Program-made: the position numbers and the translations under genes
Part shown: positions 1 through 64,000 of the stretch, piece by piece
Position numbering within the stretch: position 1 is the first letter of the stretch
How the letters are laid out: each line of letters begins with the position of its first letter
The notes under the pieces: generated by a model
Seen by the model: only the letters and a program-made list of their open reading frames with translations
The model's database searches: none
Told to the model about the DNA's origin: nothing
Assembly: GCA_964057225.1 (NCBI GenBank)
Contig: OZ059895.1
Location: forward strand, 3,224,001 to 3,288,000
DNA length: 64,000 bases
Reading direction: 5' to 3'
Origin: Auanema rhodensis
Lineage: Eukaryota; Animalia; Nematoda

Positions 1-127
1 TTCAGATTTTCTAACTTTTATTCAGTTTGTTTTTTAAACTTTGATTAAGAACTTTGATTTTTGTACACCCATAAATTATACGCAGCACAGGTTACACTTA
101 AATAATGAACTGACCGACTAATCAGAC

Positions 128-220
128 ATGGATCTTTCCTAGTTCTGTTGCTTGAATGGATGTTTTCCTACGTAGGCTAGTAAAACATGCCCTTCAAAGC
201 ATCAGAACATGTGATCACAT
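128..220. ncRNA. Candidate pri-miRNA-like or hairpin RNA unit (speculative; strand unknown; one per monomer)
   Basis: About 25-bp upper stem with a 15-nt apical region (167-181), an internal loop, and a lower stem ATG-GATC (128-134) / GATC-A-CAT (213-220). Structure only: no expression data and no recognised family. Confidence 0.3.
142..208. other. 67-bp imperfect inverted repeat (fold-back hairpin), present in every monomer; first copy shown
   Basis: Left arm GTTCTGTTGCTTGAATGGATGTTTTCCTAC (142-171) reverse-complements to GTAGGAAAACATCCATTCAAGCAACAGAAC. The right arm reads GTAGG[CTAGT]AAAACAT[G]CCCTTCAA[A]GCATCAGAAC (172-208). That is 28/30 matches, 2 mismatches, and bulges of 5, 1 and 1 nt. 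Confidence 0.95.
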
Positions 221-650
221 TCCAATTTTTTTGTATCTATCTTGTGAAGATAGTAATATATCATATGTTGAACACTATGTTGGAAAGATTTTAATTCAGA
301 TTTACGAACTTTTATTCAGTTTGTTTTTTAAACTTTGATTAAGAACTTTGATTTTTGTACACCCATAAATTATACGCAGCACAGGTTACCCTTAATTAAT
401 GAACTGACCGACTAATCAGACATGGATCTTTCCAAGTTCTGTTGCTTGAACGGATGTTTTCCTACGTAGGCTAGTAAAACATGCCCTTCAAAGCATCAGA
501 ACATGTGATCACATTCCAATTTTTTTGTATCTATCTTGTAAAGATAGTAATATATCATATGTTGAACACTATGTTGGAAAGATTTTAATTCAGATTTTCT
601 AACTTTTATTCAGTTTGTTTTCTAAACTTTGATTAAGAACTTTGATTTTT

Positions 651-860
651 GTACACCCATAAATTATACGCAGCACAGGTTACCCTTGAATAATGAACTG
701 ACCGACTAATCAGACATGGATCTTTCCTAGTTCTGTTGCTTGAATGGATGTTTTCCTACGTAGGCTAGTAAAACATGCCCTTCAAAGCATCAGAACATGT
801 GATCACATTCCAATTTTTTTGAAATCTATCTTGTAAAGATAGTAATAAACTTTGATTTTT
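651..860. repeat. Representative short monomer (210 bp): 85-bp deletion plus a 1-bp gain (GTATCT to GAAATCT); the 209-bp form lacks the gain
   Basis: Junction AGTAATA|AACTTTGATTTTTG at 841-861 versus long form AGTAATA-[85 bp, e.g. 259-343]-AACTTTGATTTTTG. Confidence 0.97.
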
Positions 861-3800
861 GTACACCCATAAATTATACGCAGCACAGGTTACCCTTAAA
901 TAATGAACTGACCGACTAATCAGACATGGATCTTTCCTAGTTCTGTTGCTTGAATGGATGTTTTCCTACGTAGGCTAGTAAAACATGCCCTTCAAAGCAT
1001 CAGAACATGTGATCACATTCCAATTTTTTTGTATCTATCTTGTAAAGATAATAATATATCATATGTTGAACACTATGTTGGAAAGATTTTAATTCACATT
1101 TTTTCAACTTTCACTCAATTTGTTTTCTAAACTTTGATTAAGAACTTTGATTTTTGTACACCCATAAATTATACGCAGCACAGGTTACTCTTGAATAATG
1201 AACTGACCGACTAATCAGACATGGATCTTTCCTAGTTCTGTTGCTTGAATGGATGTTTTCCTACGTAGGCTAGTAAAACATGCCCTTCAAAGCATCAGAA
1301 CATGTGATCACATTCCAATTTTTTTGTATCTATCTTGTAAAGATAGTAATAAACTTTGATTTTTGTACACCCATAAATTATACGCAGCACAGGTTACCCT
1401 TAAATAATGAACTGACCGACTAATCAGACATGGATCTTTCCTAGTTCTGTTGCTTGAATGGATGTTTTCCTACGTAGGCTAGTAAAACATGCCCTTCAAA
1501 GCATCAGAACATGTGACCACATTCCAATTTTTTTGTATCTATCTTGTAAAGATAATAATATATCATATGTTGAACACAATGTTGGAAAGATTTTAATTCA
1601 CATTTTTTCAACTTTCACTCAATTTGTTTTCTAAACTTTGATTAAGAACTTTGATTTTTGTACACCCATAAATTATACGCAGCACAGGTTACCCTTGAAT
1701 AATGAACTGACCGACTAATCAGACATGGATCTTTCCTAGTTCTGTTGCTTGAATGGATGTTTTCCTACGTAGGCTAGTAAAACATGCCCTTCAAAGCATC
1801 AGATCATGTGATCACATTCCAATTTTTTTGAAATCTATCTTGTAAAGATAGTAATAAACTTTGATTTTTGTACACCCATAAATTATACGCAGCACAGGTT
1901 ACCCTTAAATAATGAACTGACCGACTAATCAGACATGGATCTTTCCTAGTTCTGTTGCTTGAATGGATGTTTTCCTACGTAGGCTAGTAAAACATGCCCT
2001 TCAAAGCATCAGAACATGTGATCACATTCCAATTTTTTTGTATCTTTCTTGTAAAGATAGTAATATATCATATGTTGAACACTATGTTGGAAAGATTTTA
2101 ATTCAGATTTTCGAACTTTTATTCAGTTTGTTTTTTAAACTTTGATTAAGAACTTTGATTTTTGTACACCCATAAATTATACGCAGCACAGGTTACCCTT
2201 AATTAATGAACTGACCGACTAATCAGACATGGATCTTTCCAAGTTCTGTTGCTTGAACGGATGTTTTCCTACGAAGGCTAGTAAAACATGCCCTTCAAAG
2301 CATCAGAACATGTGATCACATTCCAATATTTTTGTATCTATCTTGTAAAGATAGTAATATATCATATGTTGAACACTATGTTGGAAAGATTTTAATTCAG
2401 ATTTTCTAACTTTTATTCAGTTTGTTTTTTAAACTTTGATTAAGAACTTTGATTTTTGTACACCCATAAATTATACGCAGCACAGGTTACACTTAAATAA
2501 TGAACTGACCGACTAATCAGACATGGATCTTTCCTAGTTCTGTTGCTTGAATGGATGTTTTCCTACGTAGGCTAGTAAAACATGCCCTTCAAAGCATCAG
2601 AACATGTGATCACATTCCAATTTTTTTGTATCTATCTTGTGAAGATAGTAATATATCATATGTTGAACACTATGTTGGAAAGATTTTAATTCAGATTTAC
2701 GAACTTTTATTCAGTTTGTTTTTTAAACTTTGATTAAGAACTTTGATTTTTGTACACCCATAAATTATACGCAGCACAGGTTACCCTTAATTAATGAACT
2801 GACCGACTAATCAGACATGGATCTTTCCAAGTTCTGTTGCTTGAACGGATGTTTTCCTACGTAGGCTAGTAAAACATGCCCTTCAAAGCATCAGAACATG
2901 TGATCACATTCCAATTTTTTTGTATCTATCTTGTAAAGATAGTAATATATCATATGTTGAACACTATGTTGGAAAGATTTTAATTCAGATTTTCTAACTT
3001 TTATTCAGTTTGTTTTCTAAACTTTGATTAAGAACTTTGATTTTTGTACACCCATAAATTATACGCAGCACAGGTTACCCTTGAATAATGAACTGACCGA
3101 CTAATCAGACATGGATCTTTCCTAGTTCTGTTGCTTGAATGGATGTTTTCCTACGTAGGCTAGTAAAACATGCCCTTCAAAGCATCAGAACATGTGATCA
3201 CATTCCAATTTTTTTGAAATCTATCTTGTAAAGATAGTAATAAACTTTGATTTTTGTACACCCATAAATTATACGCAGCACAGGTTACCCTTAAATAATG
3301 AACTGACCGACTAATCAGACATGGATCTTTCCTAGTTCTGTTGCTTGAATGGATGTTTTCCTACGTAGGCTAGTAAAACATGCCCTTCAAAGCATCAGAA
3401 CATGTGATCACATTCCAATTTTTTTGTATCTATCTTGTAAAGATAATAATATATCATATGTTGAACACTATGTTGGAAAGATTTTAATTCACATTTTTTC
3501 AACTTTCACTCAATTTGTTTTCTAAACTTTGATTAAGAACTTTGATTTTTGTACACCCATAAATTATACGCAGCACAGGTTACTCTTGAATAATGAACTG
3601 ACCGACTAATCAGACATGGATCTTTCCTAGTTCTGTTGCTTGAATGGATGTTTTCCTACGTAGGCTAGTAAAACATGCCCTTCAAAGCATCAGAACATGT
3701 GATCACATTCCAATTTTTTTGTATCTATCTTGTAAAGATAGTAATAAACTTTGATTTTTGTACACCCATAAATTATACGCAGCACAGGTTACCCTTAAAT

Positions 3801-6800
3801 AATGAACTGACCGACTAATCAGACATGGATCTTTCCTAGTTCTGTTGCTTGAATGGATGTTTTCCTACGTAGGCTAGTAAAACATGCCCTTCAAAGCATC
3901 AGAACATGTGACCACATTCCAATTTTTTTGTATCTATCTTGTAAAGATAATAATATATCATATGTTGAACACAATGTTGGAAAGATTTTAATTCACATTT
4001 TTTCAACTTTCACTCAATTTGTTTTCTAAACTTTGATTAAGAACTTTGATTTTTGTACACCCATAAATTATACGCAGCACAGGTTACCCTTGAATAATGA
4101 ACTGACCGACTAATCAGACATGGATCTTTCCTAGTTCTGTTGCTTGAATGGATGTTTTCCTACGTAGGCTAGTAAAACATGCCCTTCAAAGCATCAGAAC
4201 ATGTGATCACATTCCAATTTTTTTGTATCTATCTTGTAAAGATAGTAATAAACTTTGATTTTTGTACACCCATAAATTATACGCAGCACAGGTTACCCTT
4301 AAATAATGAACTGACCGTCTAATCAGACATGGATCTTCCCAAGTTCTGTTGCTTGAATGGATGTTTTCCTACGTAGGCTAGTAAAACATGCCCTTCAAAG
4401 CATCAGAACATGTGATCACATTCCAATTTTTTTGTATCTATCTTGTAAAGATAGTAATAAACTTTGATTTTTGTACACCCATAAATTATACGCAGCACAG
4501 GTTACCCTTAAATAATGAACTGACCGACTAATCAGACATGGATCTTTCCTAGTTCTGTTGCTTGAATGGATGTTTTCCTACGTAGGCTAGTAAAACATGC
4601 CCTTCAAAGCATCAGAACATGTGACCACATTCCAATTTTTTTGTATCTATCTTGTAAAGATAATAATATATCATATGTTGAACACAATGTTGGAAAGATT
4701 TTAATTCACATTTTTTCAACTTTCACTCAATTTGTTTTCTAAACTTTGATTAAGAACTTTGATTTTTGTACACCCATAAATTATACGCAGCACAGGTTAC
4801 CCTTGAATAATGAACTGACCGACTAATCAGACATGGATCTTTCCTAGTTCTGTTGCTTGAATGGATGTTTTCCTACGTAGGCTAGTAAAACATGCCCTTC
4901 AAAGCATCAGAACATGTGATCACATTCCAATTTTTTTGAAATCTATCTTGTAAAGATAGTAATAAACTTTGATTTTTGTACACCCATAAATTATACGCAG
5001 CACAGGTTACCCTTAAATAATGAACTGACCGACTAATCAGACATGGATCTTTCCTAGTTCTGTTGCTTGAATGGATGTTTTCCTACGTAGGCTAGTAAAA
5101 CATGCCCTTCAAAGCATCAGAACATGTGATCACATTCCAATTTTTTTGTATCTTTCTTGTAAAGATAGTAATATATCATATGTTGAACACTATGTTGGAA
5201 AGATTTTAATTCAGATTTTCGAACTTTTATTCAGTTTGTTTTTTAAACTTTGATTAAGAACTTTGATTTTTGTACACCCATAAATTATACGCAGCACAGG
5301 TTACCCTTAATTAATGAACTGACCGACTAATCAGACATGGATCTTTCCAAGTTCTGTTGCTTGAACGGATGTTTTCCTACGAAGGCTAGTAAAACATGCC
5401 CTTCAAAGCATCAGAACATGTGATCACATTCCAATATTTTTGTATCTATCTTGTAAAGATAGTAATATATCATATGTTGAACACTATGTTGGAAAGATTT
5501 TAATTCAGATTTTCTAACTTTTATTCAGTTTGTTTTCTAAACTTTGATTAAGAACTTTGATTTTTGTACACCCATAAATTATACGCAGCACAGGTTACCC
5601 TTGAATAATGAACTGACCGACTAATCAGACATGGATCTTTCCTAGTTCTGTTGCTTGAATGGATGTTTTCCTACGTAGGCTAGTAAAACATGCCCTTCAA
5701 AGCATCAGAACATGTGATCACATTCCAATTTTTTTGTATCTATCTTGTAAAGATAGTAATAAACTTTGATTTTTGTACACCCATAAATTATACGCAGCAC
5801 AGGTTACCCTTAAATAATGAACTGACCGACTAATCAGACATGGATCTTTCCTAGTTCTGTTGCTTGAATGGATGTTTTCCTACGTAGGCTAGTAAAACAT
5901 GCCCTTCAAAGCATCAGAACATGTGACCACATTCCAATTTTTTTGTATCTATCTTGTAAAGATAATAATATATCATATGTTGAACACAATGTTGGAAAGA
6001 TTTTAATTCACATTTTTTCAACTTTCACTCAATTTGTTTTCTAAACTTTGATTAAGAACTTTGATTTTTGTACACCCATAAATTATACGCAGCACAGGTT
6101 ACCCTTGAATAATGAACTGACCGACTAATCAGACATGGATCTTTCCTAGTTCTGTTGCTTGAATGGATGTTTTCCTACGTAGGCTAGTAAAACATGCCCT
6201 TCAAAGCATCAGAACATGTGATCACATTCCAATTTTTTTGTATCTATCTTGTAAAGATAGTAATAAACTTTGATTTTTGTACACCCATAAATTATACGCA
6301 GCACAGGTTACCCTTAAATAATGAACTGACCGTCTAATCAGACATGGATCTTCCCAAGTTCTGTTGCTTGAATGGATGTTTTCCTACGTAGGCTAGTAAA
6401 ACATGCCCTTCAAAGCATCAGAACATGTGATCACATTCCAATTTTTTTGTATCTATCTTGTAAAGATAGTAATATATCATATGTTGAACACTATGTTGGA
6501 AAGATTTTAATTCAGATTTTCTAACTTTTATTCAGTTTGTTTTTTAAACTTTGATTAAGAACTTTGATTTTTGTACAATCATAAATTATACGCAGCACAG
6601 GTTACCCTTAAATAATGAACTGACCGACTAATCAGACATGGATCTTTCCTAGTTCTGTTGCTTGAACGGATGTTTTCCTACGAAGGCTAGTAAAACATGC
6701 CCTTCAAAGCATCAGAACATGTGATCACATTCCAATTTTTTTGTATCTATCTTGTAAAGATAGTAATATATCATATGTTGAACACTATGTTGGAAAGATT

Positions 6801-9347
6801 TTAATTCAGATTTTCTAACTTTTATTCAGTTTGTTTTTTAAACTTTGATTAAGAACTTTGATTTTTGTACAATCATAAATTATACGCAGCACAGGTTACC
6901 CTTAAATAATGAACTGACCGACTAATCAGACATGGATCTTTCCTAGTTCTGTTGCTTGAATGGATGTTTTCCTACGTAGGCTAGTAAAACATGCCCTTCA
7001 AAGCATCAGAACATGTGATCACATTCCAATTTTTTTGAAATCTATCTTGTAAAGATAGTAATATATCATATGTTGAACACTATGTTGGAAAGATTTTAAT
7101 TCAGATTTTTTCAACTTTCACTCAGTTTGTTTTCTAAACTTTGATTAAGAACCTTGTTGTTTGTACACCCATAAAATATACGCAGCACAGGTTACCCTTA
7201 AATAATGAACTGACCGTCTAATCAGACATGGATCTTCCCAAGTTCTGTTGCTTGAATGGATGTTTTCCTACGTAGGCTAGTAAAACATGCCCTTCAAAGC
7301 ATCAGAACATGTGATCACATTCCAATTTTTTTGTATCTATCTTGTAAAGATAGTAATATATCATATGTTGAACACTATGTTGGAAAGATTTTAATTCAGA
7401 TTTTCTAACTTTTATTCAGTTTGTTTTTTAAACTTTGATTAAGAACTTTGATTTTTGTACAATCATAAATTATACGCAGCACAGGTTACCCTTAAATAAT
7501 GAACTGACCGACTAATCAGACATGGATCTTTCCTAGTTCTGTTGCTTGAATGGATGTTTTCCTACGTAGGCTAGTAAAACATGCCCTTCAAAGCATCAGA
7601 ACATGTGATCACATTCCAATTTTTTTGTATCTATCTTGTAAAGATAATAATATATCATATGTTGAACACTATGTTGGAAAGATTTTAATTCACATTTTTT
7701 CAACTTTCACTCAATTTGTTTTCTAAACTTTGATTAAGAACTTTGATTTTTGTACACCCATAAATTATACGCAGCACAGGTTACCCTTGAATAATGAACT
7801 GACCGACTAATCAGACATGGATCTTTCCTAGTTCTGTTGCTTGAATGGATGTTTTCCTACGTAGGCTAGTAAAACATGCCCTTCAAAGCATCAGAACATG
7901 TGATCACATTCCAATTTTTTTGTATCTATCTTGTAAAGATAGTAATAAACTTTGATTTTTGTACACCCATAAATTATACGCAGCACAGGTTACCCTTAAA
8001 TAATGAACTGACCGACTAATCAGACATGGATCTTTCCTAGTTCTGTTGCTTGAATGGATGTTTTCCTACGTAGGCTAGTAAAACATGCCCTTCAAAGCAT
8101 CAGAACATGTGACCACATTCCAATTTTTTTGTATCTATCTTGTAAAGATAATAATATATCATATGTTGAACACAATGTTGGAAAGATTTTAATTCACATT
8201 TTTTCAACTTTCACTCAATTTGTTTTCTAAACTTTGATTAAGAACTTTGATTTTTGTACACCCATAAATTATACGCAGCACAGGTTACCCTTGAATAATG
8301 AACTGACCGACTAATCAGACATGGATCTTTCCTAGTTCTGTTGCTTGAATGGATGTTTTCCTACGTAGGCTAGTAAAACATGCCCTTCAAAGCATCAGAA
8401 CATGTGATCACATTCCAATTTTTTTGAAATCTATCTTGTAAAGATAGTAATAAACTTTGATTTTTGTACACCCATAAATTATACGCAGCACAGGTTACCC
8501 TTAAATAATGAACTGACCGACTAATCAGACATGGATCTTTCCTAGTTCTGTTGCTTGAATGGATGTTTTCCTACGTAGGCTAGTAAAACATGCCCTTCAA
8601 AGCATCAGAACATGTGATCACATTCCAATTTTTTTGTATCTTTCTTGTAAAGATAGTAATATATCATATGTTGAACACTATGTTGGAAAGATTTTAATTC
8701 AGATTTTCGAACTTTTATTCAGTTTGTTTTTTAAACTTTGATTAAGAACTTTGATTTTTGTACACCCATAAATTATACGCAGCACAGGTTACCCTTAATT
8801 AATGAACTGACCGACTAATCAGACATGGATCTTTCCAAGTTCTGTTGCTTGAACGGATGTTTTCCTACGAAGGCTAGTAAAACATGCCCTTCAAAGCATC
8901 AGAACATGTGATCACATTCCAATATTTTTGTATCTATCTTGTAAAGATAGTAATATATCATATGTTGAACACTATGTTGGAAAGATTTTAATTCAGATTT
9001 TCTAACTTTTATTCAGTTTGTTTTTTAAACTTTGATTAAGAACTTTGATTTTTGTACACCCATAAATTATACGCAGCACAGGTTACACTTAAATAATGAA
9101 CTGACCGACTAATCAGACATGGATCTTTCCTAGTTCTGTTGCTTGAATGGATGTTTTCCTACGTAGGCTAGTAAAACATGCCCTTCAAAGCATCAGAACA
9201 TGTGATCACATTCCAATTTTTTTGTATCTATCTTGTGAAGATAGTAATATATCATATGTTGAACACTATGTTGGAAAGATTTTAATTCAGATTTTCGAAC
9301 TTTTATTCAGTTTGTTTTTTAAACTTTGATTAAGAACTTTGATTTTT

Positions 9348-12300
9348 GTACACCCATAAATTATACGCAGCACAGGTTACCCTTAATTAATGAACTGACC
9401 GACTAATCAGACATGGATCTTTCCAAGTTCTGTTGCTTGAACGGATGTTTTCCTACGAAGGCTAGTAAAACATGCCCTTCAAAGCATCAGAACATGTGAT
9501 CACATTCCAATATTTTTGTATCTATCTTGTAAAGATAGTAATATATCATATGTTGAACACTATGTTGGAAAGATTTTAATTCAGATTTTCTAACTTTTAT
9601 TCAGTTTGTTTTCTAAACTTTGATTAAGAACTTTGATTTTTGTACACCCATAAATTATACGCAGCACAGGTTACCCTTGAATAATGAACTGACCGACTAA
9701 TCAGACATGGATCTTTCCTAGTTCTGTTGCTTGAATGGATGTTTTCCTACGTAGGCTAGTAAAACATGCCCTTCAAAGCATCAGAACATGTGATCACATT
9801 CCAATTTTTTTGAAATCTATCTTGTAAAGATAGTAATAAACTTTGATTTTTGTACACCCATAAATTATACGCAGCACAGGTTACCCTTAAATAATGAACT
9901 GACCGACTAATCAGACATGGATCTTTCCTAGTTCTGTTGCTTGAATGGATGTTTTCCTACGTAGGCTAGTAAAACATGCCCTTCAAAGCATCAGAACATG
10001 TGATCACATTCCAATTTTTTTGTATCTATCTTGTAAAGATAATAATATATCATATGTTGAACACTATGTTGGAAAGATTTTAATTCACATTTTTTCAACT
10101 TTCACTCAATTTGTTTTCTAAACTTTGATTAAGAACTTTGATTTTTGTACACCCATAAATTATACGCAGCACAGGTTACTCTTGAATAATGAACTGACCG
10201 ACTAATCAGACATGGATCTTTCCTAGTTCTGTTGCTTGAATGGATGTTTTCCTACGTAGGCTAGTAAAACATGCCCTTCAAAGCATCAGAACATGTGATC
10301 ACATTCCAATTTTTTTGTATCTATCTTGTAAAGATAGTAATAAACTTTGATTTTTGTACACCCATAAATTATACGCAGCACAGGTTACCCTTAAATAATG
10401 AACTGACCGACTAATCAGACATGGATCTTTCCTAGTTCTGTTGCTTGAATGGATGTTTTCCTACGTAGGCTAGTAAAACATGCCCTTCAAAGCATCAGAA
10501 CATGTGACCACATTCCAATTTTTTTGTATCTATCTTGTAAAGATAATAATATATCATATGTTGAACACAATGTTGGAAAGATTTTAATTCACATTTTTTC
10601 AACTTTCACTCAATTTGTTTTCTAAACTTTGATTAAGAACTTTGATTTTTGTACACCCATAAATTATACGCAGCACAGGTTACCCTTGAATAATGAACTG
10701 ACCGACTAATCAGACATGGATCTTTCCTAGTTCTGTTGCTTGAATGGATGTTTTCCTACGTAGGCTAGTAAAACATGCCCTTCAAAGCATCAGAACATGT
10801 GATCACATTCCAATTTTTTTGTATCTATCTTGTAAAGATAGTAATAAACTTTGATTTTTGTACACCCATAAATTATACGCAGCACAGGTTACCCTTAAAT
10901 AATGAACTGACCGTCTAATCAGACATGGATCTTCCCAAGTTCTGTTGCTTGAATGGATGTTTTCCTACGTAGGCTAGTAAAACATGCCCTTCAAAGCATC
11001 AGAACATGTGATCACATTCCAATTTTTTTGTATCTATCTTGTAAAGATAGTAATATATCATATGTTGAACACTATGTTGGAAAGATTTTAATTCAGATTT
11101 TCTAACTTTTATTCAGTTTGTTTTTTAAACTTTGATTAAGAACTTTGATTTTTGTACAATCATAAATTATACGCAGCACAGGTTACCCTTAATTAATGAA
11201 CTGACCGACTAATCAGACATGGATCTTTCCAAGTTCTGTTGCTTGAACGGATGTTTTCCTACGAAGGCTAGTAAAACATGCCCTTCAAAGCATCAGAACA
11301 TGTGATCACATTCCAATATTTTTGTATCTATCTTGTAAAGATAGTAATATATCATATGTTGAACACTATGTTGGAAAGATTTTAATTCAGATTTTCTAAC
11401 TTTTATTCAGTTTGTTTTCTAAACTTTGATTAAGAACTTTGATTTTTGTACACCCATAAATTATACGCAGCACAGGTTACCCTTGAATAATGAACTGACC
11501 GACTAATCAGACATGGATCTTTCCTAGTTCTGTTGCTTGAATGGATGTTTTCCTACGTAGGCTAGTAAAACATGCCCTTCAAAGCATCAGAACATGTGAT
11601 CACATTCCAATTTTTTTGAAATCTATCTTGTAAAGATAGTAATAAACTTTGATTTTTGTACACCCATAAATTATACGCAGCACAGGTTACCCTTAAATAA
11701 TGAACTGACCGACTAATCAGACATGGATCTTTCCTAGTTCTGTTGCTTGAATGGATGTTTTCCTACGTAGGCTAGTAAAACATGCCCTTCAAAGCATCAG
11801 AACATGTGATCACATTCCAATTTTTTTGTATCTATCTTGTAAAGATAATAATATATCATATGTTGAACACTATGTTGGAAAGATTTTAATTCACATTTTT
11901 TCAACTTTCACTCAATTTGTTTTCTAAACTTTGATTAAGAACTTTGATTTTTGTACACCCATAAATTATACGCAGCACAGGTTACTCTTGAATAATGAAC
12001 TGACCGACTAATCAGACATGGATCTTTCCTAGTTCTGTTGCTTGAATGGATGTTTTCCTACGTAGGCTAGTAAAACATGCCCTTCAAAGCATCAGAACAT
12101 GTGATCACATTCCAATTTTTTTGTATCTATCTTGTAAAGATAGTAATAAACTTTGATTTTTGTACACCCATAAATTATACGCAGCACAGGTTACCCTTAA
12201 ATAATGAACTGACCGACTAATCAGACATGGATCTTTCCTAGTTCTGTTGCTTGAATGGATGTTTTCCTACGTAGGCTAGTAAAACATGCCCTTCAAAGCA

Positions 12301-12959
12301 TCAGAACATGTGACCACATTCCAATTTTTTTGTATCTATCTTGTAAAGATAATAATATATCATATGTTGAACACAATGTTGGAAAGATTTTAATTCACAT
12401 TTTTTCAACTTTCACTCAATTTGTTTTCTAAACTTTGATTAAGAACTTTGATTTTTGTACACCCATAAATTATACGCAGCACAGGTTACCCTTGAATAAT
12501 GAACTGACCGACTAATCAGACATGGATCTTTCCTAGTTCTGTTGCTTGAATGGATGTTTTCCTACGTAGGCTAGTAAAACATGCCCTTCAAAGCATCAGA
12601 ACATGTGATCACATTCCAATTTTTTTGTATCTATCTTGTAAAGATAGTAATAAACTTTGATTTTTGTACACCCATAAATTATACGCAGCACAGGTTACCC
12701 TTAAATAATGAACTGACCGTCTAATCAGACATGGATCTTCCCAAGTTCTGTTGCTTGAATGGATGTTTTCCTACGTAGGCTAGTAAAACATGCCCTTCAA
12801 AGCATCAGAACATGTGATCACATTCCAATTTTTTTGTATCTATCTTGTAAAGATAGTAATATATCATATGTTGAACACTATGTTGGAAAGATTTTAATTC
12901 AGATTTTCTAACTTTTATTCAGTTTGTTTTTTAAACTTTGATTAAGAACTTTGATTTTT
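9348..12959. repeat. 7-monomer higher-order repeat, 1806 bp, two tandem copies (third copy 14556-16361)
   Basis: Monomer starts 9348, 9642, 9852, 10147, 10356, 10651, 10860, 11154 and onward. Lengths 294,210,295,209,295,209,294 repeat with the same SNP order. Confidence 0.88.
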
Positions 12960-15900
12960 GTACAATCATAAATTATACGCAGCACAGGTTACCCTTAAAT
13001 AATGAACTGACCGACTAATCAGACATGGATCTTTCCTAGTTCTGTTGCTTGAACGGATGTTTTCCTACGAAGGCTAGTAAAACATGCCCTTCAAAGCATC
13101 AGAACATGTGATCACATTCCAATTTTTTTGTATCTATCTTGTAAAGATAGTAATATATCATATGTTGAACACTATGTTGGAAAGATTTTAATTCAGATTT
13201 TCTAACTTTTATTCAGTTTGTTTTTTAAACTTTGATTAAGAACTTTGATTTTTGTACAATCATAAATTATACGCAGCACAGGTTACCCTTAAATAATGAA
13301 CTGACCGACTAATCAGACATGGATCTTTCCTAGTTCTGTTGCTTGAATGGATGTTTTCCTACGTAGGCTAGTAAAACATGCCCTTCAAAGCATCAGAACA
13401 TGTGATCACATTCCAATTTTTTTGTATCTATCTTGTAAAGATAATAATATATCATATGTTGAACACTATGTTGGAAAGATTTTAATTCACATTTTTTCAA
13501 CTTTCACTCAATTTGTTTTCTAAACTTTGATTAAGAACTTTGATTTTTGTACACCCATAAATTATACGCAGCACAGGTTACTCTTGAATAATGAACTGAC
13601 CGACTAATCAGACATGGATCTTTCCTAGTTCTGTTGCTTGAATGGATGTTTTCCTACGTAGGCTAGTAAAACATGCCCTTCAAAGCATCAGAACATGTGA
13701 TCACATTCCAATTTTTTTGTATCTATCTTGTAAAGATAGTAATAAACTTTGATTTTTGTACACCCATAAATTATACGCAGCACAGGTTACCCTTAAATAA
13801 TGAACTGACCGACTAATCAGACATGGATCTTTCCTAGTTCTGTTGCTTGAATGGATGTTTTCCTACGTAGGCTAGTAAAACATGCCCTTCAAAGCATCAG
13901 AACATGTGACCACATTCCAATTTTTTTGTATCTATCTTGTAAAGATAATAATATATCATATGTTGAACACAATGTTGGAAAGATTTTAATTCACATTTTT
14001 TCAACTTTCACTCAATTTGTTTTCTAAACTTTGATTAAGAACTTTGATTTTTGTACACCCATAAATTATACGCAGCACAGGTTACCCTTGAATAATGAAC
14101 TGACCGACTAATCAGACATGGATCTTTCCTAGTTCTGTTGCTTGAATGGATGTTTTCCTACGTAGGCTAGTAAAACATGCCCTTCAAAGCATCAGAACAT
14201 GTGATCACATTCCAATTTTTTTGTATCTATCTTGTAAAGATAGTAATAAACTTTGATTTTTGTACACCCATAAATTATACGCAGCACAGGTTACCCTTAA
14301 ATAATGAACTGACCGTCTAATCAGACATGGATCTTCCCAAGTTCTGTTGCTTGAATGGATGTTTTCCTACGTAGGCTAGTAAAACATGCCCTTCAAAGCA
14401 TCAGAACATGTGATCACATTCCAATTTTTTTGTATCTATCTTGTAAAGATAGTAATATATCATATGTTGAACACTATGTTGGAAAGATTTTAATTCAGAT
14501 TTTCTAACTTTTATTCAGTTTGTTTTTTAAACTTTGATTAAGAACTTTGATTTTTGTACAATCATAAATTATACGCAGCACAGGTTACCCTTAATTAATG
14601 AACTGACCGACTAATCAGACATGGATCTTTCCAAGTTCTGTTGCTTGAACGGATGTTTTCCTACGAAGGCTAGTAAAACATGCCCTTCAAAGCATCAGAA
14701 CATGTGATCACATTCCAATATTTTTGTATCTATCTTGTAAAGATAGTAATATATCATATGTTGAACACTATGTTGGAAAGATTTTAATTCAGATTTTCTA
14801 ACTTTTATTCAGTTTGTTTTCTAAACTTTGATTAAGAACTTTGATTTTTGTACACCCATAAATTATACGCAGCACAGGTTACCCTTGAATAATGAACTGA
14901 CCGACTAATCAGACATGGATCTTTCCTAGTTCTGTTGCTTGAATGGATGTTTTCCTACGTAGGCTAGTAAAACATGCCCTTCAAAGCATCAGAACATGTG
15001 ATCACATTCCAATTTTTTTGAAATCTATCTTGTAAAGATAGTAATAAACTTTGATTTTTGTACACCCATAAATTATACGCAGCACAGGTTACCCTTAAAT
15101 AATGAACTGACCGACTAATCAGACATGGATCTTTCCTAGTTCTGTTGCTTGAATGGATGTTTTCCTACGTAGGCTAGTAAAACATGCCCTTCAAAGCATC
15201 AGAACATGTGATCACATTCCAATTTTTTTGTATCTATCTTGTAAAGATAATAATATATCATATGTTGAACACTATGTTGGAAAGATTTTAATTCACATTT
15301 TTTCAACTTTCACTCAATTTGTTTTCTAAACTTTGATTAAGAACTTTGATTTTTGTACACCCATAAATTATACGCAGCACAGGTTACTCTTGAATAATGA
15401 ACTGACCGACTAATCAGACATGGATCTTTCCTAGTTCTGTTGCTTGAATGGATGTTTTCCTACGTAGGCTAGTAAAACATGCCCTTCAAAGCATCAGAAC
15501 ATGTGATCACATTCCAATTTTTTTGTATCTATCTTGTAAAGATAGTAATAAACTTTGATTTTTGTACACCCATAAATTATACGCAGCACAGGTTACCCTT
15601 AAATAATGAACTGACCGACTAATCAGACATGGATCTTTCCTAGTTCTGTTGCTTGAATGGATGTTTTCCTACGTAGGCTAGTAAAACATGCCCTTCAAAG
15701 CATCAGAACATGTGACCACATTCCAATTTTTTTGTATCTATCTTGTAAAGATAATAATATATCATATGTTGAACACAATGTTGGAAAGATTTTAATTCAC
15801 ATTTTTTCAACTTTCACTCAATTTGTTTTCTAAACTTTGATTAAGAACTTTGATTTTTGTACACCCATAAATTATACGCAGCACAGGTTACCCTTGAATA

Positions 15901-16826
15901 ATGAACTGACCGACTAATCAGACATGGATCTTTCCTAGTTCTGTTGCTTGAATGGATGTTTTCCTACGTAGGCTAGTAAAACATGCCCTTCAAAGCATCA
16001 GAACATGTGATCACATTCCAATTTTTTTGTATCTATCTTGTAAAGATAGTAATAAACTTTGATTTTTGTACACCCATAAATTATACGCAGCACAGGTTAC
16101 CCTTAAATAATGAACTGACCGTCTAATCAGACATGGATCTTCCCAAGTTCTGTTGCTTGAATGGATGTTTTCCTACGTAGGCTAGTAAAACATGCCCTTC
16201 AAAGCATCAGAACATGTGATCACATTCCAATTTTTTTGTATCTATCTTGTAAAGATAGTAATATATCATATGTTGAACACTATGTTGGAAAGATTTTAAT
16301 TCAGATTTTCTAACTTTTATTCAGTTTGTTTTTTAAACTTTGATTAAGAACTTTGATTTTTGTACAATCATAAATTATACGCAGCACAGGTTACCCTTAA
16401 ATAATGAACTGACCGACTAATCAGACATGGATCTTTCCTAGTTCTGTTGCTTGAACGGATGTTTTCCTACGAAGGCTAGTAAAACATGCCCTTCAAAGCA
16501 TCAGAACATGTGATCACATTCCAATTTTTTTGTATCTATCTTGTAAAGATAGTAATATATCATATGTTGAACACTATGTTGGAAAGATTTTAATTCAGAT
16601 TTTCTAACTTTTATTCAGTTTGTTTTTTAAACTTTGATTAAGAACTTTGATTTTTGTACAATCATAAATTATACGCAGCACAGGTTACCCTTAAATAATG
16701 AACTGACCGACTAATCAGACATGGATCTTTCCTAGTTCTGTTGCTTGAATGGATGTTTTCCTACGTAGGCTAGTAAAACATGCCCTTCAAAGCATCAGAA
16801 CATGTGATCACATTCCAATTTTTTTG
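9858..16826. repeat. 13-monomer tandem duplication, period 3402 bp
   Basis: GTACAATC marker pairs 11154/14556, 12960/16362 and 13254/16656 all differ by 3402. Confidence 0.88.
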
Positions 16827-19800
16827 AAATCTATCTTGTAAAGATAGTAATATATCATATGTTGAACACTATGTTGGAAAGATTTTAATTCAGATTTTTT
16901 CAACTTTCACTCAGTTTGTTTTCTAAACTTTGATTAAGAACCTTGTTGTTTGTACACCCATAAAATATACGCAGCACAGGTTACCCTTAAATAATGAACT
17001 GACCGTCTAATCAGACATGGATCTTCCCAAGTTCTGTTGCTTGAATGGATGTTTTCCTACGTAGGCTAGTAAAACATGCCCTTCAAAGCATCAGAACATG
17101 TGATCACATTCCAATTTTTTTGTATCTATCTTGTAAAGATAGTAATATATCATATGTTGAACACTATGTTGGAAAGATTTTAATTCAGATTTTCTAACTT
17201 TTATTCAGTTTGTTTTTTAAACTTTGATTAAGAACTTTGATTTTTGTACAATCATAAATTATACGCAGCACAGGTTACCCTTAAATAATGAACTGACCGA
17301 CTAATCAGACATGGATCTTTCCTAGTTCTGTTGCTTGAATGGATGTTTTCCTACGTAGGCTAGTAAAACATGCCCTTCAAAGCATCAGAACATGTGATCA
17401 CATTCCAATTTTTTTGTATCTATCTTGTAAAGATAATAATATATCATATGTTGAACACTATGTTGGAAAGATTTTAATTCACATTTTTTCAACTTTCACT
17501 CAATTTGTTTTCTAAACTTTGATTAAGAACTTTGATTTTTGTACACCCATAAATTATACGCAGCACAGGTTACCCTTGAATAATGAACTGACCGACTAAT
17601 CAGACATGGATCTTTCCTAGTTCTGTTGCTTGAATGGATGTTTTCCTACGTAGGCTAGTAAAACATGCCCTTCAAAGCATCAGAACATGTGATCACATTC
17701 CAATTTTTTTGTATCTATCTTGTAAAGATAGTAATAAACTTTGATTTTTGTACACCCATAAATTATACGCAGCACAGGTTACCCTTAAATAATGAACTGA
17801 CCGACTAATCAGACATGGATCTTTCCTAGTTCTGTTGCTTGAATGGATGTTTTCCTACGTAGGCTAGTAAAACATGCCCTTCAAAGCATCAGAACATGTG
17901 ACCACATTCCAATTTTTTTGTATCTATCTTGTAAAGATAATAATATATCATATGTTGAACACAATGTTGGAAAGATTTTAATTCACATTTTTTCAACTTT
18001 CACTCAATTTGTTTTCTAAACTTTGATTAAGAACTTTGATTTTTGTACACCCATAAATTATACGCAGCACAGGTTACCCTTGAATAATGAACTGACCGAC
18101 TAATCAGACATGGATCTTTCCTAGTTCTGTTGCTTGAATGGATGTTTTCCTACGTAGGCTAGTAAAACATGCCCTTCAAAGCATCAGAACATGTGATCAC
18201 ATTCCAATTTTTTTGAAATCTATCTTGTAAAGATAGTAATAAACTTTGATTTTTGTACACCCATAAATTATACGCAGCACAGGTTACCCTTAAATAATGA
18301 ACTGACCGACTAATCAGACATGGATCTTTCCTAGTTCTGTTGCTTGAATGGATGTTTTCCTACGTAGGCTAGTAAAACATGCCCTTCAAAGCATCAGAAC
18401 ATGTGATCACATTCCAATTTTTTTGTATCTTTCTTGTAAAGATAGTAATATATCATATGTTGAACACTATGTTGGAAAGATTTTAATTCAGATTTTCGAA
18501 CTTTTATTCAGTTTGTTTTTTAAACTTTGATTAAGAACTTTGATTTTTGTACACCCATAAATTATACGCAGCACAGGTTACCCTTAATTAATGAACTGAC
18601 CGACTAATCAGACATGGATCTTTCCAAGTTCTGTTGCTTGAACGGATGTTTTCCTACGAAGGCTAGTAAAACATGCCCTTCAAAGCATCAGAACATGTGA
18701 TCACATTCCAATATTTTTGTATCTATCTTGTAAAGATAGTAATATATCATATGTTGAACACTATGTTGGAAAGATTTTAATTCAGATTTTCTAACTTTTA
18801 TTCAGTTTGTTTTTTAAACTTTGATTAAGAACTTTGATTTTTGTACACCCATAAATTATACGCAGCACAGGTTACACTTAAATAATGAACTGACCGACTA
18901 ATCAGACATGGATCTTTCCTAGTTCTGTTGCTTGAATGGATGTTTTCCTACGTAGGCTAGTAAAACATGCCCTTCAAAGCATCAGAACATGTGATCACAT
19001 TCCAATTTTTTTGTATCTATCTTGTGAAGATAGTAATATATCATATGTTGAACACTATGTTGGAAAGATTTTAATTCAGATTTACGAACTTTTATTCAGT
19101 TTGTTTTTTAAACTTTGATTAAGAACTTTGATTTTTGTACACCCATAAATTATACGCAGCACAGGTTACCCTTAATTAATGAACTGACCGACTAATCAGA
19201 CATGGATCTTTCCAAGTTCTGTTGCTTGAACGGATGTTTTCCTACGTAGGCTAGTAAAACATGCCCTTCAAAGCATCAGAACATGTGATCACATTCCAAT
19301 TTTTTTGTATCTATCTTGTAAAGATAGTAATATATCATATGTTGAACACTATGTTGGAAAGATTTTAATTCAGATTTTCTAACTTTTATTCAGTTTGTTT
19401 TCTAAACTTTGATTAAGAACTTTGATTTTTGTACACCCATAAATTATACGCAGCACAGGTTACCCTTGAATAATGAACTGACCGACTAATCAGACATGGA
19501 TCTTTCCTAGTTCTGTTGCTTGAATGGATGTTTTCCTACGTAGGCTAGTAAAACATGCCCTTCAAAGCATCAGAACATGTGATCACATTCCAATTTTTTT
19601 GAAATCTATCTTGTAAAGATAGTAATAAACTTTGATTTTTGTACACCCATAAATTATACGCAGCACAGGTTACCCTTAAATAATGAACTGACCGACTAAT
19701 CAGACATGGATCTTTCCTAGTTCTGTTGCTTGAATGGATGTTTTCCTACGTAGGCTAGTAAAACATGCCCTTCAAAGCATCAGAACATGTGATCACATTC

Positions 19801-22800
19801 CAATTTTTTTGTATCTATCTTGTAAAGATAATAATATATCATATGTTGAACACTATGTTGGAAAGATTTTAATTCACATTTTTTCAACTTTCACTCAATT
19901 TGTTTTCTAAACTTTGATTAAGAACTTTGATTTTTGTACACCCATAAATTATACGCAGCACAGGTTACTCTTGAATAATGAACTGACCGACTAATCAGAC
20001 ATGGATCTTTCCTAGTTCTGTTGCTTGAATGGATGTTTTCCTACGTAGGCTAGTAAAACATGCCCTTCAAAGCATCAGAACATGTGATCACATTCCAATT
20101 TTTTTGTATCTATCTTGTAAAGATAGTAATAAACTTTGATTTTTGTACACCCATAAATTATACGCAGCACAGGTTACCCTTAAATAATGAACTGACCGAC
20201 TAATCAGACATGGATCTTTCCTAGTTCTGTTGCTTGAATGGATGTTTTCCTACGTAGGCTAGTAAAACATGCCCTTCAAAGCATCAGAACATGTGACCAC
20301 ATTCCAATTTTTTTGTATCTATCTTGTAAAGATAATAATATATCATATGTTGAACACAATGTTGGAAAGATTTTAATTCACATTTTTTCAACTTTCACTC
20401 AATTTGTTTTCTAAACTTTGATTAAGAACTTTGATTTTTGTACACCCATAAATTATACGCAGCACAGGTTACCCTTGAATAATGAACTGACCGACTAATC
20501 AGACATGGATCTTTCCTAGTTCTGTTGCTTGAATGGATGTTTTCCTACGTAGGCTAGTAAAACATGCCCTTCAAAGCATCAGAACATGTGATCACATTCC
20601 AATTTTTTTGAAATCTATCTTGTAAAGATAGTAATAAACTTTGATTTTTGTACACCCATAAATTATACGCAGCACAGGTTACCCTTAAATAATGAACTGA
20701 CCGACTAATCAGACATGGATCTTTCCTAGTTCTGTTGCTTGAATGGATGTTTTCCTACGTAGGCTAGTAAAACATGCCCTTCAAAGCATCAGAACATGTG
20801 ATCACATTCCAATTTTTTTGTATCTTTCTTGTAAAGATAGTAATATATCATATGTTGAACACTATGTTGGAAAGATTTTAATTCAGATTTTCGAACTTTT
20901 ATTCAGTTTGTTTTTTAAACTTTGATTAAGAACTTTGATTTTTGTACACCCATAAATTATACGCAGCACAGGTTACCCTTAATTAATGAACTGACCGACT
21001 AATCAGACATGGATCTTTCCAAGTTCTGTTGCTTGAACGGATGTTTTCCTACGAAGGCTAGTAAAACATGCCCTTCAAAGCATCAGAACATGTGATCACA
21101 TTCCAATATTTTTGTATCTATCTTGTAAAGATAGTAATATATCATATGTTGAACACTATGTTGGAAAGATTTTAATTCAGATTTTCTAACTTTTATTCAG
21201 TTTGTTTTTTAAACTTTGATTAAGAACTTTGATTTTTGTACACCCATAAATTATACGCAGCACAGGTTACACTTAAATAATGAACTGACCGACTAATCAG
21301 ACATGGATCTTTCCTAGTTCTGTTGCTTGAATGGATGTTTTCCTACGTAGGCTAGTAAAACATGCCCTTCAAAGCATCAGAACATGTGATCACATTCCAA
21401 TTTTTTTGTATCTATCTTGTTAAGATAGTAATATATCATATGTTGAACACTATGTTGGAAAGATTTTAATTCAGATTTACGAACTTTTATTCAGTTTGTT
21501 TTTTAAACTTTGATTAAGAACTTTGATTTTTGTACACCCATAAATTATACGCAGCACAGGTTACCCTTAATTAATGAACTGACCGACTAATCAGACATGG
21601 ATCTTTCCAAGTTCTGTTGCTTGAACGGATGTTTTCCTACGTAGGCTAGTAAAACATGCCCTTCAAAGCATCAGAACATGTGATCACATTCCAATTTTTT
21701 TGTATCTATCTTGTAAAGATAGTAATATATCATATGTTGAACACTATGTTGGAAAGATTTTAATTCAGATTTTCGAACTTTTATTCAGTTTGTTTTTTAA
21801 ACTTTGATTAAGAACTTTGATTTTTGTACACCCATAAATTATACGCAGCACAGGTTACCCTTAATTAATGAACTGACCGACTAATCAGACATGGATCTTT
21901 CCAAGTTCTGTTGCTTGAACGGATGTTTTCCTACGAAGGCTAGTAAAACATGCCCTTCAAAGCATCAGAACATGTGATCACATTCCAATATTTTTGTATC
22001 TATCTTGTAAAGATAGTAATATATCATATGTTGAACACTATGTTGGAAAGATTTTAATTCAGATTTTCTAACTTTTATTCAGTTTGTTTTTTAAACTTTG
22101 ATTAAGAACTTTGATTTTTGTACACCCATAAATTATACGCAGCACAGGTTACACTTAAATAATGAACTGACCGACTAATCAGACATGGATCTTTCCTAGT
22201 TCTGTTGCTTGAATGGATGTTTTCCTACGTAGGCTAGTAAAACATGCCCTTCAAAGCATCAGAACATGTGATCACATTCCAATTTTTTTGTATCTATCTT
22301 GTAAAGATAGTAATATATCATATGTTGAACACTATGTTGGAAAGATTTTAATTCAGATTTACGAACTTTTATTCAGTTTGTTTTTTAAACTTTGATTAAG
22401 AACTTTGATTTTTGTACACCCATAAATTATACGCAGCACAGGTTACCCTTAATTAATGAACTGACCGACTAATCAGACATGGATCTTTCCAAGTTCTGTT
22501 GCTTGAACGGATGTTTTCCTACGTAGGCTAGTAAAACATGCCCTTCAAAGCATCAGAACATGTGATCACATTCCAATTTTTTTGTATCTATCTTGTAAAG
22601 ATAGTAATATATCATATGTTGAACACTATGTTGGAAAGATTTTAATTCAGATTTTCTAACTTTTATTCAGTTTGTTTTTTAAACTTTGATGAAGAACTTT
22701 GATTTTTGTACACCCATAAATTATACGCAGCACAGGTTACCCTTAATTAATGAACTGACCGACTAATCAGACATGGATCTTTCCAAGTTCTGTTGCTTGA

Positions 22801-25800
22801 ACGGATGTTTTCCTACGAAGGCTAGTAAAACATGCCCTTCAAAGCATCAGAACATGTGATCACATTCCAATTTTTTTGTATCTATCTTGTAAAGATAGTA
22901 ATATATCATATGTTGAACACTATGTTGGAAAGATTTTAATTCAGATTTACGAACTTTTATTCAGTTTGTTTTTTAAACTTTGATTAAGAACTTTGATTTT
23001 TGTACACCCATAAATTATACGCAGCACAGGTTACCCTTAATTAATGAACTGACCGACTAATCAGACATGGATCTTTCCAAGTTCTGTTGCTTGAACGGAT
23101 GTTTTCCTACGTAGGCTAGTAAAACATGCCCTTCAAAGCATCAGAACATGTGATCACATTCCAATTTTTTTGTATCTATCTTGTAAAGATAGTAATATAT
23201 CATATGTTGAACACTATGTTGGAAAGATTTTAATTCAGATTTTCTAACTTTTATTCAGTTTGTTTTTTAAACTTTGATTAAGAACTTTGATTTTTGTACA
23301 CCCATAAATTATACGCAGCACAGGTTACCCTTAAATAATGAACTGACCGACTAATCAGACATGGATCTTTCCTAGTTCTGTTGCTTGAATGGATGTTTTC
23401 CTACGTAGGCTAGTAAAACATGCCCTTCAAAGCATCAGAACATGTGATCACATTCCAATTTTTTTGTATCTATCTTGTAAAGATAGTAATATATCATATG
23501 TTGAACACTATGTTGGAAAGATTTTAATTCAGATTTTCGAACTTTTATTCAGTTTGTTTTTTAAACTTTGATTAAGAACTTTGATTTTTGTACACCCATA
23601 AATTATACGCAGCACAGGTTACCCTTAATTAATGAACTGACCGACTAATCAGACATGGATCTTTCCAAGTTCTGTTGCTTGAACGGATGTTTTCCTACGT
23701 AGGCTAGTAAAACATGCCCTTCAAAGCATCAGAACATGTGACCACATTCCAATTTTTTTGTATCTATCTTGTAAAGATAGTAATATATCATATGTTGAAC
23801 ACTATGTTGGAAAGATTTTAATTCAGATTTTTTCAACTTTCACTCAATTTGTTTTCTAAACTTTGATTAAGAACTTTGATTTTTGTACACCCATAAATTA
23901 TACGCAGCACAGGTTACCCTTGAATAATGAACTGACCGACTAATCAGACATGGATCTTTCCAAGTTCTGTTGCTTGAACGGATGTTTTCCTACGTAGGCT
24001 AGTAAAACATGCCCTTCAAAGCATCAGAACATGTGATCACATTCCATTTTTTTTGTATCTATCTTGTAAAGATAGTAATATATCATATGTTGAACACTAT
24101 GTTGGAAAGATTTTAATTCAGATTTTCTAACTTTTATTCAGTTTGTTTTTTAAACTTTGATTAAGAACTTTGATTTTTGTACACCCATAAATTATACGCA
24201 GCACAGGTTACCCTTAAATAATGAACTGACCGACTAATCAGACATGGATCTTTCCTAGTTCTGTTGCTTGAATGGATGTTTTCCTACGTAGGCTAGTAAA
24301 ACATGCCCTTCAAAGCATCAGAACATGTGATCACATTCCAATTTTTTTGAAATCTATCTTGTAAAGATAGTAATATATCATATGTTGAACACTATGTTGG
24401 AAAGATTTTAATTCAGATTTTTTCAACTTTCACTCAGTTTGTTTTCTAAACTTTGATTAAGAACTTTGATTTTTGTACACCCATAAATTATACGCAGCAC
24501 AGGTTACCCTTAAATAATGAACTGACCGACTAATCAGACATGGATCTTTCCTAGTTCTGTTGCTTGAATGGATGTTTTCCTACGTAGGCTAGTAAAACAT
24601 GCCCTTCAAAGCATCAGAACATGTGATCACATTCCAATTTTTTTGAAATCTATCTTGTAAAGATAGTAATATATCATATGTTGAACACTATGTTGGAAAG
24701 ATTTTAATTCAGATTTTTTCAACTTTCACTCAGTTTGTTTTCTAAACTTTGATTAAGAACCTTGTTGTTTGTACACCCATAAAATATACGCAGCACAGGT
24801 TACCCTTAAATAATGAACTGACCGTCTAATCAGACATGGATCTTCCCAAGTTCTGTTGCTTGAATGGATGTTTTCCTACGTAGGCTAGTAAAACATGCCC
24901 TTCAAAGCATCAGAACATGTGATCACATTCCAATTTTTTTGTATCTATCTTGTAAAGATAGTAATATATCATATGTTGAACACTATGTTGGAAAGATTTT
25001 AATTCAGATTTTCTAACTTTTATTCAGTTTGTTTTTTAAACTTTGATTAAGAACTTTGATTTTTGTACACCCATAAATTATACGCAGCACAGGTTACCCT
25101 TAAATAATGAACTGACCGACTAATCAGACATGGATCTTTCCAAGTTCTGTTGCTTGAACGGATGTTTTCCTACGTAGGCTAGTAAAACATGCCCTTCAAA
25201 GCATCAGAACATGTGACCACATTCCAATTTTTTTGTATCTATCTTGTAAAGATAATAATATATCATATGTTGAACACTATGTTGGAAAGATTTTAATTCA
25301 CATTTTTTCAACTTTCACTCAATTTGTTTTCTAAACTTTGATTAAGAACTTTGATTTTTGTACACCCATAAATTATACGCAGCACAGGTTACCCTTGAAT
25401 AATGAACTGACCGACTAATCAGACATGGATCTTTCCTAGTTCTGTTGCTTGAATGGATGTTTTCCTACGTAGGCTAGTAAAACATGCCCTTCAAAGCATC
25501 AGAACATGTGATCACATTCCAATTTTTTTGTATCTATCTTGTAAAGATAGTAATAAACTTTGATTTTTGTACACCCATAAATTATACGCAGCACAGGTTA
25601 TTCTTAAATAATGAACTGACCGACTAATCAGACATGGATCTTTCCTAGTTCTGTTGCTTGAATGGATGTTTTCCTACGTAGGCTAGTAAAACATGCCCTT
25701 CAAAGCATCAGAACATGTGATCACATTCCAATTTTTTTGTATCTATCTTGTAAAGATAGTAATATATCATATGTTGAACACTATGTTGGAAAGATTTTAA

Positions 25801-28800
25801 TTCAGATTTACGAACTTTTATTCAGTTTGTTTTTTAAACTTTGATTAAGAACTTTGATTTTTGTACACCCATAAATTATACGCAGCACAGGTTACCCTTG
25901 AATAATGAACTGACCGACTAATCAGACATGGATCTTTCCAAGTTCTGTTGCTTGAACGGATGTTTTCCTACGTAGGCTAGTGAAACATGCCCTTCAAAGC
26001 ATCAGAACATGTGATCACATTCCATTTTTTTTGTATCTATCTTGTAAAGATAGTAATATATCATATGTTGAACACTATGTTGGAAAGATTTTAATTCAGA
26101 TTTTCTAACTTTTATTCAGTTTGTTTTTTAAACTTTGATTAAGAACTTTGATTTTTGTACACCCATAAATTATACGCAGCACAGGTTACCCTTAAATAAT
26201 GAACTGACCGACTAATCAGACATGGATCTTTCCTAGTTCTGTTGCTTGAATGGATGTTTTCCTACGTAGGCTAGTAAAACATGCCCTTCAAAGCATCAGA
26301 ACATGTGATCACATTCCAATTTTTTTGAAATCTATCTTGTAAAGATAGTAATATATCATATGTTGAACACTATGTTGGAAAGATTTTAATTCAGATTTTT
26401 TCAACTTTCACTCAGTTTGTTTTCTAAACTTTGATTAAGAACCTTGTTGTTTGTACACCCATAAAATATACGCAGCACAGGTTACCCTTAAATAATGAAC
26501 TGACCGTCTAATCAGACATGGATCTTCCCAAGTTCTGTTGCTTGAATGGATGTTTTCCTACGTAGGCTAGTAAAACATGCCCTTCAAAGCATCAGAACAT
26601 GTGATCACATTCCAATTTTTTTGTATCTATCTTGTAAAGATAGTAATATATCATATGTTGAACACTATGTTGGAAAGATTTTAATTCAGATTTTCTAACT
26701 TTTATTCAGTTTGTTTTTTAAACTTTGATTAAGAACTTTGATTTTTGTACACCCATAAATTATACGCAGCACAGGTTACCCTTAAATAATGAACTGACCG
26801 ACTAATCAGACATGGATCTTTCCTAGTTCTGTTGCTTGAATGGATGTTTTCCTACGTAGGCTAGTAAAACATGCCCTTCAAAGCATCAGAACATGTGATC
26901 ACATTTCAATTTTTTTGAAATCTATCTTGTAAAGATAGTAATAAACTTTGATTTTTGTACACCCATAAATTATACGCAGCACAGGTTACCCTTAAATAAT
27001 GAACTGACCGACTAATCAGACATGGATCTTTCCAAGTTCTGTTGCTTGAACGGATGTTTTCCTACGTAGGCTAGTAAAACATGCCCTTCAAAGCATCAGA
27101 ACATGTGACCACATTCCAATTTTTTTGTATCTATCTTGTAAAGATAATAATATATCATATGTTGAACACTATGTTGGAAAGATTTTAATTCACATTTTTT
27201 CAACTTTCACTCAATTTGTTTTCTAAACTTTGATTAAGAACTTTGATTTTTGTACACCCATAAATTATACGCAGCACAGGTTACCCTTGAATAATGAACT
27301 GACCGACTAATCAGACATGGATCTTTCCTAGTTCTGTTGCTTGAATGGATGTTTTCCTACGTAGGCTAGTAAAACATGCCCTTCAAAGCATCAGAACATG
27401 TGATCACATTCCAATTTTTTTGTATCTATCTTGTAAAGATAGTAATATATCATATGTTGAACACTATGTTGGAAAGATTTTAATTCAGATTTTTTCAACT
27501 TTCACTCAGTTTGTTTTCTAAACTTTGATTAAGAACCTTGTTGTTTGTACACCCATAAAATATACGCAGCACAGGTTACCCTTAAATAATGAACTGACCG
27601 TCTAATCAGACATGGATCTTCCCAAGTTCTGTTGCTTGAATGGATGTTTTCCTACGTAGGCTAGTAAAACATGCCCTTCAAAGCATCAGAACATGTGATC
27701 ACATTCCAATTTTTTTGTATCTATCTTGTAAAGATAGTAATATATCATATGTTGAACACTATGTTGGAAAGATTTTAATTCAGATTTTCTAACTTTTATT
27801 CAGTTTGTTTTTTAAACTTTGATTAAGAACTTTGATTTTTGTACACCCATAAATTATACGCAGCACAGGTTACCCTTAAATAATGAACTGACCGACTAAT
27901 CAAACATGGATCTTTCCTAGTTCTGTTGCTTGAATGGATGTTTTCCTACGTAGGCTAGTAAAACATGCCCTTCAAAGCATCAGAACATGTGATCACATTC
28001 CAATTTTTTTGAAATCTATCTTGTAAAGATAGTAATAAACTTTGATTTTTGTACACCCATAAATTATACGCAGCACAGGTTACCCTTAAATAATGAACTG
28101 ACCGACTAATCAGACATGGATCTTTCCAAGTTCTGTTGCTTGAACGGATGTTTTCCTACGTAGGCTAGTAAAACATGCCCTTCAAAGCATCAGAACATGT
28201 GACCACATTCCAATTTTTTTGTATCTATCTTGTAAAGATAATAATATATCATATGTTGAACACTATGTTGGAAAGATTTTAATTCACATTTTTTCAACTT
28301 TCACTCAATTTGTTTTCTAAACTTTGATTAAGAACTTTGATTTTTGTACACCCATAAATTATACGCAGCACAGGTTACCCTTGAATAATGAACTGACCGA
28401 CTAATCAGACATGGATCTTTCCTAGTTCTGTTGCTTGAATGGATGTTTTCCTACGTAGGCTAGTAAAACATGCCCTTCAAAGCATCAGAACATGTGATCA
28501 CATTCCAATTTTTTTGTATCTATCTTGTAAAGATAGTAATATATCATATGTTGAACACTATGTTGGAAAGATTTTAATTCACATTTTTTCAACTTTCACT
28601 CAATTTGTTTTCTAAACTTTGATTAAGAACTTTGATTTTTGTACACCCATAAATTATACGCAGCACAGGTTACCCTTGAATAATGAACTGACCGACTAAT
28701 CAGACATGGATCTTTCCTAGTTCTGTTGCTTGAATGGATGTTTTCCTACGTAGGCTAGTAAAACATGCCCTTCAAAGCATCAGAACATGTGACCACATTC

Positions 28801-31800
28801 CAATTTTTTTGTATCTATCTTGTAAAGATAATAATATATCATATGTTGAACACTATGTTGGAAAGATTTTAATTCACATTTTTTCAACTTTCACTCAATT
28901 TGTTTTCTAAACTTTGATTAAGAACTTTGATTTTTGTACACCCATAAATTATACGCAGCACAGGTTACCCTTGAATAATGAACTGACCGACTAATCAGAC
29001 ATGGATCTTTCCTAGTTCTGTTGCTTGAATGGATGTTTTCCTACGTAGGCTAGTAAAACATGCCCTTCAAAGCATCAGAACATGTGATCACATTCCAATT
29101 TTTTTGTATCTATCTTGTAAAGATAGTAATATATCATATGTTGAACACTATGTTGGAAAGATTTTAATTCACATTTTTTCAACTTTCACTCAATTTGTTT
29201 TCTAAACTTTGATTAAGAACTTTGATTTTTGTACACCCATAAATTATACGCAGCACAGGTTACCCTTGAATAATGAACTGACCGACTAATCAGACATGGA
29301 TCTTTCCTAGTTCTGTTGCTTGAATGGATGTTTTCCTACGTAGGCTAGTAAAACATGCCCTTCAAAGCATCAGAACATGTGATCACATTCCAATTTTTTT
29401 GAAATCTATCTTGTAAAGATAGTAATAAACTTTGATTTTTGTACACCCATAAATTATACGCAGCACAGGTTACCCTTAAATAATGAACTGACCGACTAAT
29501 CAGACATGGATCTTTCCTAGTTCTGTTGCTTGAATGGATGTTTTCCTACGTAGGCTAGTAAAACATGCCCTTCAAAGCATCAGAACATGTGATCACATTC
29601 CAATTTTTTTGTATCTATCTTGTAAAGATAGTAATATATCATATGTTGAACACTATGTTGGAAAGATTTTGATTCGGATTTTCTAACTTTTATTCAGTTT
29701 GTTTTTTAAACTTTGATTAAGAACTTTGATTTTTGTACACCCATAAATTATACGCAGCACAGGTTACCCTTAATTAATGAACTGACCGACTAATCAGACA
29801 TGGATCTTCCCAAGTTCTGTTGCTTGAATGGATGTTTTCCTACGTAGGCTAGTAAAACATGCCCTTCAAAGCATCAGAACATGTGATCACATTCCAATTT
29901 TTTTGTATCTATCTTGTAAAGATAGTAATATATCATATGTTGAACACTATGTTGGAAAGATTTTAATTCACATTTTTTCAACTTTCACTCAATTTGTTTT
30001 CTAAACTTTGATTAAGAACTTTGATTTTTGTACACCCATAAATTATACGCAGCACAGGTTACCCTTGAATAATGAACTGACCGACTAATCAGACATGGAT
30101 CTTTCCTAGTTCTGTTGCTTGAATGGATGTTTTCCTACGTAGGCTAGTAAAACATGCCCTTCAAAGCATCAGAACATGTGATCACATTCCAATTTTTTTG
30201 TATCTATCTTGTAAAGATAGTAATATATCATATGTTGAACACTATGTTGGAAAGATTTTAATTCAGATTTTTTCAACTTTCACTCAGTTTGTTTTCTAAA
30301 CTTTGATTAAGAACCTTGTTGTTTGTACACCCATAAAATATACGCAGCACAGGTTACCCTTAAATAATGAACTGACCGTCTAATCAGACATGGATCTTCC
30401 CAAGTTCTGTTGCTTGAATGGATGTTTTCCTACGTAGGCTAGTAAAACATGCCCTTCAAAGCATCAGAACATGTGATCACATTCCAATTTTTTTGTATCT
30501 ATCTTGTAAAGATAGTAATATATCATATGTTGAACACTATGTTGGAAAGATTTTAATTCAGATTTTCTAACTTTTATTCAGTTTGTTTTTTTAACTTTGA
30601 TTAAGAACTTTGATTTTTGTACACCCATAAATTATACGCAGCACAGGTTACCCTTAAATAATGAACTGACCGACTAATCAGACATGGATCTTTCCTAGTT
30701 CTGTTGCTTGAATGGATGTTTTCCTACGTAGGCTAGTAAAACATGCCCTTCAAAGCATCAGAACATGTGATCACATTCCAATTTTTTTGAAATCTATCTT
30801 GTAAAGATAGTAATAAACTTTGATTTTTGTACACCCATAAATTATACGCAGCACAGGTTACCCTTAAATAATGAACTGACCGACTAATCAGACATGGATC
30901 TTTCCTAGTTCTGTTGCTTGAATGGATGTTTTCCTACGTAGGCTAGTAAAACATGCCCTTCAAAGCATCAGAACATGTGATCACATTCCAATTTTTTTGA
31001 AATCTATCTTGTAAAGATAGTAATAAACTTTGATTTTTGTACACCCATAAATTATACGCAGCACAGGTTACCCTTAATTAATGAACTGACCGACTAATCA
31101 GACATGGATCTTTCCTAGTTCTGTTGCTTGAATGGATGTTTTCCTACGTAGGCTAGTAAAACATGCCCTTCAAAGCATCAGAACATGTGATCACATTCCA
31201 ATTTTTTTGTATCTATCTTGTAAAGATAGTAATATATCATATGTTGAACACTATGTTGGAAAGATTTTAATTCAGATTTTCTAACTTTTATTCAGTTTGT
31301 TTTTTAAACTTTGATTAAGAACTTTGATTTTTGTACACCCATAAATTATACGCAGCACAGGTTACCCTTAAATAATGAACTGACCGACTAATCAGACATG
31401 GATCTTTCCTAGTTCTGTTGCTTGAATGGATGTTTTCCTACGTAGGCTAGTAAAACATGCCCTTCAAAGCATCAGAACATGTGATCACATTCCAATTTTT
31501 TTGAAATCTATCTTGTAAAGATAGTAAAAAACTTTGATTTTTGTACACCCATAAATTATACGCAGCACAGGTTACCCTTAAATAATGAACTGACCGACTA
31601 ATCAGACATGGATCTTTCCTAGTTCTGTTGCTTGAACGGATGTTTTCCTACGTAGGCTAGTAAAACATGCCCTTCAAAGCATCAGAACATGTGATCACAT
31701 TTCAATTTTTTTGTATCTATCTTGTAAAGATAGTAATATATCATATGTTGAACACTATGTTGGAAAGATTTTAATTCAGATTTTTTCAACTTTCACTCAG

Positions 31801-32930
31801 TTTGTTTTCTAAACTTTGATTAAGAACCTTGTTGTTTGTACACCCATAAAATATACGCAGCACAGGTTACCCTTAAATAATGAACTGACCGTCTAATCAG
31901 ACATGGATCTTCCCAAGTTCTGTTGCTTGAATGGATGTTTTCCTACGTAGGCTAGTAAAACATGCCCTTCAAAGCATCAGAACATGTGATCACATTCCAA
32001 TTTTTTTGTATCTATCTTGTAAAGATAGTAATATATCATATGTTGAACACTATGTTGGAAAGATTTTAATTCAGATTTTTTCAACTTTCACTCAGTTTGT
32101 TTTCTAAACTTTGATTAAGAACCTTGTTGTTTGTACACCCATAAAATATACGCAGCACAGGTTACCCTTAAATAATGAACTGACCGACTAATCAGACATG
32201 GATCTTTCCTAGTTCTGTTGCTTGAACGGATGTTTTCCTACGTAGGCTAGTAAAACATGCCCTTCAAAGCATCAGAACATGTGATCACATTCCAATTTTT
32301 TTGTATCTATCTTGTAAAGATAGTAATATATCATATGTTGAACACTATGTTGGAAAGATTTTAATTCAGATTTTCTAACTTTTATTCAGTTTGTTTTTTA
32401 AACTTTGATTAAGAACTTTGATTTTTGTACACCCATAAATTATACGCAGCACAGGTTACCCTTAAATAATGAACTGACCGACTAATCAGACATGGATCTT
32501 TCCTAGTTCTGTTGCTTGAATGGATGTTTTCCTACGTAGGCTAGTAAAACATGCCCTTCAAAGCATCAGAACATGTGATCACATTCCAATTTTTTTGAAA
32601 TCTATCTTGTAAAGATAGTAAAAAACTTTGATTTTTGTACACCCATAAATTATACGCAGCACAGGTTACCCTTAAATAATGAACTGACCGACTAATCAGA
32701 CATGGATCTTTCCTAGTTCTGTTGCTTGAACGGATGTTTTCCTACGTAGGCTAGTAAAACATGCCCTTCAAAGCATCAGAACATGTGATCACATTTCAAT
32801 TTTTTTGTATCTATCTTGTAAAGATAGTAATATATCATATGTTGAACACTATGTTGGAAAGATTTTAATTCAGATTTTCTAACTTTTATTCAGTTTGTTT
32901 TTTAAACTTTGATTAAGAACTTTGATTTTT

Positions 32931-35900
32931 GTACACCCATAAATTATACGCAGCACAGGTTACCCTTAAATAATGAACTGACCGACTAATCAGACATGGA
33001 TCTTTCCTAGTTCTGTTGCTTGAATGGATGTTTTCCTACGTAGGCTAGTAAAACATGCCCTTCAAAGCATCAGAACATGTGATCACATTCCAATTTTTTT
33101 GTATCTATCTTGTAAAGATAGTAATATATCATATGTTGAACACTATGTTGGAAAGATTTTAATTCACATTTTTTCAACTTTCACTCAATTTGTTTTCTAA
33201 ACTTTGATTAAGAACTTTGATTTTTGTACACCCATAAATTATACGCAGCACAGGTTACCCTTGAATAATGAACTGACCGACTAATCAGACATGGATCTTT
33301 CCTAGTTCTGTTGCTTGAATGGATGTTTTCCTACGTAGGCTAGTAAAACATGCCCTTCAAAGCATCAGAACATGTGATCACATTCCAATTTTTTTGTATC
33401 TATCTTGTAAAGATAGTAATATATCATATGTTGAACACTATGTTGGAAAGATTTTAATTCAGATTTTTTCAACTTTCACTCAGTTTGTTTTCTAAACTTT
33501 GATTAAGAACCTTGTTGTTTGTACACCCATAAAATATACGCAGCACAGGTTACCCTTAAATAATGAACTGACCGTCTAATCAGACATGGATCTTCCCAAG
33601 TTCTGTTGCTTGAATGGATGTTTTCCTACGTAGGCTAGTAAAACATGCCCTTCAAAGCATCAGAACATGTGATCACATTCCAATTTTTTTGTATCTATCT
33701 TGTAAAGATAGTAATATATCATATGTTGAACACTATGTTGGAAAGATTTTAATTCAGATTTTCTAACTTTTATTCAGTTTGTTTTTTTAACTTTGATTAA
33801 GAACTTTGATTTTTGTACACCCATAAATTATACGCAGCACAGGTTACCCTTAAATAATGAACTGACCGACTAATCAGACATGGATCTTTCCTAGTTCTGT
33901 TGCTTGAATGGATGTTTTCCTACGTAGGCTAGTAAAACATGCCCTTCAAAGCATCAGAACATGTGATCACATTCCAATTTTTTTGAAATCTATCTTGTAA
34001 AGATAGTAATAAACTTTGATTTTTGTACACCCATAAATTATACGCAGCACAGGTTACCCTTAAATAATGAACTGACCGACTAATCAGACATGGATCTTTC
34101 CTAGTTCTGTTGCTTGAATGGATGTTTTCCTACGTAGGCTAGTAAAACATGCCCTTCAAAGCATCAGAACATGTGATCACATTCCAATTTTTTTGTATCT
34201 ATCTTGTAAAGATAGTAATATATCATATGTTGAACACTATGTTGGAAAGATTTTGATTCGGATTTTCTAACTTTTATTCAGTTTGTTTTTTAAACTTTGA
34301 TTAAGAACTTTGATTTTTGTACACCCATAAATTATACGCAGCACAGGTTACCCTTAATTAATGAACTGACCGACTAATCAGACATGGATCTTCCCAAGTT
34401 CTGTTGCTTGAATGGATGTTTTCCTACGTAGGCTAGTAAAACATGCCCTTCAAAGCATCAGAACATGTGATCACATTCCAATTTTTTTGTATCTATCTTG
34501 TAAAGATAGTAATATATCATATGTTGAACACTATGTTGGAAAGATTTTAATTCACATTTTTTCAACTTTCACTCAATTTGTTTTCTAAACTTTGATTAAG
34601 AACTTTGATTTTTGTACACCCATAAATTATACGCAGCACAGGTTACCCTTGAATAATGAACTGACCGACTAATCAGACATGGATCTTTCCTAGTTCTGTT
34701 GCTTGAATGGATGTTTTCCTACGTAGGCTAGTAAAACATGCCCTTCAAAGCATCAGAACATGTGATCACATTCCAATTTTTTTGTATCTATCTTGTAAAG
34801 ATAGTAATATATCATATGTTGAACACTATGTTGGAAAGATTTTAATTCAGATTTTTTCAACTTTCACTCAGTTTGTTTTCTAAACTTTGATTAAGAACCT
34901 TGTTGTTTGTACACCCATAAAATATACGCAGCACAGGTTACCCTTAAATAATGAACTGACCGTCTAATCAGACATGGATCTTCCCAAGTTCTGTTGCTTG
35001 AATGGATGTTTTCCTACGTAGGCTAGTAAAACATGCCCTTCAAAGCATCAGAACATGTGATCACATTCCAATTTTTTTGTATCTATCTTGTAAAGATAGT
35101 AATATATCATATGTTGAACACTATGTTGGAAAGATTTTAATTCAGATTTTCTAACTTTTATTCAGTTTGTTTTTTTAACTTTGATTAAGAACTTTGATTT
35201 TTGTACACCCATAAATTATACGCAGCACAGGTTACCCTTAAATAATGAACTGACCGACTAATCAGACATGGATCTTTCCTAGTTCTGTTGCTTGAATGGA
35301 TGTTTTCCTACGTAGGCTAGTAAAACATGCCCTTCAAAGCATCAGAACATGTGATCACATTCCAATTTTTTTGAAATCTATCTTGTAAAGATAGTAATAA
35401 ACTTTGATTTTTGTACACCCATAAATTATACGCAGCACAGGTTACCCTTAAATAATGAACTGACCGACTAATCAGACATGGATCTTTCCTAGTTCTGTTG
35501 CTTGAATGGATGTTTTCCTACGTAGGCTAGTAAAACATGCCCTTCAAAGCATCAGAACATGTGATCACATTCCAATTTTTTTGTATCTATCTTGTAAAGA
35601 TAGTAATATATCATATGTTGAACACTATGTTGGAAAGATTTTGATTCGGATTTTCTAACTTTTATTCAGTTTGTTTTTTAAACTTTGATTAAGAACTTTG
35701 ATTTTTGTACACCCATAAATTATACGCAGCACAGGTTACCCTTAATTAATGAACTGACCGACTAATCAGACATGGATCTTCCCAAGTTCTGTTGCTTGAA
35801 TGGATGTTTTCCTACGTAGGCTAGTAAAACATGCCCTTCAAAGCATCAGAACATGTGATCACATTCCAATTTTTTTGTATCTATCTTGTAAAGATAGTAA

Positions 35901-36800
35901 TATATCATATGTTGAACACTATGTTGGAAAGATTTTAATTCACATTTTTTCAACTTTCACTCAATTTGTTTTCTAAACTTTGATTAAGAACTTTGATTTT
36001 TGTACACCCATAAATTATACGCAGCACAGGTTACCCTTGAATAATGAACTGACCGACTAATCAGACATGGATCTTTCCTAGTTCTGTTGCTTGAATGGAT
36101 GTTTTCCTACGTAGGCTAGTAAAACATGCCCTTCAAAGCATCAGAACATGTGATCACATTCCAATTTTTTTGTATCTATCTTGTAAAGATAGTAATATAT
36201 CATATGTTGAACACTATGTTGGAAAGATTTTAATTCAGATTTTTTCAACTTTCACTCAGTTTGTTTTCTAAACTTTGATTAAGAACCTTGTTGTTTGTAC
36301 ACCCATAAAATATACGCAGCACAGGTTACCCTTAAATAATGAACTGACCGTCTAATCAGACATGGATCTTCCCAAGTTCTGTTGCTTGAATGGATGTTTT
36401 CCTACGTAGGCTAGTAAAACATGCCCTTCAAAGCATCAGAACATGTGATCACATTCCAATTTTTTTGTATCTATCTTGTAAAGATAGTAATATATCATAT
36501 GTTGAACACTATGTTGGAAAGATTTTAATTCAGATTTTCTAACTTTTATTCAGTTTGTTTTTTTAACTTTGATTAAGAACTTTGATTTTTGTACACCCAT
36601 AAATTATACGCAGCACAGGTTACCCTTAAATAATGAACTGACCGACTAATCAGACATGGATCTTTCCTAGTTCTGTTGCTTGAATGGATGTTTTCCTACG
36701 TAGGCTAGTAAAACATGCCCTTCAAAGCATCAGAACATGTGATCACATTCCAATTTTTTTGAAATCTATCTTGTAAAGATAGTAATAAACTTTGATTTTT
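32931..36800. repeat. 5-monomer higher-order repeat, 1388 bp, ~2.8 copies
   Basis: Lengths 295,295,294,210,294. GATTCGG marker at 34255 and 35643. Short monomers at 33815, 35203, 36591. Confidence 0.88.
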
Positions 36801-39800
36801 GTACACCCATAAATTATACGCAGCACAGGTTACCCTTAAATAATGAACTGACCGACTAATCAGACATGGATCTTTCCTAGTTCTGTTGCTTGAATGGATG
36901 TTTTCCTACGTAGGCTAGTAAAACATGCCCTTCAAAGCATCAGAACATGTGATCACATTCCAATTTTTTTGAAATCTATCTTGTAAAGATAGTAATAAAC
37001 TTTGATTTTTGTACACCCATAAATTATACGCAGCACAGGTTACCCTTAATTAATGAACTGACCGACTAATCAGACATGGATCTTTCCTAGTTCTGTTGCT
37101 TGAATGGATGTTTTCCTACGTAGGCTAGTAAAACATGCCCTTCAAAGCATCAGAACATGTGATCACATTCCAATTTTTTTGTATCTATCTTGTAAAGATA
37201 GTAATATATCATATGTTGAACACTATGTTGGAAAGATTTTAATTCAGATTTTCTAACTTTTATTCAGTTTGTTTTTTAAACTTTGATTAAGAACTTTGAT
37301 TTTTGTACACCCATAAATTATACGCAGCACAGGTTACCCTTAAATAATGAACTGACCGACTAATCAGACATGGATCTTTCCTAGTTCTGTTGCTTGAATG
37401 GATGTTTTCCTACGTAGGCTAGTAAAACATGCCCTTCAAAGCATCAGAACATGTGATCACATTCCAATTTTTTTGAAATCTATCTTGTAAAGATAGTAAA
37501 AAACTTTGATTTTTGTACACCCATAAATTATACGCAGCACAGGTTACCCTTAAATAATGAACTGACCGACTAATCAGACATGGATCTTTCCTAGTTCTGT
37601 TGCTTGAACGGATGTTTTCCTACGTAGGCTAGTAAAACATGCCCTTCAAAGCATCAGAACATGTGATCACATTTCAATTTTTTTGTATCTATCTTGTAAA
37701 GATAGTAATATATCATATGTTGAACACTATGTTGGAAAGATTTTAATTCAGATTTTTTCAACTTTCACTCAGTTTGTTTTCTAAACTTTGATTAAGAACC
37801 TTGTTGTTTGTACACCCATAAAATATACGCAGCACAGGTTACCCTTAAATAATGAACTGACCGTCTAATCAGACATGGATCTTCCCAAGTTCTGTTGCTT
37901 GAATGGATGTTTTCCTACGTAGGCTAGTAAAACATGCCCTTCAAAGCATCAGAACATGTGATCACATTCCAATTTTTTTGTATCTATCTTGTAAAGATAG
38001 TAATATATCATATGTTGAACACTATGTTGGAAAGATTTTAATTCAGATTTTTTCAACTTTCACTCAGTTTGTTTTCTAAACTTTGATTAAGAACCTTGTT
38101 GTTTGTACACCCATAAAATATACGCAGCACAGGTTACCCTTAAATAATGAACTGACCGACTAATCAGACATGGATCTTTCCTAGTTCTGTTGCTTGAACG
38201 GATGTTTTCCTACGTAGGCTAGTAAAACATGCCCTTCAAAGCATCAGAACATGTGATCACATTCCAATTTTTTTGTATCTATCTTGTAAAGATAGTAATA
38301 TATCATATGTTGAACACTATGTTGGAAAGATTTTAATTCAGATTTTCTAACTTTTATTCAGTTTGTTTTTTAAACTTTGATTAAGAACTTTGATTTTTGT
38401 ACACCCATAAATTATACGCAGCACAGGTTACCCTTAAATAATGAACTGACCGACTAATCAGACATGGATCTTTCCTAGTTCTGTTGCTTGAATGGATGTT
38501 TTCCTACGTAGGCTAGTAAAACATGCCCTTCAAAGCATCAGAACATGTGATCACATTCCAATTTTTTTGAAATCTATCTTGTAAAGATAGTAAAAAACTT
38601 TGATTTTTGTACACCCATAAATTATACGCAGCACAGGTTACCCTTAAATAATGAACTGACCGACTAATCAGACATGGATCTTTCCTAGTTCTGTTGCTTG
38701 AACGGATGTTTTCCTACGTAGGCTAGTAAAACATGCCCTTCAAAGCATCAGAACATGTGATCACATTTCAATTTTTTTGTATCTATCTTGTAAAGATAGT
38801 AATATATCATATGTTGAACACTATGTTGGAAAGATTTTAATTCAGATTTTTTCAACTTTCACTCAGTTTGTTTTCTAAACTTTGATTAAGAACCTTGTTG
38901 TTTGTACACCCATAAAATATACGCAGCACAGGTTACCCTTAAATAATGAACTGACCGTCTAATCAGACATGGATCTTCCCAAGTTCTGTTGCTTGAATGG
39001 ATGTTTTCCTACGTAGGCTAGTAAAACATGCCCTTCAAAGCATCAGAACATGTGATCACATTCCAATTTTTTTGTATCTATCTTGTAAAGATAGTAATAT
39101 ATCATATGTTGAACACTATGTTGGAAAGATTTTAATTCAGATTTTCTAACTTTTATTCAGTTTGTTTTTTTAACTTTGATTAAGAACTTTGATTTTTGTA
39201 CACCCATAAATTATACGCAGCACAGGTTACCCTTAAATAATGAACTGACCGACTAATCAGACATGGATCTTTCCTAGTTCTGTTGCTTGAATGGATGTTT
39301 TCCTACGTAGGCTAGTAAAACATGCCCTTCAAAGCATCAGAACATGTGATCACATTCCAATTTTTTTGTATCTATCTTGTAAAGATAGTAATATATCATA
39401 TGTTGAACACTATGTTGGAAAGATTTTGATTCGGATTTTCTAACTTTTATTCAGTTTGTTTTTTAAACTTTGATCAAGAACTTTGATTTTTGTACATCCA
39501 TAAATTATACGCAGCACAGGTTACCCTTAATTAATGAACTGACCGACTAATCAGACATGGATCTTCCCAAGTTCTGTTGCTTGAATGGATGTTTTCCTAC
39601 GTAGGCTAGTAAAACATGCCCTTCAAAGCATCAGAACATGTGATCACATTCCAATTTTTTTGTATCTATCTTGTAAAGATAGTAATATATCATATGTTGA
39701 ACACTATGTTGGAAAGATTTTGATTCGGATTTTCTAACTTTTATTCAGTTTGTTTTTTAAACTTTGATTAAGAACTTTGATTTTTGTACACCCATAAATT

Positions 39801-41886
39801 ATACGCAGCACAGGTTACCCTTAAATAATGAACTGACCGACTAATCAGACATGGATCTTTCCTAGTTCTGTTGCTTGAATGGATGTTTTCCTACGTAGGC
39901 TAGTAAAACATGCCCTTCAAAGCATCAGAACATGTGATCACATTCCAATTTTTTTGAAATCTATCTTGTAAAGATAGTAATAAACTTTGATTTTTGTACA
40001 CCCATAAATTATACGCAGCACAGGTTACCCTTAAATAATGAACTGACCGACTAATCAGACATGGATCTTTCCTAGTTCTGTTGCTTGAATGGATGTTTTC
40101 CTACGTAGGCTAGTAAAACATGCCCTTCAAAGCATCAGAACATGTGATCACATTCCAATTTTTTTGTATCTATCTTGTAAAGATAGTAATATATCATATG
40201 TTGAACACTATGTTGGAAAGATTTTAATTCAGATTTACGAACTTTTATTCAGTTTGTTTTTTAAACTTTGATTAAGAACTTTGATTTTTGTACACCCATA
40301 AATTATACGCAGCACAGGTTACCCTTAATTAATGAACTGACCGACTAATCAGACATGGATCTTTCCCAGTTCTGTTGCTTGAACGGATGTTTTCCTACGT
40401 AGGCTAGTAAAACATGCCCTTCAAAGCATCAGAACATGTGATCACATTCCAATTTTTTTGTATCTATCTTGTAAAGATAGTAATATATCATATGTTGAAC
40501 ACTATGTTGGAAAGATTTTAATTCAGATTTTCTAACTTTTATTCAGTTTGTTTTTTAAACTTTGATTAAGAACTTTGATTTTTGTACACCCATAAATTAT
40601 ACGCAGCACAGGTTACCCTTAAATAATGAACTGACCGACTAATCAGACATGGATCTTTCCTAGTTCTGTTGCTTGAATGGATGTTTTCCTACGTAGGCTA
40701 GTAAAACATGCCCTTCAAAGCATCAGAACATGTGATCACATTCCAATTTTTTTGAAATCTATCTTGTAAAGATAGTAATAAACTTTGATTTTTGTACACC
40801 CATAAATTATACGCAGCACAGGTTACCCTTAAATAATGAACTGACCGACTAATCAGACATGGATCTTTCCTAGTTCTGTTGCTTTAATGGATGTTTTCCT
40901 ACGTAGGCTAGTAAAACATGCCCTTCAAAGCATCAGAACATGTGATCACATTCCAATTTTTTTGTATCTATCTTGTAAAGATAGTAATATATCATATGTT
41001 GAACACTATGTTGGAAAGATTTTAATTCAGATTTTTTCAACTTTCACTCAATTTGTTTTCTAAACTTTGATTAAGAACTTTGATTTTTGTACACCCATAA
41101 ATTATACGCAGCACAGGTTACCCTTGAATAATGAACTGACCGACTAATCAGACATGGATCTTTCCTAGTTCTGTTGCTTGAATGGATGTTTTCCTACGTA
41201 GGCTAGTAAAACATGCCCTTCAAAGCATCAGAACATGTGATCACATTCCAATTTTTTTGTATCTATCTTGTAAAGATAGTATTAAACTTTGATTTTTGTT
41301 CACCCATAAATTATACGCAGTACAGGTTACCCTTAAATAATGAACTGACCGACTAATCAGACATGGATCTTTCCAAGTTCTGTTGCTTGAACGGATGTTT
41401 TCCTACGTAGGCTAGTAAAACATGCCCTTCAAAGCATCAGAACATGTGATCACATTTCAATTTTTTTGTATCTATCTTGTAAAGATAGTAATATATCATA
41501 TGTTGAACACTATGTTGGAAAGATTTTAATTCAGATTTTTTCAACTTTCACTCAGTTTGTTTTCTAAACTTTGATTAAGAACCTTGTTGTTTGTACACCC
41601 ATAAAATATACGCAGCACAGGTTACCCTTAAATAATGAACTGACCGTCTAATCAGACATGGATCTTCCCAAGTTCTGTTGCTTGAATGGATGTTTTCCTA
41701 CGTAGGCTAGTAAAACATGCCCTTCAAAGCATCAGAACATGTGATCACATTCCAATTTTTTTGTATCTATCTTGTAAAGATAGTAATATATCATATGTTG
41801 AACACTATGTTGGAAAGATTTTAATTCAGATTTTCTAACTTTTATTCAGTTTGTTTTTTAAACTTTGATTAAGAACTTTGATTTTT

Positions 41887-43330
41887 GTACACCCATAAAT
41901 TATACGCAGCACAGGTTACCCTTAAATAATGAACTGACCGACTAATCAGACATGGATCTTTCCTAGTTCTGTTGCTTGAATGGATGTTTTCCTACGTAGG
42001 CTAGTAAAACATGCCCTTCAAAGCATCAGAACATGTGATCACATTCCAATTTTTTTGAAATCTATCTTGTAAAGATAGTAATAAACTTTGATTTTTGTAC
42101 ACCCATAAATTATACGCAGCACAGGTTACCCTTAAATAATGAACTGACCGACTAATCAGACATGGATCTTTCCAAGTTCTGTTGCTTGAACGGATGTTTT
42201 CCTACGTAGGCTAGTAAAACATGCCCTTCAAAGCATCAGAACATGTGACCACATTCCAATTTTTTTGTATCTATCTTGTAAAGATAATAATATGTCATAT
42301 GTTGAACACTATGTTGGAAAGATTTTAATTCACATTTTTTCAACTTTCACTCAATTTGTTTTCTAAACTTTGATTAAGAACTTTGATTTTTGTACACCCA
42401 TAAATTATACGCAGCACAGGTTACCCTTAAATAATGAACTGACCAACTAATCAGACATGGATCTTTCCTAGTTCTGTTGCTTGAATAGATGTTTTCCTAC
42501 GTAGGCTAGTAAAACATGCCCTTCAAAGCATCAGAACATGTGATCACATTCCAATTTTTTTGTATCTATCTTGTAAAGATAGTAATATATCATATGTTGA
42601 ACACTATGTTGGAAAGATTTTAATTCAGATTTTCTAACTTTTATTCAGTTTGTTTTTTAAACTTTGATTAAGAACTTTGATTTTTGTACACCCATAAATT
42701 ATACGCAGCACAGGTTACCCTTAAATAATGAACTGACCGACTAATCAGACATGGATCTTTCCTAGTTCTGTTGCTTGAATGGATGTTTTCCTACGTAGGC
42801 TAGTAAAACATGCCCTTCAAAGCATCAGAACATGTGATCACATTCCAATTTTTTTGAAATTTATCTTGTAAAGATAGTAATAAACTTTGATTTTTGTACA
42901 CCCATAAATTATACGCAGCACAGGTTACCCTTAAATAATGAACTGACCGACTAATCAGACATGGATCTTTCCAAGTTCTGTTGCTTGAACGGATGTTTTC
43001 CTACGTAGGCTAGTAAAACATGCCCTTCAAAGCATCAGAACATGTGACCACATTCCAATTTTTTTGTATCTATCTTGTAAAGATAATAATATGTCATATG
43101 TTGAACACTATGTTGGAAAGATTTTAATTCACATTTTTTCAACTTTCACTCAATTTGTTTTCTAAACTTTGATTAAGAACTTTGATTTTTGTACACCCAT
43201 AAATTATACGCAGCACAGGTTACCCTTAAATAATGAACTGACCAACTAATCAGACATGGATCTTTCCTAGTTCTGTTGCTTGAATAGATGTTTTCCTACG
43301 TAGGCTAGTAAAACATGCCCTTCAAAGCAT
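41887..43330. repeat. 3-monomer tandem duplication, period 799 bp
   Basis: Private SNPs TATGTCAT, GACCAACT and GAATAGAT each occur twice, 799 bp apart (monomers 42097/42896 and 42392/43191). Confidence 0.88.
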
Positions 43331-45962
43331 CAGAACATGTGATCAAATTCCAACTTTTTTGTATCTATCTTGTAAAGATAGTAATATATCATATGTTGAA
43401 CACTATGTTGGAAAGATTTTAATTCAGATTTTCGAACTTTTATTCAGTTTGTTTTTTAAACTTTGATTAAGAACTTTGATTTTTGTACACCCATAAATTA
43501 TACGCAGCACAGGTTACCCTTAATTAATGAACTGACCGACTAATCAGACATGGATCTTTCCAAGTTCTGTTGCTTGAACGGATGTTTTCCTACGAAGGCT
43601 AGTAAAACATGCCCTTCAAAGCATCAGAACATGTGATCACATTCCAATATTTTTGTATCTATCTTGTAAAGATAGTAATATATCATATGTTGAACACTAT
43701 GTTGGAAAGATTTTAATTCAGATTTTCTAACTTTTATTCAGTTTGTTTTTTAAACTTCGATTAAGAACTTTGATTTTTGTACACCCATAAATTATACGCA
43801 GCACAGGTTACCCTTAAATAATGAACTGACCGACTAATCAGACATGGATCTTTCCTAGTTCTGTTGCTTGAATGGATGTTTTCCTACGTAGGCTAGTAAA
43901 ACATGCCCTTCAAAGCATCAGAACATGTGATCACATTCCAATTTTTTTGAAATCTATCTTGTAAAGATAGTAATAAACTTTGATTTTTGTACACCCATAA
44001 ATTATACGCAGCACAGGTTACCCTTAAATAATGAACTGACCGACTAATCAGACATGGATCTTTCCTAGTTCTGTTGCTTGAATGGATGTTTTCCTACGTA
44101 GGCTAGTAAAACATGCCCTTCAAAGCATCAGAACATGTGATCACATTCCAATTTTTTTGTATCTTTCTTGTAAAGATAGTAATATATCATATGTTAAACA
44201 CTATGTTGGAAAGATTTTAATTCAGATTTTCGAACTTTTATTCAGTTTGTTTTTTAAACTTTGATTAAGAACTTTGATTTTTGTACACCCATGAATTATA
44301 CGCAGCACAGGTTACCCTTAATTAATGAACTGACCGACTAATCAGACATGGATCTTTCCAAGTTCTGTTGCTTGAACGGATGTTTTCCTACGAAGGCTAG
44401 TAAAACATGCCCTTCAAAGCATCAGAACATGTGATCACATTCCAATATTTTTGTATCTATCTTGTAAAGATAGTAATATATCATATGTTGAACACTATGT
44501 TGGAAAGATTTTAATTCAGATTTTCTAACTTTTATTCAGTTTGTTTTTTAAACTTTGATTAAGAACTTTGATTTTTGTACACCCATAAATTATACGCAGC
44601 ACAGGTTACCCTTAAATAATGAACTGACCGACTAATCAGACATGGATCTTTCCTAGTTCTGTTGCTTGAATGGATGTTTTCCTACGAAGGCTAGTAAAAC
44701 ATGCCCTTCAAAGCATCAGAACATGTGATCACATTTCAATTTTTTTGTATCTATCTTGTAAAGATAGTAATATATCATATGTTGAACACTATGTTGGAAA
44801 GATTTTAATTCAGATTTTCTAACTTTTATTCAGTTTGTTTTTTAAACTTCGATTAAGAACTTTGATTTTTGTACACCCATAAATTATACGCAGCACAGGT
44901 TACCCTTAAATAATGAACTGACCGACTAATCAGACATGGATCTTTCCTAGTTCTGTTGCTTGAATGGATGTTTTCCTACGTAGGCTAGTAAAACATGCCC
45001 TTCAAAGCATCAGAACATGTGATCACATTCCAATTTTTTTGAAATCTATCTTGTAAAGATAGTAATAAACTTTGATTTTTGTACACCCATAAATTATACG
45101 CAGCACAGGTTACCCTTAAATAATGAACTGACCGACTAATCAGACATGGATCTTTCCTAGTTCTGTTGCTTGAATGGATGTTTTCCTACGTAGGCTAGTA
45201 AAACATGCCCTTCAAAGCATCAGAACATGTGATCACATTCCAATTTTTTTGTATCTTTCTTGTAAAGATAGTAATATATCATATGTTGAACACTATGTTG
45301 GAAAGATTTTAATTCAGATTTTCGAACTTTTATTCAGTTTGTTTTTTAAACTTTGATTAAGAACTTTGATTTTTGTACACCCATAAATTATACGCAGCAC
45401 AGGTTACCCTTAAATAATGAACTGACCGACTAATCAGACATGGATCTTTCCTAGTTCTGTTGCTTGAATGGATGTTTTCCTACGTAGGCTAGTAAAACAT
45501 GCCCTTCAAAGCATCAGAACATGTGATCACATTCCAATTTTTTTGTATCTTTCTTGTAAAGATAGTAATATATCATATGTTGAACACTATGTTGGAAAGA
45601 TTTTAATTCAGATTTTCGAACTTTTATTCAGTTTGTTTTTTAAACTTTGATTAAGAACTTTGATTTTTGTACACCCATAAATTATACGCAGCACAGGTTA
45701 CCCTTAATTAATGAACTGACCGACTAATCAGACATGGATCTTTCCAAGTTCTGTTGCTTGAACGGATGTTTTCCTACGAAGGCTAGTAAAACATGCCCTT
45801 CAAAGCATCAGAACATGTGATCACATTCCAATATTTTTGTATCTATCTTGTAAAGATAGTAATATATCATATGTTGAACACTATGTTGGAAAGATTTTAA
45901 TTCAGATTTTCTAACTTTTATTCAGTTTGTTTTTTAAACTTTGATTAAGAACTTTGATTTTT

Positions 45963-48900
45963 GTACACCCATAAATTATACGCAGCACAGGTTACCCTTA
46001 AATAATGAACTGACCGACTAATCAGACATGGATCTTTCCTAGTTCTGTTGCTTGAATGGATGTTTTCCTACGTAGGCTAGTAAAACATGCCCTTCAAAGC
46101 ATCAGAACATGTGATCACATTCCAATTTTTTTGTATCTATCTTGTAAAGATAGTAATATATCATATGTTGAACACTATGTTGGAAAGATTTTAATTCAGA
46201 TTTTCGAACTTTTATTCAGTTTGTTTTTTAAACTTTGATTAAGAACTTTGATTTTTGTACACCCATAAATTATACGCAGCACAGGTTACCCTTAATTAAT
46301 GAACTGACCGACTAATCAGACATGGATCTTTCCAAGTTCTGTTGCTTGAACGGATGTTTTCCTACGTAGGCTAGTAAAACATGCCCTTCAAAGCATCAGA
46401 ACATGTGACCACATTCCAATTTTTTTGTATCTATCTTGTAAAGATAGTAATATATCATATGTTGAACACTATGTTGGAAAGATTTTAATTCAGATTTTTT
46501 CAACTTTCACTCAATTTGTTTTCTAAACTTTGATTAAGAACTTTGATTTTTGTACACCCATAAATTATACGCAGCACAGGTTACCCTTGAATAATGAACT
46601 GACCGACTAATCAGACATGGATCTTTCCAAGTTCTGTTGCTTGAATGGATGTTTTCCTACGTAGGCTAGTAAAACATGCCCTTCAAAGCATCAGAACATG
46701 TGATCACATTCCAATTTTTTTGTATCTATCTTGTAAAGATAGTAATATATCATATGTTGAACACTATGTTGGAAAGATTTTAATTCAGATTTTCTAACTT
46801 TTATTCAGTTTGTTTTTTAAACTTTGATTAAGAACTTTGATTTTTGTACACCCATAAATTATACGCAGCACAGGTTACCCTTAATTAATGAACTGACCGA
46901 CTAATCAGACATGGATCTTTCCAAGTTCTGTTGCTTGAACGGATGTTTTCCTACGTAGGCTAGTAAAACATGCCCTTCAAAGCATCAGAACATGTGATCA
47001 CATTCCAATTTTTTTGTATCTATCTTGTAAAGATAGTAATATATCATATGTTGAACACTATGTTGGAAAGATTTTAATTCAGATTTTCTAACTTTTATTC
47101 AGTTTGTTTTTTAAACTTTGATTAAGAACTTTGATTTTTGTACACCCATAAATTATACGCAGCACAGGTTACCCTTAAATAATGAACTGACCGACTAATC
47201 AGACATGGATCTTTCCTAGTTCTGTTGCTTGAATGGATGTTTTCCTACGTAGGCTAGTAAAACATGCCCTTCAAAGCATCAGAACATGTGATCACATTCC
47301 AATTTTTTTGTATCTATCTTGTAAAGATAGTAATATATCATATGTTGAACACTATGTTGGAAAGATTTTAATTCAGATTTTCGAACTTTTATTCAGTTTG
47401 TTTTTTAAACTTTGATTAAGAACTTTGATTTTTGTACACCCATAAATTATACGCAGCACAGGTTACCCTTAATTAATGAACTGACCGACTAATCAGACAT
47501 GGATCTTTCCAAGTTCTGTTGCTTGAACGGATGTTTTCCTACGTAGGCTAGTAAAACATGCCCTTCAAAGCATCAGAACATGTGACCACATTCCAATTTT
47601 TTTGTATCTATCTTGTAAAGATAGTAATATATCATATGTTGAACACTATGTTGGAAAGATTTTAATTCAGATTTTTTCAACTTTCACTCAATTTGTTTTC
47701 TAAACTTTGATTAAGAACTTTGATTTTTGTACACCCATAAATTATACGCAGCACAGGTTACCCTTGAATAATGAACTGACCGACTAATCAGACATGGATC
47801 TTTCCAAGTTCTGTTGCTTGAATGGATGTTTTCCTACGTAGGCTAGTAAAACATGCCCTTCAAAGCATCAGAACATGTGATCACATTCCAATTTTTTTGT
47901 ATCTATCTTGTAAAGATAGTAATATATCATATGTTGAACACTATGTTGGAAAGATTTTAATTCAGATTTTCTAACTTTTATTCAGTTTGTTTTTTAAACT
48001 TTGATTAAGAACTTTGATTTTTGTACACCCATAAATTATACGCAGCACAGGTTACCCTTAATTAATGAACTGACCGACTAATCAGACATGGATCTTTCCA
48101 AGTTCTGTTGCTTGAACGGATGTTTTCCTACGTAGGCTAGTAAAACATGCCCTTCAAAGCATCAGAACATGTGATCACATTCCAATTTTTTTGTATCTAT
48201 CTTGTAAAGATAGTAATATATCATATGTTGAACACTATGTTGGAAAGATTTTAATTCAGATTTTCTAACTTTTATTCAGTTTGTTTTTTAAACTTTGATT
48301 AAGAACTTTGATTTTTGTACACCCATAAATTATACGCAGCACAGGTTACCCTTAAATAATGAACTGACCGACTAATCAGACATGGATCTTTCCTAGTTCT
48401 GTTGCTTGAATGGATGTTTTCCTACGTAGGCTAGTAAAACATGCCCTTCAAAGCATCAGAACATGTGATCACATTCCAATTTTTTTGTATCTATCTTGTA
48501 AAGATAGTAATATATCATATGTTGAACACTATGTTGGAAAGATTTTAATTCAGATTTTCGAACTTTTATTCAGTTTGTTTTTTAAACTTTGATTAAGAAC
48601 TTTGATTTTTGTACACCCATAAATTATACGCAGCACAGGTTACCCTTAATTAATGAACTGACCGACTAATCAGACATGGATCTTTCCAAGTTCTGTTGCT
48701 TGAACGGATGTTTTCCTACGTAGGCTAGTAAAACATGCCCTTCAAAGCATCAGAACATGTGACCACATTCTAATTTTTTTGTATCTATCTTGTAAAGATA
48801 GTAATATATCATATGTTGAACACTATGTTGGAAAGATTTTAATTCAGATTTTTTCAACTTTCACTCAATTTGTTTTCTAAACTTTGATTAAGAACTTTGA

Positions 48901-49199
48901 TTTTTGTACACCCATAAATTATACGCAGCACAGGTTACCCTTGAATAATGAACTGACCGACTAATCAGACATGGATCTTTCCAAGTTCTGTTGCTTGAAC
49001 GGATGTTTTCCTACGTAGGCTAGTAAAACATGCCCTTCAAAGCATCAGAACATGTGATCACATTCCATTTTTTTTGTATCTATCTTGTAAAGATAGTAAT
49101 ATATCATATGTTGAACACTATGTTGGAAAGATTTTAATTCAGATTTTCTAACTTTTATTCAGTTTGTTTTTTAAACTTTGATTAAGAACTTTGATTTTT
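45963..49199. repeat. 4-monomer higher-order repeat, 1177 bp, ~2.75 copies, long monomers only
   Basis: ORF-bearing monomers at 46056, 47233 and 48410 (spacing 1177 = 3x294 + 295) with the same variant order. Confidence 0.88.
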
Positions 49200-52100
49200 G
49201 TACACCCATAAATTATACGCAGCACAGGTTACCCTTAAATAATGAACTGACCGACTAATCAGACATGGATCTTTCCTAGTTCTGTTGCTTGAATGGATGT
49301 TTTCCTACGTAGGCTAGTAAAACATGCCCTTCAAAGCATCAGAACATGTGATCACATTCCAATTTTTTTGTATCTATCTTGTAAAGATAGTAATATATCA
49401 TATGTTGAACACTATGTTGGAAAGATTTTAATTCAGATTTACGAACTTTTATTCAGTTTGTTTTTTAAACTTTGATTAAGAACTTTGATTTTTGTACACC
49501 CATAAATTATACGCAGCACAGGTTACCCTTAATTAATGAACTGACCGACTAATCAGACATGGATCTTTCCAAGTTCTGTTGCTTGAACGGATGTTTTCCT
49601 ACGTAGGCTAGTAAAACATGCCCTTCAAAGCATCAGAACATGTGATCACATTCCAATTTTTTTGAAATCTATCTTGTAAAGATAGTAATAAACTTTGATT
49701 TTTGTACACCCATAAATTATACGCAGCACAGGTTACCCTTAAATAATGAACTGACCGACTAATCAGACATGGATCTTTCCTAGTTCTGTTGCTTGAATGG
49801 ATGTTTTCCTACGTAGGCTAGTAAAACATGCCCTTCAAAGCATCAGAACATGTGATCACATTCCAATTTTTTTGAAATCTATCTTGTAAAGATAGTAATA
49901 AACTTTGATTTTTGTACACCCATAAATTATACGCAGCACAAGTTACCCTTAAATAATAAACTGACCGACTAATCAGACATGGATCTTTCCTAGTTCTGTT
50001 GCTTGAATGGATGTTTTCCTACGTAGGCTAGTAAAACATGCCCTTCAAAGCATCAGAACATGTGATCACATTCCAATTTTTTTGAAATCTATCTTGTAAA
50101 GATAGTAATAAACTTTGATTTTTGTACACCCATAAATTATACGCAGCACAGGTTACCCTTAAATAATGAACTGACCGACTAATCAGACATGGATCTTTCC
50201 TAGTTCTGTTGCTTGAATGGATGTTTTCCTACGTAGGCTAGTAAAACATGCCCTTCAAAGCATCAGAACATGTGATCACATTCCAATTTTTTCGTATCTT
50301 TCTTGTAAAGATAGTAATATATCATATGTTGAACACTATGTTGGAAAGATTTTAATTCAGATTTTCGAACTTTTATTCAGTTTGTTTTTTAAACTTTGAT
50401 TAAGAACTTTGATTTTTGTACACCCATAAATTATACGCAGCACAGGTTACCCTTAATTAATGAACTGACCGACTAATCAGACATGGATCTTTCCAAGTTC
50501 TGTTGCTTGAACGGATGTTTTCCTACGAAGGCTAGTAAAACATGCCCTTCAAAGCATCAGAACATGTGATCACATTCCAATATTTTTGTATCTATCTTGT
50601 AAAGATAGTAATATATCATATGTTGAACACTATGTTGGAAAGATTTTAATTCAGATTTTCTAACTTTTATTCAGTTTGTTTTTTAAACTTTGATTAAGAA
50701 CTTTGATTTTTGTACACCCATAAATTATACGCAGCACAGGTTACCCTTAAATAATGAACTGACCGACTAATCAGACATGGATCTTTCCTAGTTCTGTTGC
50801 TTGAATGGATGTTTTCCTACGTAGGCTAGTAAAACATGCCCTTCAAAGCATCAGAACATGTGATCACATTATAATTTTTTTGTATCTATCTTGTAAAGAT
50901 AGTAATATATCATATGTTGAACACTATGTTGGAAAGATTTTAATTCAGATTTACGAACTTTTATTCAGTTTGTTTTTTAAACTTTGATTAAGAACTTTGA
51001 TTTTTGTACACCCATAAATTATACGCAGCACAGGTTACCCTTAATTAATGAACTGACCGACTAATCAGACATGGATCTTTCCAAGTTCTGTTGCTTGAAC
51101 GGATGTTTTCCTACGTAGGCTAGTAAAACATGCCCTTCAAAGCATCAGAACATGTGATCACATTCCAATTTTTTTGTATCTATCTTGTAAAGATAGTAAT
51201 ATATCATATGTTGAACACTATGTTGGAAAGATTTTAATTCAGATTTTTTCAACTTTCACTCAATTTGTTTTCTAAACTTTGATTAAGAACTTTGATTTTT
51301 GTACACCCATAAATTATACGCAGCACAGGTTACCCTTGAATAATGAACTGACCGACTAATCAGACATGGATCTTTCCAAGTTCTGTTGCTTGAACGGATG
51401 TTTTCCTACGTAGGCTAGTAAAACATGCCCTTCAAAGCATCAGAACATGTGATCACATTCCATTTTTTTTGTATCTATCTTGTAAAGATAGTAATATATC
51501 ATATGTTGAACACTATGTTGGAAAGATTTTAATTCAGATTTTCTAACTTTTATTCAGTTTGTTTTTTAAACTTTGATTAAGAACTTTGATTTTTGTACAC
51601 CCATAAATTATACGCAGCACAGGTTACCCTTAAATAATGAACTGACCGACTAATCAGACATGGATCTTTCCTAGTTCTGTTGCTTGAATGGATGTTTTCC
51701 TACGTAGGCTAGTAAAACATGCCCTTCAAAGCATCAGAACATGTGATCACATTCCAATTTTTTTGAAATCTATCTTGTAAAGATAGTAATATATCATATT
51801 TTGAACACTATGTTGGAAAGATTTTAATTCAGATTTTTTCAACTTTCACTCAGTTTGTTTTCTAAACTTTGATTAAGAACCTTGTTGTTTGTACACCCAT
51901 AAAATATACGCAGCACAGGTTACCCTTAAATAATGAACTGACCGTCTAATCAGACATGGATCTTCCCAAGTTCTGTTGCTTGAATGGATGTTTTCCTACG
52001 TAGGCTAGTAAAACATGCCCTTCAAAGCATCAGAACATGTGATCACATTCCAATTTTTTTGTATCTATCTTGTAAAGATAGTAATATATCATATGTTGAA

Positions 52101-54496
52101 CACTATGTTGGAAAGATTTTAATTCAGATTTTCTAACTTTTATTCAGTTTGTTTTTTAAACTTTGATTAAGAACTTTGATTTTTGTACACCCATAAATTA
52201 TACGCAGCACAGGTTACCCTTAAATAATGAACTGACCGACTAATCAGACATGGATCTTTCCTAGTTCTGTTGCTTGAATGGATGTTTTCCTACGTAGGCT
52301 AGTAAAACATGCCCTTCAAAGCATCAGAACATGTGATCACATTCCAATTTTTTTGAAATCTATCTTGTAAAGATAGTAATAAACTTTGATTTTTGTACAC
52401 CCATAAATTATACGCAGCACAGGTTACCCTTAAATAATGAACTGACCGACTAATCAGACATGGATCTTTCCAAGTTCTGTTGCTTGAACGGATGTTTTCC
52501 TACGTAGGCTAGTAAAACATTCCCTTCAAAGCATCAGAACATGTGACCACATTCCAATTTTTTTGTATCTATCTTGTAAAGATAATAATATATCATATGT
52601 TGAACACTATGTTGGAAAGATTTTAATTCACATTTTTTCAACTTTCACTCAATTTGTTTTCTAAACTTTGATTAAGAACTTTGATTTTTGTACACCCATA
52701 AATTATACGCAGCACAGGTTACCCTTGAATAATGAACTGACCGACTAATCAGACATGGATCTTTCCTAGTTCTGTTGCTTGAATGGATGTTTTCCTACGT
52801 AGGCTAGTAAAACATGCCCTTCAAAGCATCAGAACATGTGATCACATTCCAATTTTTTTGTATCTATCTTGTAAAGATAGTAATAAACTTTGATTTTTGT
52901 ACACCCATAAATTATACGCAGCACAGGTTACCCTTAAATAATGAACTGACCGACTAATCAGACATGGATCTTTCCTAGTTCTGTTGCTTGAATGGATGTT
53001 TTCCTACGTAGGCTAGTAAAACATGCCCTTCAAAGCATCAGAACATGTGATCACATTCCAATTTTTTTGTATCTATCTTGTAAAGATAGTAATATATCAT
53101 ATGTTGAACACTATGTTGGAAAGATTTTAATTCAGATTTACGAACTTTTATTCAGTTTGTTTTTTAAACTTTGATTAAGAACTTTGATTTTTGTACACCC
53201 ATAAATTATACGCAGCACAGGTTACCCTTAATTAATGAACTGACCGACTAATCAGACATGGATCTTTCCAAGTTCTGTTGCTTGAACGGATGTTTTCCTA
53301 CGTAGGCTAATAAAACATGCCCTTCAAAGCATCAGAACATGTGATCACATTCCAATTTTTTTGTATCTATCTTGTAAAGATAGTAATATATCATATGTTG
53401 AACACTATGTTGGAAAGATTTTAATTCAGATTTTCTAACTTTCATTCAGTTTGTTTTTTAAACTTTGATTAAGAACTTTGATTTTTGTACACCCATAAAT
53501 TATACGCAGCACAGGTTACCCTTAAATAATGAACTGACCGACTAATCAGACATGGATCTTTCCTAGTTCTGTTGCTTGAATGGATGTTTTCCTACGTAGG
53601 CTAGTAAAACATGCCCTTCAAAGCATCAGAACATGTGATCACATTCCAATTTTTTTGAAATCTATCTTGTAAAGATAGTAAAAAACTTTGATTTTTGTAC
53701 ACCCATAAATTATACGCAGCACAGGTTACCCTTAAATAATGAACTGACCGACTAATCAGACATGGATCTTCCCAAGTTCTGTTGCTTGAATGGATGTTTT
53801 CCTACGTAGGCTAGTAAAACATGCCCTTCAAAGCATCAGAACATGTGATCACATTCCAATTTTTTTGTATCTATCTTGTAAAGATAGTAATATATCATAT
53901 GTTGAACACTATGTTGGAAAGATTTTAATTCAGATTTTCTAACTTTTATTCAGTTTGTTTTTTAAACTTTGATTAAGAACTTTGATTTTTGTACACCCAT
54001 AAATTATACGCAGCACAGGTTACCCTTAATTAATGAACTGACCGACTAATCAGACATGGATCTTCCCAAGTTCTGTTGCTCTTGAATGGATGTTTTCCTA
54101 CGTAGGCTAGTAAAACATGCCCTTCAAAGCATCAGAACATGTGATCACATTCCAATATTTTTGTATCTATCTTGTAAAGATAGTAATATATCATATGTTG
54201 AACACTATGTTGGAAAGATTTTAATTCAGATTTTCTAACTTTTATTCAGTTTGTTTTTTAAACTTTGATTAAGAACTTTGATTTTTGTACACCCATAAAT
54301 TATACGCAGCACAGGTTACCCTTAAATAATGAACTGACCGACTAATCAGACATGGATCTTTCCTAGTTCTGTTGCTTGAATGGATGTTTTCCTACGTAGG
54401 CTAGTAAAACATGCCCTTCAAAGCATCAGAACATGTGATCACATTCCAATTTTTTTGAAATCTATCTTGTAAAGATAGTAATAAACTTTGATTTTT

Positions 54497-57400
54497 GTAC
54501 ACCCATAAATTATACGCAGCACAGGTTACCCTTAAATAATGAACTGACCGACTAATCAGACATGGATCTTTCCTAGTTCTGTTGCTTGAATGGATGTTTT
54601 CCTACGTAGGCTAGTAAAACATGCCCTTCAAAGCATCAGAACATGTGATCACATTCCAATTTTTTTGAAATCTATCTTGTAAAGATAGTAATAAACTTTG
54701 ATTTTTGTACACCCATAAATTATACGCAGCACAGGTTACCCTTAAATAATGAACTGACCGACTAATCAGACATGGATCTTTCCTAGTTCTGTTGCTTGAA
54801 TGGATGTTTTCCTACGTAGGCTAGTAAAACATGCCCTTCAAAGCATCAGAACATGTGATCACATTCCAATTTTTTTGTATCTATCTTGTAAAGATAGTAA
54901 TATATCATATGTTGAACACTATGTTGGAAAGATTTTAATTCAGATTTACGAACTTTTATTCAGTTTGTTTTTTAAACTTTGATTAAGAACTTTGATTTTT
55001 GTACACCCATAAATTATACGCAGCACAGGTTACCCTTAATTAATGAACTGACCGACTAATCAGACATGGATCTTTCCAAGTTCTGTTGCTTGAACGGATG
55101 TTTTCCTACGTAGGCTAGTAAAACATGCCCTTCAAAGCATCAGAACATGTGATCACATTCCAATTTTTTTGTATCTATCTTGTAAAGATAGTAATATATC
55201 ATATGTTGAACACTATGTTGGAAAGATTTTAATTCAGATTTTCTAACTTTTATTCAGTTTGTTTTTTAAACTTTGATTAAGAACTTTGATTTTTGTACAC
55301 CCATAAATTATACGCAGCACAGGTTACCCTTAAATAATGAACTGACCGACTAATCAGACATGGATCTTTCCTAGTTCTGTTGCTTGAATGGATGTTTTCC
55401 TACGTAGGCTAGTAAAACATGCCCTTCAAAGCATCAGATCATGTGATCACATTCCAATTTTTTTGAAATCTATCTTGTAAAGATAGTAATAAACTTTGAT
55501 TTTTGTACACCCATAAATTATACGCAGCACAGGTTACCCTTAAATAATGAACTGACCGACTAATCAGACATGGATCTTTCCTAGTTCTGTTGCTTTAATG
55601 GATGTTTTCCTACGTAGGCTAGTAAAACATGCCCTTCAAAGCATCAGAACATGTGATCACATTCCAATTTTTTTGTATCTATCTTGTAAAGATAGTAATA
55701 TATCATATGTTGAACACTATGTTGGAAAGATTTTGCTTCAGATTTTTTCAACTTTCACTCAATTTGTTTTCTAAACTTTGATTAAGAACTTTGATTTTTG
55801 TACACCCATAAATTATACGCAGCACAGGTTACCCTTGAATAATGAACTGACCGACTAATCAGACATGGATCTTTCCTAGTTCTGTTGCTTGAATGGATGT
55901 TTTCCTACGTAGGCTAGTAAAACATGCCCTTCAAAGCATCAGATCATGTGATCACATTCCAATTTTTTTGTATCTATCTTGTAAAGATAGTAATAAACTT
56001 TGATTTTTGTTCACCCATAAATTATACGCAGCACAGGTTACCCTTAAATAATGAACTGACCGACTAATCAGACATGGATCTTTCCAAGTTCTGTTGCTTG
56101 AACGGATGTTTTCCTACGTAGGCTAGTAAAACATGCCCTTCAAAGCATCAGAACATGTGATCACATTTCAATTTTTTTGTATCTATCTTGTAAAGATAGT
56201 AATATATCATATGTTGAACACTATGTTGGAAAGATTTTAATTCAGATTTTTTCAACTTTCACTCAGTTTGTTTTCTAAACTTTGATTAAGAACCTTGTTG
56301 TTTGTACACCCATAAAATATACGCAGCACAGGTTACCCTTAAATAATGAACTGACCGTCTAATCAGACATGGATCTTTCCTAGTTCTGTTGCTTGAATGG
56401 ATGTTTTCCTACGTAGGCTAGTAAAACATGCCCTTCAAAGCATCAGATCATGTGATCACATTCCAATTTTTTTGTATCTATCTTGTAAAGATAGTAATAA
56501 ACTTTGATTTTTGTTCACCCATAAATTATACGCAGCACAGGTTACCCTTAAATAATGAACTGACCGACTAATCAGACATGGATCTTTCCTAGTTCTGTTG
56601 CTTGAATGGATGTTTTCCTACGTAGGCTAGTAAAACATGCCCTTCAAAGCATCAGAACATGTGATCACATTCCAATTTTTTTGAAATCTATCTTGTAAAG
56701 ATAGTAATAAACTTTGATTTTTGTACACCCATAAATTATACGCAGCACAGGTTACCCTTAAATAATGAACTGACCGACTAATCAGACATGGATCTTTCCT
56801 AGTTCTGTTGCTTGAATGGATGTTTTCCTACGTAGGCTAGTAAAACATGCCCTTCAAAGCATCAGAACATGTGATCACATTCCAATTTTTTTGTATCTAT
56901 CTTGTAAAGATAGTAATATATCATATGTTGAACACTATGTTGGAAAGATTTTAATTCAGATTTACGAACTTTTATTCAGTTTGTTTTTTAAACTTTGATT
57001 AAGAACTTTGATTTTTGTACACCCATAAATTATACGCAGCACAGGTTACCCTTAATTAATGAACTGACCGACTAATCAGACATGGATCTTTCCAAGTTCT
57101 GTTGCTTGAACGGATGTTTTCCTACGTAGGCTAGTAAAACATGCCCTTCAAAGCATCAGAACATGTGATCACATTCCAATTTTTTTGTATCTATCTTGTA
57201 AAGATAGTAATATATCATATGTTGAACACTATGTTGGAAAGATTTTAATTCAGATTTTCTAACTTTTATTCAGTTTGTTTTTTAAACTTTGATTAAGAAC
57301 TTTGATTTTTGTACACCCATAAATTATACGCAGCACAGGTTACCCTTAAATAATGAACTGACCGACTAATCAGACATGGATCTTTCCTAGTTCTGTTGCT

Positions 57401-58390
57401 TGAATGGATGTTTTCCTACGTAGGCTAGTAAAACATGCCCTTCAAAGCATCAGATCATGTGATCACATTCCAATTTTTTTGAAATCTATCTTGTAAAGAT
57501 AGTAATAAACTTTGATTTTTGTACACCCATAAATTATACGCAGCACAGGTTACCCTTAAATAATGAACTGACCGACTAATCAGACATGGATCTTTCCTAG
57601 TTCTGTTGCTTTAATGGATGTTTTCCTACGTAGGCTAGTAAAACATGCCCTTCAAAGCATCAGAACATGTGATCACATTCCAATTTTTTTGTATCTATCT
57701 TGTAAAGATAGTAATATATCATATGTTGAACACTATGTTGGAAAGATTTTGCTTCAGATTTTTTCAACTTTCACTCAATTTGTTTTCTAAACTTTGATTA
57801 AGAACTTTGATTTTTGTACACCCATAAATTATACGCAGCACAGGTTACCCTTGAATAATGAACTGACCGACTAATCAGACATGGATCTTTCCTAGTTCTG
57901 TTGCTTGAATGGATGTTTTCCTACGTAGGCTAGTAAAACATGCCCTTCAAAGCATCAGATCATGTGATCACATTCCAATTTTTTTGTATCTATCTTGTAA
58001 AGATAGTAATAAACTTTGATTTTTGTTCACCCATAAATTATACGCAGCACAGGTTACCCTTAAATAATGAACTGACCGACTAATCAGACATGGATCTTTC
58101 CAAGTTCTGTTGCTTGAACGGATGTTTTCCTACGTAGGCTAGTAAAACATGCCCTTCAAAGCATCAGAACATGTGATCACATTTCAATTTTTTTGTATCT
58201 ATCTTGTAAAGATAGTAATATATCATATGTTGAACACTATGTTGGAAAGATTTTAATTCAGATTTTTTCAACTTTCACTCAGTTTGTTTTCTAAACTTTG
58301 ATTAAGAACCTTGTTGTTTGTACACCCATAAAATATACGCAGCACAGGTTACCCTTAAATAATGAACTGACCGTCTAATCAGACATGGAT
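54497..58390. repeat. 8-monomer tandem duplication, period 2016 bp
   Basis: ORFs at 54800/56816. Markers AGATCATG (55439/57455, 55944/57960), GCTTTAATGG, TTTTGCTTCA and GTTCACCC are all offset by 2016. Confidence 0.88.
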
Positions 58391-61300
58391 CTTCCCAAGT
58401 TCTGTTGCTTGAATGGATGTTTTCCTACGTAGGCTAGTAAAACATGCCCTTCAAAGCATCAGAACATGTGATCACATTCCAATTTTTTTGTATCTATCTT
58501 GTAAAGATAGTAATATATCATATGTTGAACACTATGTTGGAAAGATTTTAATTCAGATTTTCTAACTTTTATTCAGTTTGTTTTTTAAACTTTGATTAAG
58601 AACTTTGATTTTTGTACACCCATAAATTATACGCAGCACAGGTTACCCTTAAATAATGAACTGACCGACTAATCAGACATGGATCTTTCCTAGTTCTGTT
58701 GCTTGAATGGATGTTTTCCTACGTAGGCTAGTAAAACATGCCCTTCAAAGCATCAGAACATGTGATCACATTCCAATTTTTTTGAAATCTATCTTGTAAA
58801 GATAGTAATAAACTTTGATTTTTGTACACCCATAAATTATACGCAGCACAGGTTACCCTTAAATAATGAACTGACCGACTAATCAGACATGGATCTTTCC
58901 AAGTTCTGTTGCTTGAACGGATGCTTTCCTACGTAGGCTAGTAAAACATGCCCTTCAAAGCATCAGAACATGTGACCACATTCCAATTTTTTTGTATCTA
59001 TCTTGTAAAGATAATAATATATCATATGTTGAACACTATGTTGGAAAGATTTTAATTCACATTTTTTCAACTTTCACTCAATTTGTTTTCTAAACTTTGA
59101 TTAAGAACTTTGATTTTTGTACACCCATAAATTATACGCAGCACAGGTTACCCTTGAATAATGAACTGACCGACTAATCAGACATGGATCTTTCCTAGTT
59201 CTGTTGCTTGAATGGATGTTTTCCTACGTAGGCTAGTAAAACATGCCCTTCAAAGCATCAGAACATGTGATCACATTCCAATTTTTTTGAAATCTATCTT
59301 GTAAAGATAGTAATAAACTTTGATTTTTGTACACCCATAAATTATACGCAGCACAGGTTACCCTTAAATAATGAACTGACCGACTAATCAGACATGGATC
59401 TTTCCTAGTTCTGTTGCTTGAATGGATGTTTTCCTACGTAGGCTAGTAAAACATGCCCTTCAAAGCATCAGAACATGTGATCACATTCCAATTTTTTTGT
59501 ATCTATCTTGTAAAGATAGTAATATATCATATGTTGAACACTATGTTGGAAAGATTTTAATTCAGATTTACGAACTTTTATTCAGTTTGTTTTTTAAACT
59601 TTGATTAAGAACTTTGATTTTTGTACACCCATAAATTATACGCAGCACAGGTTACCCTTAATTAATGAACTGACCGACTAATCAGACATGGATCTTCCCA
59701 AGTTCTGTTGCTTGAATGGATGTTTTCCTACGTAGGCTAGTAAAACATGCCCTTCAAAGCATCAGAACATGTGATCACATTCCAATTTTTTTGTATCTAT
59801 CTTGTAAAGATAGTAATATATCATATGTTGAACACTATGTTGGAAAGATTTTAATTCGGATTTTCTAACTTTTATTCAGTTTGTTTTTTAAACTTTGATT
59901 AAGAACTTTGATTTTTGTACACCCATAAATTATACGCAGCACAGGTTACCCTTAAATAATGAACTGACCGACTAATCAGACATGGATCTTTCCAAGTTCT
60001 GTTGCTTGAACGGATGCTTTCCTACGTAGGCTAGTAAAACATGCCCTTCAAAGCATCAGAACATGTGACCACATTCCAATTTTTTTGTATCTATCTTGTA
60101 AAGATAATAATATATCATATGTTGAACACTATGTTGGAAAGATTTTAATTCACATTTTTTCAACTTTCACTCAATTTGTTTTCTAAACTTTGATTAAGAA
60201 CTTTGATTTTTGTACACCCATAAATTATACGCAGCACAGGTTACCCTTGAATAATGAACTGACCGACTAATCAGACATGGATCTTTCCTAGTTCTGTTGC
60301 TTGAATGGATGTTTTCCTACGTAGGCTAGTAAAACATGCCCTTCAAAGCATCAGAACATGTGATCACATTCCAATTTTTTTGTATCTATCTTGTAAAGAT
60401 AGTAATAAACTTTGATTTTTGTACACCCATAAATTATACGCAGCACAGGTTACCCTTAAATAATGAACTGACCGACTAATCAGACATGGATCTTTCCTAG
60501 TTCTGTTGCATGAATGGATGTTTTCCTACGTAGGCTAGTAAAACATGCCCTTCAAAGCATCAGAACATGTGATCACATTCCAATTTTTTTGTATCTATCT
60601 TGTAAAGATAGTAATATATCATATGTTGAACACTATGTTGGAAAGATTTTAATTCAGATTTACGAACTTTTATTCAGTTTGTTTTTTAAACTTTGATTAA
60701 GAACTTTGATTTTTGTACACCCATAAATTATACGCAGCACAGGTTACCCTTAATTAATGAACTGACCGACTAATCAGACATGGATCTTTCCAAGTTCTGT
60801 TGCTTGAACGGATGTTTTCCTACGTAGGCTAATAAAACATGCCCTTCAAAGCATCAGAACATGTGATCACATTCCAATTTTTTTGTATCTATCTTGTAAA
60901 GATAGTAATATATCATATGTTGAACACTATGTTGGAAAGATTTTAATTCAGATTTTCTAACTTTTATTCAGTTTGTTTTTTAAACTTTGATTAAGAACTT
61001 TGATTTTTGTACACCCATAAATTATACGCAGCACAGGTTACCCTTAAATAATGAACTGAACGACTAATCAGACATGGATCTTTCCTAGTTCTGTTGCTTG
61101 AATGGATGTTTTCCTACGTAGGCTAGTAAAACATGCCCTTCAAAGCATCAGAACATGTGATCACATTCCAATTTTTTTGAAATCTATCTTGTAAAGATAG
61201 TAAAAAACTTTGATTTTTGTACACCCATAAATTATACGCAGCACAGGTTACCCTTAATTAATGAACTGACCGACTAATCAGACATGGATCTTTCCTAGTT

Positions 61301-64000
61301 CTGTTGCTTGAACGGATGTTTTCCTACGTAGGCTAGTAAAACATGCCCTTCAAAGCATCAGAACATGTGATCACATTCCAATTTTTTTGTATCTATCTTG
61401 TAAAGATAGTAATATATCATATGTTGAACACTATGTTGGAAAGATTTTAATTCAGATTTTCTAACTTTTATTCAGTTTGTTTTTTTAACTTTGATTAAGA
61501 ACTTTGATTTTTGTACACCCATAAATTATACGCAGCACAGGTTACCCTTAAATAATGAACTGACCGACTAATCAGACATGGATCTTTCCTAGTTCTGTTG
61601 CTTGAATGGATGTTTTCCTACGTAGGCTAGTAAAACATGCCCTTCAAAGCATCAGAACATGTGATCACATTCCAATTTTTTTGTATCTATCTTGTAAAGA
61701 TAGTAATATATCATATGTTGAACACTATGTTGGAAAGATTTTAATTCGGATTTTCTAACTTTTATTCAGTTTGTTTTTTAAACTTTGATTAAGAACTTTG
61801 ATTTTTGTACACCCATAAATTATACGCAGCACAGGTTACCCTTAAATAATGAACTGACCGACTAATCAGACATGGATCTTTCCTAGTTCTGTTGCTTGAA
61901 TGGATGTTTTCCTACGTAGGCTAGTAAAACATGCCCTTCAAAGCATCAGAACATGTGATCACATTCCAATTTTTTTGAAATCTATCTTGTAAAGATAGTA
62001 ATAAACTTTGATTTTTGTACACCCATAAATTATGCGCAGCACAGGTTACCCTTAAATAATGAACTGACCGACTAATCAGACATGGATCTTTCCTAGTTCT
62101 GTTGCTTGAATGGATGTTTTCCTACGTAGGCTAGTAAAACATGCCCTTCAAAGCATCAGAACATGTGATCACATTCCAATTTTTTTGTATCTATCTTGTA
62201 AAGATAGTAATATATCATATGTTGAACACTATGTTGGAAAGATTTTAATTCAGATTTTCTAACTTTTATTCAGTTTGTTTTTTTAACTTTGATTAAGAAC
62301 TTTGATTTTTGTACACCCATAAATTATACGCAGCACAGGTTACCCTTAATTAATGAACTGACCGACTAATCAGACATGGATCTTTCCAAGTTCTGTTGCT
62401 TGAACGGATGTTTTCCTACGTAGGCTAGTAAAACATGCCCTTCAAAGCATCAGAACATGTGATCACATTCCAATTTTTTTGTATCTATCTTGTAAAGATA
62501 GTAATATATCATATGTTGAACACTATGTTGGAAAGATTTTAATTCAGATTTTCTAACTTTTATTCAGTTTGTTTTTTAAACTTTGATTAAGAACTTTGAT
62601 TTTTGTACACCCATAAATTATACGCAGCACAGGTTACCCTTAAATAATGAACTGACCGACTAATCAGACATGGATCTTTCCTAGTTCTGTTGCTTGAATG
62701 GATGTTTTCCTACGTAGGCTAGTAAAACATGCCCTTCAAAGCATCAGAACATGTGATCACATTCCAATTTTTTTGAAATCTATCTTGTAAAGATAGTAAT
62801 AAACTTTGATTTTTGTACACCCATAAATTATACGCAGCACAGGTTACCCTTAAATAATGAACTGACCGACTAATCAGACATGGATCTTTCCTAGTTCTGT
62901 TGCTTTAATGGATGTTTTCCTACGTAGGCTAGTAAAACATGCCCTTCAAAGCATCAGAACATGTGATCACATTCCAATTTTTTTGTATCTATCTTGTAAA
63001 GATAGTAATATATCATATGTTGAACACTATGTTGGAAAGATTTCAATTCAGATTTACGAACTTTTATTCAGTTTGTTTTTTAAACTTTGATTAAGAACTT
63101 TGATTTTTGTACACCCATAAATTATACGCAGCACAGGTTACCCTTAAATAATGAACTGACCGACTAATCAGACATGGATCTTTCCTAGTTCTGTTGCTTG
63201 AATGGATGTTTTCCTACGTAGGCTAGTAAAACATGCCCTTCAAAGCATCAGAACATGTGATCAAATTCCAATTTTTTTGTATCTATCTTGTAAAGATAGT
63301 AATATATCATATGTTGAACACTATGTTGGAAAGATTTTCATTCAGATTTTTTAATTTTTATTCAGTTTGTTTTTTAAACTTTGATTAAGAACTTTGATTT
63401 TTGTACACCCATAAATTATACGCAGCACAGGTTACCCTTAAATAATGAACTGACCGACTAATCAGACATGGATCTTTCCAAGTTCTGTTGCTTGAACGGA
63501 TGTTTTCCTACGTAGGCTAGTAAAACATGCCCTTCAAAGCATCAGAACATGTGATCACATTCCAATATTTTTGTATCTATCTTGTAAAGATAGTAATATA
63601 TCATATGTTGAACACTATGTTGGAAAGATTTTAATTCAGATTTTCTAACTCTTATTCAGTTTGTTTTTTAAACTTTGATTAAGAACTTTGATTTTTGTAC
63701 ACCCATAAATTATACGCAGCACAGGTTACCCTTAATTAATGAACTGACCGACTAATCAGACATGGATCTTTCCAAGTTCTGTTGCTTGAACGGATGTTTT
63801 CCTACGTAGGCTAGTAAAACATGCCCTTCAAAGCATCAGAACATGTGACCACATTCTAATTTTTTTGTATCTATCTTGTAAAGATAGTAATATATCATAT
63901 GTTGAACACTATGTTGGAAAGATTTTAATTCAGATTTTTTCAACTTTCACTCAATTTGTTTTCTAAACTTTGATTAAGAACTTTGATTTTTGTACACCCA

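Follow-up and report, generated by a model that had tools for sequence, protein, structure and literature searches.

A satellite-like tandem array in Auanema rhodensis whose hairpin-bearing unit may be an amplified orphan Sm-type small-RNA gene

The window of Auanema rhodensis DNA analysed here (the whole stretch of 64,000 nt, positions 1–64000) consists throughout of one tandem array, which continues past both window ends. The unit of this array carries a long imperfect stem whose paired positions are shielded from spreading variants, next to a spacer that is free to vary and to be deleted. As a tentative best explanation, held at well below even confidence, we propose that the unit is an orphan Sm-type structured small-RNA gene, still active or active until recently, whose amplification produced a satellite-like array. 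The features on which the argument turns are as follows.

1–64000, no strand assigned: tandem array of 237 units, defined by unit anchors and identity.
61–140, + strand: upstream block present in all units, GC 0.38, a putative promoter; 77–95 and 118–136 are without common variants.
128–220, no strand assigned: extended fold with a 7-bp lower stem, marginal in context.
141–255, + strand: predicted Sm-type RNA of ~115 nt (long stem, linker, Sm-like site, 3′ stem-loop) with a sub-threshold U5 match; both its start and its end are predictions.
142–208 (first copy), no strand assigned: 67-nt imperfect hairpin found in every unit, from folding and shuffles; all pairs are Watson–Crick.
187–208, + strand: 3′ arm, the would-be guide strand under a microRNA reading; 174–206 is free of variants in five or more copies.
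224–233, + strand: Sm-site-like motif AAU7G, with variants (T227A and others), not less variable than background.
237–253, + strand: 7-bp stem-loop that immediately follows the Sm-like motif; it is retained, in weaker form where 239 or 253 varies.
259–343 (unit 1), no strand assigned: AT-rich spacer of 85 bp, the most variable segment of the unit, missing at a single junction from every short unit.

An anchor search located 237 units in the window, 236 of them complete, and all 236 contain the hairpin, in agreement with the ~237 fold-back-bearing copies of the preliminary description. The complete units fall into 167 long (294–296 bp) and 69 short (209–210 bp) forms in irregular order; they comprise 93 distinct sequences, and mean identity between units is 97.6%. 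All short units share one common 85-bp deletion (259–343 in unit 1 numbering), and the spacer that it removes has a GC content of 0.22 compared with 0.38 in the upstream block 61–140. Exact block duplications in the array span 2.4–3.7 kb, and four-gamete patterns between nearby sites indicate recombination between sites of the array. The array therefore spreads and homogenises through unequal exchange and block duplication. The exact multi-unit duplications of 3.6–3.7 kb (5600–9294/15389–19083, 29269–32878/35241–38850 and 9859–13424/13261–16826) are recent higher-order blocks from unequal exchange. As a long head-to-tail array evolving in concert, the locus has the properties of a satellite. 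Within the long units, several linked variants at 299–330 set spacer subtypes, among which the remaining unit recombines. ATTCAG occurs in the spacer at 294 and at 314 as a weakly splice-acceptor-like site, in the second case behind CTAAC and a T-rich run; the short units have neither copy.

The array belongs to no tested family. Only short open reading frames (≤60 amino acids) occur in positions 1–1500, on which ground a protein-coding reading of the unit was rejected. No tRNA was found in the window, tRNA-type boxes were likewise rejected in the unit, and no Rfam family reaches its gathering cut-off anywhere in the window. A literature search for a 294-bp nematode satellite and a comparison of the unit with viral contigs gave no match. 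When 20 bases of the 3′ arm were compared with metagenomes, a single match came up (contig L001, 1866–1885); this contig is GC-richer, the flanks of the match are unrelated to the unit, and it was rejected as chance. The metagenome scan, the viral contigs and the literature text thus contain no homologue of the unit from outside the A. rhodensis genome.

The hairpin 142–208 folds at −25.2 kcal/mol on the + strand and −25.3 kcal/mol on the − strand, with z-scores relative to shuffled sequence of −5.7 and −5.5, respectively (about −5.6). As it was chosen as the best fold of the unit, the appropriate control is the best 67-nt window of each of 120 shuffled units, and the hairpin is more stable than this window in 120 of 120 cases (mean −15.3, best −21.9; the shuffles were scanned at step 3 and the real unit at step 1). 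The preliminary description had called for folding of both strands against shuffled controls, and the fold-back passes this comparison. Among the 236 complete units, 217 retain −25.2 kcal/mol and the weakest reaches −20.9 kcal/mol. Drawn with a 15-nt loop, the hairpin has 23 pairs, two mismatches (148/202 and 157/192) and two 1-nt bulges (189 and 196), as originally drawn. The companion count of 28 paired positions out of 30 in a 67-nt inverted repeat is not retained: the hairpin itself is real, but the count needs the 10-bp palindrome 167–176 to be paired down to a zero-length loop, while in the minimum-energy RNA fold 27 pairs enclose a loop of 4 nt. The stem is without any G–U pair, and its folding energy is equal on both strands.

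The proposed lower stem (128–134/213–220, 7 bp) is separated from the upper stem by a 7 × 4 internal loop. It forms when 128–220 is folded alone, but in a three-unit context its pairing probability falls to 0.03–0.14 on the + strand (0.01–0.8 on the − strand), and T215C breaks it in 24 copies. The flanks had been described as being without obvious pairing; this does not hold on the − strand, where the lower stem runs about 7 bp further through G–U pairs.

Several smaller details of the hairpin region may be recorded here. All three stem mismatches (148/202, 157/192 and 167/181) are pyrimidine–pyrimidine on the + strand, though 56% of array variants are transitions. The perfect 10-bp palindrome 167–176 is followed directly by CTAG at 177–180, loosely resembling a Helitron 3′ end with the usual spacing missing, and the region 167–180 overlaps a five-base piece of the nematode telomere repeat (173–177). 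A perfect 12-bp palindrome, disrupted by T215C in 24 copies, lies immediately 3′ of the hairpin at 209–220.

Next, the units of the array were used as their own population sample to map where variants fall. Mean per-site diversity is 0.003 in the paired stem, against 0.035 at unpaired hairpin positions and 0.020–0.026 in the flanks; the remaining sequence, which is mostly the long-unit spacer, has 0.042. Thirty variants are array-wide (present in at least three quarters of the window); 5.5 of them would be expected at the 54 paired sites, and none lies there. Of the 294 circular shifts obtained by sliding the paired mask along the unit, the true placement shows the least diversity (first of 208 in the part common to all units). 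This rank holds with the fold of either strand and stays at 1 when only distinct units are used, while in the two halves of the window it is 1 and 2. A permutation matched for base and run context gives P = 0.001–0.008 for the depletion at paired sites. These figures are to be read with some care, as the test has about 30 informative variants, the copies share ancestry and the number of masks compared was about ten.

Rare variants are not depleted at paired sites (6/52 versus 27/242 elsewhere; rare versus common, P = 0.04–0.05). Mutation input into the stem is therefore not lower than elsewhere; it is the spread of variants that is blocked, and the stem looks constrained. Two variants are common within the hairpin, and both lie at unpaired sites without energy cost: T to C at 157, where 157/192 is still mismatched, and a loop variant at 173. 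No common variant creates a G–U pair in the stem, and none of ten tested changes that would perfect it by mismatch or bulge repair is found in any of the 236 copies. Variants carried by five or more copies are absent from 174–206; at 33 nt this is the longest such interval in the unit, the next reaching 19 nt. The 3′ arm 187–208 is nearly invariant, unpaired bases included, while the 5′ arm varies commonly only at a mismatch; taken by itself, the invariance of the 3′ arm is not significant (rank 20 of 294). The hairpin had been put forward as a possible small-RNA locus, and the pair-specific depletion of common variants supports one part of that claim, namely that it is more than a passenger; small-RNA function itself is one of several readings weighed below.

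The reading that we prefer starts from the layout of the + strand. The motif AAU7G begins 16 nt 3′ of the stem and is followed by the short stem-loop at 237–253, such that a single-stranded Sm site would lie between two stem-loops, as in Sm-class RNAs; with seven U residues, and U as the next base in most copies, the site is non-canonical. When everything outside the hairpin is shuffled, such a motif and stem-loop follow it on either strand in 0.14% of 5000 trials; the test is a post hoc one, and its result calls for a discount of perhaps ten- to twenty-fold. Common variants retain an A-Un-G motif (T227A gives AU5G) and some of the 3′ stem, which is weakened by G253A in 29 copies and by variation at 239, where A239T occurs in nine. 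Diversity of the Sm-like site together with the 3′ stem-loop equals background (rank 133 of 294). In the short units the deletion starts 3–4 nt beyond the 3′ stem-loop, with 91 nt of GC-richer DNA still present upstream; the chance that a random 85-bp deletion spares 76–255 is about 1 in 10 by simple arithmetic. For a Caenorhabditis elegans PSE promoter, 90 bp of upstream sequence suffices (PMC2527325). We found no recognisable promoter for the unit.

Among Rfam models the best score belongs to U5, whose entire length aligns to 140–255 on the + strand, with 18.4 bits against a cut-off of 40 (E = 1.4). U5 snRNA has an invariant loop 1 (GCCUUUUAC). This loop is absent from the unit, and the hairpin loop 167–181 is unrelated to it. 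Similarity to the printed U5 consensus is at chance, with 151 of 600 and 173 of 600 structure-preserving shuffles scoring as well. Membership of U5 was accordingly rejected. SmY RNA has a conserved first stem-loop sequence (PMC11229312), and SmY was likewise set aside, with no SmY model among the Rfam hits up to E = 10. With the Sm-type layout present, and the U5 loop, U5 similarity and an SmY hit all absent, the unit is laid out like an Sm-class RNA that is not U5.

Reporters transcribed by RNA polymerase III in C. elegans mostly terminate at the first TTTT (PMC2527325). One four-T run occurs in each arm of the hairpin (163–166 on the + strand and 182–185 on the − strand), which argues against polymerase III transcription on either strand, and small RNAs of that class (sbRNA/Y or U6-type) were rejected for this reason. 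A hammerhead satellite or retrozyme was also rejected, as the CUGANGA core is absent, and so was an SL1/SL2 exon reading of the unit.

In the mechanism that we envisage, RNA polymerase II would read the + strand from about 141 to about 255. The product would be an RNA of ~115 nt with a U5/SmY-type layout, in which a long stem on the 5′ side and a short stem-loop on the 3′ side flank a single-stranded Sm-like site. Sm proteins might then be loaded onto this RNA to give an orphan snRNP in which the long stem serves as a protein platform. Selection would act on a variant only once a substantial fraction of the copies carries it, in keeping with the observation that rare variants are tolerated and common ones excluded.

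The closest rival, possible though somewhat doubtful, is a non-coding satellite in which the inverted repeat is constrained as DNA, either by a dimeric protein on the two arms or because units that form cruciforms are favoured in amplification or recombination. The lack of G–U pairs and of common variants that would make them, together with equal energies on both strands, is unusual for an RNA stem, and a purely Watson–Crick stem that folds alike on both strands suits a role in DNA. So do the satellite-type dynamics, with exact block duplications of 2.4–3.7 kb and recombination between sites, and a window without an Rfam or tRNA hit. Nematode satellites often carry conserved boxes, the role of which is unknown or recombinational (PMC3694981), and this too is in line with constraint on DNA. 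Against it, the palindrome is improved in 0 of 236 copies, while selection for cruciforms or template switching would predict some improvement; self-correction by template switching was rejected, as no copy repairs a mismatch or bulge. The unit is also not generally enriched in short dyads (P = 0.15–0.2), and a role in DNA leaves the Sm-like layout unexplained.

Rather unlikely in our estimate is an amplified microRNA or hairpin-siRNA cluster, in which a polycistronic transcript is cropped to hairpins of ~65 nt (about 144–208 on the + strand) and diced, most likely releasing the 3′ arm 187–208. A stable hairpin of ~60–70 nt beyond chance, with an MFEI of 0.80–0.90, is what is expected of a microRNA precursor, and the constraint is confined to a stem of pre-miRNA size. 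C. elegans Pasha measures an upper stem of 24–26 bp in a 16 + 25 geometry (PMC9976908). The upper stem here is about 25 bp, within this range, and the arm 128–168 (41 nt) agrees with that geometry; a cut 16 nt from 128 would yield a 65-nt precursor, 144–208. The near-invariant 3′ arm would suit a guide strand, although on its own its invariance is not significant, and AATAAA is absent on the + strand of the units scanned. The lower stem poses a difficulty: it offers 7 bp and a 7 × 4 internal loop in place of about 16 bp and has a low probability on the + strand, even if Pasha-dependent substrates have weakly bound lower stems (PMC9976908). A stem without G–U pairs, folding equally on both strands, shows no strand preference. 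Rfam microRNA models score 13–18 bits against cut-offs of 68–95. Neither the miR-430/427 seed AAGUGC, already noted as missing, nor the miR-35 seed CACCGG occurs in the arms, whose sequences match only two unrelated cancer papers, over 14 letters, in the searchable literature. No Ruby motif was found in the unit. A mirtron was rejected, as the hairpin ends lack canonical splice signals. If the unit is a small-RNA gene, we infer that it is more probably Sm-type than a microRNA.

Equally improbable is a neutral satellite in which the hairpin is a passenger (a fold-back or transposon relic) and its low variation an accident of array history. Nematodes commonly have long tandem tracts (PMC9071541), genealogies become blocky under gene conversion, and the signal is carried by only about 30 common variants after about ten masks had been tried. 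The shift test preserves this blockiness, however, and the paired mask still ranks 1–2 of 294, and a shallow genealogy of the hairpin is contradicted by the deep variants that it carries at 157 and 173. As to a MITE or Helitron relic, a Helitron would end in CTRR a little way beyond a hairpin, and the palindrome 167–176 with its adjoining CTAG resembles this only loosely; no target-site duplication can be read beside the arms.

A role in DNA and a neutral passenger are both close rivals, and taken together these two non-RNA readings carry roughly the same weight as the two that involve an RNA.

Compared with nematode U5 and SmY RNAs and tandem snRNA gene arrays, the unit has the same order of stem-loop, Sm-like site and 3′ stem-loop, is gene-sized with a dispensable spacer and, like U5, would give an RNA of about 115 nt. 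It differs in lacking U5 loop 1 and an SmY hit, in its sub-threshold U5 score (18.4 versus 40), in a 67-nt first stem and a seven-U site, and in a copy number far higher than that of tandem snRNA arrays. The zebrafish miR-430 cluster contains more than 50 genes (PMC10723407); it and the Xenopus miR-427 cluster likewise consist of tandem pre-miRNA-sized hairpins with protected arms. In contrast, the present array has neither the AAGUGC seed nor homology, has a weak lower stem and a single hairpin type in a homogeneous satellite-like array, and encodes only a candidate RNA. A mosquito satellite-repeat locus, MCpiRCL, from which piRNAs arise out of 17–33 repeats (bioRxiv 10.1101/2020.04.25.061598), is an earlier example of a functional small RNA amplified by a satellite; its products are piRNAs, the accessible part of that report describes no hairpin role, and the A. 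rhodensis unit has no Ruby motif. Meloidogyne satellites with conserved boxes (PMC3694981) share head-to-tail monomers, higher-order blocks and uneven variation along the monomer, whereas conservation in the present unit falls on both arms of a 67-bp inverted repeat and leaves a mismatch and the loop free to vary.

It is conceivable, although we would not favour it over its negation, that this satellite is an expressed gene array of at least 237 copies for a lineage-specific structured RNA without an Rfam family: either an orphan Sm-class RNA with a microRNA-sized stem or a microRNA locus that greatly exceeds known animal clusters in size. Expression would make it a new nematode small RNA, concealed at extreme gene dosage within masked repeat DNA, and within-array variation could expose such genes without any homologue. 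Without expression, the array would still exemplify clearly that a satellite can be under pair-specific constraint, and the role of conserved satellite segments would thereby become testable.
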